Of a stretch of DNA of 64,000 nt, positions 1 through 64,000 are shown piece by piece. The first letter of the stretch is position 1; the number at the start of each line of letters is the position of its first letter. Origin of the DNA: Candidatus Latescibacterota bacterium (GTDB lineage: Bacteria > Krumholzibacteriota > Krumholzibacteriia > WVZY01). The DNA is taken from positions 96,001 to 160,000 of the forward strand of contig CAWBQK010000001.1 in NCBI GenBank assembly GCA_963791045.1. The letters are read 5' to 3'. Both the position numbers and the translations under genes were made by a program. The notes below the pieces were generated by a model. It made no database searches. It worked only from the letters and a program-made list of their open reading frames with translations, and was not told the DNA's origin.

Positions 1-3000
1 CGAGTACTCGAGCCAGTCGTTCCCCACCACGAGCGCACCAAGCGCTCCCCCACTTCCCAGAAAATCGAGTGTCGTCCAGGCGGACCCGTCGTCGCTCACC
101 TCGACATACACCCCATCCGAGCCGTATGTCGCAAACTCGTACCAGCACCAGAACGACAGCCGTGTGTCGACACCGATCACGACGGGACCGGTGACGAGCG
201 TGTCCTCCATCGAGACGCCATATTCAAAAAGACCCTCCACGCCGTTGTACCAGCTCGTCGTGCCGGAATGGCTCCGGTTCGACGATCGATGCCACATGTC
301 AGCGGTGCCATTGTGGGTCCAGTCGCCATCGCCCCCTTCGACGTCGTCGGCCAGACCGTGTCCGCCGATCGCTACCATCACCATGTCGTTAAATTGAAGG
401 CCGCCCGCCGCTTCGATCAGAATGTCGATCTCGGCAATCATCGGGACCGGACACGCCGGATCGACAACAAGACCCGTGTGCGCGCACCTCGTCTCATCCG
501 GCTCAACGCCTCCACAAACCGCCATCTCGGAGGCAAAACTCAGGTGCGGACTAGTCGTTGAAAACGTTACCGTCACGTCGCCGCCCGGATCGAACCCGGT
601 GTTCTTGACGTAGACATTGAGGTCGGCCGTCTCCCCCGGATCGACAAAACCATCGCCATCGCCGCCAGTCAAATCGAGGACACCATACCCCGCGCAGACA
701 AAAACCGACGTCGCGCCGGTCACGCCAATCTCACCCATCCACAAACCGGCGGCGGCGGAGATTTCGGTCTCAAAAAGTATGACGTCGCCGTTTTCGATTC
801 CCGCAACGGTGTCGAACGCGAACGCCCCCGTGACACAAACCGAATCGCCGGCGGGTATCGTCCCCAACGAAACCGTGCTGTCGGTCAACGTAACGAGCGG
901 GTTCCCGGTACGTATAACCGCCGCAACGCCGTATGCCGGCTGACTCCCATAATTCTTGAAGCACGCATCCACGGACACCACATCGTCCGGCGCCACAAAA
1001 CCGTCATCCGATCCGTTTGCGGAATACGATGAAAGCTGGACGAAAGGATCGGTGGATTGGAGAAACGCGAACGTCACATTCGGGATCATGTTCTTCGCCG
1101 TCGCCGTCACATACACAATCGAAGCGGGATTTGTGGTCGTGATCTCGAACTGCACGCAACCGTCGACGCCGGTCAATCCGGTCTCGTAGACACCCGCGTC
1201 ATCGAGCACACACACCAGTGCCCCTTCGACCGGGGTCCCATCGGCTGTTCTCGTAACCGTGACCGGGCACAACGCCGGCCCCAGCGGGAATAGCGAAGGG
1301 CACGACACGGTCATATCGCCCGGTGTGTCGGTCCATATGGGCATCTCGGGGTCGCCGAGGAGGTTGATTTCGAACTCGCACCACCTGTACACATTGGTCG
1401 TTTGGGCAAACGGTACATACACCGACTTCGCCGCGGCGAGTGTCTGTCCAATGTGTTCGATGCCCTCATCGAAGAGCATCCTGAAAAACTGTTGATCGAA
1501 ACGGTCCGAGTATCCGTAGAGCGGATTCCCCGGGCTTCCCCAGCCATAGCGCGAGTTCCCGATGAACGCGACACCACCGCCCCCAGCGTTTGTCACAAAA
1601 TGCTCGGCGATACAATCGTTGTCGATGGCCGCGGGGAAGCATCCAATCGAATAAAGAACCGACGGGCGTTCATCGTTGTTGAGCATATCCATATCAGTAA
1701 TACGCAGGTATTCGTGATGCCCCACTCCCATAACCGTCGTGTTGGCGTGCCCGTTATGATTGACAATGTTGGGGCCGGCATTGAGCGCGTTTATTGCCGT
1801 CGTGCGGTTCTCGTTTCCCAACGATTCGTATAGTTTTGTGATCGGGTCGAAACGGTCGGGTACATAGAGTTCGTCGATATAATTCAACCCCTCACCCGAA
1901 TCGGTATACGGGTCGTCCCAGAGAATCATGGCGAGAAAAAGTATATCGAGCTCGTGGCCGCAGGCAGGCGGCTTTTCATACGTATTCATTTTGCCGATCC
2001 AGTTCGCCGCCTCCGACGCGTTTTCCACGGGCGCGCGGCCGAGAAAAACTTCGGGGTACATATCGACACCGTCATCGACTTCGCCGTAGACCCCATTCCC
2101 GTTCGCGTTCCAGTCGCCATCGAGATCGGCATAGTAGAGATCGCAGGGAATCTCGTTACTCGACGCCGCGTACTCCGCATCCATCGCGTATGCCTTGCGC
2201 TCGGGAATGACATTGGTATCCCCCCCGAGAAGAACCCACACCGTCCCCCAGTTCGCGTACGCGTCTTTTATAAAATTCCGGATCTGATCCTGAACGTCCG
2301 TACCCGTGTAGTTCGCCGTGATGTACTGAACGGTTACGATTTCAGAAGACAGTCCCTTGAGAAGTTTCCACCGCGCGAACGGTTCGAACGCGGCTACCAT
2401 CGACTCATCGGTGATGATCACGTACAAATGCTCTTCATCGGGTAGAATCGGCGACGACCGTACCGGCCCCTCCGCGAACCGCCGCGTGGCGACGGGCCCG
2501 CCGGTCAGTGATTCCAGAGTCTTGCGGTGAAACGACTCGGCATATACTCCCCCATCGAAACTGACCGGTTTCTCAGGCGCATCGCCGAAAGTGATTTCAA
2601 CTTCAATTAGTGAGTAAAATGTGAGCTTTTTCTCGGTGTGAGAATATTGGACGGGGTAAATCGTGAAAGCCCCGACACCAAAACCGGAAGAGAACCCATC
2701 GCCACAGACCGCGGCGATTTCCCGAGGATACGAATGCGTTCTCGAGTAGGCGACCGGATCAGCATGATCGAACGAGATCGCTTTTTCTGAAAGCGGCTGG
2801 GGTTTCTGGCATGGAAACGGGGTAAATAAACCATCGAGACCGGCGCTCTCGACGCGAACGACCTCAACCCGCGCGATCATCTTGCCCGGCGGCAACGGAA
2901 TATGCACGAGCTTCACGGGGAGCTGCGGCGAACCGATCTCGTATGTCAGTTCCAGCGATGGATACCTGACGATATCGTACGCCCCCGACCTGCCGAGTTC

Positions 3001-3150
3001 GAGTTTGCCGGAATCAAAACGAAATACTTCACGGACGGTTTGCGACCGTGCATCGATCGGAATCAACGACGACACGATCACCGAGAGTGCGACGACCACA
3101 ATCGTCGCCAACACCGAGACGGAAACGTTTTTTTGACCGCTGCAAGACAT
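1..3150 (-). CDS. C25 (gingipain-like) cysteine peptidase with propeptide and C-terminal Ig-like/beta-sandwich domains; 3'-partial
   Basis: Missing from the ORF track because it has no stop in the window. Hand translation from ATG 3150 (AGGAG upstream) gives signal peptide MSCSGQKNVSVSVLATIVVVALSVIVSSLI, propeptide GSPQLPV, then YVIITD..WKLLKG, VLLGGDTNVIP, IPCDLYYADLDGDWN, EVFLGRAPV, catalytic NHNGHA and YSIGC, and NLLGDPEMPIWT. The frame is still open at position 1. Confidence 0.9.
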   Translation of the reverse strand, partial: MSCSGQKNVSVSVLATIVVVALSVIVSSLIPIDARSQTVREVFRFDSGKLELGRSGAYDIVRYPSLELTYEIGSPQLPVKLVHIPLPPGKMIARVEVVRVESAGLDGLFTPFPCQKPQPLSEKAISFDHADPVAYSRTHSYPREIAAVCGDGFSSGFGVGAFTIYPVQYSHTEKKLTFYSLIEVEITFGDAPEKPVSFDGGVYAESFHRKTLESLTGGPVATRRFAEGPVRSSPILPDEEHLYVIITDESMVAAFEPFARWKLLKGLSSEIVTVQYITANYTGTDVQDQIRNFIKDAYANWGTVWVLLGGDTNVIPERKAYAMDAEYAASSNEIPCDLYYADLDGDWNANGNGVYGEVDDGVDMYPEVFLGRAPVENASEAANWIGKMNTYEKPPACGHELDILFLAMILWDDPYTDSGEGLNYIDELYVPDRFDPITKLYESLGNENRTTAINALNAGPNIVNHNGHANTTVMGVGHHEYLRITDMDMLNNDERPSVLYSIGCFPAAIDNDCIAEHFVTNAGGGGVAFIGNSRYGWGSPGNPLYGYSDRFDQQFFRMLFDEGIEHIGQTLAAAKSVYVPFAQTTNVYRWCEFEINLLGDPEMPIWTDTPGDMTVSCPSLFPLGPALCPVTVTRTADGTPVEGALVCVLDDAGVYETGLTGVDGCVQFEITTTNPASIVYVTATAKNMIPNVTFAFLQSTDPFVQLSSYSANGSDDGFVAPDDVVSVDACFKNYGSQPAYGVAAVIRTGNPLVTLTDSTVSLGTIPAGDSVCVTGAFAFDTVAGIENGDVILFETEISAAAGLWMGEIGVTGATSVFVCAGYGVLDLTGGDGDGFVDPGETADLNVYVKNTGFDPGGDVTVTFSTTSPHLSFASEMAVCGGVEPDETRCAHTGLVVDPACPVPMIAEIDILIEAAGGLQFNDMVMVAIGGHGLADDVEGGDGDWTHNGTADMWHRSSNRSHSGTTSWYNGVEGLFEYGVSMEDTLVTGPVVIGVDTRLSFWCWYEFATYGSDGVYVEVSDDGSAWTTLDFLGSGGALGALVVGNDWLEYS

Positions 3151-3265
3151 TAGCGCACACTCCTGTGCAAGGGGAGGTTACCGCGACATGCGTCCGACGG
3201 CGGGGGTACTATAATAGTAACGCTATTTGGGGATTTTTTCAGGTGAAATCTTGGCCGGACCGGCC

Positions 3266-4309
3266 TCAACGGATGAGCATCGCGTCGCCGTAACTGTAAA
3301 AACGGTACTTTTCTTCGACCGCGGCGTTGTAGCAGGCCAAGGTTTTGTCCGTCCCAAGGAAGGCGGAAACGAGGAGAAGCAGCGACGACTGCGGGAGATG
3401 GAAATTTGTGACGAGCCGGTCGACGCACCCGAACTCGTATCCCGGATAGATAAAGAGCCCAGTTTGTCCCACGTACTCCCTCGCCGCGTCGAACTTGTCG
3501 ATCAGCCCCCTGGTCATTACTGTTTCGAGAACTCGCGTCACCGTCGTCCCCACGGCTACGATATTCCGCCCCTGCTGCTTTGCCTCGGCAATTACTTGAA
3601 GCGTCGAACCGTCGATGGAATACATCTCCTTGTGGAGCTCGTTCATTTCCACTTCGTCATGCTCAAGCGGCAAAAATGTTCCGAGTCCGACATGGAGCGT
3701 GAGCGACACCACGCGTATTCCTTCCGATTCGAGAACCGACACGAGATCATTGGTGAAGTGCAACCCCGCCGTCGGCGCCGCCACCGACCCCCGGTCACTG
3801 GCAAAAACGGTCTGGTAACGTTCGTGATCGAGTTCGTCATCCGGACGCTGTATGTACGGCGGGAGCGGCACGTGGCCGATCTTGTCGAGAATCTCGCGCA
3901 ACTTGTGCTCCGACGCGACTTCAACAAGCACTTCCCGGTCCCCTTCGCGTGCCAGGACGCGCACCACGATTTCCCCGGTTTCGTCGGCCAGTTCATCACC
4001 GGGCCTGATCCTCCGCATCGGATTGGCCATCGCCGAAAAGCGCGTACACCCATGGACCTGAGTAACAAAAAACTCGAAGCGGCCGCCCGACGGCTTAAAC
4101 AGAAACATGCGGGCGGGAATAACGCGGGATCTATTCGTTACGACAACGTCGCCCGCCGACAAAAGACCGGGAAGATCGCGAAACACGGCGTTGTCACGAG
4201 TGCCCGTGCCGCGATCGATTACCATGAGCCGGCTCGCGCTTCTGTCCTTGAGCGGGCGCTGCGCGATAAGGGCCTTCGGGAGATTATAGTCGAATGATTC
4301 GAGCCGCAT
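3266..4309 (-). CDS. queA: S-adenosylmethionine:tRNA ribosyltransferase-isomerase
   Basis: FDYNLP..LIAQRP, PLPPYI, YQTVFA, GSVAAPTAGLHF, LHVGLGTF, TNFHLP, FYSYGDAMLI. Confidence 0.97.
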   Translation of the reverse strand: MRLESFDYNLPKALIAQRPLKDRSASRLMVIDRGTGTRDNAVFRDLPGLLSAGDVVVTNRSRVIPARMFLFKPSGGRFEFFVTQVHGCTRFSAMANPMRRIRPGDELADETGEIVVRVLAREGDREVLVEVASEHKLREILDKIGHVPLPPYIQRPDDELDHERYQTVFASDRGSVAAPTAGLHFTNDLVSVLESEGIRVVSLTLHVGLGTFLPLEHDEVEMNELHKEMYSIDGSTLQVIAEAKQQGRNIVAVGTTVTRVLETVMTRGLIDKFDAAREYVGQTGLFIYPGYEFGCVDRLVTNFHLPQSSLLLLVSAFLGTDKTLACYNAAVEEKYRFYSYGDAMLIR

Positions 4310-4311
4310 GT

Positions 4312-5337
4312 TTACAGGAGACGCGGATCGCCGGGGTCGGACAGTCCGGTGAGGCCAAGGTGAGTAAGCGCGAGTGGTGTCGTCATGCGTCCGCGTGATG
4401 TTCGTTTGAGGAAACCGGCCTGGATGAGAAACGGTTCGTAGACATCCTCGAGAGTTTCGGCTTCTTCGCTCACCGCGACGGCAAGCGAATTAATACCCAC
4501 GGGCCCGCCGGCGAATTTCTCGATGATATACGACAGGATGCGGCGGTCCATCTCATCGAGCCCCTTGTCGTCCACTTTCAACCGGCCCATCGCATAATCC
4601 GCCATCGAGGCGTCGATTGTCGATTTGCCGTCGACCTGGGCAAAATCCCTTATTCGCTTGAGAAGCCTGTTGGCAATTCGGGGGGTACCCCGCGAGCGCC
4701 GTGATATCTCCGACGCTCCATCGTCCGACACGCTTATGTTAAGAAGCCCGGCCGATCTAATGACTATTTTCTTGAGTTCTTCGGGGTCGTAGAAATCGAG
4801 GCGAAACACAACGCCGAACCTGTCGCGGAGTGGAGCGGTAAGCATCCCCACACGCGTCGTCGCGCCGACGAGAGTGAACGGCTCCAGGTTCAAAGAATAG
4901 TGCCGCGCGTTAGGGCCCTTGTCGACGATGAGCTCGCATCTCAAATCATCCATCGCCTGGTAGAGATGCTCTTCGAGAATCCGGGGCAGGCGGTGGATTT
5001 CATCTATAAAAATGACCTGGTTTCGCTCAACGTGGCTCAGCACACCGAGAAGTTCGGCGGAATTCTGGAACGCCGGTCCCGAAGTATGCTTTATCGGCAC
5101 ATCGAGTTCGTTGGCCACGATATGGGCGAGCGTCGTTTTGCCAAGCCCCGGCGGGCCGTAGAAGATCACGTGATCGAGCGCTTCTTCTCTTTGCCTGGCC
5201 GCTTTGATGAACACTTCGAGATTTGCCTTCAGTTCGGACTGGCCGACAAAATCATCGAGGGATTTTGGGCGCAGCAGCGCCTCGCTCTTGACGTCATCGA
5301 TCGAGGGCTTCGGACTTGTCACTCGTTCACCGCTCAC
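4312..5337 (-). CDS. ruvB: Holliday junction branch migration helicase RuvB
   Basis: LRPKSLDDFVGQ, GPPGLGKTTLA, FIDEIHRL, GATTR, RGTPRIANRLL, YEPFLIQ. Confidence 0.97.
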   Translation of the reverse strand: MSGERVTSPKPSIDDVKSEALLRPKSLDDFVGQSELKANLEVFIKAARQREEALDHVIFYGPPGLGKTTLAHIVANELDVPIKHTSGPAFQNSAELLGVLSHVERNQVIFIDEIHRLPRILEEHLYQAMDDLRCELIVDKGPNARHYSLNLEPFTLVGATTRVGMLTAPLRDRFGVVFRLDFYDPEELKKIVIRSAGLLNISVSDDGASEISRRSRGTPRIANRLLKRIRDFAQVDGKSTIDASMADYAMGRLKVDDKGLDEMDRRILSYIIEKFAGGPVGINSLAVAVSEEAETLEDVYEPFLIQAGFLKRTSRGRMTTPLALTHLGLTGLSDPGDPRLL

Positions 5338-5365
5338 GTGTTGTTCACCTCGTATTGCCGCGTCG

Positions 5366-5956
5366 TCACGACGCGCTTGCGTGTCTGAGAGCTTCCCTGA
5401 CGATTGCTTCGACGCTGGTCATGTCTGATTCGGCCCAGTCGATCCTCTCGAGCAACTGTTGAACCGCCATCCGTGTCATGCCCAACGATGTCAGCGCGAG
5501 AATCGCTTCTTCCCTGACCGCCGGCGCGAGTTCCCCGGGACCCGCTTCGATCTCGACGTCTTTGAGCTTGTCTTTGAGCTCCATGATGAGCCGTTCGGCG
5601 GTTTTCTTGCCCAGCCCGGGAAGCCCGCACAAAAAGGCGGCGTCCTCGCCGCGAATCGCGCGGACGATATTCTCGGAGGGTTGTTCGCCCATTATCCCGA
5701 GGGCGATGCGCGGACCAATACCCGACACCTCGATGAGGCGCATAAAAAGGTCCCTGTCCTCCGTCTTCAAAAACCCAAACAAAGAAATCCGATCTTCACG
5801 AACATACATGTATGTGAAGAACGCAACCTCTCCGGCCGCCTGCGTGAGGGCGCCTCGATCCCGTTCGGTCACCAGAAGTTCAAAGCCGACCCCACCGACG
5901 TCAACCACACACACCGGCGTCGCCGATATCAAATTTCCTCTTAGACGCGAAATCAT
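5366..5956 (-). CDS. ruvA: Holliday junction branch migration protein RuvA
   Basis: DVGGVGF, VRED..LFGF, VSGIGPRIAL, PGLGKKTAERLIMELKDK; sits between ruvC and ruvB. Confidence 0.95.
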   Translation of the reverse strand: MISRLRGNLISATPVCVVDVGGVGFELLVTERDRGALTQAAGEVAFFTYMYVREDRISLFGFLKTEDRDLFMRLIEVSGIGPRIALGIMGEQPSENIVRAIRGEDAAFLCGLPGLGKKTAERLIMELKDKLKDVEIEAGPGELAPAVREEAILALTSLGMTRMAVQQLLERIDWAESDMTSVEAIVREALRHASAS

Positions 5957-6441
5957 TTAGCCGCCCATTCCCTTTTTTTGAACGCGTGGCACAATGCGAT
6001 CGCCAGCGCGTCGGACTCATCTTCATTTTCAGGAGGATGATCGAGTTCGAGTATTTTCCCAAGCATAAAATTGACCTGCGACTTATCGGCCGCGCCGTGC
6101 CCCGTAACCGATTGTTTGACCTCGCGCGGCGGATATTCGCGGATGGGGAGTTCGGCGAGAGCCGCGGCGAGGATTGCCGCTCCCCGCGCTTCTCCCAGGA
6201 TGAGCGAGCTTCGGGCATTCTTTGCGTAAAAAATGTCTTCGATGGCGAAATGAGTGGGCGAGAATTCTTTAATGACCCCGTCGATCCTCTCGAAGATCAT
6301 CCGGAGCCTGGTGAAACGGTCCGCTGATTTTGGAAGCTTGATAAAACCCGAATCGATGTACTTGAAGCTCTCCGCCTCGGCGGAGATGATTCCATACCCT
6401 GTACAGTGGCTACCCGGATCGACACCCAGAATCCTGTACAT
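5953..6441 (-). CDS. ruvC: Crossover junction endodeoxyribonuclease RuvC
   Basis: RILGVDPG, AIEDIF, LGEARG, EYPPREVKQSVTGHGAADK, DESDALAIALCH. Start moved to ATG 6441, which follows GGAGG. Confidence 0.96.
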   Translation of the reverse strand: MYRILGVDPGSHCTGYGIISAEAESFKYIDSGFIKLPKSADRFTRLRMIFERIDGVIKEFSPTHFAIEDIFYAKNARSSLILGEARGAAILAAALAELPIREYPPREVKQSVTGHGAADKSQVNFMLGKILELDHPPENEDESDALAIALCHAFKKREWAAK

Positions 6442-6477
6442 CGGTTCAATTCCTCCCAACGGTGCGGTGTGACGTCG

Positions 6478-7221
6478 TCAATCGCCCTGCAGAAAATCGG
6501 GGGGAACGTCGAAGTTCGCACTGACCTGTTGAACGTCTTCCAGGTCTTCGAGAACCTCCATAAGTTTGATGATCTTCTGGGCATCGTCGCCATTCAGTTC
6601 GACGAGGGTGCCTGGGATTTTTTGAAGCTCCGCGGACTGGTAAGCGATATTCGCGTCGGCGATCGCCAGGCGGACCACTTCAAAATCCGTCATTGCCGTC
6701 TGAATCTCGAAACCGTCGCCGGTATCACGAACATCTTCCGCGCCCGCTTCCAGGGCGACATCGAGAAGTTTCTCCTCGTCGCAATTCTCGCAGAGCACGA
6801 AAATGACGCCTTTCGTCTCGAAGTTCCACGAGACGCAACCGTTTTCACCGAGATTCCCATTGTGCTTGGTAAGCGCGTGCCGAACTTCTGCCGTCGTTCG
6901 GTTTCTGTTGTCGGTCAACGTATCGATCATGAGAGCAACGCCGTTGGGGCCGTAACCTTCATAGGTTATTTCCTCGTAGGCCGCCCCGCCCGCGTCACCG
7001 GAGCCTTTCTTAATTGCCCGCATAACATTGTCGTGGGGCATGTTGTTGTCTTTCGCCGTTTGCATGGCGAGCCGCAAACGGGCATTGCCCGCTGGATCGG
7101 GTCCACCCTGCCGTGCGGCGACGGTGATCTCGCGAATCAACCGGCCGAACAACTTACCGCGGGCGACGTCTTTGGCGCCCTTTTTCCTCTTGATCTGGGA
7201 CCACTTGGAGTGACCGGCCAT
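6478..7221 (-). CDS. yebC: YebC/PmpR (TACO1) family protein
   Basis: MAGHSKW..IKRKK, YEGYGPNG, TDNRNRT; usual position upstream of ruvC. Confidence 0.96.
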   Translation of the reverse strand: MAGHSKWSQIKRKKGAKDVARGKLFGRLIREITVAARQGGPDPAGNARLRLAMQTAKDNNMPHDNVMRAIKKGSGDAGGAAYEEITYEGYGPNGVALMIDTLTDNRNRTTAEVRHALTKHNGNLGENGCVSWNFETKGVIFVLCENCDEEKLLDVALEAGAEDVRDTGDGFEIQTAMTDFEVVRLAIADANIAYQSAELQKIPGTLVELNGDDAQKIIKLMEVLEDLEDVQQVSANFDVPPDFLQGD

Positions 7222-7238
7222 CTCGCTTTACCTCACAA

Positions 7239-9308
7239 CTACGCTTTTTCTTCTTTTTCCTTCTGCGCCTCTTCAACGATCTTCGCCGTCACGTCGTGCG
7301 GGACGGGATCGTAGTGCGAGAATTCCCGCTTGTGCGCCCCGCGACCCTGTGTCATAGAGCGGAGGTGTGTCGAGTACCGGTACAGTTCCGCCTGCGGGAC
7401 CAACGCGCGGATCACGCTGAACTTGCCCTGCGGATCCATTCCCTGAATCTTGCCGCGGCGGCCGCTGAGGTCACCCATCACATCACCCATAAATTCCTCG
7501 GGCACCTTGATCTCGACGATCATTATCGGCTCGAGGAGCACCATGCGTCCCTCTTTCGCCGCTTTTCTGAAAGCCATCGAGCCCGCCATCCTGAACGCAT
7601 TCTCCGAGGAGTCGACGGTGTGAAAGCTTCCGTCATAGATCGTCACTTTGGCGTCAACGACGGGGTATCCCGCCACGACGCCTTCCTGCATCGCCGCACG
7701 GACACCCTTCTCCACGGCGGGAATAAACTTGCCCGGAACGACACCGCCAACGATCGCGTCGACGAATTCGAAATCTTCACCGCGCGGCAGCGGTTCAAGC
7801 TTGAGCCAGACATCCCCGTACTGACCGCGGCCGCCCGTCTGCTTTTTGTACTTACCCTGTGCCTCCGCCGTCTTCGTGATCGCTTCTTTGTATGGAATAC
7901 GCGGTTTCGAAAGCAGCACGTCGACGCCGTAGCGTTTTTTCAACCGGTTGACGAGAATCTCGAGATGGAGTTCCCCCTGACCGGAGATGAGGGTTTGCCT
8001 TATTTCGGGCGCAACACGGACATCAAAGGTCGGGTCTTCTTCCTTGAGACGGTTGAGCCCCGCGCCGATCTTGTCCTCATCACCCTTACCGGCCCCCTGG
8101 ATCGCGGAAAAGATAGAAGGTGTCGGATAATTCGTCTTGGGAATAACTACGGTTTTTCCCTTTTCACAAAGTGTGTCTCCGACATGCGCCAGTTTGAGTT
8201 TTACCGCCGCTCCAAGGTCGCCGGCGACGATGGTGGCCGTCTCCGTCCGGTTTTTGCCCTGGAGATAGAAGAGCTGCCCGAGACGATCGGACGAGTTTTG
8301 TGTCGAATTGAAGACGTCCTTGCCGCCGGCAAGCTTTCCCTGGTAAACACGCAGGAACAACATGTCTCCAAGGTGATCCTCGGAAATGTTTTTGAATATC
8401 TTCGCTGCCGGTGGTTTGGCGGGATCAGCTTCCAGCGTATCTTCCGAATCGACGATCGGTTGGGCCCTCAATACCGGTGACGGCATCAGGTCCGCGATAC
8501 CTTCGAGAAACTGGGTCACGCCGACATTCTTCTCCGCCGACAAACAGAACACAGGGTAGACATCGCCCGCGGCAACCCCGGCGGCAAGACCCTGAAGGAG
8601 TTCCTCACGAGTCAACGAATCGGACTCGAGGTATTTTTCCATCAGCACTTCGTCGCTCTCGGCGGCCGACTCAAACAGTTCGCGGCGCATGGATTCGACC
8701 TTGTCCGCGAGATCCGCCGGAACATCGATTTCCTTGCCCTTACCATCCGCTCCGTACTCGTACGCCTTCCCGCTCAACAAGTCGACAACACCCTTGTACC
8801 CTTCGCCCGAACCGATAGGCAACTGAACCATCACCGCGGAACGCCCTGCCATCTCGACAATCTGTTCGACGCACTTGTCAAACGCGGCGTGCTCCTTGTC
8901 CATTTTGGTGACGCAGAAAATCGAGGGTAGCTTTCTATCCCGGACATAACCCCACACTTTTTCGGTGCCGACCTCGACACCGCCATCGGCGCGGATTATA
9001 ACAGCAGCACTTTCGACTACATCGAGCGCGCCTATGACCTCTCCAACAAAATCCTCGTAACCCGGGGTATCGATGATGTTGATTTTATGGTCTTTGAATT
9101 CGGCGAAGGCCAGCGATGCCTGGATCGAAATCTTGCGTTCGATTTCCTCCGGGGACGTATCCATCATTGTGTTTCCGTCATCAACGCTTCCCATCCGGGT
9201 CGTCGCCCCGGTATCGAACAGAATTGATTCCGCCAGCATGGTCTTGCCGGTGTCCTGGTGACCGACGAGGGCTATGTTTCTGATTTTGTCAGGAGTATAG
9301 TCCTTCAC
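7239..9308 (-). CDS. fusA: Elongation factor G paralogue (EF-G2 type)
   Basis: Full EF-G architecture (KKQTGGRGQYGDV, YDGSFHTVDSSE, LLEPIM) with divergent G-motifs GHQDTGKT, RKISI, DTPGY, TKMD; not in the rpsL-rpsG-tuf operon. Confidence 0.93.
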   Translation of the reverse strand: MKDYTPDKIRNIALVGHQDTGKTMLAESILFDTGATTRMGSVDDGNTMMDTSPEEIERKISIQASLAFAEFKDHKINIIDTPGYEDFVGEVIGALDVVESAAVIIRADGGVEVGTEKVWGYVRDRKLPSIFCVTKMDKEHAAFDKCVEQIVEMAGRSAVMVQLPIGSGEGYKGVVDLLSGKAYEYGADGKGKEIDVPADLADKVESMRRELFESAAESDEVLMEKYLESDSLTREELLQGLAAGVAAGDVYPVFCLSAEKNVGVTQFLEGIADLMPSPVLRAQPIVDSEDTLEADPAKPPAAKIFKNISEDHLGDMLFLRVYQGKLAGGKDVFNSTQNSSDRLGQLFYLQGKNRTETATIVAGDLGAAVKLKLAHVGDTLCEKGKTVVIPKTNYPTPSIFSAIQGAGKGDEDKIGAGLNRLKEEDPTFDVRVAPEIRQTLISGQGELHLEILVNRLKKRYGVDVLLSKPRIPYKEAITKTAEAQGKYKKQTGGRGQYGDVWLKLEPLPRGEDFEFVDAIVGGVVPGKFIPAVEKGVRAAMQEGVVAGYPVVDAKVTIYDGSFHTVDSSENAFRMAGSMAFRKAAKEGRMVLLEPIMIVEIKVPEEFMGDVMGDLSGRRGKIQGMDPQGKFSVIRALVPQAELYRYSTHLRSMTQGRGAHKREFSHYDPVPHDVTAKIVEEAQKEKEEKA

Positions 9309-9373
9309 AATTGTCCTCCTCTAAGTGACCTCCACCCCAAAAGATAGAGCGCAGATAATTTCTTTAAACGGGC

Positions 9374-9403
9374 ATTCTAGCACCCGCGAGGCCGTGTTGT
9401 CAA
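9374..9403 (-). promoter_or_regulatory. Sigma70-type promoter for the fusA2-yebC-ruvCAB-queA operon
   Basis: TTGACA-N18-TAGAAT with a TG extended -10 on the minus strand. Confidence 0.65.
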
Positions 9404-9506
9404 CGGCGGTGAACTTGTGCGGATAGGCGGCCCAAATCCGGGTAGTGGCGTTGAAATCACACAGGGGCGCTCCCAACCATCCGGACGTTCAAGGAGCGCC
9501 GGGCGG

Positions 9507-10655
9507 CTATGGGTTCATGAGGTCCCTGACACGCCGCCAGAACGATGACGCGATGACATCCCAGTCGTTGCCTTCGGCGATTTGCCGGGCCTCCCCTGCG
9601 AGGGCGGCCGCCCGATCGGGGTCGGACTGGCGGGCGAGAAACTGTTCGCAGGCGTTCACGAATTCCTCCCCGGGCTCCACTGCTTTCACCAGATCCGGGT
9701 ATTTCTCAACTTCGGTCGAAAAGCGGGTAGCCACTACGGGAAGGCCGCAGGCGAGGTATTCGTACATCTTGTTGGGGTTGACCCCCCGTGTCAGCTCATT
9801 GTACTTGAACGGAATCAGCCCCATGCGGAACTGCCGGAGGATACCGGGCAGGCGATCATACGAGACCGCGGGGAGATGAAATACGTTGGGATGCGAGGTT
9901 AGCTCCATCACCTGGGCTTCAACGCCCAGCAGAATCGGTCCTACAAGAACGATTTCCCAATCCGGCCGGCGTTCGGCCAGGTCGGCAAGGGCATCAAAAT
10001 CGAGCCACGGCGCCAACGCGCCGATGTAACCGATCTTGGGTTTGTCGGTTTCCACTGCGGAAGCGGCCGCCTCGTCTTTTTTCTGGAAATGCTCGTAATC
10101 CACTCCGTTGCCGAGGTATTCGCACCCGTCGCCGCCTCCCCGCACTTCGACTATCTTCTCAAGTAGCGCGTCCGCCGAGGCGAAAACAGCGTCGGCATCC
10201 CGAGATGTTTTGAAAAAATAACCCTTGGTCCACGAGCGCATCCCGGGGAACGAAGAGTGATCGTCGTTGCAGTCGTAGAGGAGAAAGCGCCTCGGCAACC
10301 GCGACACGATATTCGCCGCGTAGATGTTCGAGATGACGAAACCGGTGTCGGAGGAGTCAAACCCGAGCTGTTTGAATATCCCCTGGATCCTGCGCCGGGC
10401 GACCTGGTCGACGACCCAACGGGCCGACTGCCTGTCGAGAACCGTCCGCCAGGGGAAAAAAGGGGCGGATTTGAGAAAGGGAATGGTTGCGCACGAAATA
10501 TCGCCTTCCGTCCGCAGGCGGTAGCTGTTGCGGCCCGCCCGGACGTAAGGCTCGAGGAAGAGAAGCTCGACGTCAGCCGGTTTTCGGCTGATGATTTGCT
10601 GCTTTCTCGTCTTGAGATAATTCCATTTGATTTCGGAGAACCAGACGACCTTCAT
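9507..10655 (-). CDS. Glycosyltransferase, GT4-like (TuaH/WbnK-like)
   Basis: YDCNDDH, LGNGVD..HF, IGYIGAL, GLIPF, NPNKMYEYLACGLPVVAT. Start placed at MKVVWFSEI (AAGAGG upstream); the longer track ORF overlaps the divergent gene. Confidence 0.88.
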   Translation of the reverse strand: MKVVWFSEIKWNYLKTRKQQIISRKPADVELLFLEPYVRAGRNSYRLRTEGDISCATIPFLKSAPFFPWRTVLDRQSARWVVDQVARRRIQGIFKQLGFDSSDTGFVISNIYAANIVSRLPRRFLLYDCNDDHSSFPGMRSWTKGYFFKTSRDADAVFASADALLEKIVEVRGGGDGCEYLGNGVDYEHFQKKDEAAASAVETDKPKIGYIGALAPWLDFDALADLAERRPDWEIVLVGPILLGVEAQVMELTSHPNVFHLPAVSYDRLPGILRQFRMGLIPFKYNELTRGVNPNKMYEYLACGLPVVATRFSTEVEKYPDLVKAVEPGEEFVNACEQFLARQSDPDRAAALAGEARQIAEGNDWDVIASSFWRRVRDLMNP

Positions 10656-10799
10656 CATACCTCTTTTCGTACTCAGAGGTAATTTAGCACGGCGACCCAA
10701 CCCGCCCAAGTGTTTTGTAGAAAGCCACCCGCCACTGCGGTATAGTCGGGTCAATAGCAGGCGCGGGTCCTGACCGACGGGCCGTAGAAAACAAGACTT

Positions 10800-11879
10800 A
10801 TGATCAAGATTGCATACATCATAGACAGCCTCGGGTTCGGCGGAGCGGAGAGACAGTTGAGCCTGCTCGTCAGGGCTCTTCCCGATCCGTTCTCCGCGGT
10901 CGTCATCTCGCTCTCCGACGACATCCACCCCTTCGGCGACGAGCTTCGCGCGGACGGCATCGATGTCGTCACGCTTCCAAGACACTCCGGTATCGATGTC
11001 GTGAGGTTGAGCGGGGCTATCGGTGCGCTGCGGGAACACCGCGTGGACCTCGTCCATGGCTTTCTCGATGCGGCGAACGCATACGCCTTTGCCGCGGGCC
11101 GTTTTCTACGAAAACCGGTCGTCCTCTCGCTTAGAAACGAACTCCTCCGTGTCCGGGGGGCAAGAGCCGGTGTGCTGACATGGATGCTCCGGCATGCCGA
11201 GCAGGTGCTCGTCAATTCAAGGGCCGGCGCCGACCATCTTCAAAACGATATCGGAGTCGACTCACAAAAAGTCCTTCACATTCCCAACTGGATCGACCCA
11301 GGAAGAATCGGCCGCGTCCGCGACATACCGCCGGCGGGCACGCCGCCGACCATCGGCTTTGTCGGAAGATTCGCAAAACAAAAACGGCTTGATATCCTTC
11401 TCGATTCCTTCGCGCGGGTTCTCGACACCGTTGGCGATGCACGACTGATACTCATGGGTGGCGGGAGTGAAAAGGACATGGTGACGACGCGAATTCGCGA
11501 TCTTGGAATCGGCGAGAACGTGGAGATCATTGAACCCAATTCCGACATCGACGCCACACTCCGCCGGCTCCACATCTTTGCCATGACATCTGATTTCGAA
11601 GGTTTGCCGAATTCGGCGATGGAAGCGCTGTCGATGGGAATTCCAATTGTGTCGACACCCGTGGGCGACGTCCGCGAACTTGTCGTCGAAGGAGAGACAG
11701 GAGTGTTTCTCGACCCTGTCGATCCCGAATCCGTCTCCGCAACACTCGTCCGCGCGTTGTCCGACAAGAGACTCCTCGAGAGATCTTTAACCGCGGGGCC
11801 GCAACTGGTCGAGAAAAAGTTTTCCCTCGACGGGGCGATCGAGAAACTCACCACCGCATACCGCGAAATTCTCGGTTAA
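10800..11879 (+). CDS. Glycosyltransferase family 4
   Basis: IIDSLGFGGAERQL, IGFVGRF..QK, TSDFEGLPNSAMEALSMGIPIVSTPVG. Confidence 0.92.
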   Translation: MIKIAYIIDSLGFGGAERQLSLLVRALPDPFSAVVISLSDDIHPFGDELRADGIDVVTLPRHSGIDVVRLSGAIGALREHRVDLVHGFLDAANAYAFAAGRFLRKPVVLSLRNELLRVRGARAGVLTWMLRHAEQVLVNSRAGADHLQNDIGVDSQKVLHIPNWIDPGRIGRVRDIPPAGTPPTIGFVGRFAKQKRLDILLDSFARVLDTVGDARLILMGGGSEKDMVTTRIRDLGIGENVEIIEPNSDIDATLRRLHIFAMTSDFEGLPNSAMEALSMGIPIVSTPVGDVRELVVEGETGVFLDPVDPESVSATLVRALSDKRLLERSLTAGPQLVEKKFSLDGAIEKLTTAYREILG

Positions 11880-11909
11880 CCGACCCACCACCACGGACAA
11901 GCATAGAAA

Positions 11910-11940
11910 CAGGAAAGGGCGCCCGAGGCGCCCTTTCCTG
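11910..11940. terminator. Hairpin between convergent genes, probable bidirectional terminator
   Basis: Perfect 14-bp inverted repeat CAGGAAAGGGCGCC-cga-GGCGCCCTTTCCTG. Confidence 0.75.
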
Positions 11941-11988
11941 CTTTGGAGACGAGCAGTTGTCCATCCGCTCTACTTCTGCAACCGGCAA

Positions 11989-13044
11989 CTAGGAGGATTT
12001 TTTCAGCTTCTTCATTTCTTTCCTGAGCTCTTCCATTTCTTTCTGGAGCTCTTTTACCTCTTCCCTCATCTCGTCCATATCGTCATCCGAGAACTTAAAC
12101 TTATCGATATGCGGGATGCGGATGTCGGCGTGCTTGCCGTGGCCCCTGAGGTAGATTTCCCTCATGCCCTCGTCGAGCTCGCCCTCGAGCTTGACTTGTT
12201 TGTTTCTTCTCAGGACGGTCACACCAAATTTTTCACCGGGTTCGAGATCGCCGACCGACTCGAGGAGGCTCTCAACCGAGCCGACCTTGTCGTCTTCCAC
12301 CTCGACGATGACGTCGCCCGATTTCATTCCCATCTCACCGGCAACGGATTCGTCACCCACTTCGAGAACAAGCACTCCCCCACCCTCTTCAACATCGAAG
12401 TAAGGGCCGAGATCCTCGTTGAGGTCCATCACACGGACGCCAAGCCGTCCGCGGTTGAATCCGTCGAATGCGGACACCATCCAGTTCTTGCCCTTGTCGA
12501 ACCAAACCTGGTGTTCCGGGGCGTGGATTTCTATTCTGCGCGCCGCGTGCTGTTCTGGCCACTCCGCGAGTGTCACGTCGATAGTTTTGATTTTGTCATC
12601 ACGAACGATCTTGACCTTGACGGTATCGCCGATTTTCTGGTTCGCGACATAACGTTTCAATTCGTCGGGTGAGGCGACTTTCTTGCCGTTGAATTCGACG
12701 ATCACATCGCCGTCCTCAATCCCAGCAAGCTCGGCGGGGCTGTCCTCGAAAACCGAGTTGATGAGCACACCGCTCTTGATTTTGAGATCGAGTCCCTCAC
12801 GGAGATCGGAATCGAGCTCCTGCATGGTGACCCCCAGATACGCGGTATCCGCTTTATCGTCCGAATCAACGACATAGGCCTTCGACACCGTTTTGGTCTG
12901 CTTTCCCGCGTCGGCGGCGCCGACTGTTAGAAAGGCAAAGAGAATCAGTCCCAACCCCACAATCGCCGCAACCCGCCACCCGGGAACCGTTTTCGCACGT
13001 GCTATAGCATAATTTCTCATGGCGTTCGGGCCTCTCGGACCCAT
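11989..13044 (-). CDS. Exported tandem-PDZ protein without protease domain
   Basis: Signal peptide, two PDZ domains (AYLGVTM..SPAELAGIEDGDVIVEFNG; GRLGVRV..GMKSGDVIVEV) and a C-terminal coiled coil. Start is 13044 or 13020. Confidence 0.85.
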   Translation of the reverse strand: MGPRGPNAMRNYAIARAKTVPGWRVAAIVGLGLILFAFLTVGAADAGKQTKTVSKAYVVDSDDKADTAYLGVTMQELDSDLREGLDLKIKSGVLINSVFEDSPAELAGIEDGDVIVEFNGKKVASPDELKRYVANQKIGDTVKVKIVRDDKIKTIDVTLAEWPEQHAARRIEIHAPEHQVWFDKGKNWMVSAFDGFNRGRLGVRVMDLNEDLGPYFDVEEGGGVLVLEVGDESVAGEMGMKSGDVIVEVEDDKVGSVESLLESVGDLEPGEKFGVTVLRRNKQVKLEGELDEGMREIYLRGHGKHADIRIPHIDKFKFSDDDMDEMREEVKELQKEMEELRKEMKKLKKSS

Positions 13045-13093
13045 CCCTCCTTATCAGGCTGGCAAACTCCTGCAACTGGCTGTCGTCTAGTTT

Positions 13094-13119
13094 TACGCCG
13101 GGTGTACGGGTAAGTTTCC
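13094..13119 (-). promoter_or_regulatory. Putative ECF sigma (SigW-like) promoter
   Basis: GGAAAC-N16-CGTA on the minus strand directly upstream of the PDZ gene. Confidence 0.55.
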
Positions 13120-13126
13120 GATTATT

Positions 13127-14515
13127 TTATGCGGATGGGTCGGGGCGCGTAAACCGGGGGTCGGTGGCCAGCCTGCCGACGATAATCCCGCAGACCACGG
13201 GGAGCCAGAAAAGCCGGTAAAACTGGATCATCTGGAAGAAAGCCCCGATGAGGACGGCGACGAGCGAGAGGAGCAGGTAAAACGAGAGATCGTTCATCCA
13301 GCGGTTCTCGGGCGACCAGCGGGCACGGATTCCCCTGAGAAATCCCCGAAACCCCGCCGCGGGCATCGTCAGGTAGGCGATAAAACCGAACACCCCGACA
13401 CCGGTGACGATTTCGAGATAGGTGTTGTGCGCCCCCATCCGGACGATCAGTTCGTTGGCCGACCGGACAATGAAGTTGTTCAGCCCCACACCGGTGAACG
13501 GATGATCGAGGAACATGTGCCACCCCACCTGGAGCGCCTTGAAACGCATTGCGAGCGACCAGTCTATTTCGACCGCGGAGAAGACCTTGCTGATGGTCGA
13601 GATACGGTACCAGTAGTACTGAGGAGTCAGGAGGGCTCCGATGAACACCACGGCGAGGACCACCGTATAAACCCACCGGCTCCTCGCTTCCTTGAATAGC
13701 GTCGCGAGCAGCACCACGGCGAGGGGGAAAACAGCCTGCCTCGAAAACGTCATGATCGTCGCGACGACCATGCTGATCGCCGCCGCGACCAGCAGCAGCT
13801 TGAACGTCACGGGTTTGACTTTTTTGATCACGTAGATCGCCAGCGGCAGACCGGCGATCAGGTAGAGAGCCGCGTTGTTGGGGTTGATGTGGGTCGAACC
13901 GAACCGGAGCCAATTGAGGGCCGAGACGAGCACGGTCCAGTCCTCAACGATTCCGAGCTTCACATTGACCACACCGAGAATCACCGTGGAGAACGTGCCG
14001 GCAAACACGATGATGGCGAGGGTCTCGAGATCCTTGGGTTTTCGAATCAGCTGGGCGGTGAGAAACACCAGAAGCATAGACTTAACATAAAAATTGAGTC
14101 CGGACAGCGCGTGACTCATATCGTACGCGAACAGAAACGACTGAAAGACAAACACCGTAAAGATCGCCATCGCCCAGTTGAACATCGGATCTCTCAACTG
14201 AATCGAATCGCCCTGGAACAGACGCAGAAACACCGCCGCGGCGATCAAAAACATGATCGGCGCCGGCACCGGGACACTCGTATAGTACGAAAGACCGGCG
14301 AACACAAAGTAGACGCCGAAATACAACCCGTGTTTTGGATAGGAAAAAATAAGAAGCGCGCCGACAAGCCCCACAACGCCGATCATCCCGAGCTTAATCA
14401 GACCCATTGGCACGACAAGCCATACGCCAAACCCGAGCAAGAACACGCCCGCGGTGACGAACGTGAGATAAAGAAAATCTCTTTGAGAAATCCCGGGATC
14501 GCGCACGACATTCAT
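13127..14515 (-). CDS. O-antigen ligase/polymerase (Wzy/WaaL) family protein
   Basis: Polytopic membrane protein; NPNNAA, TFSRQA, R....W.MFLDHPFTGVGLNNF, AHNTYLEI; downstream of wzz. Confidence 0.88.
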   Translation of the reverse strand: MNVVRDPGISQRDFLYLTFVTAGVFLLGFGVWLVVPMGLIKLGMIGVVGLVGALLIFSYPKHGLYFGVYFVFAGLSYYTSVPVPAPIMFLIAAAVFLRLFQGDSIQLRDPMFNWAMAIFTVFVFQSFLFAYDMSHALSGLNFYVKSMLLVFLTAQLIRKPKDLETLAIIVFAGTFSTVILGVVNVKLGIVEDWTVLVSALNWLRFGSTHINPNNAALYLIAGLPLAIYVIKKVKPVTFKLLLVAAAISMVVATIMTFSRQAVFPLAVVLLATLFKEARSRWVYTVVLAVVFIGALLTPQYYWYRISTISKVFSAVEIDWSLAMRFKALQVGWHMFLDHPFTGVGLNNFIVRSANELIVRMGAHNTYLEIVTGVGVFGFIAYLTMPAAGFRGFLRGIRARWSPENRWMNDLSFYLLLSLVAVLIGAFFQMIQFYRLFWLPVVCGIIVGRLATDPRFTRPDPSA

Positions 14516-14517
14516 TG

Positions 14518-15708
14518 TCAGGATTTCTTTCCGAACGGAAAGACCTTTTTAAAATCCGAAGCGATGGGCCCGAGCAACTCCGCTATCTTGCTCGAGCGTG
14601 TCCGGTCTTCGCGCCAGAGCGCGAGGAACACAACGAGAAGCGTGCTCCATCCCAACCCGACGATTCCGCCAAAAATGACGAGAATCTTGCGCTTGGGCCG
14701 GCTTCTGAGTTCGGGGACGGCAGCATGATCGAGGACCTGGACCACCCTTGTATCCCTGGCCTCTTCGATTCGCGCCTTCTCGTACTCTTCCACGAGCAGC
14801 CGGTAAACGAATTCTTCGGTTTTGACACGGCGCATGAGCCTCGCCATTTCGAGGCCCAGTTCCGGAATCGAATCGAACGTGGGAAAGTACGATCGCACGA
14901 AGTCGGTCTCGGCGCGTGATGAGTCCGCTTTGAACATTTTTAGCTGGCGCAGAACTTCGTCGTATTCCTTCTTCTTGCGGACGTATTCCTGGGATGACGT
15001 CGATGTGTACTGGCTTAGAATCTCGAGTTCCATTTCCGCCGCAACAGCTTCGGCGGTCAGGCTCGCCACGATGTCGATCGCCGCGGTGACCTGCTCGTCG
15101 AGCTTGAGCGCCTGGTTTTCCTGCTGGAATTGTTTTAATTCCTCTTCAGCGGCCGCAAGTTCCACGGCATGAATCTCGAGTTGCCTGCCCACAAATTCTT
15201 TTGTCGACGCCGCCCTCGTCACGTTGATGTCACGTGTGAAATCCTCGAGGAGCTCAACATAACGATTGGCCATTGCCGCCGCCCGTTCGGGGTCGCGGTC
15301 TTCAACACCCAGTTTCAACAAACCGTTTTCGAGCAGCGAGAAAAACGTATGAGATTGGAGCGCGCCGATCGCGTCGACGTTGAGTTCGGTGTCATAGAGA
15401 CGCTTGAGGTCAAATTCTTCGATGATCTTGTTGCTCACCTGTTCACTGAGCAATATGTCGATGTATATGGTATTGGGCCGCGCACCGACCGCGCTCGGCG
15501 TCGGGAGCGGTATCTGCAGGCTCTGCTGCAAAAGCTGGGCATAACCCGACATCATTCCGCCACCGGCATCCGGGGGAAATATCGATGTCGTGGCCGTGTA
15601 CCACGAAGGGAGAAAGAAGCTGACAGCTATCGCCAGGACGGCGGTTATAACTCCAGACGCCAGGATAAATTTCCGCGAGTGGATTATCGTCTTGAGGATA
15701 AACAACAT
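14518..15708 (-). CDS. Polysaccharide chain-length determinant (Wzz/GumC family)
   Basis: Two terminal TM helices, P.WYTATTSIFPP, long coiled coil, VQVLDHAAVPELRSRPKR. Confidence 0.9.
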   Translation of the reverse strand: MLFILKTIIHSRKFILASGVITAVLAIAVSFFLPSWYTATTSIFPPDAGGGMMSGYAQLLQQSLQIPLPTPSAVGARPNTIYIDILLSEQVSNKIIEEFDLKRLYDTELNVDAIGALQSHTFFSLLENGLLKLGVEDRDPERAAAMANRYVELLEDFTRDINVTRAASTKEFVGRQLEIHAVELAAAEEELKQFQQENQALKLDEQVTAAIDIVASLTAEAVAAEMELEILSQYTSTSSQEYVRKKKEYDEVLRQLKMFKADSSRAETDFVRSYFPTFDSIPELGLEMARLMRRVKTEEFVYRLLVEEYEKARIEEARDTRVVQVLDHAAVPELRSRPKRKILVIFGGIVGLGWSTLLVVFLALWREDRTRSSKIAELLGPIASDFKKVFPFGKKS

Positions 15709-15727
15709 CTCTTAACTCTTTACTCTG

Positions 15728-16999
15728 TTAGTTTTTGGCGACCTTTTCAATCAATTCCACGGGATCAAGTTCTTCAGGCTGCGGCGATCTGTTTTCTTTC
15801 GCGACCAGAGGCTCTATCGAGGTCACCACGTTGTTCCCCGAAGACCCCACCGGCGCGAATCGTGCGCTTTCCGCTTTCTCCCAGACCGTCTGCCGCGCGC
15901 CTGTGAAGAATTTGGCCATCGCAACCACTGCAGCCAGATTTACCATAGTGAAATAGAAAGGCAAATAGAAAAGAGGATGCGGCTTGCGTGTCTTCCTCAT
16001 CCGCCACCCGTTCAACGCCGCCAGGTAGATGAAAAGCTGTCCGGTGAACGCCACCGTGTAGAACGCAGAATCCCGCATCAGTATGACATTCGCGAGAAAC
16101 GTCAGAAACAGCATGGGCCCGATCGCCCATCTCATGAGCTTGTGCGAGAAGAATTGGAATCTTCGGAAGCCGCGAATTTTGCTTCGAAGTATCGAGTATC
16201 CCGTCAGTCCGCGAACGATGATCCGGACCTTGCGCTGAAACTCCTCCTGCCAGAAGATCGTCGAACTTTCGAACGCCATCGCTTCCGGTTCGTAGACGAC
16301 GCCGTAACCCTGCGACCCGATCTCCATGGGAATTTGAAAATCATTGGCAACTTCGGCAAAAAGCTTGGGAAAAAGATCGCGGCGGATGGCGAAGATCGAA
16401 CCGTTGGCGACAAGGACGCTCCCGAGCGAACTCTCGAGCATACTGAGCATTCCCTCGTACCGCCAGTAGAGCCCTTCTCCCCTGGCCACCGACGTCGTGC
16501 GACGGTCGACATACCTGAGCTTGCCCACCACGCAGCCTATCTTCGGGTCATTAAAACGCCGGGCGAGTTTTTTGAGGGCATCATCGGCGAACATCGCGTT
16601 GGCATCGGTGAAAACCACGATGTCCTCGTCAAGCGTCTTGACGACGTGATTTAGGACGTCGCTCTTACCCGATCTCGACGATCGGTGAAAAAGTTTGACG
16701 CCAAGATCTTCATAATCCTCGGCAATCGCCACCGTCCGGTCGTCCGAACCGTCAGAGGCGACAAGAATCGTCAGTTTGTCTTTTGGATAATCGAGACTGA
16801 GGCTGTTTTCGATTTTCTTGCGAATTATTTTTTCTTCATTGAATGCGGATATAAGAAGACACACCGATGGACAGTAGTTGTCATCGATTGCGTGGCGCCC
16901 GCGCCTGCTCAGCTTGGAGATGATAAAGAGGACGATGGGATAGCCGACGTATGAGAAAAGCACGACGGCCAGGCTAGACCAAAATACGAACTGCCACAT
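15728..16999 (-). CDS. Glycosyltransferase family 2 (CESA-like/IcaA-like)
   Basis: ISAFNEE, SDGSDD, VFTDAN, ANGSIFAIRR, EEFQRKVRI, SHKLMRW, C-terminal TM helices. Start placed at ATG 16999 from GGAG spacing. Confidence 0.92.
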   Translation of the reverse strand: MWQFVFWSSLAVVLFSYVGYPIVLFIISKLSRRGRHAIDDNYCPSVCLLISAFNEEKIIRKKIENSLSLDYPKDKLTILVASDGSDDRTVAIAEDYEDLGVKLFHRSSRSGKSDVLNHVVKTLDEDIVVFTDANAMFADDALKKLARRFNDPKIGCVVGKLRYVDRRTTSVARGEGLYWRYEGMLSMLESSLGSVLVANGSIFAIRRDLFPKLFAEVANDFQIPMEIGSQGYGVVYEPEAMAFESSTIFWQEEFQRKVRIIVRGLTGYSILRSKIRGFRRFQFFSHKLMRWAIGPMLFLTFLANVILMRDSAFYTVAFTGQLFIYLAALNGWRMRKTRKPHPLFYLPFYFTMVNLAAVVAMAKFFTGARQTVWEKAESARFAPVGSSGNNVVTSIEPLVAKENRSPQPEELDPVELIEKVAKN

Positions 17000-17097
17000 C
17001 AACATACTCCCGGTCAACACCGGTTGACCCTTGAGGTTGAATCACGTTAAAACGCGCCAATATGCACCGCACAACCTGTCTAACGTTCTCTAGCAGT

Positions 17098-17170
17098 TCG
17101 GTTCAGGCGTTCCGAAGATCCTAGCCCCACGGAGCCGGATTCTTCGAACGGTACCTCCTTGGCCTCTGAG
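17098..17170 (-). promoter_or_regulatory. Candidate cis-regulatory RNA motif, copy A (leader of GT2-wzz-wzy)
   Basis: CTCAGAGGCC-aagg-AGGTAC, a long hairpin, then CCTGAACCGA; the same blocks recur upstream of nadE. Confidence 0.35.
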
Positions 17171-17265
17171 TATGTTTCTACGCGAGTGGTTCTGCGCGGG
17201 CACTTTCTCTGGAGCGCTTCCGCGCGAGCCCGTAATTCACGGGCACTTATAGAAGATAACCGCGT

Positions 17266-19128
17266 TTACCAAAGATTTTCCAGTAAAATCCTGGATAATC
17301 CGTCTTTTTGAAAACCTACCCAAAGATGACCCTTGTTGTCCACAAGAATGGAGGTCACGTCCTTGCCCCGAAGACCGTCCCGAGGTCCGATCCATCTGGA
17401 CTCGCCGTCAGACAACAGCACAAGCCCTTGTGATGTGCCAAGATACGACTTTCCAAGCTCTCGGTCGAAACGGATTGTGCGATAGCTTCCAACTTGCTTA
17501 ATATCGGGGGTCTGGAGGACTCCCCAGCCGGTCTTGTCATCAAAAACCTTTATGCTGTCGGCAGTTACGACGACAACGCCGCCAGACGAATCCAATGTCC
17601 AATCGACGATTTCTGCCGAATCCTCGGCCGTGTCAAAGAGCGAGATATCAAACCGCTCCCAGTTCGACCCGTCGAATTTGAACACTCCCGTCGATGTCGA
17701 GACGGCCCAGGGCCGTCTAACTCCATCGACAATCAGCCCGTCTATCGGCCGATCCGTCAGTTCGCCCTTGTCGGCAAAGCGGATCCAGGTCTGACCATCG
17801 TACCGGTAAATCTCTCCAGCGTGCGTACCAACCCAGAGATTACCGGTCGAATCAAAGGCCATTGAAACAAAGAGCGGCGATCTGGGATCGATATCGGGTT
17901 TGATTTCGGTCCAGACATCCTGATCTTTGCGCCAGAGCCCCCACCGGCTGTTTGCCCACACAACCCCACCCGGTGACATCTGGATAGCAAAAAGTGAACC
18001 GAAGTCTTTTTCGATGGATATCGCAGACGCATCTTCATGTAATGAAATCAGTTGCGGGCCATTTGCCGCATAAATTCGCCCCCCAGAATCCCCCACCATA
18101 GACCCAATGTGGCCGCTGGGAAGCATCGAGGGGACAGAAATCTTCCGAATCTTTTCACCCTCAACGACGGCGATCATACCGTCGGCCGTTCCAAAATATG
18201 CGCTGCCGCTCCTCCCGATGTGCGCGGCCCGCCACCGGCCCTTATCGATTTCGGGATCACCCTCGCCGTACCTCGTCCACTCGCCGTCGGAATATTTGGC
18301 GATCCGGCCGTGCCGCCCCGCGGCCCATACGGCGCCGTCCGCCGTCACCGCCATGGCCGCGATGTCGTTCTCCGCAAAGAGACCCGCGCTCGAAAGCCTT
18401 CTCGCCCTGCGCCCATCAAAACGGTAGACGCCACGTCCGGCGACCAGCACATACATGTCGGGGATAAACCCGCCCCCCACCCGCACGCGCTTGTCGACAA
18501 GTATCAGATCGCGGACTTCGCCGCGCGGGAGTCCGGCGCCCGCCTGGAAACTCGTCCACAATGTGTCACGGAACGCGCAGAGTCCGAGTGACGTGGCGTA
18601 AAAGATCGTGTGCGTGTCGACAACGGAGACTGCGAACACTTTGTCGTCGAGAAGGGAGTCGACAGTCGTCAACCAGTGGGTGCGGCGCCCCTTGACTTCG
18701 GCAACACCATGACCGCAGGTCGACACATACATCGTCTCGGTCGGACCAAATTCGACATGGCGGACGTCCGAAAAACTCCCCCGTGGTTGAGCGGTCAGTT
18801 CCCCACCGCCCGACGCGCGGGCGAGCACCAGCCCGTCGTCGGTCCCAATGTACACACCGCCGGATCGACGGCGTAGCATTCGCACTGAGTTGCCGGGAAG
18901 CACTTCGCCGGTAACAATCTTCGCCGAGATCTCGCCGGTCACGGCATCGAGAATGAGAAGGCCCCCGTTGGTGCCGACCCACAACTCATCGCCATATTCG
19001 ACGAGCGCGCGGATATCCGCATTGTTGTCGAGGTACGTCCACTGAGCGGTGGCAATCGTTGGAAGCAGCGACAGAGCGATCCCAATCAACACGAGGGCGG
19101 CGAAGTTATTTGCAGGCGTCTTTGTCAT
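17266..19128 (-). CDS. Exported tandem beta-propeller protein (two-component-regulator propeller / PorZ-like)
   Basis: Signal peptide (..ATAQW), repeated D..G.LW.GT blades (LWVGTNGGL, DSTGNLWVGT, DNKGHLWVG), no kinase domain. Confidence 0.75.
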   Translation of the reverse strand: MTKTPANNFAALVLIGIALSLLPTIATAQWTYLDNNADIRALVEYGDELWVGTNGGLLILDAVTGEISAKIVTGEVLPGNSVRMLRRRSGGVYIGTDDGLVLARASGGGELTAQPRGSFSDVRHVEFGPTETMYVSTCGHGVAEVKGRRTHWLTTVDSLLDDKVFAVSVVDTHTIFYATSLGLCAFRDTLWTSFQAGAGLPRGEVRDLILVDKRVRVGGGFIPDMYVLVAGRGVYRFDGRRARRLSSAGLFAENDIAAMAVTADGAVWAAGRHGRIAKYSDGEWTRYGEGDPEIDKGRWRAAHIGRSGSAYFGTADGMIAVVEGEKIRKISVPSMLPSGHIGSMVGDSGGRIYAANGPQLISLHEDASAISIEKDFGSLFAIQMSPGGVVWANSRWGLWRKDQDVWTEIKPDIDPRSPLFVSMAFDSTGNLWVGTHAGEIYRYDGQTWIRFADKGELTDRPIDGLIVDGVRRPWAVSTSTGVFKFDGSNWERFDISLFDTAEDSAEIVDWTLDSSGGVVVVTADSIKVFDDKTGWGVLQTPDIKQVGSYRTIRFDRELGKSYLGTSQGLVLLSDGESRWIGPRDGLRGKDVTSILVDNKGHLWVGFQKDGLSRILLENLW

Positions 19129-19132
19129 AAGA

Positions 19133-20398
19133 TTATCGGGCTCCGGTGAAACTGGTTTTTGATTTTATGCTTTCGATGAGTTTACGAACATTTTCGCGGG
19201 GAGAAAACAGTTCGTTCGCCCTTTCTTTCCCCGCACCGACGAGAGCATTGAAAAGTGTGTCGTCAGCCGCAAGACGCTCGATACAATCCGCCAGGGCTTC
19301 CGCGTTCTCCGCCTCGAAGAGCAACCCGGTTTCCCCGTCGAATACGACTTCGGGAATCCCTCCGACCGGCGCCGCGATAACCGGGGTTCCCGACATCCAT
19401 GATTCCGCGATCACTGTCGGGAGACCTTCCCGGACACCCGTAGCGGTAATTCGCCCGGGAACGACGAGTGCAAGCGCCCCGGCGAGATGACCGGCAAACT
19501 CGTTGTGCTTGTAATATCCGGGCATTTCGGTACGTCCGGCAATTCCTTTTTCATCGGCGAGCGATTCGAGGAGTCCTCGCTCGGAACCTTCTCCGAGTAT
19601 CCGGAGCCGAACATCGACACCGCGCTTGTCAAGAACGCCGACGGCGCGGACCAGTACATCGAACCCTTTCGCCGGAACGAGATTTCCCGCGGCGAGTACG
19701 AGCGGCGGTTCGGATGTTTTGTCGACTCGCGGGCGCGGGTTGAAAACCACGCAGATCCTAATCATCTCGAACTTATCGGGCGCCGCCGCGGGCGCGGTTT
19801 TTTTCAAGTGACCGAGACCATCCTCGTGAACGGCGACGACAAGATCGGCATCCTCGAGTTTGCGCCGCCGCAGCGGATCCCTGAATGCCAGTGTGTTGAG
19901 ATGGATATCGAACGAATGGTAACGAATCGAGAAACCCACCCCGAGAAGCCGCTGCCCGACCCATGCGACGGTGGCCGGTGACGAACCGAAGTCGGCGTGA
20001 AGATGGGTCACCTGTTCGCGATCGGCATCACGGAGCAAAGGGAGCGCGACAAAAAAGACGGCTGCATTCTTGAACCAGTACACCGGATTTGATCTGGACG
20101 CCCACAGAAGGGCGGCAAACGATCCAAACAAGCCCAAAGGTTTTTTAAAAAGGAAGTAAAGAAAGCCTGCAAGGATGCCCGCGTACGACCAGGAAAGAAT
20201 ATCGCCGCGAACCTCTTCGAGCCGCTCGTGCTGGATACCGGCGCCTTTCTTTCGGTAAAAAGAATAAACGCGGACCGATGGGTCCTGACGACGCAGCTCG
20301 GCGATTTCATTGATTTCAAACGTGAGCTTGTAGGCATGGGACGCAATGTACCCGAGCTTGAACCGGTCGCCGTTGTTTGTGTTTGATGGGGTATTCAT
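19133..20398 (-). CDS. Glycosyltransferase family 4 (WcaL-like)
   Basis: HLHADFG, GNLVPAKGFDVL, EGLPTVIAE..GTPVIA..VGGIPEVV. Confidence 0.9.
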   Translation of the reverse strand: MNTPSNTNNGDRFKLGYIASHAYKLTFEINEIAELRRQDPSVRVYSFYRKKGAGIQHERLEEVRGDILSWSYAGILAGFLYFLFKKPLGLFGSFAALLWASRSNPVYWFKNAAVFFVALPLLRDADREQVTHLHADFGSSPATVAWVGQRLLGVGFSIRYHSFDIHLNTLAFRDPLRRRKLEDADLVVAVHEDGLGHLKKTAPAAAPDKFEMIRICVVFNPRPRVDKTSEPPLVLAAGNLVPAKGFDVLVRAVGVLDKRGVDVRLRILGEGSERGLLESLADEKGIAGRTEMPGYYKHNEFAGHLAGALALVVPGRITATGVREGLPTVIAESWMSGTPVIAAPVGGIPEVVFDGETGLLFEAENAEALADCIERLAADDTLFNALVGAGKERANELFSPRENVRKLIESIKSKTSFTGAR

Positions 20399-20430
20399 AA
20401 GTTTTTGGGAATCAGCCGCTTTGACTGACG

Positions 20431-20459
20431 ATTATAGGTTTGACGTCCGCGGGCGTCAA
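20431..20459 (-). promoter_or_regulatory. Sigma70-type promoter for the GT4-propeller operon
   Basis: TTGACG-N17-TATAAT. Confidence 0.75.
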
Positions 20460-20591
20460 GAAAACGACTCGGCACATCACCCGCCGAAAACCGTTGTTTC
20501 CGCCGGTTGCTTCCACTAATCTCATTGTGAACGGGGCGCCCAGATAGCGCGTGTCCCCCGACCCTCGACCAGGCTCTTACCCGCGATAGTC

Positions 20592-21512
20592 ATGAAGATT
20601 GCCGTTATTGTCAATCCAAACGCCGGACGCGCCCACAGGCGGCCCGGCGACGCGTCACTGCGGCGGGCGATCGAATCGCTCGGGCACAGTGTGACATTCC
20701 ACTATACAAAATCGCGCGGAGACGCCACACGCATCGCGGCCAGTCTCCCCAATGACATCGACGCGGTGGGCGTAATGGGCGGAGACGGGACGATCCACGA
20801 GACGGTCAACGGACTGCTTCCACGTCAGACCGCTTTGTTCGTAATTCCCCACGGCGCGGGCAACGACCTGGCAAGCCTGGTCTCGTGCCCGCGGACACCC
20901 GACGAACTGGCCGGCGTTCTCGATGAAGGAATGGCCGCCTCGCTCGACGTGCTTCGCTTTGGCGACCGCTACTGTGTCAACTCGGCGGGGCTTGGTTTTG
21001 AGGGAATGGTCAACCGGCACAGCCAGACCATTTCAATCGTCCGCGGACACGCGAGATATCTTCTCGCGCTTTTCAAATCTCTTAAGACTCACGTGTGCCC
21101 GCATTTCGAGATCGACGTGCATGGCGGCGAAAAGATCACAGGCAAGCGTCTCCTGGTTAGTGTCGGAAACGGTCACCGCACGGGTGGCGCATTCTATCTC
21201 ACTCCCGACGCGGTCCCCGACGACGGACTTCTCGACATCTGCATCGTCGATCCCATGAGCCGGCTGCGCATGCTCGGTCTTCTGCCCCGATCATTCAAAG
21301 GCAGCCATCCGGACCACCCCGCCGTGAGGATGATCCGCGCCGAATCACTCACCATAAAATCGGACGGGTGGTACCCGATGCACATCGATGGCGAGTACCA
21401 CGACGGCCGTGCCGATCAACTCGACATATCGGTAGTCCCCGGAGCGCTCCGCGTGCTGTGCAAACGCTTAGGCCCCAACAAGCTTCATAAAGAATTGATA
21501 AAGGTTATCTGA
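20592..21512 (+). CDS. Diacylglycerol kinase family lipid kinase (YegS/DgkB-like)
   Basis: IVNPNAG, GGDGTIHETVNG, PHGAGNDLA, GGAFYLTPDAVPDDGLLD, HIDGE. Confidence 0.92.
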   Translation: MKIAVIVNPNAGRAHRRPGDASLRRAIESLGHSVTFHYTKSRGDATRIAASLPNDIDAVGVMGGDGTIHETVNGLLPRQTALFVIPHGAGNDLASLVSCPRTPDELAGVLDEGMAASLDVLRFGDRYCVNSAGLGFEGMVNRHSQTISIVRGHARYLLALFKSLKTHVCPHFEIDVHGGEKITGKRLLVSVGNGHRTGGAFYLTPDAVPDDGLLDICIVDPMSRLRMLGLLPRSFKGSHPDHPAVRMIRAESLTIKSDGWYPMHIDGEYHDGRADQLDISVVPGALRVLCKRLGPNKLHKELIKVI

Positions 21513-21560
21513 CGCGTAAATCGCTGACCGGCGTGTTGGTGATGTTACGGGATTTCGCGG

Positions 21561-23282
21561 TTACTCGTACTGCAGTGTGGGATGGTTGTCCCCGCTCGCG
21601 GAGGATTTGGCAAACCCGTTGACGCGGTAAGCCGCCCAATCGGGCGCTTCCTCGATCCGGCCCTCCTCGATCGGTTCGAGACCGAGAACCACAAGCGGAT
21701 CGCGCATATGTTTCTTGCCAAAATCTCCGGTGAGAAAAAGTTCGAGCACGTTCTTGTTATCCACAATGACATCGACGCCCTCTTTTCTGAGGTAATCGCC
21801 GAGGTCGCCATTCTTGAGCGCGTCGAGCGCCTTGTTATTCACTTTCCCATCGAGATTGATGACCTTCCGGTTGGCCAGGTACCCTATAGCCCCGCTCTGA
21901 AAAACACCGATCGTATCGTCGGGCGACGTGTTCTCATCAACCCAGCAAGCCATGTCGTAAAAACAATACACGGCGTGCGAACGGCAGGCGCATGTGTACG
22001 CCATGTATCCGAACGCGCCGACATACATAACGAGCAACACGGCCACGGCGGCGCGCGCCGGGACGAGCCCGACGGGAACACGGCGAAGGACCTCTTCGAG
22101 AAAGAGCCCCGCGTAGATGCACGCGACGAAATACAGCGGAAAGTAATATCGCGCGAAGAAGAACACGCCGAAAACATAGAATGAATAGGCGGCGATCATA
22201 ACGACGGAGAAGAGAAGCAAAAACTGGAGTTCATCGAAACCTTTGCCCCCAAGACTGCGCCGACGGAAAACAACCAGGTATATAAAACCGGCCACAAGCG
22301 CGAGCCCAATGACATTCGCCACGATGGAGAGCGTACTCGCCGCGTCGAGCGAGACTCCGATCTTTTCGAGACCGCGGAAGAACGCATGAACGGGAGGCGC
22401 GAGTTTGAGCACCGAGAATGAATGAACGACGTGTCCCCACATGAAATTGATGTCGGGTCCGGAGTTCATCATGTCGGGAGTGCCGAGTCCGAAAAACGGC
22501 GCGTATGCAATCGAGAGATAACGCGTCGCCGACCCGCTGTCCTGAAAAATGTTCCCCATAGCAATCCCGCTGAAAACGAGCCACGGAGAGTAGACGGCGA
22601 GGGCAGCGCCGGCGGCCGCGCCAACATTCTTCAAAGCGCCCGAGCCCGCGCCCCGGCTCCGGAGTACGACGAGATAATCGAGCGCGATAACGAGGACGAG
22701 AAACGCCTCGTCAATCCGCGCGAGCACGGCAAGACCCGCGAGCACACCGAACCATACGAAGTGCTTGAGCGGGGGACGCTCGACCGAGCGGATCCGGCTC
22801 AGATAGAAATACACCACCGACGCAAACATACATAACGCGAGCGATGTTTCCAGACCGTTGGCCGCTTGTTTGGTGACGACCGGCGAGAAGGCCCACACGA
22901 TCGCCATGAGCGCCGCTATTTTTGTACTCGTATAACGCCCGATGATCTTGAACAACAACACCGCGGTGATGGCGGTAAGCAACGCGGAGAGAATCAACGC
23001 CGCGTAGATCGGGCCGATCAGATCGGACCCGCCGAGCGCGTAAAAAGGAACGATCATAAAGACGTACAGCGGTTGAAAACCGTTCGTCGGGTGGACGCCG
23101 TCAAAGCTCACACCATTCCCGGTGGCTATGTTCTGGGCAATTTTGAACGCGTAGAAGCTGTCGTCATACAGGAAGCCGTTCCGGGCAAGAACGGAAAAAT
23201 CCTGCGCAACGATCGCCACGTGGAAGACGAGCGCGGTTATGAACAGGCCAAGAATAAACAGCCTGGCGCGAGGGTGTGTCAT
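21561..23282 (-). CDS. GT-C fold membrane glycosyltransferase-like protein
   Basis: YDDSFYAFKIAQNI after TM1, TNGFQPL, NGLET, LARID, VINLDG; more than 10 TM helices. Confidence 0.7.
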   Translation of the reverse strand: MTHPRARLFILGLFITALVFHVAIVAQDFSVLARNGFLYDDSFYAFKIAQNIATGNGVSFDGVHPTNGFQPLYVFMIVPFYALGGSDLIGPIYAALILSALLTAITAVLLFKIIGRYTSTKIAALMAIVWAFSPVVTKQAANGLETSLALCMFASVVYFYLSRIRSVERPPLKHFVWFGVLAGLAVLARIDEAFLVLVIALDYLVVLRSRGAGSGALKNVGAAAGAALAVYSPWLVFSGIAMGNIFQDSGSATRYLSIAYAPFFGLGTPDMMNSGPDINFMWGHVVHSFSVLKLAPPVHAFFRGLEKIGVSLDAASTLSIVANVIGLALVAGFIYLVVFRRRSLGGKGFDELQFLLLFSVVMIAAYSFYVFGVFFFARYYFPLYFVACIYAGLFLEEVLRRVPVGLVPARAAVAVLLVMYVGAFGYMAYTCACRSHAVYCFYDMACWVDENTSPDDTIGVFQSGAIGYLANRKVINLDGKVNNKALDALKNGDLGDYLRKEGVDVIVDNKNVLELFLTGDFGKKHMRDPLVVLGLEPIEEGRIEEAPDWAAYRVNGFAKSSASGDNHPTLQYE

Positions 23283-23357
23283 TTAAGGAGTCTCAGTCTG
23301 TTAACAGTCAGTTCCCTATCGTTTCCTCTGGTTGAAGGACGTACGCGTACAGGGTCA

Positions 23358-23386
23358 ATTGTACCGCAGAATACCCTCAATGTCAA
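23358..23386 (-). promoter_or_regulatory. Sigma70-type promoter
   Basis: TTGACA-N17-TACAAT upstream of the GT-C-like gene. Confidence 0.75.
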
Positions 23387-23423
23387 TTTGGTAACCACTA
23401 AGAGATATGGTGAAACAATTTCC

Positions 23424-25502
23424 CTAACGTTTTATCAAGATAAGAGATACACCGTTTGGTTCCACCAGAGTGAACGGCACCGGATCGCCGAGCCGGTGGA
23501 CGGGCGTGAGAATGGTCGGGAGGGGCACTCTCATCCCGCTATCCCAGTGGTAAGGGAGGAGAAACGCCTCGTCACCGGGCCCGACGGCGATTTGGATTTG
23601 ATTGAAATCCGCGACGATAGCCCCGACATCCACTGTCGGCCGGTTGACACGCCATAATCTGTAATGCGGAGATGCCCACGCAATTTCGGCCGCACCACGC
23701 CCGCCGGTCTCCCAACCCGCGGGCGCCGCGCCCGCCGCCTCGGAGGCCCGGGTAATGTACGCACGGGTCGCCGGGCTCGCCGTGACGATCCACCTCACAT
23801 TGTAGAGATCGATGTAGCGCCAGAACAGGGCGGGTGAAATCTCCTCAAGCGGTTTGCCGAAGGTTTTGTCCTTTTGAAAGGTCGCGAAATGATGTTTCAA
23901 AAAGGTGAAAGGGTACGGGCCGCCAATCTGCTCGACACCGGTGTAGATGGGAAGAATCCCCGGCATGTGCGATTCCCCGTACAGCGCCGCGGGCCCATCC
24001 TCGATCATGAGCCGGCCCGAGGAATCGGTTTGATTGACGAGGACGTCGATGAGCGTCTGGACTTCGGGGGCGAACGACGTGGTGATACGGTGCTGGTACC
24101 CGGTTCTCGCCGACAAGAACGACAAGACGATGGGAGCGATGAAGAGCACTGCGAACACGGCACGTTCAAAAATGCTTCGCATGCTTGATGGCCCGGTACG
24201 GGTCCTGTCATCGGCCACCCCACGCGTGCTCGCTTCGCTCCGCCGCTCTGGGGGCCCCGCCGATGCCACCCGTACCTGTTCCGCGTGTACGGTCAAACGA
24301 CCGGGTTTTGCCGCACGGGCCACAAGCCGACCCACACCGTCGAGCGCCAGCGCGGCGCCGGCTCCGGCGAGCGGCGCCGCGAAGAACAGTGTCGTCAGGA
24401 GGAACCGCCCCGGTTCGAGGTGTTCGATGCCGGGGAGATACACCCCGTACGAGCTGATTCCGAAAAGAAACAAAACCGAGGGGATCATCACCGCCGCACC
24501 TGTGGAGCGGCGCACGCGCCACGCACCGAGCACGGCAAGCGCGAGAAAAACGAGTGCGGGGAAACATCCGGGGTGGAAGAACTCGCAGACAAAATCGCGG
24601 GCGCCGCCGGTCTGAAAAAATTCCTTGGACGACGCCTTGGCGGTCATATTGGCAAGCATCGGCAGCACCCAGATCAAGTTGACGACAATCACGACCCCGC
24701 ACCATAAGAGAAACCCGAGCGCCTTTTTGGATGTGAGTCGTTTTCGTTCCATCACGAACAACATGACGAACGGGACGGCCAGCGCGACGACGGCCGTCGG
24801 GTGAATGAGAAAGGCGACGGGCCCCAACACAAAGAACCAGAGTCTTTCTCCCGTCCGCAGAAATCGGCGAAAGAGCCCGACGACAAGAATCGAAAAGTGA
24901 CTGACAAAGATAAACTCGAACATCCCCGCGTAACGGAAGTGCGACGCATACGGCCGACCCCAGTGCCAGAAGATGAGTAGTGCCCCGACGCCGAGAAGGG
25001 ATTCCCGCCGGTCAAAGCCGAGCAATCTGGCGCCGCCGAACACCGTGAACACCATTGAAAGGTAACAAACAAGGATAAAGAACTTGAGCCCGCGCGCCAG
25101 CTGGCCCGCAGGAAAAAGCGCGCAAAACAACTCCGAGCCCTTGACATCGAGATCGAAAATCGCGCTCGGAAAGCCCGCCATGAAGTACGGGTCGTAGGCG
25201 TTGAGTCGTCCGGTCTCGAGCAGAACGTGCTTGGCCCGCCATGCCTGGTAATAGTGGAACGAGTGGTCGAGGGTGACAACGGGTTTGTCGTTCAGAATGT
25301 CACCGGGGGAGAAGAAGAAGAGTGTCGCGGCGAAGTGAACCAGGAAGAGACACAAGAGAAGCGTTTTTGTGTGGCGTTCGTAGAACGCCCCATCGGAAGC
25401 TCCGAGGAAATCGTGCTTTCGCCCCGCCCTGCGATTATCTATGATGTTGCCATCCATGAACGACACCGGCATTCTATCGAAGAACCCGAAACGGAAACCC
25501 AT
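23424..25502 (-). CDS. Polytopic membrane protein, GT-C/YfhO-like
   Basis: DHSFHYY after TM1, YDPYFMAGFP, many TM helices, extracytoplasmic C-terminal domain. The start may be ATG 25457 or later. Confidence 0.65.
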   Translation of the reverse strand: MGFRFGFFDRMPVSFMDGNIIDNRRAGRKHDFLGASDGAFYERHTKTLLLCLFLVHFAATLFFFSPGDILNDKPVVTLDHSFHYYQAWRAKHVLLETGRLNAYDPYFMAGFPSAIFDLDVKGSELFCALFPAGQLARGLKFFILVCYLSMVFTVFGGARLLGFDRRESLLGVGALLIFWHWGRPYASHFRYAGMFEFIFVSHFSILVVGLFRRFLRTGERLWFFVLGPVAFLIHPTAVVALAVPFVMLFVMERKRLTSKKALGFLLWCGVVIVVNLIWVLPMLANMTAKASSKEFFQTGGARDFVCEFFHPGCFPALVFLALAVLGAWRVRRSTGAAVMIPSVLFLFGISSYGVYLPGIEHLEPGRFLLTTLFFAAPLAGAGAALALDGVGRLVARAAKPGRLTVHAEQVRVASAGPPERRSEASTRGVADDRTRTGPSSMRSIFERAVFAVLFIAPIVLSFLSARTGYQHRITTSFAPEVQTLIDVLVNQTDSSGRLMIEDGPAALYGESHMPGILPIYTGVEQIGGPYPFTFLKHHFATFQKDKTFGKPLEEISPALFWRYIDLYNVRWIVTASPATRAYITRASEAAGAAPAGWETGGRGAAEIAWASPHYRLWRVNRPTVDVGAIVADFNQIQIAVGPGDEAFLLPYHWDSGMRVPLPTILTPVHRLGDPVPFTLVEPNGVSLILIKR
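24195..24276. repeat. Palindromic REP/MITE-like element embedded in frame in a CDS
   Basis: Nested arms GGTACGGGT/ACCCGTACC, CATCGGC/GCCGATG and CCCCA/TGGGG around GCTCGCTTCGCTC. Confidence 0.55.
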
Positions 25503-25510
25503 CTCAACCC

Positions 25511-26407
25511 ATGAGTAACGGCCTCAAATTCATCGTTTTTAGCGCCCTCTGTCTTATCTGGAGTTCCACCTGGATAATGATCAAGGTGGGGCTGGACGGT
25601 GCCCCCCCAATAACAGCCGCCGGAATCCGATTTATCATAGCAGCTTTGATGATATTTGCAATCCTCGTCGCCAAACGAATCAAGCTACCCAGAGACAGGC
25701 AATTTTACATGCTGGCGCTGTTTCTGGGCGTTTTCCAGATGGGAATCCCTTACGCGCTCGTTTATTGGGCGGAGCAGCACATAAGCTCGGGGCTCACATC
25801 GATCCTCTTCAGCACGATGCCCTTTACCGTCGCTATTCTCGCGCGTGTTTTCATCGGTGACCCGATCACATTCCGTAAAATGGCGGGAATCATGATCGGA
25901 ACCGTGGGCGTCGCCGTCATTTTCTGGGATAGCTCAACACTTGGGGGCAGCCAAAGTGTTTGGGGGATTTCCGCGGCTCTCGGGAGCGCGATCCTCGCGA
26001 GCGTCTCGACAATCGCCATCAAAAAATATTCGCGTTCCTACAATCCCCTCGCGTCGATATTCCTCCCAATGGTTATCGGCGGCGTGGTATTGATGATCGG
26101 CAGTTTCATATTCGAGGCGGGGCGGCCCGTCACCTGGAATTTTATCACGGTAACGAGCATCCTCTATCTCGCCGGGCTCGGATCGGTGGCGGCATTCGGA
26201 CTCTACTACTGGATCATCAAACACATGGACGTCACGGTGCTTTCCTACCAAACGTTCATCATTCCGATTCTCGCATGTGTCATAGGCTGGATTTTTCTCC
26301 GCGAAACCATTACACTCAATATCGCCCTCGGCGGAGGAATGATTCTCGCAGGCATCGCTCTTGCTACGTTCCGTGGGTTCCGCAAAATAAGGAGTCCTGT
26401 TGTCTGA
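25511..26407 (+). CDS. EamA/DMT family transporter
   Basis: About 10 TM helices; LIWSSTW, AAGIRF, WAEQHISSGL. Confidence 0.92.
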   Translation: MSNGLKFIVFSALCLIWSSTWIMIKVGLDGAPPITAAGIRFIIAALMIFAILVAKRIKLPRDRQFYMLALFLGVFQMGIPYALVYWAEQHISSGLTSILFSTMPFTVAILARVFIGDPITFRKMAGIMIGTVGVAVIFWDSSTLGGSQSVWGISAALGSAILASVSTIAIKKYSRSYNPLASIFLPMVIGGVVLMIGSFIFEAGRPVTWNFITVTSILYLAGLGSVAAFGLYYWIIKHMDVTVLSYQTFIIPILACVIGWIFLRETITLNIALGGGMILAGIALATFRGFRKIRSPVV

Positions 26408-27161
26408 CCTTGCGTACGCGATCGAAAAAGCGGCCGGGTATCTCAACGAGTCCCGGTCGCTCGCGGTGTCGACCGGCGCCGGGATGTCGAAGGAGAGCGG
26501 AATTCCGACATTCAGAGACGCACCGAATGCGCTGTGGGCAAATTACGACCCTGAAACTCTCGCCAGCCCCGAAGGGTGGCGGCGGGACCCAGCCCTGGTA
26601 TGGCGCTGGTATGCCGAACGCCGTCGATTGATCGCCGAGACGAAACCCCACGCGGGACACTTCGCGATCGCGGAACTCGAGGACCAGTTCGAAGAATTTG
26701 TTGTCATTACACAGAATATCGACGATCTTCACCGAAGGGCGGGGTCGCGAGAGTTAGTCGAAGTGCACGGAAATATATTCCGTTATAAGTGCTTCGACGC
26801 GGAACACGAGATCGAGACGGTCCCAGAGGGGATCGATGAACCGCCACGGTGTTCATGCGGATCGCTGGTCCGACCGGCGGTCGTCTGGTTCGGGGAAATG
26901 CTCCCCGAAGAAGCCATAAGACGTTCTTATGTCGCAATTGACTCTTGCGATACGATGCTCGTCGTGGGAACATCGGGAACCGTTTTTCCTCTGGCGGGGT
27001 TTCCGTCGCTCGCAAGACGGGCCGGCGCCCGGATCATCGAGATCAACCCGGAGATGACGCCGATCACGCAGGATGCCGACTTGTTTCTCGAGGGCCCGGC
27101 GGGCGAAGTGCTTCCCCGGCTTGTCGAAAAGTTTATCTCACTGAGGTCTTCTTCGAAGTGA
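26400..27161 (+). CDS. cobB: NAD-dependent protein deacylase (class III sirtuin)
   Basis: TGAGMSKESGIPTFRD, ITQNIDDLH, VHGNI, RPAVVWFGE, VGTSG, IEIN. Confidence 0.94.
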   Translation: MSDLAYAIEKAAGYLNESRSLAVSTGAGMSKESGIPTFRDAPNALWANYDPETLASPEGWRRDPALVWRWYAERRRLIAETKPHAGHFAIAELEDQFEEFVVITQNIDDLHRRAGSRELVEVHGNIFRYKCFDAEHEIETVPEGIDEPPRCSCGSLVRPAVVWFGEMLPEEAIRRSYVAIDSCDTMLVVGTSGTVFPLAGFPSLARRAGARIIEINPEMTPITQDADLFLEGPAGEVLPRLVEKFISLRSSSK

Positions 27162-28783
27162 CACGCTTTTTTGTGAAATCATTTCAAACCCACCGCCGGT
27201 TTGCCGCCACCGTCGCATTATTGGTATGCGCGCTCGTAGCGCTCGCCTCCCCACCCGCGCAAACGGCGGACGGGGACCTCATTCGTAGTGTCACCATCCA
27301 GCCATTCTATTTTTCGCCAGACGGCAACAGTGTCGCCGACGTCACCACCCTTCGCTTTGTGTTGAATGACACGGCGACTGTATTCCTCTTTGTAATGGAG
27401 AAAGACTCGACCACGGTCGTGGACACGCTCGTCGCCGGCGTGGAGAAACCAAATCTCACCGAGCACCTCGCGTTGTGGGACGGACGTTACTTCGACGGGA
27501 CGCCGGCGCCCGAGGATACTTTCATCGCTTATGTGAAAGCGGTAAGCGTCACCGATGCCGATTCGACGTTCTCGGCCCACTTTTTTATCGATAACACCGA
27601 CCCACAGGTGATGATCACCAATATCGCCCCCGGGTTCATCGCACCGGGTTCGAGCGACCCCGCGCAGACATCGGACACCGAAGTGACCTTCACGACATCC
27701 GACCCCCCGCCCACGGACAGCGTCGAAGTCGATATCGTCGTATACGGGCCAACGGGCGCTCGGGTCGAGACTTTCCCGGAAATACTCGTAGCGGCCAACG
27801 GCACCTACAAAGGGGTATGGAACGGGGACATCGCCACAGCCGACGGTCTCCACAAAATTGAGATCACGGCCACCGATCGCGCGCTCAATTCGAACACGAC
27901 CTGGTCGTATGTCGATGTCGACCTCGACGGACCCGAGATCGCAATTACGAATATGGAAAACAACGTAACGATCGCCGCCGTGCCCGACAGCCTCTTCGGT
28001 TGGGCATGGGATCGAAACGGCGTCCGCGATTCGCTGTGGGTCCGTTACGACCCGGCGGATGACTTCGCCGAGGTCGACACGAAGTACATTAGGGACGACA
28101 CACTGTTCTTCTCGGTGCCACTCGCGAGCCTGACCACCGAAGAGGGATCCTACACGCTTGGGTTCCTGGCAAAAGACCTGGCGGGCCAACGGCAAATCCA
28201 GGCACATGCGTTCACGTATACAACGGCGATGCCGCCCGTGCTCGACGAACCGGCCGAGCCGGTGACGCGGTCGCCCGAATTCATTCTCGACGGCACGGTA
28301 AGCGGAGCATCGAGCTTCATCTTGTACATATACCAGAACGAAACGCTCATCGATTCGATTTTCCCGAACGTCCCGGGCAACTGGCCATATCCGATGACAC
28401 TCGCCCCGGGGCTCAACCGGATCTATGCGACGATGGGTGACGACGCGGGCAATGTCAGCGCGCCGTCCAACACTATTGAAGTCACGTTTGACAACTCGGC
28501 CGGGCTTTACATCCCGCAGCCTTTTAAACAAGGGGACGCATTCCAGATCAACTTGTCGAAGAATGCGTCGTCGGTAACGCTGCGGCTTTACGATCTCGGA
28601 GGAAACCTGGTCCAGATTCTTTACGGGTCCGACATTTCGATGAATGTGTCAATTCCGTGGGATGCGCTCAATGGTGATGGCGAGGATGTCAAGAAGGGGC
28701 CGCTCGTTGCCGTTGCGGCAATAGTCTATGCGGACGGATCTGCCCGCGAGATTATAAGAGAAATCTTTGTCTGCGAACCGTGA
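27158..28783 (+). CDS. Secreted Ig-like repeat protein with FlgD/T9SS-like C-terminal domain
   Basis: Signal peptide after GTG 27158 (GTGA overlap with the cobB stop); FSPDGNSVAD, WDGR, WNG repeats; C-terminus PQPF...LRLYDLGGNLVQIL...WDALNGDGEDVKKG. Confidence 0.75.
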   Translation: MTRFFVKSFQTHRRFAATVALLVCALVALASPPAQTADGDLIRSVTIQPFYFSPDGNSVADVTTLRFVLNDTATVFLFVMEKDSTTVVDTLVAGVEKPNLTEHLALWDGRYFDGTPAPEDTFIAYVKAVSVTDADSTFSAHFFIDNTDPQVMITNIAPGFIAPGSSDPAQTSDTEVTFTTSDPPPTDSVEVDIVVYGPTGARVETFPEILVAANGTYKGVWNGDIATADGLHKIEITATDRALNSNTTWSYVDVDLDGPEIAITNMENNVTIAAVPDSLFGWAWDRNGVRDSLWVRYDPADDFAEVDTKYIRDDTLFFSVPLASLTTEEGSYTLGFLAKDLAGQRQIQAHAFTYTTAMPPVLDEPAEPVTRSPEFILDGTVSGASSFILYIYQNETLIDSIFPNVPGNWPYPMTLAPGLNRIYATMGDDAGNVSAPSNTIEVTFDNSAGLYIPQPFKQGDAFQINLSKNASSVTLRLYDLGGNLVQILYGSDISMNVSIPWDALNGDGEDVKKGPLVAVAAIVYADGSAREIIREIFVCEP

Positions 28784-28800
28784 GATGTAACAAGACAATT

Positions 28801-29724
28801 ATGAAACGATCGCTCGCATATGTTTTTGTTGCCGTCCTCGTTGTCGCGGCCGCGGCGCCGGCGTTTGCCGGGTATTCGCGCGGCGGCGGTTTTACGGCGC
28901 CCGGTTACGGCGCCCGTGCGTGGGGTCTCGGCGGCGCGGCGACGGCGATCGGCGCCGATGAAAGCGCAACCTACTGGAACCCGGCTCTGCTCTCGCACCT
29001 CGGAGAAAAACGCCTCGGATTCGCCTATGTCGACCTGGTTCCCGGAGCCGAAGCGCAGCAGTCCTATCTTGCCTTCGCGATGCCGCTAAAAGAAGGACCA
29101 CTAGAAGAACCGGGTCTCGAATACGCGACGCATGCTCTCGGGGCGATCTACGGTAACCTGTCACTCGATCTCTCGGACGGCAAAAAGTACACCGAGAACT
29201 CGCTTCTCATCGGCTACTCTTACGCGCCCGCTTATTTTATATCGGTCGGCGCGAGCTTCGGAATGCTTTTCTCGGCGGGCGACCTCGACAACTTCGACGC
29301 CAAAGGAACCACGGTCAGCGCGGGGATCCGGATCGCGCTTCTCGAGAAGCTCTCGCTCGGGCTTGTCGCGCGCAATATGTTTTCAAAAATCTTGTTCGAC
29401 AGCGGCGAAAATGTGTCGCTCGAACGCGCTTTCACGCTGGGCCTCGGCTATCAGCTCTTTGACACCGTGTCGCTCGAGGGTGATTTCGTCAATGCGTACG
29501 GGGGGCTTGCACGGATGGTTATCGGCGGCGAAGCGACGCTCTTCTCCGATCTCCTTGTTCTCCGCGGGGGGCTTTCGGCAATCACATCGGGTGAAAACAG
29601 ATCGATCCCGCATTTGGGAATCGGCGTTCATTTCAATCGGATCTACATTGACTACAACGCCAACTTCGACTCCGAAGAGGCGTTTGAAAACACACACAGG
29701 TTCTCGCTTGGCATAGGGCTATAG
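28801..29724 (+). CDS. PorV/PorQ-family outer-membrane beta-barrel protein
   Basis: Signal peptide, GARAWGLGGAATA..D.SATYWNPALL, alternating beta-strand pattern, C-terminal THRFSLGIGL. Confidence 0.8.
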   Translation: MKRSLAYVFVAVLVVAAAAPAFAGYSRGGGFTAPGYGARAWGLGGAATAIGADESATYWNPALLSHLGEKRLGFAYVDLVPGAEAQQSYLAFAMPLKEGPLEEPGLEYATHALGAIYGNLSLDLSDGKKYTENSLLIGYSYAPAYFISVGASFGMLFSAGDLDNFDAKGTTVSAGIRIALLEKLSLGLVARNMFSKILFDSGENVSLERAFTLGLGYQLFDTVSLEGDFVNAYGGLARMVIGGEATLFSDLLVLRGGLSAITSGENRSIPHLGIGVHFNRIYIDYNANFDSEEAFENTHRFSLGIGL

Positions 29725-29731
29725 CAATAAC

Positions 29732-30979
29732 GTGCAAACGGCTGCCGAAAAAATAACCCGGTACCTGTGGCTCATCTCTTTTTGCGGACTCGCCCTCTTT
29801 ATTCCCTTCTCCATCTCCGGCGCCAACATCTCGATCGGGTTCGGCTTCCTCGCGTCGATTATAGCGATGATTGCGCTCCCCGACGTGCGCCGGCGTTATA
29901 TGGGGCTCTTCAAGGATCCGCTCTTCATCGCCGCGCTCTTGCTCGTCGTCTCTGCGCTCCCGTCGGTCTTTATGTCGGAGAACTTTTCTCGCGCGCGCGG
30001 TGACTGGGAATCGTACTGGCTTCTTATCATCTACTTCTTTGTCGCGTACAACCTCACATCGTTCAAGCTCCGCCGCGGTGTATACTGGATCCTCTTCGCG
30101 TCCGCTTCGATCTCGTGCCTGGTCTCGCTCGTCCAGTACCGGGGCGGTGTCGACGCCGGTTTTATCCATATTGACGGGGAGGCCCGGCCGGCGAGCACGT
30201 TATTCATCATGACGTTTGCCGGAATCCTCGCTCAAGTCATCTGCGTCAATTTCTGCGCACTCTTCAGACGGCGGCGCTTTGGCCGGATGGAGGGGCTCGT
30301 TGTTGCCGGGTTGCTCCTCCAGGCAACGGGGCTTTTTCTCACCATGGCCCGGGGCGCCTGGGTCGCGCTTCTCGGTGGGCTCGTCGTCGCGGTTGTTTTG
30401 TTGCGCCGCCGTGGGCCTCTGCTTGCCGCCGCGGCGATCCTTGCCGTCCTCGTCGCGTTTGCCGCGACCGATGACCGCGTCAGACGCAAAGCCGCGTCGA
30501 TCGTTCAGGTTTTTAACGGCCCGACCGATGTCAACGTGTCAACGCGTTTTGTGTTGTGGGATGTGTCGTGGGAGCTTTTCAAGAAGAACCCGATACTCGG
30601 CGTCGGAATGGGCGACTACACCATCGAAGCCGAAAAGCTCATCGGCGAGCGCCACGTCGAAACGGCGACCGACTCGCACAATGTCTATCTCCAGGTCCTT
30701 GTCACGCGAGGGCTGGTTGGGTTTATACCATTTCTATTCTTCTGGTACGTTCTTCTTCGAATGCTATTCAGAATCCGCGCGGCGCTCGCCGCGAATAAAG
30801 GATTCGCGTGGCACTTCGTCACCGGCGTCATCGCCGCGACCGTCGCCCTTCTCCTCGGCGCGCTCACCGAGAACAACATCGACGACAGCGAAGTGTTTAC
30901 GGTGTTTCTCTTGTTGGTGGGAATCGCGAGGAGTCTGGTGCTTTTTCCGGAAACGGAACAAGTCGAAGAACAAGTCTGA
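29732..30979 (+). CDS. O-antigen ligase (WaaL-like) family protein
   Basis: LTMARGAWVA, R..LW..SWELFKKNPILGVGMGDY, SHNVYLQVL..G.VG. Confidence 0.9.
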   Translation: MQTAAEKITRYLWLISFCGLALFIPFSISGANISIGFGFLASIIAMIALPDVRRRYMGLFKDPLFIAALLLVVSALPSVFMSENFSRARGDWESYWLLIIYFFVAYNLTSFKLRRGVYWILFASASISCLVSLVQYRGGVDAGFIHIDGEARPASTLFIMTFAGILAQVICVNFCALFRRRRFGRMEGLVVAGLLLQATGLFLTMARGAWVALLGGLVVAVVLLRRRGPLLAAAAILAVLVAFAATDDRVRRKAASIVQVFNGPTDVNVSTRFVLWDVSWELFKKNPILGVGMGDYTIEAEKLIGERHVETATDSHNVYLQVLVTRGLVGFIPFLFFWYVLLRMLFRIRAALAANKGFAWHFVTGVIAATVALLLGALTENNIDDSEVFTVFLLLVGIARSLVLFPETEQVEEQV

Positions 30980-30991
30980 GCGGATATCCAA

Positions 30992-31045
30992 TCAAACAGA
31001 TTTTTTACCGATGATCAAGAGGATCCGATCGATCGCAAGCGCGGC
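30992..31045 (-). pseudogene. Orphan 3' end of a GT-C gene (AALAIDRILLIIGKKSV*)
   Basis: Its first 8 codons encode the same peptide as 32740-32763 of the GT-C gene (21/24 nt identical, differences only at third positions); stop lies 12 nt from the waaL-like stop. Confidence 0.6.
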
Positions 31046-32763
31046 GGTGAAGCGGAATATTGACAGATTCCCTCAAGATTTCATGTTTCAACTCAACAAG
31101 GATTAATTTGTAAAAGCTACGACTTGATCTGACAGACAATCGCCGGAGCGGAGTACCTGTCCGATCAAGTACTGACTTCTACATATTATCTCATTCTCAT
31201 GTTTTTTTTGTTTTGTCCTTGACGGGTTTTTGAAAGCGCCGTTTGCGATGTCTCGAATAGGCTGTGTTTTCGATACACACGCGCGATTACGTAAAAGCAC
31301 AGCCGCCCTCTTTTTAAGTTTGACGCTTTTGTTCCGACGGGTTGTTTTGTGTCGGCACGCGCCGCGCACGGTCCTCGAAAACCCCCATGTTATAATACAT
31401 GTGTTGACGATCCTCCCCGTTGACACTTGCAGCTGTCGTAAGTCAACACACACGACGCCGTTCCCCGGGAGGTTCCTTATGGCCCGCCGATCGCTTTCCA
31501 ACTTGTCCGACAACGTTCTTCTCTCGCGTCTTCACGAGCTCGTTAAGAACGAAAAACAAACCACCCTCTCGATCCTTCGTCATCTCGCCGAGGTCGACCG
31601 ACGTGATCTCTATCTCGCGTATGGGTTCAGTTCGCTCTTCGATTACTGTGTCGGCGCCCTCGGGTACTCCCGGTCCGCCGCCGGAAGAAGGATCGCATCG
31701 GCCCGTTGTCTTCGCCGATTCCCCGAGGTACACGATCTTCTTGAGTTGGGCGAGGTGAACCTGACGACCATCGGACATGTCGCGTCGATCCTGAACGACG
31801 AGAATAGAGATCTTCTTCTTCGGGAGATCCGGGGCAAGACCGAGCGACAGGTCGAGTCGATTGTCGCCCGTTACAAGCCTCCCGTCGCCTACCGAGATCG
31901 TGTGAGACCGGTCCGCGTCACCGTCCCCGATTTGGGTCCAAACTCCAAAAATCGATGTAACTCGTTGATTCTTAACTCCCGGTCCGGGAGTGGCAATCGA
32001 AGTAATTGCGGGATAGTGCATCCGGACGGCCAGGGAGAGCAAGGACCAGGCGGCGGCGCGTTCGGCGCGACACAGCGCGAGTTCGCCGCGTTGGCCGCAC
32101 CTCGCGAAAAAAGTCCGGACACTACGGGAATCGCCGGACACACCGAAAAGCGCTTGCTCATCCAGTTCCTTGCAAATGAGGCGTTCATGACGAAACTGAA
32201 CGAAGTCAAGGCACTCCTCTCGAACAAGATACCGGGCGGCACCTTCGAAGAGGTCTTTGAAGTTCTAATGAATGAGTTTATCGACCGTCACAGCCCGGAG
32301 AAGCGCACACAACGACGCGAAAAACGTCAGGCGAAGAAGGTGGAAAAAAAGCAACAGAAGCGCGACACAGAGAAAAGTAACAAAAAGAACGTGGGTGGCG
32401 TTGACACCGACGATAACAAACGATCACGTCATATTCCGGTAAAAACACGAGACGCGGTATTCAAACGAGACGATGGAAGGTGCACGTACGTCGGAAGAAA
32501 TGGCAAGCGCTGCGGCTCAACACACGGCCTTCAAATCGATCACATCAAGCCGTTTGCGAAGGGCGGGTCGAACACGCTTTCAAACCTTCGCTTGTTATGC
32601 GGAAGGCACAACCGGCATGAGGCAAAAAGAATACTTGGAGCGAATGCAATGAATCAATACAACAGGAGAGAGGTAACCGGTAACCGGCAACCTGCTAGTC
32701 CTGCTGAGGCCCAGAGAATCTCCATCTGCCAAACTCGAAGATCCGATCGATCGCGAGTGCTGC
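31022..32763. mobile_element. Putative HNH-carrying insertion bounded by 24-bp imperfect direct repeats
   Basis: Exact 15-bp core GATCCGATCGATCGC at 31022-31036 and 32740-32754; contains an ORF6N remnant, an AT-rich structured spacer and an HNH gene; no integrase or transposase. Confidence 0.4.
31044..31106 (+). pseudogene. ORF6N-domain gene remnant
   Basis: AVKRNIDRFPQDFMFQLNKD* matches the core of the ORF6N DNA-binding domain; both N- and C-terminal parts are missing. Confidence 0.7.
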
Positions 32764-32804
32764 GAACATCACGATCACAGGCTCGATGGGGATCCGCATC
32801 CTGA
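31479..32804 (+). CDS. HNH endonuclease with long helical N-terminal (DUF222-like) region
   Basis: ATG 31479 after GGAGG; HLAEVDRRDLY..GFSSLFDYC..LGYS..A.RRI; C-terminal RDDGRC..C..LQIDHIKPFAKGGSN..NLRLLCGRHNR. Confidence 0.88.
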   Translation: MARRSLSNLSDNVLLSRLHELVKNEKQTTLSILRHLAEVDRRDLYLAYGFSSLFDYCVGALGYSRSAAGRRIASARCLRRFPEVHDLLELGEVNLTTIGHVASILNDENRDLLLREIRGKTERQVESIVARYKPPVAYRDRVRPVRVTVPDLGPNSKNRCNSLILNSRSGSGNRSNCGIVHPDGQGEQGPGGGAFGATQREFAALAAPREKSPDTTGIAGHTEKRLLIQFLANEAFMTKLNEVKALLSNKIPGGTFEEVFEVLMNEFIDRHSPEKRTQRREKRQAKKVEKKQQKRDTEKSNKKNVGGVDTDDNKRSRHIPVKTRDAVFKRDDGRCTYVGRNGKRCGSTHGLQIDHIKPFAKGGSNTLSNLRLLCGRHNRHEAKRILGANAMNQYNRREVTGNRQPASPAEAQRISICQTRRSDRSRVLRTSRSQARWGSAS

Positions 32805-34035
32805 GCGATCCGTGGAAGACAAGCGAGACGAAGGTGTGCATGACGATGAGCCCGGCGAGAAATACCCACCAGCGGCGGCGCGTGAACGACAAGGCAAAAC
32901 CGACAACAAACAGCGGGATGACAAAAACCGCGTAGACAAACCCCACATCGAGCGTACTCGCGATTTTGCCCAGCACGCTTTGGTTGTTCCACCACCACCC
33001 GCTCTTGACACCACTCAAACCCACATCGCTTTTGAACCGCCAGAAACGGGCGAACTTTCGCCACACGAGAAGAGGAATGTCACCCGGATTCTCGCGGAGG
33101 AATTTCTTACCCAGGACGCGGGCCTTCTCGTCTTTGGGGATCTCCGTCAGGGTCTTCAAGTCGTCGTACCCGGGGAGCATGTAAAGCGGCGCGACACCCC
33201 CGTGATACTGCGGGTACTCGAGAACGGCGGCGTTGTTTCCCTGGTAGAAAGTGATCCCTCCGTGCGACGTAAAAAACATCGTCTTATCGAAGGCGATGTG
33301 GTTGCGGATCGCCCACGGCACGAGCATGAGAAAAACAACACCGACGAGCACTCCGCCGAGGAGGACGCGTTTGCCGAGCTTGCTCGCCCCCAACAAAATC
33401 ATCCAGCCAACGATCCACAGCGCCACAAAAAGCGCCGTCGGGCGGGCGAGACACCCAAGCCCAAGGAGCACCCCCATAAGGGCGGCCCGCCGCCACGACC
33501 CTACAAGATGTGGCTCCTTTGGCGCGACGAGGAGCACGCCGAGGAGCAGAATCATATAAAGGTTCTCTGTTAAGAGATACGCGCTAATGAATATCAAAAA
33601 AGGATTTACGGCGGCGAGTGCGCCCGCAATCCACGCAGCCCTCGTGGAGAAGAATCGACGTGTGGCGAAGAATACGAGCGGTACGATCAGGGTCCCAAGG
33701 AGAACCTGGACGAACCGCGCGAGTGCGGTATTGGTCCCAAAGACACTGTAGAGCCCGGCGAGGACCAGCGAAAAGAGTGGGGGCCGTCGCGCCGTAAGCT
33801 CGTTGTTCTCGAGACGGTAGCCGTTGCCCTCGATGACGTTGACGGCAAGGTAGTGGTAATCCACCTCGTCCCCCGTGGGCGGGCGGTCCCACCCCACGAC
33901 GAACCCGCAGAACACAAGCCGCGCGGCAAGCGCGACGAGAACAAGAAGAAGCAAAAATATTTTTGAATTCGTGCTCAGTACGGACTCCCTCTCTGAACCA
34001 TGTACACACAATGTGAGGTTAAGTCTATCAGGCAA
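32695..34035 (-). CDS. GT-C (ArnT/PMT-like) membrane glycosyltransferase
   Basis: GDEVDY after TM1, RPPLF, LLTENL, LARP, PWAIRN. Start uncertain: TTG 34035, or CTG 33978 behind a GAGGGAG site. Confidence 0.8.
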   Translation of the reverse strand: MPDRLNLTLCVHGSERESVLSTNSKIFLLLLVLVALAARLVFCGFVVGWDRPPTGDEVDYHYLAVNVIEGNGYRLENNELTARRPPLFSLVLAGLYSVFGTNTALARFVQVLLGTLIVPLVFFATRRFFSTRAAWIAGALAAVNPFLIFISAYLLTENLYMILLLGVLLVAPKEPHLVGSWRRAALMGVLLGLGCLARPTALFVALWIVGWMILLGASKLGKRVLLGGVLVGVVFLMLVPWAIRNHIAFDKTMFFTSHGGITFYQGNNAAVLEYPQYHGGVAPLYMLPGYDDLKTLTEIPKDEKARVLGKKFLRENPGDIPLLVWRKFARFWRFKSDVGLSGVKSGWWWNNQSVLGKIASTLDVGFVYAVFVIPLFVVGFALSFTRRRWWVFLAGLIVMHTFVSLVFHGSLRMRIPIEPVIVMFAALAIDRIFEFGRWRFSGPQQD

Positions 34036-34169
34036 GGGGGATGCCGATAAACTCCAATTTTACGGGAAAACTTCGCCGGCACGGCAATTTCCCTTCCGCA
34101 GGTCTCACTGCCGGTCTATTATTCTGCGGAGAGGCCCCTGACGACAACCTGAAAAGGAATCTGCCAACG

Positions 34170-34778
34170 ATGCCGCGCGATATCAAAACCGCATTTCTTC
34201 ACGCAGTGAGAGGACTGACCATCCTCGCTTTGTTCGCGACAGTCCTGGGCGGTTGCTCGTTGTGGTCATCGGACTCCAAGCCTGACGAACAAAAAACAGA
34301 CGCATTGACTGCCACCTCTCCAACCCCAACCAACCAATTGATCGAGAACCAAATTCTTGAACTCAAAACCCTCACCCGAGGACCCGTCATCGAACGAACC
34401 GGCGATGAGATCAAAGTTATATGGGAGAGCGAAGCGCTTTTTGATTTTGATTCGGCGATGCTGATGAAGGACGTCACCGGAACGATCGACGAGTTGAGCA
34501 AGATCCTCAACCGATACCCCGACACCCAAGTCGTCATCACCGGACACACCGACAACGAGGGATCGGAAGACTTCAACCTCAAACTCTCGAAACGGCGCGC
34601 CGTGTCGCTAAAGGACTATCTGGTCGAAGTGGGCGTTGCCCCATCGCGGCTGGAAGCATTCGGACTCGGAGCGCGCCGTCCCATCGCCCCAAATGACACC
34701 GACGAAGGCCGCCGTTACAACCGCAGGGTCGAGATTATCATCCGACCGAACCCACCTCCCGCCGCGGACGACAACTAA
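34170..34778 (+). CDS. OmpA-family peptidoglycan-binding lipoprotein
   Basis: Lipobox LGGC; LFDFDSA, ITGHTDNEG..FNLKLSKRRA, NRRVEI. Confidence 0.9.
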   Translation: MPRDIKTAFLHAVRGLTILALFATVLGGCSLWSSDSKPDEQKTDALTATSPTPTNQLIENQILELKTLTRGPVIERTGDEIKVIWESEALFDFDSAMLMKDVTGTIDELSKILNRYPDTQVVITGHTDNEGSEDFNLKLSKRRAVSLKDYLVEVGVAPSRLEAFGLGARRPIAPNDTDEGRRYNRRVEIIIRPNPPPAADDN

Positions 34779-34784
34779 TATGAA

Positions 34785-34815
34785 CAAAAAAACGGGCCCC
34801 CGATGGAGGCCCGTT
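34785..34815. terminator. Intrinsic terminator between ompA-like gene and pruA
   Basis: AACGGGCC/GGCCCGTT stem with an A7 tract (U-tract on the minus strand). Confidence 0.7.
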
Positions 34816-34859
34816 ATTGATTTCACCCTTGAGCGGTGACGAACTCGAGAACCGAACGA

Positions 34860-36413
34860 CTAGGAGGGGATCTCGGAGATCAGCTTCGCCTGGGTGAAGA
34901 GCGCCAGGTAGTCGCGGCCGCCCGCCTTGCTGTCCGTCCCCGACATGTTGAACCCGCCGAACGGGTGCACGCCGACGAGGGCGCCGGTGCACTTGCGGTT
35001 ATAATAAAGATTCCCCACGTGGAAAGTGTCGCCCGCTTTCTCGAGATGCTCGCGGCTCGTCGAATACACCGCGCCGGTTAGCCCGTACTCGGTGTTGTTC
35101 GCGATGCGCAGCGCGTCGTCATAGTCCTTAGCCTTGATTATGGCAAGCACCGGTCCGAAGATTTCTTCGAGCGAGATCCGTGCTTCGGGGTCGATATTCT
35201 TGAAGATCGTCGGCTGGATGAAGTAACCGTCGCCGGCGGCGCGCATGCCGCCGAGTACGAGTTCACCTTCGGTCTTGCCCGTCTCGATGTAGTCGAGGAT
35301 CTTCTCGCATGCCGCTTCGTTGACCACGGGACCCATATAGACGTCCTTCGATTCGTACGGCTTGCCCTGCACAATTGTGCTCGCCTCTTTTACAACGGCA
35401 TCGACGAATTTGTCGTAGATGTCCTGGTGAACGATCGCGCGCGAGCATGCCGAACACTTCTGCCCCTGGAAACCGAATGCCGATGTCCACACGGCCTTGA
35501 CCGCCCCGTCGAAGTCACAGTCCTTGTCGACGACGATCGAATCCTTGCCGCCCATCTCGAGAACGGCGCGCTTGATCCAGATCTGGCCTTGCTTCTTGAT
35601 CGCCGCCTGCTCGTTGATGCGAAGACCCACCTCCATCGACCCGGTAAACGCGATAAACCGCGTCTTCGGATGCTGGACGATATAGTCGCCGACATCGGCG
35701 CCGCTGCCCGGCACAAAGTTAACGACACCGGCGGGAAGTCCGACCTCTTCGAGAATCTCCATGAACATCGCGGCGACGACGGGCGCGTCACTCGAGGGCT
35801 TCAAGAGAACGGTGTTCCCCGCGACGAGGGATGCCGTGGTCATGCCGATCATGATCGCGACGGGAAAGTTCCACGGCGGAATCACGGCGCCTGCGCCGAG
35901 CGGAATGTAACGAAGTTCGTTCTTCTCGCTCGGAATTTTTGTCAGCGGTTGTTCGCCGCCGTAACGGATCGCCTCACGCGCGTAGAACTCGAGGAAGTCG
36001 ATCGCTTCCGCAGTATCCCCGTCCGCCTCCGGCCAGCTCTTGCCCACTTCGTAGACCATGCCCGCCGAGAACTCGTGCTTTCTCTCACGCAGCAAAGCGG
36101 CCGCTTTAAAAAGGTACTCGGCCCGTTCTGCGGGCTTGACGAATTTCCATGTTTCGAACGTCTCGTTGGCAACACGGATCGCTTCTTCGGCGTCCTCTTT
36201 CGATGCCTTCGACACCGAGCCGATAACCATTTTGGGATCGGAGGGGTTGGTCGAGACAATACGGTCTTGCGTTTTTTTGCGTTTGCCGCCGATAATCAGA
36301 TCGTATTCATTGCCCAGTCTGGACGCAAACTTGGCGAGTCCCGCTTCGAACGCTTTCGCGTTCTCCGGGTTGCCAAAATCGGTGAAGGGTTCGTTCTTGA
36401 ATTCAGATACCAT
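34860..36413 (-). CDS. pruA: L-glutamate gamma-semialdehyde (P5C) dehydrogenase
   Basis: FKNEPFTDF, EAIDFLEFY, IPPWNFP, FTGS, EMGGKD, FGFQGQKCSACSR, EEIFGPV, PFGGFNMSGTDSKAGG; start ATG 36413. Confidence 0.95.
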   Translation of the reverse strand: MVSEFKNEPFTDFGNPENAKAFEAGLAKFASRLGNEYDLIIGGKRKKTQDRIVSTNPSDPKMVIGSVSKASKEDAEEAIRVANETFETWKFVKPAERAEYLFKAAALLRERKHEFSAGMVYEVGKSWPEADGDTAEAIDFLEFYAREAIRYGGEQPLTKIPSEKNELRYIPLGAGAVIPPWNFPVAIMIGMTTASLVAGNTVLLKPSSDAPVVAAMFMEILEEVGLPAGVVNFVPGSGADVGDYIVQHPKTRFIAFTGSMEVGLRINEQAAIKKQGQIWIKRAVLEMGGKDSIVVDKDCDFDGAVKAVWTSAFGFQGQKCSACSRAIVHQDIYDKFVDAVVKEASTIVQGKPYESKDVYMGPVVNEAACEKILDYIETGKTEGELVLGGMRAAGDGYFIQPTIFKNIDPEARISLEEIFGPVLAIIKAKDYDDALRIANNTEYGLTGAVYSTSREHLEKAGDTFHVGNLYYNRKCTGALVGVHPFGGFNMSGTDSKAGGRDYLALFTQAKLISEIPS

Positions 36414-36574
36414 GTCGTGTCTCCCTTGAGGTAACGGCCAAAGGTAGCGTGGCAACAAAAGTATGGGTTTTGATTAAAAAAATCGTGCCCGTGCCGGGGC
36501 GGTAAAGCCGAATATACGCCAAACACAAACGACTGTAAACAGCAATCTCAAACGTCAAAGCGAGCGAGTCCCCA

Positions 36575-36988
36575 ATGAAAACCCATGTCATTGAACAAAA
36601 TGTCCGATATGCGGAAACCGACCGTATGCAGGTGGTTCATCATTCCACGTACCTGATCTGGTTCGAGATTGGGCGGACCGGACTGCTCTCTGAAGCGGGG
36701 TTTCCCTACCATGAAATGGAAAGAGACGGAATGATTTATCCGGTCATCGAATACACCTGCCGAATGGTCGGATCGGCGGATTACGGCGATACGGTGAGGA
36801 TCGAAACCCGTGTCGCCGAAGTCAAGAGTCGCGCGGTCACTTTCGAATATACGATCACAAACCGGGGCGCCGTCGTCGCGACGGGAACGACCATGCATAT
36901 ATCGTCCGACTCGAACCGCAAGCCGCGGCGGATGGCCGAGCCGCTCATCCGCGCGCTCAAAGCGTACACAGTGCGCGGCAATCAATAG
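36575..36988 (+). CDS. Acyl-CoA thioesterase (YbgC/FadM hotdog family)
   Basis: VRYAETDRMQVVHHSTYLIWFEIGR. Confidence 0.9.
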   Translation: MKTHVIEQNVRYAETDRMQVVHHSTYLIWFEIGRTGLLSEAGFPYHEMERDGMIYPVIEYTCRMVGSADYGDTVRIETRVAEVKSRAVTFEYTITNRGAVVATGTTMHISSDSNRKPRRMAEPLIRALKAYTVRGNQ

Positions 36989-37254
36989 CGAATCTTAAAA
37001 CCGACGAGTCCCTCGTCATCATCTTCCCACTCGAATTCGACACTGTCCACCCGCGCCGCCTGGGGACCCTTGCGAACTAACGCAAGCGCCTTCTCGCAAA
37101 GCTCCCGATCACCTTCGAACACCGCTTCCACACGGCCGTCGGGGAGATTTCTCACCCAGCCACTCAGCCCGAGCGCCTGCGCGGCCTGGCGCGTCGAATC
37201 ACGGAAGAAGACACCCTGGACACGGCCTTCCACCCACACATGAAGATGCGGCAT
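36982..37254 (-). CDS. acyP: Acylphosphatase
   Basis: GRVQGVFFR, GWVRNLPDGRVE; ATG 37254 after AAGGAGG. Confidence 0.95.
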   Translation of the reverse strand: MPHLHVWVEGRVQGVFFRDSTRQAAQALGLSGWVRNLPDGRVEAVFEGDRELCEKALALVRKGPQAARVDSVEFEWEDDDEGLVGFKIRY

Positions 37255-37293
37255 GCCGCCATCCTCCTTTGAATTTGAAATCAAAGGGCGCCG

Positions 37294-37710
37294 TCACAGA
37301 TCAAAAATAACGCGGCCTCTGATACGGTCGCCGCTCTCCTCGACGGTCAGCCCGTGATAGGTCGCGGCCTTGACATCAAAACGAAGATCGTGCCGCCCGG
37401 GATCGGTTTTCTCACCCTTGAGAACACCTTCTGCGAACCACTCCCCCACCCGCGTGATCTCAACCGACCGATAAACCTCGCCGTGGGCGCCCCCAAGAGA
37501 GATCACCTCCGAGAGCCAGTCCACGAGAAGGTCCTCCGACGACGACGATTCGACTCTGATCTCCCTGTCGATCACGGGGTCCGGTTCGGCCCGGCGGATC
37601 AGCGAGAAGAGACCGAGCGTGGCGTTCGAGAGCATCTCCGCAAAGTCATCGCCCCACGCGTCGATCCCGATGTCGCCCGAATGATCGATTTCCTCGAAGG
37701 GCTTTTTCAT
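37294..37710 (-). CDS. Archease
   Basis: FEEIDHSGDIGI, LLVDWLSE, DVKAATYH, C-terminal IFDL. Confidence 0.93.
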   Translation of the reverse strand: MKKPFEEIDHSGDIGIDAWGDDFAEMLSNATLGLFSLIRRAEPDPVIDREIRVESSSSEDLLVDWLSEVISLGGAHGEVYRSVEITRVGEWFAEGVLKGEKTDPGRHDLRFDVKAATYHGLTVEESGDRIRGRVIFDL

Positions 37711-39261
37711 TTATCGGCGCCTTCCAATCCCGATGAGACGTTTCTCAAAATCGGCGAGTTCACGAACGGCGACAAGAGACGCAACATACGCGGCTAGACC
37801 GACGGGAAGACCGATCGCAAGCACGAGCATTAGATGGACCCGATCCACGAGGAGGGTTTTGCAGCCCCACCAGGCGAGCGCACCCCCCATCCCCGCGATC
37901 ACGATCCGCAGCACGGACACCCACGGAATGCGCCATTCGAGATGCGACTTCGCGACAAAATACACCATGAGCGGGTACAGCGCGAAACTCACGAGCGTCG
38001 TCACCGCAGCTCCCTGATATCCGTACGAAGGGACGACGACGAGGTTGAGCCCAATGTTTACAACACAAGTGACGAACACCATGACGAACATCAACCCTGT
38101 TTTCTCGAGGAGTTTTATGCCTTTGTGTCCGTACATCGCGAAATTCCACAGGAGCGATCCGACGAGAATATATGGAATGATCGTGTACCCTTCCCTGAAG
38201 TCCCGTCCCAGGAAAACCGTGACGAGTTCGCGCGCATAGACGATCGCGAAAACCGTCACCGGCACCGCTGCAATCAGGTAGTAGCGGGAGAAAGTCGATA
38301 CGACCATCTGGATTTTTTCACGGTGCCCTTCCTCCCACGCGTTAACAATGAGAGGAAGCGCGGCGGAGAGAAGCGGCGCGGCGACAAAAGAAATACCCAT
38401 GGCGACGAGCGTGTAGTTCGCCGCGTAAATTCCTACCTCCGCCGACGGACGGAAAAGCTCGATGATGAAACGGTCGGATAGATCGAGAACCTTGACCCCG
38501 AGCGCCCACCCGATAACGGGCAGCCCGTACCTGAAAAACTTCTTCAAGAGCGCCGTATCGATAACGGAACCGTGCCCCTTCAAACTTTGAAAAGCCCGAA
38601 GTTCGAACACCATCGGGCCAAGGAGAACGAGATACGCCACACTCGCGCCTATGACTAGGCCCATCACGTCCCTTGATACAAATAAAACAAAGGCCAGGGA
38701 GAATACGAGCCGGCCCACGGCAAAAGCGACCTGATAGCGAGAAAAGACGCTCGATCTCAAGTCGGCGCGGAAGGCGGCATTCTGGACAAAAAAGATCACG
38801 CCGGCGACCATCCACACGACCGCGGGCACATAGTATCTGCCGTACCCCCCAAGAACCGACACCGCGGGGCGGTACAACAAAAGCGCCGCGGCGAAAACAC
38901 CAATACCCATCACCCACAGGATCACGGCCAGTTTGCCGATAAACTCACCCGTGCGGCCCTCCGCGCGGTATCGGGGAAGATATCTCAAAACGGATTGCTG
39001 GATCCAACCGGCGAGGATGCCGGTGCCGATCGCAACCACGGAAGTGACGAGCGCGTACTCACCGTATGGAGCCGGAGCGAAGATACGTGTAAAAATGGAG
39101 ACGCTCAAAAAGCTAAGGAATGCGGGCAAAACCACGGCTGGAATATATCTAATGGTGTCCGACCCGAGACGAGATACGATTGCGTCAAGCATCGCGTCAT
39201 CGGGGAGCGATGACGAATCGTCCGGGGTGGGCGGATCAGGTTCGTTGCGTTTCCCGGCCAT
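37711..39261 (-). CDS. Oligosaccharide flippase (Wzx/MOP family)
   Basis: About 14 TM helices; IFTRIF.P..YG.Y, YGLP, SDRFII, EVGIYAANY, NIGLNLVVVPSYGYQGAAVTT. Confidence 0.9.
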   Translation of the reverse strand: MAGKRNEPDPPTPDDSSSLPDDAMLDAIVSRLGSDTIRYIPAVVLPAFLSFLSVSIFTRIFAPAPYGEYALVTSVVAIGTGILAGWIQQSVLRYLPRYRAEGRTGEFIGKLAVILWVMGIGVFAAALLLYRPAVSVLGGYGRYYVPAVVWMVAGVIFFVQNAAFRADLRSSVFSRYQVAFAVGRLVFSLAFVLFVSRDVMGLVIGASVAYLVLLGPMVFELRAFQSLKGHGSVIDTALLKKFFRYGLPVIGWALGVKVLDLSDRFIIELFRPSAEVGIYAANYTLVAMGISFVAAPLLSAALPLIVNAWEEGHREKIQMVVSTFSRYYLIAAVPVTVFAIVYARELVTVFLGRDFREGYTIIPYILVGSLLWNFAMYGHKGIKLLEKTGLMFVMVFVTCVVNIGLNLVVVPSYGYQGAAVTTLVSFALYPLMVYFVAKSHLEWRIPWVSVLRIVIAGMGGALAWWGCKTLLVDRVHLMLVLAIGLPVGLAAYVASLVAVRELADFEKRLIGIGRRR

Positions 39262-39269
39262 GGTGTTTT

Positions 39270-41078
39270 CTATGTGCCGTCCGAGATACGGCGCATCGTG
39301 TTGAGTTTTTCGTAGTAGCTGCGAAGAACGTCACGCCGACGAATCATCCCCAGGAGCTTCGCGCGGTCTTCGCGTTCGACAACGGGGAGTGTGTCAACTT
39401 CGTTCTCCGTAAACTTACGCAAAACTTCGCCAAGGTTTTCATCGAGCGTAACAAACGGGATATCCTCGTTCGCCACCTCTTTCATAATGAGAAGATTGTC
39501 GAGATCCCGTTCGACGAGGATTTCGCGGACGTCATTTATCGAGAAGACGCCCGTCATCTCTCCCTTCTCGTTCACCACGGGAAAGTTTTGCTGATCGACC
39601 TCGGTCATTATCGGGATGAACTCGCGCAGCGTGAGATTTTCTTTTACATACTGAAAATTCGTGTCCGGCTGGAATATCTCGCGAACATAGATTTCTTCGA
39701 GAAGATCTTTTGCGAAATCGCCGTAATGCGCCGGCGAATCGATGCGTGTGGGAACCTGGTTCTCGTAGATACTCCAACGCCGCCCGATGATGAATGCGAT
39801 CGCGCAAACCCACATCGCTGGGACGAGGAGGTTGTAGTTCCCCGTCATTTCGCTCACCATAATGATCGTGGAAATCGGCGCATTGGATGCCGCCGAAAAG
39901 AACCCGGCCATACCGACAATCACAAACGCGCCGGGCTGAGCGACGAGCGCCGGCGTTAACTGATGGAAGATCTTGCCCACGGCGCCGCCAAGGGCGCCGC
40001 CGATCACCATCGACGGACCAAACACACCACCACTTCCACCCGACCCAATAGAGAGGGACGTCGTTACGATTTTGCCCAGCGCTATCATGAGAAGAAGCCC
40101 AATCGCGACCTCGTTGTGGATCGCGTCCTGGATCACACCGTAGCCAAATCCAAGCGTTTGGGGGAGAAAGAACCCCACACACCCCGCAAGGAGACCGCCG
40201 ATGGCCGGCTTGAAGTGGTTGGGAATCTTGAAACGCTTAAACAAGTCGCGAATACCGTAGAAACATTTTACATACAACGGCGACGCCAGGGCCACGACGA
40301 TCGCGAGGACTGTATAGGGCCCCAACTCGAACGGATGCGAAAACGCAAAAGTGCTCCGTTCGAAAAGCGGTTCAAACCCCATGATGAGCCCGAATGTCGA
40401 ATAGGCAACAATCGTTGTGACAAACGCGGGGATAATGACTTCGGTTTCGAACTCGGGTTCCTTGTAAAGAATTTCCGCGGCAAAGAGCGAACCGGCAAGC
40501 GGCGCGCGGAAGATACTCCCGATACCGGCGCCAAGCCCTGCGGCAAGAAGCACACGCCGGTCGCGCGCTGAGAGATTCAGTTTGTCCGCGAGAAACGATC
40601 CGAACCCGGCGCCGATCTGTGCGATCGGCCCTTCGCGGCCTCCCGATCCGCCCGAACCCAACGTTATCGCCGAGGCAATCGCCTTGACGATCGGCACACG
40701 CCCGCGAATTCTCCCGTGCTTGTTGTGGAATGCGTCGATCGCCGCGTCCGTCCCGTGACCCTCCGCCTCCGGCGCGAAGACATAAACGATGACGCCGGCG
40801 AGGAGTCCGCCGAGCGCCGGGATAATTATAAGAAGATAGCGGCGAAATGGTGTGCTGGTGGGCGCGAACAACGGAGGCTCACCATAAGGCTCATCGGGGC
40901 GGAAACCGGCGAGCGCGTCGAGAAGATAGTGCTGTCCGACCTGGCACAAGAAGTAGAACACCACGGCCCCGAGGCCCGCTACCACACCAACGACCACGCC
41001 GAACATCATGTACCGGCCGATCGACCGGACATTGAACACGGCGATAATTCGCAACACAAACCGCTGGAGCTTCGTCAT
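39270..41078 (-). CDS. ClC chloride channel/antiporter with two CBS domains
   Basis: GHGTD, GSGGSGGREGP, FRAPLAG, GGSGGVFGP, C-terminal CBS pair. Confidence 0.94.
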   Translation of the reverse strand: MTKLQRFVLRIIAVFNVRSIGRYMMFGVVVGVVAGLGAVVFYFLCQVGQHYLLDALAGFRPDEPYGEPPLFAPTSTPFRRYLLIIIPALGGLLAGVIVYVFAPEAEGHGTDAAIDAFHNKHGRIRGRVPIVKAIASAITLGSGGSGGREGPIAQIGAGFGSFLADKLNLSARDRRVLLAAGLGAGIGSIFRAPLAGSLFAAEILYKEPEFETEVIIPAFVTTIVAYSTFGLIMGFEPLFERSTFAFSHPFELGPYTVLAIVVALASPLYVKCFYGIRDLFKRFKIPNHFKPAIGGLLAGCVGFFLPQTLGFGYGVIQDAIHNEVAIGLLLMIALGKIVTTSLSIGSGGSGGVFGPSMVIGGALGGAVGKIFHQLTPALVAQPGAFVIVGMAGFFSAASNAPISTIIMVSEMTGNYNLLVPAMWVCAIAFIIGRRWSIYENQVPTRIDSPAHYGDFAKDLLEEIYVREIFQPDTNFQYVKENLTLREFIPIMTEVDQQNFPVVNEKGEMTGVFSINDVREILVERDLDNLLIMKEVANEDIPFVTLDENLGEVLRKFTENEVDTLPVVEREDRAKLLGMIRRRDVLRSYYEKLNTMRRISDGT

Positions 41079-41219
41079 TCGTAAAACCCGCGGACACCCG
41101 ATCCGCCCGAATTGTGGTATGGGAAATTCCCTCTGAAGTCACGCACGAAAGGCGCGCGCGTGACGGCCAAAGGTACGTCTTACGGGGTGCTTTTGCAAGG
41201 TGTTTCAGGGGATCATCAT

Positions 41220-41310
41220 AGGATGTTAGATGGGCCTTTTGTTCGACTTTTCGCCCACCGCCCGTTCACGCATTCGGGCGAAGGAGAACAAAAGGCCCGG
41301 CTGCCATCCT
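41220..41310. repeat. Long imperfect inverted repeat downstream of nadE
   Basis: AGGATG/CATCCT, GGGCCTTTTGTTC/GAACAAAAGGCCC (13 bp perfect), TTCGCCC/GGGCGAA. Confidence 0.6.
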
Positions 41311-41320
41311 GGCGAAAAAG

Positions 41321-42967
41321 CTACAGGCGGTAGCGGGCGGCAATTGGCATCCTGCGCCCGGACCCGAAGGCCTTCGATGTCACCTTCAAACCCGGAGCCG
41401 CTTGCTTCCTCTTGTATTCGTTGATCCGAACCGTGTCGACCACCCAGGTCACCGTCTCGCGGTCGAACCCCGCCGCGACGATTCCGTCGATCGACTCGTG
41501 GTGGTCGACGTGGAGTTCCAGAATCCGGTCGAGGATATGGTACGGCGGAAGCGTGTCCTGGTCGGTCTGGCCGGGTTTGAGTTCCGCAGAGGGAGGGCGT
41601 TGGATGATCCGCCTGGGGATAACGGTATTTCCACGGTTGATATGATCGGCGAGTTTGAACACGAGTGTTTTCGGCACGTCGGAGATGACGGCGAGCCCCC
41701 CGCTCATATCGCCGTAGAGCGTGCAGTATCCCACCGAGAGTTCGCTCTTGTTCCCCGTAGAGAGCGGGAGATATCCGAATTTGTTTGAGAAAGCCATTAT
41801 GATGTTCCCGCGAATCCGGGCCTGAATGTTCTCCTCGGTGACATCGCTCTCCAACCCATCAAAAGATTTCATGAGAGCTCCGTCGTATCCCTTCATCAAT
41901 CCGTCGATACCGATAACCTGGAGTTCAATACCGAGGATCCCGGACATCTCCGTGGCATCCGCAAGACTATCCGGAGAGGAATACCGTGAGGGCATTGCGA
42001 TCGCGTGGACATTTTGAGGTCCAATCGCGTCAGCGGCGATCGCGGCAGTGACCGCCGAATCGATCCCACCCGAAAGCCCGACGACAACTTCCGTGAACCC
42101 GCACTTTCGAATGTAGTCACTAGTCCCCATCACAAGCGCGCGATAAACCGTATCGATGTCATCTTCGACTTCATACCCGGGCGCGGGACCATCGACGTCC
42201 GTTTCGACCGTCACCACGGCCTGATCAAAACTCGGAAGCACGCACCGCGCACAACCCTTCCTGTCGACGAAGAGACTCCGGCCGTCAAAAACGAGTTCAT
42301 CGTTGCCGCCAACCTGGTTGACAAAAACGAACCCGGAATCGTGGGCACGCGCATGTTCTTTCAACAACCTGTAGCGGACGGACTCCTTCCCCACGGAGAA
42401 CGGAGACGCCGATATATTGATAAAGAACGACGCGCCTTTTTGGGCGAGCATTTTGACGGGGTCGTACGGATAGGGCCGCCTATTCCACGGATCGGGTTCG
42501 TTCCAGACATCCTCGCAAATGGTCAACCCGAGTTTTTCGCCTTTGAAAACCACAAACTGGTTCTCCGTCGCCGCCCTGAAATAGCGGAGCTCATCAAAAA
42601 CATCGTATGTGGGAAGCAGCATCTTGGGTTGCCTGAAAAGCACTCGGCCTTCGGACACAAGAAACGCCGTGTTGAAGAGCGGTTTGCCGTCAGGGAGACC
42701 CGTGGGCTCGGGGTTGCCCAGAACGATCCCCATACCCGGATAAATATAGGACGATTCCACAACGCGTTTGAGGGCGAGCTCGGCGTGTTCGATAAACGAT
42801 GGAAATTCAAGGAGATCTTTTGGAGGGTAACCGGTGAGAACCAGTTCGGGGAAAACAACGAGATCGGCGCGCGCCTCAGATGCAATATTCAGCGTGTCCA
42901 AAACCTTGCGTACGTTTCCGTCGATGTCCCCGACAACGGGGTTTAGTTGTGCCATCGTGACACGCAT
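41321..42967 (-). CDS. nadE: Glutamine-dependent NAD+ synthetase
   Basis: Nitrilase domain (FPELVLTGYPPKD, K.LLPTYDVFDE, ICEDVW) plus synthetase domain (LSGGIDS, ENIQARIRG, TGNKSE, GYCTLYGD, PSAEL). Confidence 0.97.
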   Translation of the reverse strand: MRVTMAQLNPVVGDIDGNVRKVLDTLNIASEARADLVVFPELVLTGYPPKDLLEFPSFIEHAELALKRVVESSYIYPGMGIVLGNPEPTGLPDGKPLFNTAFLVSEGRVLFRQPKMLLPTYDVFDELRYFRAATENQFVVFKGEKLGLTICEDVWNEPDPWNRRPYPYDPVKMLAQKGASFFINISASPFSVGKESVRYRLLKEHARAHDSGFVFVNQVGGNDELVFDGRSLFVDRKGCARCVLPSFDQAVVTVETDVDGPAPGYEVEDDIDTVYRALVMGTSDYIRKCGFTEVVVGLSGGIDSAVTAAIAADAIGPQNVHAIAMPSRYSSPDSLADATEMSGILGIELQVIGIDGLMKGYDGALMKSFDGLESDVTEENIQARIRGNIIMAFSNKFGYLPLSTGNKSELSVGYCTLYGDMSGGLAVISDVPKTLVFKLADHINRGNTVIPRRIIQRPPSAELKPGQTDQDTLPPYHILDRILELHVDHHESIDGIVAAGFDRETVTWVVDTVRINEYKRKQAAPGLKVTSKAFGSGRRMPIAARYRL

Positions 42968-42982
42968 CGGACAATACCTCCG

Positions 42983-43047
42983 TGGCTCGGTTCAGGTGAT
43001 CCCGTGGCAACCCTCCCGAGGCGCGAACCTATTCGGCCTCAGAGCCA
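42983..43047 (-). promoter_or_regulatory. Candidate cis-regulatory RNA motif, copy B (leader of nadE)
   Basis: CTCTGAGGCC-gaat-AGGTTC...CCTGAACCGA, closed by TGGCTC/GAGCCA and abutting the GGAGG site. Confidence 0.35.
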
Positions 43048-43189
43048 AACGGAATGCCGACGCCGGTGAATCCGATTGTTCGGTCACCGATAGCGCCCAT
43101 GATCTGAAATTTGTATCGTGATCGTTTATTCCTAACACATTACGGCCGTCGCAGTCAAGAAAACGCCACAGACACGCCCCAGACCCCGA

Positions 43190-43579
43190 TTACGAGGATA
43201 TTTTCACAGCTTCGTCGAGAGCCGACGCGATGGCGGAGGGACTCCCCGTCGCAATGGCTCCGCTCAAGCGCACCGCCGCCTCGCCGATTCCGATGATCTT
43301 TCCCACCCGCTCGAGCTTTTTGACCGAGTTTTTCATTTTCCGTGTGACCCGGCCGACCTGATCGAGAACCGGCCCCGCGTCATCGAGGGCGAGGGTGATC
43401 GCCATGGATGTGAAATCCGACGAAGCGTTCAAGAGCGACCACTCGATTGACTCGATGTCCCGCCGCTGCCTGGCGGTAATGTTGTCCCAGTTCGCAAAGC
43501 GGTATGAGCCCAGTTTGACCGAAAGCTTATAGAACATCTCGGCCAACCCGCGGGCCTCCCCAGCGGTAAGACGCGGCAC
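43190..43579 (-). CDS. Hypothetical alpha-helical protein
   Basis: 129 aa; GTG start after GGAGGTG, 15 nt downstream of the lipoprotein gene. Confidence 0.75.
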   Translation of the reverse strand: MPRLTAGEARGLAEMFYKLSVKLGSYRFANWDNITARQRRDIESIEWSLLNASSDFTSMAITLALDDAGPVLDQVGRVTRKMKNSVKKLERVGKIIGIGEAAVRLSGAIATGSPSAIASALDEAVKISS

Positions 43580-43594
43580 CTTTCACCTCCGTTG

Positions 43595-44470
43595 TCAGAA
43601 CGCATCCATGACGTCACGAATCAACTCTTCGATTGTTTCCGTGTATTCGAGAATGAACTTCTTCATCTCCTTGGAATCGAGATCGTTCCGGTTGTCATAC
43701 AATTGCTGATGCCCTTTGGCAATCTTGCGGAGAATTTTTCCGTAGGCTCGGGCGGCGCCCCGTTTCGCGTCGAGCGTCGACTCTTCCTTTTGCCACAGGT
43801 CATAGACAAGAACGGCTGCAAGCGGCTCTTCTTCTCCCCCCGTTTTTACTTTTCCTAGAAAGTATTTCCGCGCCGCTTCACTTTCGCGATCGAGGAGCCG
43901 CAGGTAGTCCTCGCTAACGACATCATCGAGCATGGTGGTCAAAACCTGGATGTCGTCGTTGGTCCGCTCAATGGCTTTGCCCAGTTCGCTCCTCCGCCAA
44001 CCTCCGCCGGCGACTTCGACCAGGAAACTCGACACACCTTCGACGGCCTCCACCCGGCGTTCGTCGAACGGGTACGTATCCCCGAAAGCGTCAGCCAGGT
44101 CGTCAAACTCGTCGTCGTAATCCAGCGTTTTCTTATCGGCCAGTTTCGAAAGGGCCTTCAAATAGTCGACAAGGACACGGTTGGTTTTGCGAAGGCCTTT
44201 CGCCGCTTTCTTATAGTCTTTGCAGGCAGAGCCGCCGGCGACGCGAAGCGAGTCGAGGGTTGGATCAGACACGGAGAGACCTTGATAATACTGCTGGCGA
44301 ACACACGATCGGCTTATGTCTTTTTGGATACCGGCAAACTGTTCGCTCGCCGTCTTCGAGACCCCCGCATACCTCTTGACGGTGGTGGGAGCGGTGCAGC
44401 CGCTCGCGAAGAGAGCGGCGACGAGAACAATAACCGACACACCCAAAAATTTTCGTTCATTCTTAATCAC
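43595..44470 (-). CDS. Hypothetical alpha-helical lipoprotein
   Basis: GTG 44470 after GAGGTG; signal peptide ending FASGC; amphipathic helices throughout. Confidence 0.75.
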   Translation of the reverse strand: MIKNERKFLGVSVIVLVAALFASGCTAPTTVKRYAGVSKTASEQFAGIQKDISRSCVRQQYYQGLSVSDPTLDSLRVAGGSACKDYKKAAKGLRKTNRVLVDYLKALSKLADKKTLDYDDEFDDLADAFGDTYPFDERRVEAVEGVSSFLVEVAGGGWRRSELGKAIERTNDDIQVLTTMLDDVVSEDYLRLLDRESEAARKYFLGKVKTGGEEEPLAAVLVYDLWQKEESTLDAKRGAARAYGKILRKIAKGHQQLYDNRNDLDSKEMKKFILEYTETIEELIRDVMDAF

Positions 44471-44619
44471 GATTTTCACCTCGATATCTCGGGGTGCGGA
44501 AAACCTGGATGATGAACGGGAGGTGTCTGGGCTGTCGAGAGGGTCTCGTGCACCGACCGATGAAGGAGCTTCTACTCCTCTCGATTGTAAGACACACCGC
44601 CCTCCCGTGTCCATGCGGT

Positions 44620-44649
44620 TTGACTTGCCTGCCCCCGGTGGTCTATCTT
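44620..44649 (+). promoter_or_regulatory. Sigma70-type promoter for the amr operon
   Basis: TTGACT-N18-TATCTT. Confidence 0.5.
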
Positions 44650-44697
44650 TAGGACGAAGGTTCGGGTCGTGACGGGTCTCGAAACGGGCGGCTTCAC

Positions 44698-45972
44698 ATG
44701 TCCATTCTGAACGATTCGTTTTCAAAAGACCGGATGACGGCATCGGTGACGCGGCGCCGGTTTCTCGGGATCCTCGCGCGGTCGGCCGCTGTCGCCGGTG
44801 GCGCGGGCTTTCTCATAAACTCCCCGAATATCCCGAAGGCCATCGCCGCTAACTCGAGTTCGTCCACCGCAAAACTCAATCCAGCCGACGCGCCGCTCGC
44901 CAGATACTGGATCTCGTCGAACTCACGCGGCATCGACTGCTTGTCGTGTCATACGACCGATGACAACGTGGCCGGCGACCTCTTCGATCACGGCAAGGCC
45001 GTCATCAAGTGTGAGCTTTGCGCGCAAGCGTGCGTTATCCCTGAAGGAGAACGCGGTGAATGCCGCGCGCGGATGAATGTGGGCGGCACGCTGCGGAGCC
45101 TTGTCTACGGACGTCCCGTTTCCGTCCATGTCGATCCCATCGAAAAAAAACCGTTTTATCATTTCATGCCGGGCTCGGCCGCGTTCTCGATGGCGACCGC
45201 GGGGTGTCCGCTCCACTGCAAATTTTGTCAGAACTGGGAAATCTCCCAGTCGCGCCCCGAGGATTTCAACACCGAGTTCGTACCGCCCGACGCAATCGTA
45301 CACGAGTCGCTCAAACGTAACGCGCCGGTAATTGCTTTCACATATAACGAGCCGACGGTATTTACGGAGTACCTGACCGATATCGCGCGGCTCGCCCGCG
45401 ACGACGACATCAAATGCGTACTGATCAGCTGCGGGTTCATGAACGAGAAACCGCTCGACGAAATGTGTTCAGTACTGGACGCGATCAAGATAGATCTCAA
45501 AGGATTTGACAAGGAGTTCTACCGGCGAGTGTGCGGCGCCGAACTGGACCCGGTGTTGAGGAGCATCAAACAGGTTGCGAAGAGTGGGATCCATCTCGAG
45601 ATTGTCAACCTCGTCGTGCCCACGCTGAACGACTCCGATGAAATGCTCACGGGACTGGCGAAATGGGTGGTGGATGAGGTGGGTCCGGATGTACCCATCC
45701 ATTTTACGCGATTCCACCCCGATTATCAGATGCTTAACCTGCCGCCGACTCCGGTGGCGACACTCGAGAAAGCGTACGAGATCGCGAGGGACCAGGGTGT
45801 TCATTATCCGTTCGTGGGCAATGTTCCCGGTCACGAGGGAAATAACACCTATTGTCCACAGTGCGGCCAACCGGTCGTCTCCCGAAAAGGATTTTTTGTG
45901 TCGGATATTAGAATCGAAAATGGGCACTGCACGCAGTGCGGCGAAACCATCGCGGGGGTTTGGACGGATTGA
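44698..45972 (+). CDS. amrS: AmmeMemoRadiSam system radical SAM enzyme with Tat signal
   Basis: TRRRFL Tat motif; VDPIEKKPFYHF.PG, GCPLHCKFCQNWEISQ (CxxxCxxC), AFTYNEP, IDLKGF, HFTRFHP, C-terminal CPQC..CTQC. Confidence 0.94.
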   Translation: MSILNDSFSKDRMTASVTRRRFLGILARSAAVAGGAGFLINSPNIPKAIAANSSSSTAKLNPADAPLARYWISSNSRGIDCLSCHTTDDNVAGDLFDHGKAVIKCELCAQACVIPEGERGECRARMNVGGTLRSLVYGRPVSVHVDPIEKKPFYHFMPGSAAFSMATAGCPLHCKFCQNWEISQSRPEDFNTEFVPPDAIVHESLKRNAPVIAFTYNEPTVFTEYLTDIARLARDDDIKCVLISCGFMNEKPLDEMCSVLDAIKIDLKGFDKEFYRRVCGAELDPVLRSIKQVAKSGIHLEIVNLVVPTLNDSDEMLTGLAKWVVDEVGPDVPIHFTRFHPDYQMLNLPPTPVATLEKAYEIARDQGVHYPFVGNVPGHEGNNTYCPQCGQPVVSRKGFFVSDIRIENGHCTQCGETIAGVWTD

Positions 45973-46034
45973 CCGCTCGTCCGCGAAAAGCCAGCGAGGG
46001 TGGCTCACGAGAGAGGTTCACGAAAGAGGCTCGA

Positions 46035-47582
46035 ATGCGAGGCAGTAATATTTCTTTGGTCCGCTTTTTCTGTGTGATGGCGATCGCCATTTGTGTTGTG
46101 GGCTCTTCCCCACCCGGGGCGAAATCGTCGCGCGGCGGCGTCCGGCATCCCGCCGTGGCCGGACAGTTCTATCCATCGGATCCCGTCAAACTTGGGTACT
46201 CCATCGACGCTTTTCTCGATGACGCGCTCGAGCGGTTCGACGAAAAACCCGTAGCGATCGTGTGTCCGCATGCCGGTTACATTTACTCGGGGCAGATCGC
46301 CGCCGACGCCTACAAACAGGCGTCGAAACACAGCTACGATCTCGTCGTCATCGTGGGCGTTAATCATACGACGGGCGGGTTCCGGGACGTTTCAATTTAC
46401 GACGGCGAGGGTTACAAAACCCCGCTTGGAATCGCGGAAATCGACGCGGAGCTTTCCGCCGGACTCATCGCGGCGGACAACGACTTTGTGTTCAACAAAA
46501 AAGTCCACGAACGGGAACATTCTGTCGAAGTCCAGATCCCATTTATACAGAGGATCTTTCCCGCGACTCCCGTTGTTGCGGCGATCGTCGGCACGACGGA
46601 ACCCGAGCTGTGCGAGAAATTCGGCCGCACACTCGCCGGCATGCTAAAGGACAGGAACGCACTCATCGTGGCGAGCTGCGACCTGTCTCACTTCCCCCTC
46701 TACGATGACGCCGTCGAAGTCGACAAAAAGACGCTTGAAGCTTTCTCCACTATGGAGACAAGCGTCGTGCACTCGACTATCGAAAAACAAATGTCGCGGG
46801 GGGTGGCCAGCCTTTCGACATGCGCCTGTGGAGAAGCGTCTGTTCTCGCCGTCATGACCGCCGCCCGCGAGCTCGGCGCCGACGGCGCGCAGATCATCAG
46901 CTATGCAAATTCCGGCGACAGCCCCGTGGGAGACCATTCGCGTGTTGTCGGCTATGGGGCGGTCGCGTTTGTCAAAGGCGGCGAATCGGCCGAGGTTCCG
47001 CCGCTTCGAAACCCCCAGGACGGTGGCAAGACGGAATTCAGCGAAGATCAGCGGGAGGCGCTTCTCAAGTTCGCACGCAAGACCATTCGCCAGTATCTCA
47101 CCGGAGGGACGGCGCCGCTCGCGCGGGGATTCGATCCGGTGGTCGAAACAAACAAGGGCGCTTTTGTCACCCTCAAGAAAGACGGCGATCTGCGCGGTTG
47201 TATCGGCCACATGATTGACGATCTCCCGCTGTCGCAGGTTGTCGGGTATTGCGCGCTGCAGGCGGCGTTCAACGACCGCAGGTTTTCGCCGCTCGAACTC
47301 GGCGAACTCGATGACATCGACATCGAAATCTCCGTTCTAACGCCTTACGAACAAGTCGACGGTCATCGCGATATCAAAATCGGACGCGATGGCGTTCTTA
47401 TAAAAAAGGACGGCCGGTCGGCCGTGTACCTCCCGTCGGTCGCCGTAGAACAGGGCTGGACACTCGAGGAAACCCTCACCCACCTGTCGCGAAAAGCGGG
47501 ACTCCCCGGTGACGGCTGGAAGGAAGGAACGACGTTTTACACATTCCAGGCGATCGTGTTTGGCGAGGTCGAGACCCACTAA
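46035..47582 (+). CDS. amrB: AmmeMemoRadiSam protein B (MEMO1-like) fused to protein A (AMMECR1-like)
   Basis: N-terminal signal; PAVAGQFYP, PHAGYIYSG, EHSVEVQIPF, DLSH, YANSGD; then GAFVTL..LRGCIG, AAFNDRRF, IEISVL, YLPSVA..QGW, KAG. Confidence 0.93.
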   Translation: MRGSNISLVRFFCVMAIAICVVGSSPPGAKSSRGGVRHPAVAGQFYPSDPVKLGYSIDAFLDDALERFDEKPVAIVCPHAGYIYSGQIAADAYKQASKHSYDLVVIVGVNHTTGGFRDVSIYDGEGYKTPLGIAEIDAELSAGLIAADNDFVFNKKVHEREHSVEVQIPFIQRIFPATPVVAAIVGTTEPELCEKFGRTLAGMLKDRNALIVASCDLSHFPLYDDAVEVDKKTLEAFSTMETSVVHSTIEKQMSRGVASLSTCACGEASVLAVMTAARELGADGAQIISYANSGDSPVGDHSRVVGYGAVAFVKGGESAEVPPLRNPQDGGKTEFSEDQREALLKFARKTIRQYLTGGTAPLARGFDPVVETNKGAFVTLKKDGDLRGCIGHMIDDLPLSQVVGYCALQAAFNDRRFSPLELGELDDIDIEISVLTPYEQVDGHRDIKIGRDGVLIKKDGRSAVYLPSVAVEQGWTLEETLTHLSRKAGLPGDGWKEGTTFYTFQAIVFGEVETH

Positions 47583-47600
47583 CCCACAGAGAGAATTCCG

Positions 47601-49760
47601 GTGATTCTTTTTCTCTTCTCTATCGGTCTCATTTCTATCCTCGGCCAGGTCGTCATCCTTCGTGAGCTGAACGTTGCTTTCTACGGCGTCGAACTTATTT
47701 TTATCCTCGCCATGGGTGTGTGGCTGTTGTGGACGGCCCTCGGTGCGCTTGCCGGACGACGCAATTATTCTCCGGCGGCGCACGTCGTCGAGTGGTTGTT
47801 TGTCTGTTTCGCCGTTCTACTGCCGCTCGATATCGCTTTTATCCGTTCGATGCGTGATATCTTCGGCGCCGTTCCCGGCACGTATTTGCCATTCGGCTAT
47901 CAGTTGCTGGGGGTCGTGATCGCGCTCTTCCCGCCGGGAATACTTCTTGGCCTCCTTTTTCAATGGGCGGCAAAACGGTATGCGGCGGACGGCGGAACGC
48001 TCGCGACCGCATATGCCGTCGAAAGCGCGGGCGGGCTTATCGGAGGTCTTGCGTCGACACTTCTCCTCCAAACCGGCGTGTCCAATTTTTCCGCGGCACT
48101 CGTGTGCGGTCTTGCCGCCACGGTGACAGTGGTCGCCGCCCCGGCGAGCGGTCGTTCGCGCACAAGAATCGCGGGCCTGATCGTGTTTGCCGCCCTGCTG
48201 GTATTGGTATTTACCTCGCGGCAAATCGATCATACCTTGACACGCATCACTCACCCTTCGCTGGTCGACTCGAAAGACTCGCCGTACGGCAGAATCTCGA
48301 TAGAGGAACACTCGGGACAGTATATCGTTTTTGAAAACGACGCGTTTTCATTCGACACCGAGGGCGCGGGGAGCGAGGAACTCGTCCACCTGGCCGCGAT
48401 CCAAATCGACTCTTTGAGCGATGTGCTCGTCCTCGGGGGCGGGCTCGACGGCACGCTCCGCGACCTCTTGAAACACAATCCCCGGCGCGTCGATTTTGTC
48501 GAAATTAATCGCATCCTTCTCTCGGCCATCGACGCGAATCTCCCCCCCGGCTTAATCGAGCCAATGCACCCTCCCTCGGTGTCGACGACCATCGAGGATC
48601 CACGGCGCTACGTGGACAGGCCGGGTCGATATGATCTCATACTCGTGGGGATGCCCGACCCCGCATCGGGGCAGTCAAACCGCTTTTACACACGTGATTT
48701 TTTTGAGCAGTGCGCCGAGGCGCTTCGCCCAGGCGGCGTGCTCGCCTTCCGCCTCCGCTCTCCCGAGAATATCTGGACCCCCTTTGTCACTTACCGGAAT
48801 TCGAGTATTTTCAACGCGCTCAAAATGGCATTTGTGGATGTCGTCGTACTCCCCGCCAGCGCAAATATTGTCATCGCGTCGATGGGCCCGCTCGATCGCG
48901 ACCCGCTTCGTCTGTCCCGGCGCCTCGACACGCTCAACATCACAACCAATTTAGTCACAAGCCAATACGTCAATTACCTCTATACAAATGACAGGTTTAC
49001 AGGGATCGCCGAGAGGCTCTCTTCGACCGACATTCCGGCGAACACCGACCTGCGGCCCATCTGCTACCGGTTCACCGGTATGATCTGGCTGTCGAAATTC
49101 CTGCCCGGTATGATCCACGCGGATATCCGTGGCGACACATCCGCATCGATTCCCCGCCGCGCGGCGATCATCCTCGCGGCGGTTCTCGCGATCGTTTTCC
49201 TCCTCGTGAAACGCCACCAGGGATTGCGAAGGGTCACGCTGGTTGCTGCGGCGGGTTTTCTTGCGATGGTGATGGAAACGGCGTTCATCCTTTATTACCA
49301 GTCGAAGTGCGGGGTGCTCTTCCAGAATATTGGCATCCTCATTATGATGTTCATGGCGGGGCTCGCCGTTGGCGCCATTTCTATCCGTTTCTTGATGGCG
49401 AACAAAAATATCCCGCGACCGATATCCGGGCCGAAGATTGGAATCAGCCTTTTTGGCGGTTTTGCCGTGGTGAATCTGCTTTTTTGGATCGGTTTGCGGC
49501 TTGGCCTCCCCACAAATCTCTCCTCGATTTCATTTTTTCTCTTTGGCGCCGGGTTTCTCGTTTCCGGTGTCTTCGCCTGGATGAGCCTCGACGGTGTTGA
49601 CGACCAGCGGCTCGTCGTTTCCCCGCTCTATTCCGCCGACCTTCTTGGTGGGTGCGTCGGATCGCTCGCCGCCGGCTTGTTTCTGATTCCATTCCTTGGA
49701 ATCGAACTCTCCACGGGGACCGTCGCGGTCTTGTCCGCCTTGTGCCTGCTGCTCATCTGA
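47601..49760 (+). CDS. Membrane protein with central spermidine-synthase-like (SAM-binding) domain
   Basis: About 7 N-terminal and 6 C-terminal TM helices around DSPYGRI, EELVH, VLVLGGGLDG, VEIN, DPR, YDLILV..PDP, RFYT.DFF, L.PGGVL, NTDLRP. Confidence 0.85.
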   Translation: MILFLFSIGLISILGQVVILRELNVAFYGVELIFILAMGVWLLWTALGALAGRRNYSPAAHVVEWLFVCFAVLLPLDIAFIRSMRDIFGAVPGTYLPFGYQLLGVVIALFPPGILLGLLFQWAAKRYAADGGTLATAYAVESAGGLIGGLASTLLLQTGVSNFSAALVCGLAATVTVVAAPASGRSRTRIAGLIVFAALLVLVFTSRQIDHTLTRITHPSLVDSKDSPYGRISIEEHSGQYIVFENDAFSFDTEGAGSEELVHLAAIQIDSLSDVLVLGGGLDGTLRDLLKHNPRRVDFVEINRILLSAIDANLPPGLIEPMHPPSVSTTIEDPRRYVDRPGRYDLILVGMPDPASGQSNRFYTRDFFEQCAEALRPGGVLAFRLRSPENIWTPFVTYRNSSIFNALKMAFVDVVVLPASANIVIASMGPLDRDPLRLSRRLDTLNITTNLVTSQYVNYLYTNDRFTGIAERLSSTDIPANTDLRPICYRFTGMIWLSKFLPGMIHADIRGDTSASIPRRAAIILAAVLAIVFLLVKRHQGLRRVTLVAAAGFLAMVMETAFILYYQSKCGVLFQNIGILIMMFMAGLAVGAISIRFLMANKNIPRPISGPKIGISLFGGFAVVNLLFWIGLRLGLPTNLSSISFFLFGAGFLVSGVFAWMSLDGVDDQRLVVSPLYSADLLGGCVGSLAAGLFLIPFLGIELSTGTVAVLSALCLLLI

Positions 49761-49845
49761 ACGGCGTAGTTGCTAAAAAGTGCGCGTCAAAAACCAGAGG
49801 GCGCGCCGCGCGATCATACAGGCACAGAACCCACGCAACGAAGTA

Positions 49846-49874
49846 TTGTCACCACCAGCCCAATCTGGTAATAT
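49846..49874 (+). promoter_or_regulatory. Sigma70-type promoter for frdCAB
   Basis: TTGTCA-N17-TAATAT with a TG extended -10. Confidence 0.6.
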
Positions 49875-49934
49875 TCGCCATCAACACGTGGTAGATTCTC
49901 CTGAAAAACACCACAGCCTTCAAAAGGAAGTCTT

Positions 49935-50705
49935 ATGAGTAACCCACTTGATAGCACACCGACGCTGAGTCGTGTGCCGGCAAGTCTCGATGTAACACAG
50001 AGCATCACGGGGCTAGTCCTCGCGCTCTTTATGTGGGCTCACTTGCTTCTCGTCTCGAGCATATTGCTCGGCAAGGACGCCATGTACTACGTGGCTGGCG
50101 CGTTCGAGCTCAAATTTCTCACCGGATGGCAGCACGGATACCCGATTATCGTTACGATAATCGGGATAATTGTTTTTGCCCTCTTTATCGTTCACGCGGG
50201 GATCGCGCTGCGGAAGTTCCCTGTCTCCTGGAAACAGTACCGGATATTCCGGCACCAGATGGGGATGATGAAACACCAGGACACAAACCTCTGGTTCTGG
50301 CAGGCGCTCACGGGCTTTGTCATGTTTTTCCTCGGTTCGGTTCACGCCTACATAATGATCACCAATCCGGAGAAAATAGGACCGTATGCTTCGGCCGACC
50401 GTTTTGTAACCGGATGGATGTGGCCTCTCTATTTCTTGCTGTTGTTTGCCGTTGAGATTCATGCGGCGGTCGGGGTCTACCGGCTCGCGGTCAAGTGGGG
50501 CACGTTTGACGGAAAAGATCCGCGCAAAAACCGGAAGCGACTCAAGGTTTTCAAAAACGCGCTGACGACTGTATTTCTTATTATCGGCCTCATGACATTC
50601 GCCGCGTATGTAAAAATTGGAATCGAACACAAAGACAGGGCGGGCGAGCGATACTCACCCGCGGGACATTCATCGGCTTTGCTGGACCGAGGTGATATCG
50701 GATGA
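49935..50705 (+). CDS. frdC: Fumarate reductase dihaem cytochrome b subunit (Wolinella type)
   Basis: [61 protein letters not shown]. Confidence 0.93.
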
Positions 50706-52679
50706 AAGTCGTCTATACGGATTCATTGGTGATTGGTGGCGGACTGGCGGGTCTCCGTACGGCTATCGCCACAAAAATGAGGGGGCTCGACACAATCGTT
50801 CTCTCGTTGATCCCCGCAAAACGTTCGCATTCGGCGGCCGCGCAGGGTGGAATGCAGGCGAGCCTTGCCGCCGCGATCAAGAGCGAGGGTGACAACGAAG
50901 ATGTCCACTTCTCCGACACCGTCAAGGGGAGCGACTGGGGATGCGACCAGGATGTAGCGCGGATGTTTGCGCAGTGCGCACCCAAGGCGGCACGCGAGTT
51001 GTCCGCGTGGGGCGTTCCCTGGACGCGCGTCCGAAGGGGTCCACACCAGGTGATCATCAATGCGGAAAAAGTCACAATCAATGAAAAAGATGAGGCCCAC
51101 GGGCTCATCACAGCCAGGGATTTCGGTGGAACAAAGAATGGCGAACCTGTTACACCGCGGACGGCACCGGACACACAATGCTGTATGCGATGGACAACAA
51201 AGGCAATCGAACTGGGGATCCCCGTCCACGAGCGCAAGGAAGCCATCGCGCTGATCCATGACGGCAAGACAGTGTTACGGCGCCGTGGTCCGCGACCTCA
51301 TCACCGGCGAACTCATCGCTTATGTGTCAAAAGCGACCACCATCGCGACCGGCGGCTACGGCCGGATCTATTCCGTGTCGACAAACGCCGTAATCAGCGA
51401 AGGCATCGGATGCGCGATCGCGCTCGAAACCGGCGTCGCCGCCCTGGGCAACATGGAAGCGGTCCAGTTTCACCCGACGGCAATCGTCCCGGTGGGAATT
51501 CTCACCACCGAAGGATGCCGCGGTGACGGCGGACTGCTCAAGGATGTGGATGGTTACCGGTTCATGCCGGATTACGAACCCGGAAAGAAAGAGCTGGCCT
51601 CGCGTGACGTGGTATCGCGGCGGATGACCGAGCACATGAGAAAAGGCAAGGGTGTCCCGTCGCCATACGGAGGATCACCTCTGGCTCGACATCACCCTTC
51701 TCGGCAAGGAGCACATCGAAAAGAACCTCCGCGAGGTCAAGGAGATCTGCGAATACTTCCTCGGCATCGACCCTGTGACCGAGTACATCCCCGTCCGTCC
51801 CACGCAGCATTATTCCATGGGTGGGATCCGAACCGACCACACCGGTATGAGCCGTCAGCTCGACGGACTTTTCGCCGCGGGCGAGGTGGCATGTTGGGAC
51901 ATGCACGGATTCAACCGGCTTGGCGGCAATTCGGTTGCCGAAACGGTTGTCGCCGGGATGATCGTCGGTGAATTCGTCGCCGACTACTGCGAAGGCGCCG
52001 ACATGTCGACATTCCAACCTCGTTGGTCGAGAGATTTCGTCAAGCGCGAGGAAGCCAAGATCACCGATATTATAAACAGATCGAGCGGCGAAGACGTTTA
52101 CGAACTCAAAGAGGCCATGCAGCAAATCATGATGGACAAGGTCGGGATTTTCCGCAACGGAACCGATCTCGACCCAAGCCGTCGATGAACTCGAGGCGCT
52201 CGTCGCGCGAAGCCGGAATGTCGCGATACAAAACAAGATTCGCTCGTCCAATCCCGAGCTTGTCGATGCGATCCGCGTCCCGATGATGATCAAGCTAGCC
52301 GCTTGTGTCGCGGCGGGCGCATCCGCGCGAACGGAGAGCCGAGGCGCGCACTTCAGAGAAGACTATCCGGAACGAAACGACCGGGACTGGCTCAAACGCA
52401 CCCTGTCGATCTGGAAAAACGAGGGTGACAATCTGCCCGACGCTCGAGTATGACGATCTCGATATCATGAAAATGGAGATGCCGCCGGGCTCGCGCGGTT
52501 ATGGCGGCGCCACAATAATCGATCACCCGGACACCGAAAAAAGGGTCCAGCAGGTCGAAGAAATCAAGAAAGCGAACCCGAACGCCGACCGGTTCGAGAT
52601 CCAGAAGGCGCTTATGCCGTACGATCTTCCCGAAAAATACAGGGGCAAAAACGAGCGGATAGGAGTTGGTTTCGAATGA
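50702..52679 (+). CDS. frdA: Fumarate reductase flavoprotein subunit, broken by about 6 single-base frameshifts
   Basis: [85 protein letters not shown] spread across frames; shifts near 51137, 51200, 51269, 51670, 52175, 52437. Confidence 0.92.
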
Positions 52680-53434
52680 TCCAGGTTAACGAGGGAGAAG
52701 GCAGAAAACTCAAGTTTCACATCTTCAGGTACAACCCGCAAGTCAAGGGTGACAAGCCCCGGATGCGACATATGAAATCACCGAGGCCGTCGGCATGACG
52801 ATCTTTATCGCGATCAACCAGATCCGGGAGAAGTTCGGACCGGTCGATCCAGTTCGATTTTGTGTGCCGTGCGGGTATTTGCGGAAGCTGCGGAATGGTG
52901 ATAAACGGCAAACCGGATCTCGCGTGCCGGACGCTCACATCGAAGTTCAAAGATGGAGAAATCACGCTTCTTCCCCTCCCCGCTTTCGACCTGATCGGCG
53001 ACTTGTCGGTCAACACGGGTAAGTTCAACCGTGCGATCAGCGAACGCGTGGGCACGTGGATACACGATGACGCCGTGGCGAACCCCGATCTCGACAAGCT
53101 CGAAGAACGGATGGACCCCGATCTCGCCGACGAGATTTACGAACTCGACCGCTGTATCGAATGCGGGTGCTGCATCGCCGCGTGCGCGACCAAGCGCATG
53201 CGTGATGATTTCCTCGGAGCGATGGGGTTTATGAAAGTCGCAAGATTTCAGCTCGACTGCCGCGACAAGAGGTCCGACGCCGATTGGTACGAGATTATCG
53301 GCAATGATGACGGTGTATTCGGATGCATGAGTCTCCTTGGCTGCGAGGACAATTGCCCCAAGGATCTCCCGCATCAGACCAAAATCGCGTTTTTGAGGCG
53401 GAAGATGGTCGGCGCGGTGTTTGGTTCAAAGTAA
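52676..53434 (+). CDS. frdB: Fumarate reductase iron-sulfur subunit, two frameshifts near the 5' end
   Basis: ATGA overlap with frdA; IFRYNP, CRAGICGSC, CIECGCCIAAC, CMSLLGCEDNCPK; shifts near 52766 and 52838. Confidence 0.92.
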
Positions 53435-53517
53435 CCCCGCACCCCACCGGCATAACCCTTCGAATAAGCCCCAACTGAGCATGTTTGGGCTCCCGGTGCT
53501 GTTTTCTAACGATGCGT

Positions 53518-56003
53518 ATGAACTTACTAAAATATCTTGAGCAAATCCGCGGTGCCAGATATACGCTCGCGATCGTGGCAGTTCTCACCATGTTCGGATC
53601 GGTGGCGCTCGCTCAGGAACCTGCCACTCCCCCGTCGGAACAACCCCCGGCGGAGCCATCGATAGTCCCTCCCGCGCAAATCGTCGAGGCCTCGAATAGG
53701 ATATCTGAAGCACTAAACAGTTACCGGCAAGGCCTTGCACCCAGCGACTTCGCAACCGATATTGACTCCCAGATTGTCGCCATCGCCGCCGAGATCGCCG
53801 ACATGAAAATCAAAACCGACTTCTGGCTATCCTCGGATCTGGCGTTGTCCGCACTTGAAGAAATTCAGCGTGAATGGACTCGTCTGGACGACAAACTCGC
53901 TTCGTGGCTGAGGCAGTTCGATTCGAGGATCAACCCGCTGCAGACACAACTTGCGGAAATCGGCGGCGAACGCCAAAAGTGGAAATACACCCTCGGCGCC
54001 GCGGCCGACACCGGGCTTCCCCGTCGCTCGCGGAAAACATAAACGAGGTGCTTGTTCAGCTCAATGAAACACAAGCACTTATCGAAGCTCGCGTTGATGC
54101 CTTGAATCTGGTAAAAAAGAAGGTGAACGATAACAAGGCTCAAACGTCTTCCGCGCTCATAACAGCAAAAGGGGCCGTCCGAAGGGCCCGGTCGGGCGTG
54201 TTCGTCGCCAACAAGCCCCCGATCTGGAAGTTGTTCCGCCAGTCGACTGATGCTTCGGCGCACGCGAATAATCTTGGCGAGTCAGGGCTCTGGGTAGTCG
54301 CTGCTATTAAGAGATTTTACAACCTCTACGAGTTCCGCATTATCTGGCACGTCCTCATATTTATTCTTATTCTCACGGCCATGATCGTGATCCGCATTCG
54401 GAGCGCCAAATGGGATCTCGACCAAACGTCGCGGCAAACCGTCGAGCATGTTTTTAAGCATCCGGTCGCTACTGCATTGTTGATTTCCATTTTCGTGACT
54501 CGGTTAATATACCCCGATGCTCCGTCCGTCATCTTTGAGCTTGCCGCTTTTTTATCGGTCCCAATACTGGCCATTCTCGTCCCACATCTTTTTCCGCGTT
54601 CTTTTTTGAAGTACATCTATGTCTTGTTCGCGGTCGTTGTTTTCTTTCCCATAATTGATCTTTTGGCTGTAGGGAATATTTTAGGCCGCCTGGTTGTTTT
54701 GACGCTCTCGGGCGTTGCGGTATTCATCCTCTCGGCGTGGTCGCGTAAAAGCGGCCCGACGGCCAATCTTACCAATCCGAAGATAAGAGCCCTCATTCTG
54801 GCCGTAGTCAGAATCGGCTCGGCCATTATGTTCATTTCGTTTGCCGCGAACATTATCGGGATGGTCGAACTCGCCAACCTCCTTTTTTTGGGAACACTTG
54901 TTTCAGCATACGTCGCAATCCTCATATTTGTATCGCTTCGAATCATACGTGTTTTTCTGACGGCGTCCGTTAATTCGAATTTCTTCCAGTCGTTTGCGTC
55001 CGTAAGAAAGAATCGCTACCGATTGGTCAGCCGAGGGACAAGCTTATTACGGCTGCTCGGGATCTGTGCGTGGCTCTATTCGTCCCTGCGGTGGTTCGGG
55101 GTTCTGGAGTTCATGACGTCGGGTCTGAAAAACCTGCTTTCAACCCGGTGGACCGTCGGTTCGATGGCGATATCCATCGGCAGCATCGTGGCGTTTTTTG
55201 TCGCGCTGTGGGCATCTGTGCTCGTATCGCGCTTCGTTCGTACGATCCTCAGGGAGGACGTGCTTCCCAGGGCTAGACTTGGCCGCGGGATGCCGGAAAC
55301 GATTTCCCTGATCGTAAACTATGCAATCGTCGCCTTCGGGTTCTTCATCGCGCTCGCCGCTGCGGGAATCGAATTGAGCGAATTCGCGATCGTATTTGGC
55401 GCGTTCGGCGTTGGCATCGGGTTCGGTCTACAAACCATCGTAAACAACTTCATCTCGGGGTTGATCCTAATCTTCGAACGCCCGATCCAGGTGGGTGATA
55501 CGGTGGAGCTGGGAACCGGGGGACTCCTCGGAGTGGTCAGAAACATCGGAATCCGCGCGAGCACGATCCGGACGTTTTCAGGCGCGGAAGTAATCGTCCC
55601 GAACGGCGACCTCGTGGCGGGCCAGGTCACCAACTGGACGCTTTCGGACGTCTACCGGCGAATCGATGTCATCATCGGCGTCGCTTACGGAACGGACCCG
55701 CACAAGGTCATAGAACTCTTGCTCGACGTGGCAAAACAGACCCATGATGTTCTCAAGGAACCGGAACCATCCGTCATCTTCAAGGGATTCGGCGAGAGCT
55801 CACTGGACTTCGAGCTAAGAGCCTGGACGGACTCGGATCAATGGTATGCGCTCAAAAGCGATCTCACAGTGAATGTCCATGACGCGATCGTCACCGCCAG
55901 TATCCATATTCCGTTCCCCCAGCGAGACCTCCACTTTCGCTCGATGGATCCCGGCGCCGGCGAATCGCTCAATCGCATCAAACCGCAAGAAGACCCCGAC
56001 TAA
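53518..56003 (+). CDS. Large mechanosensitive channel, MscS/MscK-like, one frameshift
   Basis: Signal peptide and periplasmic coiled coil joined across a C-run near 54020 to TM region and MscS core (GVGIGFGLQ.IVNNFISGLILIFERP..VGD, IG.R.S, VPNG, V.NWT, GVAYGTD, FGESSLDF, IPFPQRDLH). Confidence 0.88.
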
Positions 56004-56006
56004 GCA

Positions 56007-56426
56007 TCACTCGTAAACGCATACATCGATCCGCTCTATGTAATCGAGATTGGCAAGCGCACGAAGCACCTGTCTGAACTCTATTTGATGGGTGCTCCCG
56101 ATGCAGAGATACTCGGCGCCCGAGCATCCGATTCTCCCCGGCGAGGTTCGATGCACTACAACCGTCGAGTCAATCGCGGCCACCTCTTCCAAGCAAGAGG
56201 GCTTCGCAGGGATACAGAACTCATAGTCCAACGCGCGCCTGCCGTCGGGAGGACCGAAGAGACCGGCATCATCCAGTTGTGACAGATCGAAGGTTATTTT
56301 CTGCATTGTGTCCAAAGAGGGTTCGTCGCCCGTTCCGCTACATCCCGCCAACGCAATACACGAGACCGCCAGGACCATCAACAGAATCTGCCTGCGCAAC
56401 AAACCGTGTGTTCGTTTTGCCTTCAT
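56007..56426 (-). CDS. Hypothetical lipoprotein
   Basis: Signal peptide with lipobox LAGC; 139 aa with several cysteines. Confidence 0.7.
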   Translation of the reverse strand: MKAKRTHGLLRRQILLMVLAVSCIALAGCSGTGDEPSLDTMQKITFDLSQLDDAGLFGPPDGRRALDYEFCIPAKPSCLEEVAAIDSTVVVHRTSPGRIGCSGAEYLCIGSTHQIEFRQVLRALANLDYIERIDVCVYE

Positions 56427-56475
56427 CCTTCACTCTCCATGAGCTGCCAGCACTCTCACCGCGCGGGCAGTAAGA

Positions 56476-56512
56476 ACAAAAAACCCCGTCCACTATTAAA
56501 GCAGACGGGGTT
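56476..56512 (-). terminator. Intrinsic terminator after rpmG
   Basis: AACCCCGTC/GACGGGGTT stem followed by a U-tract on the minus strand. Confidence 0.75.
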
Positions 56513-56539
56513 CTGGACCTCAACAAAGTCCGGATAAGT

Positions 56540-56704
56540 CTAGCGTGTTTCTTTATACAAAGCGTGTTTACGTATTACTGGGTCGTATCTTTTCAGTTGA
56601 AGACGATCCGGCGTGTTCCGCTTGTTCTTTGTCGTCGTGAACATATGCGGGCTTTCCGTGCTCTTCATCTTAACTGTTTCGCGGCCACCGGTTTTTTTTG
56701 CCAT
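56540..56704 (-). CDS. rpmG: 50S ribosomal protein L33 (cysteine-free form)
   Basis: Below the track cut-off. Translates as [54 protein letters not shown]. Confidence 0.95.
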
Positions 56705-56735
56705 GATCGAATCGTCCTGTCGTAGGAGCGCTAAT

Positions 56736-56978
56736 CTAGCACTCGATATCCTTGATGGTCAGGCCCTGCTCTTTAAGGAAGGGCATGAGCCCTTTGCGGC
56801 CCACCGTGCGCAATGCAGCGGCGGACAGACGGACGCGCACCGAACGTCCCAGCTCTTCCACAAACAGGCGTTTGCGTTGGAGGTTGGGAAGCTGCCGGCG
56901 TTTCGTCTTGTTATTCGCATGCGAAACGTTGTTGCCCGCCATCGGGCCCTTACCGGTGAGTTTGCACTTCCGAGCCAT
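56736..56978 (-). CDS. rpmB: 50S ribosomal protein L28
   Basis: [31 protein letters not shown]. Confidence 0.96.
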
Positions 56979-57041
56979 GTCTCAACCTTTCGCGTCGATC
57001 ATATCATGCGCCCCGTTTCGGGAAAACCGTTACGAGACTTT

Positions 57042-57079
57042 AAAGGGAAAGAGCCCGCCTGCGCCAACAGGCGGGCTCT
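57042..57079 (-). terminator. rRNA operon terminator
   Basis: 12-bp stem AGAGCCCGCCTG/CAGGCGGGCTCT directly after 5S, followed by a pyrimidine tract. Confidence 0.75.
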
Positions 57080-57085
57080 CAAAAA

Positions 57086-57202
<117 letters not shown>

Positions 57203-57360
57203 AACTATAATCACTATAATGATAATTGCTACGGTGGGAAAAGGGCAGAGGAAAAGTAAATTATAAAATTATATTCTCTCTGAGACTCCTTTTGACCCAC
57301 CGCGAGTCAAAAATTGACAACTTTGTAGGGCATGAGAACAGACACTTAGTCTTTTAGCTG

Positions 57361-60385
<3,025 letters not shown>

Positions 60386-60420
60386 AAAGGCGAAGATATC
60401 TGCTTCTCTTACCCTACAAA

Positions 60421-60434
60421 AGTTGTCAAAGAAC
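60421..60434 (-). promoter_or_regulatory. boxA antitermination element in the ITS
   Basis: GTTCTTTGACAAC, identical to the leader copy at 62617-62629. Confidence 0.7.
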
Positions 60435-60471
60435 GAATCTGGCATCTCTATTGCCAGGATCACTTCTTCAT

Positions 60472-60547
60472 TGGTGGAGATAACCGGGCTCGAACCGGTA
60501 ACCTCCGCCTTGCAAGGCCGGCGCTCTCCCAGTTGAGCTATATCCCC
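60472..60547 (-). tRNA. tRNA-Ala(TGC)
   Basis: GGGGATATAGCTCAACTGGGAGAGCG..TGC..GGTTCGAGCCC..CCACCA, 76 nt, CCA encoded. Confidence 0.96.
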
Positions 60548-60570
60548 GAAGAAGTTCGTTTCCAAGAACC

Positions 60571-60647
<77 letters not shown>

Positions 60648-60807
60648 GATAACCATTATCTCTGGTTCCGGAAAATTCCAGAAACGTTATCGAATAGTGT
60701 GTGAGGAGTTCATTAAACGAGATCTGTCGACCTAGGAGTTTCCTGTAAATCGCGAACGACACGCGTCACGCAAGACACCCAGACCGTGAGCTTACACCGA
60801 CGTAACT

Positions 60808-62373
<1,566 letters not shown>

Positions 62374-62616
62374 AGAGTTTTAATCATGATCCCAACACAT
62401 CGACCAGCAACCCTCGATCTTAGCGACAAAAAAACCTGCTCACGCGATACGAGATCGACGCGGCAGAGCTTTTAAATGTCGACGAGATCTCAATGAGAAT
62501 TACCAGATCAATTGCTGGGCTTTTTTACAGGGATTGGTTGGCCAACACCGGAGTAAATAAATACTCCAGCACGGACCACAAACCCCGCAAAGTTTGAACT
62601 CCTCACATACTACCGA

Positions 62617-62630
62617 GTTGTCAAAGAACA
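62617..62630 (-). promoter_or_regulatory. boxA antitermination element in the rrn leader
   Basis: TGTTCTTTGACAAC. Confidence 0.7.
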
Positions 62631-62706
62631 TAGAGACAGACCGGTCTAAAACCCCAGTCTGAACCTAAGGAACAATAGCTGTTTCCGTTATTGTTGAGGT
62701 GAGACG

Positions 62707-62735
62707 AATATATCCGTAACCCAAAGATATGTCAA
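62707..62735 (-). promoter_or_regulatory. rrn sigma70 promoter
   Basis: TTGACA-N17-TATATT with an AT-rich upstream tract. Confidence 0.75.
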
Positions 62736-62958
62736 GCGCTAAAATCCAATTATTTCAGAGTTTTTTGGGCTCCTTTTGTCGATCTTGGTAGAATTATTCC
62801 CATATATCGCACATGCGCCCTCAAGAGCGAATTGCCCAGCGACGCAGCAGCCTAACGACAATAAATACAGTTAGTTATGAAATCACCCAACAGGCATGGG
62901 GGGGTGGGCGGGCAGCTTAGGGGCACCATCAGGACGCCAAGGCCCACGGGAAAGGCCA

Positions 62959-64000
62959 TCAGTCGACACGAACCTTCACAAATCGTCTCTTCCCCACCTT
63001 GATTGTGTATACGGCCCCCGATTCAAGAGTGAGATTCATATCCGTTATCTTCGAACCATTAACACTTACCGCGCCCTGCTTGATCATCCTGCGCGCGTCC
63101 GACGAGCTTTTACACACCCCTGAGTCGGCAATCGCTTTCACAACCCACAATCCTTCCACGCCCGCGGCAATCGTTACCTCGTCGATATCCTCAGGCGTAT
63201 CGTGCTTTACGTGGATGTGATCGAAGTGTGCCTCCGCCTTCGCCGCCGCGTCTTCGTCGTGATACTGCGCCGCGATGTCACGGGCAAGGTCGCGCTTTAT
63301 GTGAGACGGGTTTGTCGACGGATCCTTCAGACGTTCTGTGATCTCCGCGATCTCTTCGGATGATTTCGAACTGACGAGTTCGAAGTACTTCAATATAAGT
63401 CCGTCGGGAATGCTCATCGTCTTGCCGAACATCTCTTCCGGCGTGTCCGTAACCCCGATGTAGTTGCCCAGCGATTTGCTCATCTTTTCAACGCCGTCGG
63501 TTCCTTCCAGCAGCGGCAGGGTCAGAATGACCTGCGGCTCCTGCCCATAGCTCTTTTGGATTTCCCGCGCCATGAGAAGATTGAACATCTGGTCGGTACC
63601 GCCCAACTCGACATCCGCTTTCAACGCGACGGAATCATACCCCTGCGCGAGCGGGTAAACGAACTCCAGGAGACTGATCGGCTTGTTGGCCTTGAAACGC
63701 TTCTCGAAATCATCTCTCTCGAGCATCCGCGCCACGGTCTGCGTGGCCGCAAGTTCGAGCACGTCGACAAAATTGAGTTTCGCCAGCCAGTTGCTGTTAA
63801 ATTCGATAACCGTCTTGTCACGATCGAGAATCATGAACGCCTGTGTCGTGTATGTCTCCGCGTTCTTGACCAGATCCTCCCGCGTCATTCTCACACGGGT
63901 TTCGCTCTTACCGCTCGGATCGCCAATCAAACCGGTAAAATCACCGACGAGAAAAACAACCTTGTGCCCGAGATCCTGGAACTGGCGGAGCTTCCTGAGC
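62959..64000 (-). CDS. tyrS: Tyrosine--tRNA ligase, 5'-partial
   Basis: GDFTGLIGDPSGK, YPLAQGYDS, ELGGTDQ.FN, KMSKS, C-terminal S4 domain. Confidence 0.97.
   Translation of the reverse strand, partial: LRKLRQFQDLGHKVVFLVGDFTGLIGDPSGKSETRVRMTREDLVKNAETYTTQAFMILDRDKTVIEFNSNWLAKLNFVDVLELAATQTVARMLERDDFEKRFKANKPISLLEFVYPLAQGYDSVALKADVELGGTDQMFNLLMAREIQKSYGQEPQVILTLPLLEGTDGVEKMSKSLGNYIGVTDTPEEMFGKTMSIPDGLILKYFELVSSKSSEEIAEITERLKDPSTNPSHIKRDLARDIAAQYHDEDAAAKAEAHFDHIHVKHDTPEDIDEVTIAAGVEGLWVVKAIADSGVCKSSSDARRMIKQGAVSVNGSKITDMNLTLESGAVYTIKVGKRRFVKVRVD

Follow-up and report, generated by a model that had tools for sequence, protein, structure and literature searches.

The operon at positions 44698-49760 of the window (the whole 64,000-nt stretch of DNA analysed) comprised three genes, encoding AmrS, an AmrB-AmrA (AmrBA) fusion and a polytopic membrane protein, at the coordinates given in the initial annotation and on the + strand (as for all features below). 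Sequence features and AF2 models support reading it as an AmmeMemoRadiSam system of extracytoplasmic type, that is, a known system in a new, periplasm-facing form. The best explanation of the whole, with a probability of about 0.6, is an extracytoplasmic AmmeMemoRadiSam paralogue in which AmrS would receive electrons through haem, the membrane protein would present an adenosyl compound, and AmrBA would finish the product. The extracytoplasmic pathway proposed in the initial annotation stood. Its suggestion of SAM or polyamine supply, binding or recycling by the membrane protein is an inference, the observations that bear on it being retained adenosyl-binding residues, a lost gatekeeper and catalytic Asp, and charged residues conserved within the TM helices. 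Radical SAM chemistry outside the cytoplasm would be very unusual, and the locus offers a new handle on protein families of unknown function. Signals and topology were assigned with our own heuristics and AF2.

The putatively exported AmrS and the AmrB-AmrA fusion

The first gene (44698..45972) encoded an AmrS-like radical SAM enzyme of 424 aa, a putatively exported paralogue, which matched TIGR04337 over aa 101-423 only (about 369.7-371 bits, cut-off 220) and Pfam Radical_SAM at aa 167-315. Cys170, Cys174 and Cys177 of CX3CX2C, which lie in CPLHCKFC (aa 170-177, 45205..45228), the motif for the radical SAM cluster, were invariant in 33/33 rows of the AmrS alignment A1. A twin-arginine signal peptide was predicted at aa 1-50 (44698..44847), where TRRRFL (aa 18-23, bases 44749-44766) was followed by GILARSAAVAGGAGFLI, a Lys-bearing c-region and AIA before Ala; the h-region was short and weakly hydrophobic, and cleavage after AIA (aa 48-50) was read from the sequence, not from a SignalP result. 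The AF2 model had a helix at aa 19-38 and low confidence at aa 1-17 and 33-56. The Tat consensus was kept in 106 of the 120 closest homologues (61-100% identity), in agreement with the signal noticed initially. Since this motif is conserved, and since signals and membrane gene co-occur across phyla (see below), the signals are more than chance; with a conserved Tat signal, AmrS is probably exported in a folded state, Fe-S clusters in place. TatC was not found in the source genome, which is 81% complete, and was present in 18/20 relatives.

A ~30-aa insertion (aa 72-100, 44911..44997), absent from canonical AmrS in alignment A1, including the canonical paralogue, carried CLSCH (aa 81-85, bases 44938-44952) and His98 (44989-44991) and is a candidate c-type haem site. 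The next His followed CxxCH after 11 or 13 residues in 104/120 homologues, and one member of the same subclade, L006, lacked the insertion. A search of 1.84 billion representatives gave a single non-spurious match outside AmrS, to the repeats of an 18-unit Cytochrome_C7 multihaem protein. The source genome had 2 Cytochrom_C_asm matches, and CxxCH occurred at least twice in each of 22 ORFs. In the subclade of the window, the CxxCH...H unit would receive c-type haem after export, and the haem would draw on periplasmic cytochromes for the electrons that reduce the radical SAM cluster.

The second gene (46035..47582) encoded an AmrB (Memo)-AmrA (AMMECR1) fusion of 515 aa, with Pfam Memo (8e-58) at about 46146-46961 and AMMECR1 (4e-51) at about 47064-47561, scoring 234 bits with TIGR04336 (cut-off 26) and 165 bits with TIGR04335 (cut-off 99). 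The frame is open from GTG 45936; an RBS-like AAAGAGG was located six bases 5' of ATG 46035, which, rather than 45936, is the likely start, giving MRGSNISLVRFFCVMAIAICVVGSSPPGA... From this ATG, a Sec-type signal peptide (46035..46121) was predicted, made up of MRGSNISLVR, FFCVMAIAICVVG and SSPPGA. In 18 loci, the fetched stretch contained an AmrB along with a signal-bearing AmrS; 17 of them had a fused AmrBA whose N-terminus was hydrophobic or lipoprotein-like, the 18th being cut off by the contig end, and the homologous N-termini often ended in lipobox-like xxGC or xxAC. Solo AmrB beside canonical AmrS had no signal in 9/10 cases and a weakly hydrophobic N-terminus in the tenth. Both AmrS candidate ATGs (44698 and 44734) lay 5' of the RR motif; the starts of AmrS and AmrBA are upstream of their signals, and the signal segments were conserved at the protein level. 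AmrBA would process the radical-modified substrate downstream of AmrS, the substrate probably being an envelope or membrane-leaflet molecule.

The membrane protein and its SpeE-fold domain

The third gene (47601..49760) started with GTG 18 bases 3' of the AmrBA stop and encoded a polytopic protein of 719 aa, for which the AF2 model (pLDDT 88.7, pTM 0.89) had seven TM helices, a soluble domain and, at once, TM8. TM1-TM7 (aa 2-204, 47604..48212; helices 2-26, 31-51, 60-88, 98-129, 134-157, 162-179 and 187-204) formed the first membrane repeat plus TM7, the SpeE-fold domain, recognised by Foldseek and Pfam and predicted to be periplasmic, occupied aa 205-515 (48213..49145), and TM8 with the second membrane repeat occupied aa 516-718 (49146..49754; helices 516-536, 540-570, 573-600, 610-634, 640-663 and 673-718). 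Motifs were shared between the first (Y138..E141..G144...G149) and second (Y677..D680..G683) repeats, and an architecture of two homologous repeats joined by a TM7-TM8 hairpin, the loop of which is the SpeE-fold domain, is strongly supported. Q16, R21, E31, W41 and E141 were conserved in the first repeat. The KRHQGLRR loop comes after TM8. Pfam MFS_1 was found in none of 21 family members.

Short loops averaged 17.1 K+R on the N-terminal side versus 3.0 on the domain side, and the inner side was the richer in K+R in 139/139 homologues of the membrane protein. In one related locus, L056, the membrane protein was fused to a NosR/NapH-like module, with eight TM segments between the SpeE-fold domain and an FMN_bind domain bearing an SGAT flavinylation motif. 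FMN_bind domains are periplasmic in NosR, RnfG and NqrC; the even TM count therefore places the SpeE-fold domain outside. Together with the seven preceding helices, loop charge and fusion parity strongly support a periplasmic position of the domain, as the initial annotation had predicted.

Pfam Spermine_synth covered aa 258-384, and Foldseek matched the domain to 1uir, 3anx, 6qmm and 1inl with TM-scores (target) of 0.70-0.77 and an E-value of 4e-12. In the alignment with 6qmm, the glycine motif LGGGLDGT gave GGGLDG in place of GGGDGG, the aminopropyltransferase gatekeeper Asp position thus being Leu, and VGMPDP stood against VDGSDP, the first Asp of DxxDP being Gly in the window protein and mostly Asn in relatives. 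The positions of the ribose-binding Glu and adenine-binding Asp were kept. Scores with SpeE models were far under their cut-offs (98 vs 472 and 57.6 vs 249.55). Given the loss of the gatekeeper and catalytic Asp and these scores, the protein is probably not an aminopropyltransferase, as the initial annotation had suspected from the GGGLDG motif. It would instead carry an adenosyl compound, most likely SAM, and present it on the outer membrane face, where AmrS would take it up; we know of no periplasmic source of SAM.

Distribution and alternative explanations

In an AmrS tree of 83 rows, 53 fell in one clade (SH-aLRT 98) that contained all 45 signal-bearing sequences, and 30/30 rows outside it were signal-less; the window AmrS belonged to an all-Tat subclade of 25 (SH-aLRT 99). 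Eight clade members were signal-less, and 11 members plus 2 frameshifted ones had Sec-type instead of Tat signals, which are hard to reconcile with a multi-Fe-S AmrS. The membrane gene was present in 25/44 loci with signal-bearing versus 4/37 with signal-less AmrS, three of these four being in the same clade and one beside a Tat copy, and lay <=2 kb from AmrS in 27/28 loci. Where the locus lacked it, a homologue was encoded elsewhere in 5/5 genomes (E no higher than 2e-71); four of these homologues were full length, and that of the fifth genome (G210) was divided between frames. Of 5 genomes having only a canonical AmrS locus, 0/5 gave a full-length match. Across phyla, the membrane gene occurred together with AmrS and AmrBA that both bear signals. 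The outcomes that the initial annotation had named as contrary to its reading, namely starts downstream of the signals, a cytoplasmic SpeE-like domain and missing co-occurrence, were examined and none was found. Clade-specific redox neighbours were Tat-DUF362 (11 loci), DsbD_2 (CcdA-like; 6 loci) and the single NosR/NapH-like fusion; other lineages would meet the electron need by such a fusion, by CcdA-like genes or by the Tat-DUF362 protein. A separate set of AmrS, AmrBA and AmrA in the source genome was signal-less, its cytoplasmic nature being strongly supported, and its AmrS scored 646 bits with TIGR04337 versus 371 bits for the exported copy. The initial annotation had covered neither the CxxCH insertion, the cytoplasmic paralogues and the redox neighbours nor the catalytic Asp loss and the Sec-type and signal-less exceptions in the clade.

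To our knowledge, the SAM and low-potential donor needed by radical SAM enzymes are known only from the cytoplasm, and it seems improbable, though conceivable, that the N-termini of AmrS and AmrBA are inner-face anchors or vestigial, with the SpeE-fold domain cytoplasmic and SAM and reductant drawn from the cytoplasm. The eight signal-less members, the 11 with Sec-type or anchor N-termini ill-suited to export of a folded Fe-S enzyme, and the missing TatC would fit this arrangement. However, the window AmrS has a full Tat consensus, a short weak h-region and an AxA site rather than a 20-residue anchor, the signals of AmrBA are short and in many cases resemble those of lipoproteins, charge bias and FMN_bind parity put the domain outside, the CxxCH unit and the CcdA-like and NosR-like neighbours make sense only there, and a signal-less set is already present in the genome. 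Also unlikely, if somewhat less so, is a membrane-straddling pathway in which the side of AmrS is inessential, the substrate is embedded in the membrane (a lipid, an isoprenoid, a quinone or even the membrane protein), is held or flipped by the SpeE-like protein and is reachable from both faces, and AmrBA finishes outside. In three loci (L018, L056 and L069), AmrS is signal-less, yet AmrBA bears a signal and the membrane gene is adjacent; charged residues are conserved within TM helices; and Memo contexts are reportedly tied by Burroughs et al. 2019 (JBC) to aliphatic isoprenoid modification. These three cases could, however, be Tat hitchhikers, a lipid substrate is hypothetical, and AmrS is predicted to lie outside throughout the all-Tat subclade that includes the window, so the SAM problem would persist.

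Haems of the c7-like kind are usually higher in potential than radical SAM clusters, which speaks against the haem step. It is a distinct possibility that CxxCH...H arose by partial duplication of the neighbouring CxxCxxxC and provides additional Zn or Fe-S ligands, electrons arriving by another route: the insertion directly precedes the conserved CxLCxxxC, where canonical AmrS has ARYW...CxLCP, C-x2-C...x13-H resembles Cys2His-type metal sites, the 60-aa segment with CxxCH had no significant match to a Pfam cytochrome family (E 0.13-0.18), and AF2 confidence in the region was moderate (pLDDT 67-79). Against this, C..CH was kept in 120/120 closest homologues, its invariant His after the second Cys being the haem c signature, unlike the neighbouring CxLC[AP]; the likeness to c7-type haem units spans 21 residues, ending FDH; and AmrS is predicted to be exported in a genome rich in c-type cytochromes. 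As for the third gene, its true SpeE fold, the weak matches to PRK03612 and, in 17/21 relatives, NF037959, and the naming of its 1221 homologues (E<=1e-10) as only 'hypothetical' or 'spermidine synthase' would suit an ordinary membrane-bound aminopropyltransferase or polyamine transporter that neighbours AmrS without a functional link. This is very improbable, given the failing SpeE scores and lost Asp residues, the NosR-like fusion in L056, and a gene that tracks the exported AmrS clade through many phyla and is absent beside canonical AmrS.

Comparison with known systems

Like the canonical AmmeMemoRadiSam system, the locus had clustered genes with TIGR04337 AmrS, TIGR04336 AmrB and TIGR04335 AmrA all above curated cut-offs, and CX3CX2C was kept, as were the Cys motifs at both termini. 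It differed in the Tat signal of AmrS and Sec signal of AmrBA, the ~30-aa insertion with CxxCH, the obligatory SpeE-fold membrane partner and the separate AmrS clade. The searched copy of the PDB contained no AmrS structure; among solved radical SAM enzymes, the nearest relative was pyruvate formate-lyase activating enzyme (PDB 3c8f, 3cb8), to which the core at aa 166-326 aligned with E 1e-07, although that enzyme is cytoplasmic, signal-less and devoid of the Cys motifs specific to AmrS, and its substrate is a glycyl-radical enzyme.

With polyamine aminopropyltransferases (SpeE; 1uir, 3anx, 6qmm, 1inl), the whole soluble fold was shared at about 20% identity, whereas the window-protein domain has an added invariant Asn360-Arg361 and sits, as predicted, periplasmically between two TM helices. 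The N-terminal membrane domain with Q..RE...FxGxE was common to NF002956/PRK03612 and the NF037959 'fused MFS/spermidine synthase'; PRK03612 matched the window protein at aa 3-391 (98 bits, cut-off 472), and NF037959, matched by the above relatives at E<=1e-3, did not match the window protein itself at that threshold. Unlike both, the window family has a second membrane repeat beyond the SpeE domain, and the domain therefore falls in an extracytoplasmic loop.

NosZ is a Tat-exported metalloenzyme and NosR its membrane flavo-Fe-S electron donor. The likeness is one of working principle only: a Tat-exported cofactor enzyme with a polytopic membrane partner, which in L056 carries fused FMN_bind and Fer4_5 modules, together with a pair of CxxxCP motifs, in the manner of NosR/NapH. 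The enzyme chemistry differs and the membrane protein of the window has no NosR module; by analogy, the CxxCH insertion of AmrS may take the role of that module in the window locus.

Operon organization and N-terminal signals

The first of the three genes in the operon (nt 44698–49760, + strand) encoded AmrS (nt 44698–45972, +), a radical SAM protein of 424 aa that matched TIGR04337 with 369.7 bits (cut-off 220) and in which Cys170, Cys174 and Cys177 of the CX3CX2C motif were invariant in the alignment. The match was limited to residues 101–423, and thus about 100 N-terminal residues fall outside the family model. The second gene (+) encoded AmrBA, a fusion of AmrB (Memo) and AmrA (AMMECR1) that was above both cut-offs (TIGR04336, 234.1 bits versus 26; TIGR04335, 165.2 versus 99); its reading frame opened with a GTG at nt 45936, and the ATG at nt 46035, from which the product has 515 aa, was preceded six bases upstream by AAAGAGG. 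The third gene (nt 47601–49760, +) had a GTG start and encoded a membrane protein of 719 aa, with Pfam Spermine_synth at residues 258–384. The gaps, about 62–63 bases between the genes of AmrS and AmrBA and 18 bases before the third gene, together with the shared strand, fit a single operon. By every criterion testable on the sequence, the operon is a member of the AmmeMemoRadiSam system; the accessible parts of the literature searched gave passing mentions of this system only and defined no substrate or reaction for it. At a locus fetched from another genome (L013:6907–9352, +), AmrS, AmrB and AmrA were fused in one ORF of 815 aa lacking a signal, which argues that the three activities physically cooperate in at least one lineage.

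Upstream of the operon, a divergent ORF (nt 43595–44743, −) had a lipoprotein-like N-terminus (LVAALFASGC); it matched no Pfam or NCBIfam family and was not conserved beside the operon in other loci. Downstream (nt 50702–52188, +), the flavoprotein subunit of a succinate dehydrogenase/fumarate reductase was divided among three ORFs that overlap one another in different frames (nt 50702–51526, 51258–51971 and 51652–52188, all +), and in each of them SdhA/FrdA-like sequence could be recognised; two frameshifts are indicated, reflecting either assembly errors or a pseudogene.

The N-terminus of AmrS read MSILNDSFSKDRMTASV-TRRRFL-GILARSAAVAGGAGFLI-NSPNIPKAIA/ANSS, agreeing with the twin-arginine pattern [ST]-R-R-x-F-L (T18-R-R-R-F-L23) followed by a weakly to moderately hydrophobic h-region (aa 24–40), a c-region containing a basic residue, and an AxA site (A48-I-A50). 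A twin-arginine signal had been proposed in the initial annotation, and it stood, since both candidate ATGs lay upstream of TRRRFL and the motif was kept in homologues. An RR motif occurred within the first 60 residues of 106 of the 120 best AmrS homologues (61–100% identity), most of the remainder being apparently truncated at the N-terminus; sources named among the 120 were Acidobacteriota, Thermodesulfobacteriota, Latescibacteria, Zixibacteria and Neomarinimicrobiota. Conservation of the signal over this range of identity shows that the peptide is translated. The N-terminal segment of AmrBA had been described as Sec-type or as an anchor, and from the ATG it read MRGSNISLVR-FFCVMAIAICVVG-SSPPGA, a signal of the Sec type.

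The assembly containing the window (21 contigs, 80.9% complete) carried further copies. A second AmrS (C13:265217–266263, −) matched TIGR04337 over the full model with 646 bits and started with MTKETTQSFQARYWHHLEDGRVQCDLCP, having no signal; a second fused AmrBA (C4:171786–173297, +), starting with MTDPFRVRKPAVAGSFYP, was also signal-less; and a solo AmrA (C6:80334–80861, +) was the third piece of this dispersed set. The three contigs together carry a complete predicted cytoplasmic AmmeMemoRadiSam set beside the signal-bearing operon. The signals are specific to the operon copy.

The membrane protein and its SpeE-fold domain

An AlphaFold2 model of the third protein, built on a 21-sequence alignment (pLDDT 88.7, pTM 0.89), had seven transmembrane helices (residues 2–26, 31–51, 60–88, 98–129, 134–157, 162–179 and 187–204), a soluble domain at about 205–515, and six further helices (516–536, 540–570, 573–600, 610–634, 640–663 and 673–718). 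When these helices were mapped onto 139 aligned homologues, the short loops contained on average 17.1 Lys+Arg on the N-terminal side versus 3.0 on the domain side, the inner side being richer in all 139 (14 versus 3 in the window protein). The two membrane halves were homologous, TM1 corresponding to TM9 and TM5 to TM13 (Y138-x2-E141-x2-G144-x4-G149 versus Y677-x2-D680-x2-G683), and therefore the repeats should be equally oriented, with the soluble domain as the loop of a hairpin formed by TM7 and TM8. Furthermore, a NosR-like fusion homologue of 1314 aa in a Pirellulales MAG (L056:7185–11126, +) had eight hydrophobic segments between the SpeE-fold domain and a Pfam FMN_bind domain with DAVSGATVSS (SGAT flavinylation motif), followed by NapH/NosR-type helices, Fer4_5, two CxxxCP motifs and a ferredoxin-like Cys cluster. 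In NosR, RnfG and NqrC, FMN_bind lies in the periplasm, and the even number of segments in the fusion assigns the SpeE-fold domain to that side too. Loop counts, repeat and helix model, and fusion parity were concordant, in keeping with the earlier placement of the domain outside by the positive-inside rule. No PDB structure matching the membrane part was listed by Foldseek.

For the soluble domain, the same search returned only aminopropyltransferases (1uir, 3anx, 6qmm and 1inl; E 4e-12), with TM-scores (target) of 0.70–0.77 at about 20% identity, and both the N-terminal beta domain and the Rossmann domain of the SpeE fold were present. Scores for the curated SpeE models were below cut-off (PRK03612, 98.2 versus 472; PRK00811, 77 versus 260; TIGR00417, 57.6 versus 249.55). 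Compared with the SpeE of Synechococcus (6qmm), the ribose-binding Glu (VDFVEIN versus VDLVEID) and the adenine-binding Asp (TIEDPRRY versus KIGDGIAF; Asp333, invariant in 21 of 21 relatives) were kept, whereas the Asp of GGGDGG corresponded to Leu and the first Asp of VDGSDP to Gly (VGMPDP). Across the 21 relatives, the first Asp of D-x-x-D-P was mostly replaced by Asn, Gly, Ser or His, while Asn360 was nearly invariant and Arg361 invariant. In SpeE, the gatekeeper Asp of GGGDG excludes the carboxylate of SAM and the first Asp of DxxDP deprotonates the amine. With these two defining residues absent and the models below cut-off, identity of the third protein as a SpeE enzyme was ruled out, and the doubt raised at the outset over the GGGLDG motif was justified. 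The domain is instead read as a putative binder of an adenosyl ligand. Polar residues conserved inside the helices (Q16, R21, E31, E141, Q567 and D680) suggest a polar path or a binding site within the membrane.

Membership in NF037959 (fused MFS/spermidine synthase) was rejected, because the window protein had no match at E ≤ 1e-3 and the domain order differs: in that family the MFS part precedes the SpeE domain, whereas here the SpeE-fold domain lies between two membrane repeats. Weak matches to NF037959 were obtained for 17 of the 21 relatives, and Pfam MFS_1 matched 0 of 21 members. The NCBIfam name of this related family, a sub-threshold MFS_1 match in the NosR-like fusion (28.4 versus 33.4 bits) and Atlas clusters with 16–24% MFS_1 members provide a lead that the transmembrane domain may be related to MFS. 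Members of the third-protein family, one of which is found in the cultured Desulfonema magnum, are publicly named "hypothetical protein" or "spermidine synthase"; the present analysis defines a family of SpeE-fold membrane proteins that still lacks a name of its own and is wrongly labelled spermidine synthase by current pipelines.

Distribution of signal-bearing AmrS and its partners

With one genome scanned for each species, 80 loci with flanks of up to 7 kb on each side were obtained, in which stop-to-stop ORFs were searched with the window proteins and N-termini were classed by simple rules. Among 81 AmrS genes, 28 had a Tat motif plus a hydrophobic stretch, 3 were Tat-like, 11 had a Sec-type signal or anchor, and 37 had none; two further genes (L021 and L051) had a signal/anchor segment immediately upstream in the neighbouring frame, an apparent frameshift. 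In both of these, the signal/anchor and the A.YY motif were in the +1 frame and the junction was identical, which may be a sequencing error or something recurrent.

In a maximum likelihood tree of the AmrS core (83 rows including the window copy and its cytoplasmic paralogue; IQ-TREE quick search, LG+G4), all 45 signal-bearing rows fell within one clade of 53 rows (SH-aLRT 98), and 30 of the 30 rows outside it were signal-less. The subclade with the window copy contained 25 rows, all Tat (SH-aLRT 99). Phyla represented in the clade included Acidobacteriota, Thermodesulfobacteriota, Omnitrophota, Planctomycetota, Zixibacteria, Eisenbacteria, KSB1, Verrucomicrobiota, Chlamydiota, Chloroflexota, Myxococcota and Nitrospirota.

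The partners followed the same division, and the predicted co-occurrence of signal-bearing AmrS, AmrBA and the membrane gene was thereby confirmed. At 18 loci with signal-bearing AmrS, an AmrB homologue lay within the fetched stretch; in 17 of these it was an AmrBA fusion whose N-terminus was hydrophobic and often ended in a lipobox-like xxGC/xxAC, and the 18th was truncated at a contig end. Beside canonical AmrS (signal-less and outside the clade), AmrB was a separate gene starting at the Memo core in 9 of 10 cases, the tenth being weakly hydrophobic. The membrane gene was present at 25 of 44 loci with signal-bearing AmrS versus 4 of 37 with signal-less AmrS; three of these four (L018, L056 and L069) belonged to the clade, and the fourth was a canonical copy beside a Tat copy (L065). 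Of 28 loci, 27 had the membrane gene within 2 kb of AmrS, and in 16 the two genes shared a strand. Where the signal-bearing locus lacked the membrane gene, a homologue was found elsewhere in 5 of 5 genomes (four full length, one split over frames), and in genomes known only from canonical loci a full-length match was found in 0 of 5, with two partial ones, both samples being small. In the phylum of the window, 81 of 208 sampled genomes had a match to the membrane gene (E about 3e-91 or better), most spanning both membrane repeats.

Other clade-specific neighbours varied with lineage. A DUF362 gene (PF04015, about 350 aa) was located directly upstream of Tat-type AmrS in 11 loci (L019, L023, L026, L034, L037, L040, L046, L047, L060, L061 and L066) and never beside canonical AmrS among the fetched loci; seven of the 11 products had a Tat motif by pattern, and among the four others, one was truncated at a contig end and one carried SRRSF. 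A CcdA-like DsbD_2 (PF13386) membrane protein was encoded beside AmrS in six loci (L007, L030, L031, L032, L035 and L050), all with Sec-type AmrS and most from Omnitrophota. DsbD_2/CcdA and NosR-type modules carry reducing power across the membrane, and such varied conduits attached to one core would be expected if the core acts outside and needs electrons. Three Acidobacteriota-type loci (L066:4738–5445, +; L037; L046) also encoded a DUF6599 protein (PF20244) in the vicinity of the operon.

Electron supply, location and comparison with known systems

Relative to the canonical paralogue, AmrS of the window subclade had about 30 extra residues between ARYW and VKCxLCxxxC, a feature absent from the initial annotation. 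In the window protein this insertion, located behind the Tat signal, contained C81-L-S-C84-H85 (CLSCH, aa 81–85) plus His98. The C..CH was present in 120 of the 120 closest homologues, with the next His 11 or 13 residues on in 104, and among the fetched loci the insertion was found in 5 of 6 rows of the window's subclade, being absent in L006. When the 60-residue segment was searched against 1.84 billion representatives (E ≤ 1e-3), five hits were obtained: two AmrS fragments, a kringle-repeat protein and a low-complexity repeat protein (P0241 and P0242, both discarded as spurious), and a 925-aa protein (P0243) with 18 Pfam Cytochrome_C7 stretches. The cytochrome repeat of the last, G-x-D-C-x-A-C-H-(x11-13)-F-D-H, shared 48% identity with GIDCLSCHTTDDNVAGDLFDH over 21 residues, a likeness at the level of a motif. 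Cytochrome c maturation was represented in the genome by two PF01578 matches on contig C11, and 22 of its ORFs had at least two CxxCH motifs, with a maximum of 19 in one ORF.

If haem were covalently bound to an exported Fe-S enzyme, it would be an obvious point of electron entry, and such a role for a c-type haem on AmrS has, in our estimate, an even chance of being right. The main alternative is that the insertion forms a Zn or Fe-S site, in favour of which the 60-residue segment had no significant match to a Pfam cytochrome c family (best, DUF1924, E 0.13, and PSCyt1, E 0.18). The insertion was modelled by AlphaFold2 with moderate confidence (pLDDT 67–79) and a short helix at residues 81–83. 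c-type haems are usually at higher potential than radical SAM clusters. In clade members that lack the insertion, a search next to AmrS for multihaem cytochrome genes was negative.

The need for SAM, Fe-S assembly and a low-potential donor is why radical SAM enzymes are regarded as cytoplasmic. Set against this, a large, phylogenetically coherent clade with export signals, exported partners, a dedicated membrane protein and lineage-specific conduits argues that many anaerobes perform radical chemistry with SAM in the periplasm and hence that SAM is supplied there. We assign a probability of roughly 0.75 to the reading, already put forward in the initial annotation, that all three predicted products act either in the periplasm or on the outer side of the cytoplasmic membrane. 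Several observations count against export. Eight clade members had no signal, although three of them (L018, L056 and L069) still had an AmrBA signal and an adjacent membrane gene; in these, AmrS may be co-exported with a partner, or the pathway may straddle the membrane. The eleven Sec-type AmrS N-termini had a positive n-region and an h-region of 15–24 residues, and such signals are difficult to square with the maturation of a multi-cluster enzyme once exported through Sec. No TatC (PF00902) was detected in the 80.9% complete genome of the window, although it was present in 18 of 20 relatives and strict Tat motifs occurred in six other ORFs of the same genome. We know of no periplasmic source of SAM.

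Starting from the extracytoplasmic location, a scheme may be sketched in which AmrS would be exported by the Tat route and receive electrons through its own c-type haem. The membrane protein would carry or dock SAM, or else a different adenosyl compound, a role that we regard as doubtful, and AmrBA would finish an envelope or outer-leaflet substrate, a proposal that is likewise speculative. Joined together, these steps would represent a first case of radical SAM chemistry outside the cytoplasm, with Tat-exported AmrS bearing covalent haem, a SAM-feeding transporter-like protein docking SAM on its periplasmic SpeE-fold domain, and exported Memo-AMMECR1 acting on an envelope or outer-leaflet molecule; as a whole, the scheme is offered tentatively and is rather unlikely to hold in every part. 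If true, it would amount to a widespread undescribed envelope pathway in Acidobacteriota, Thermodesulfobacteriota, Omnitrophota, Planctomycetota and others, and if the location alone holds, the working assumption of cytoplasmic radical SAM chemistry would be broken. To our knowledge, the biochemical function of the Memo and AMMECR1 families is unresolved, in humans included; the operon would give the first information on compartment and partners for their bacterial homologues and a first experimental foothold. The question can now be addressed directly by localising the products, assaying haem content and SAM binding or transport, and profiling envelope metabolites in knock-outs.

The accessible parts of the literature searched, which did not include the key Memo comparison of Burroughs et al. 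(2019), did not describe any exported radical SAM enzyme or such an operon, and contained nothing relevant on bacterial AMMECR1 with a signal peptide or on an MFS-fused transmembrane spermidine synthase. In the accessible text of PMC10924467, the radical SAM gene was a mere neighbour and not an exported enzyme; in that of the HXS phage-defence paper, the passage on a "Tat signal" dealt with fusions of signal peptides to the effector HxsA, recovered from periplasmic fractions, and not with an exported radical SAM enzyme. Compared with the canonical AmmeMemoRadiSam system, the operon differs in its predicted compartment, has an obligatory membrane partner and, within this subclade, carries a cytochrome-like insertion in AmrS.
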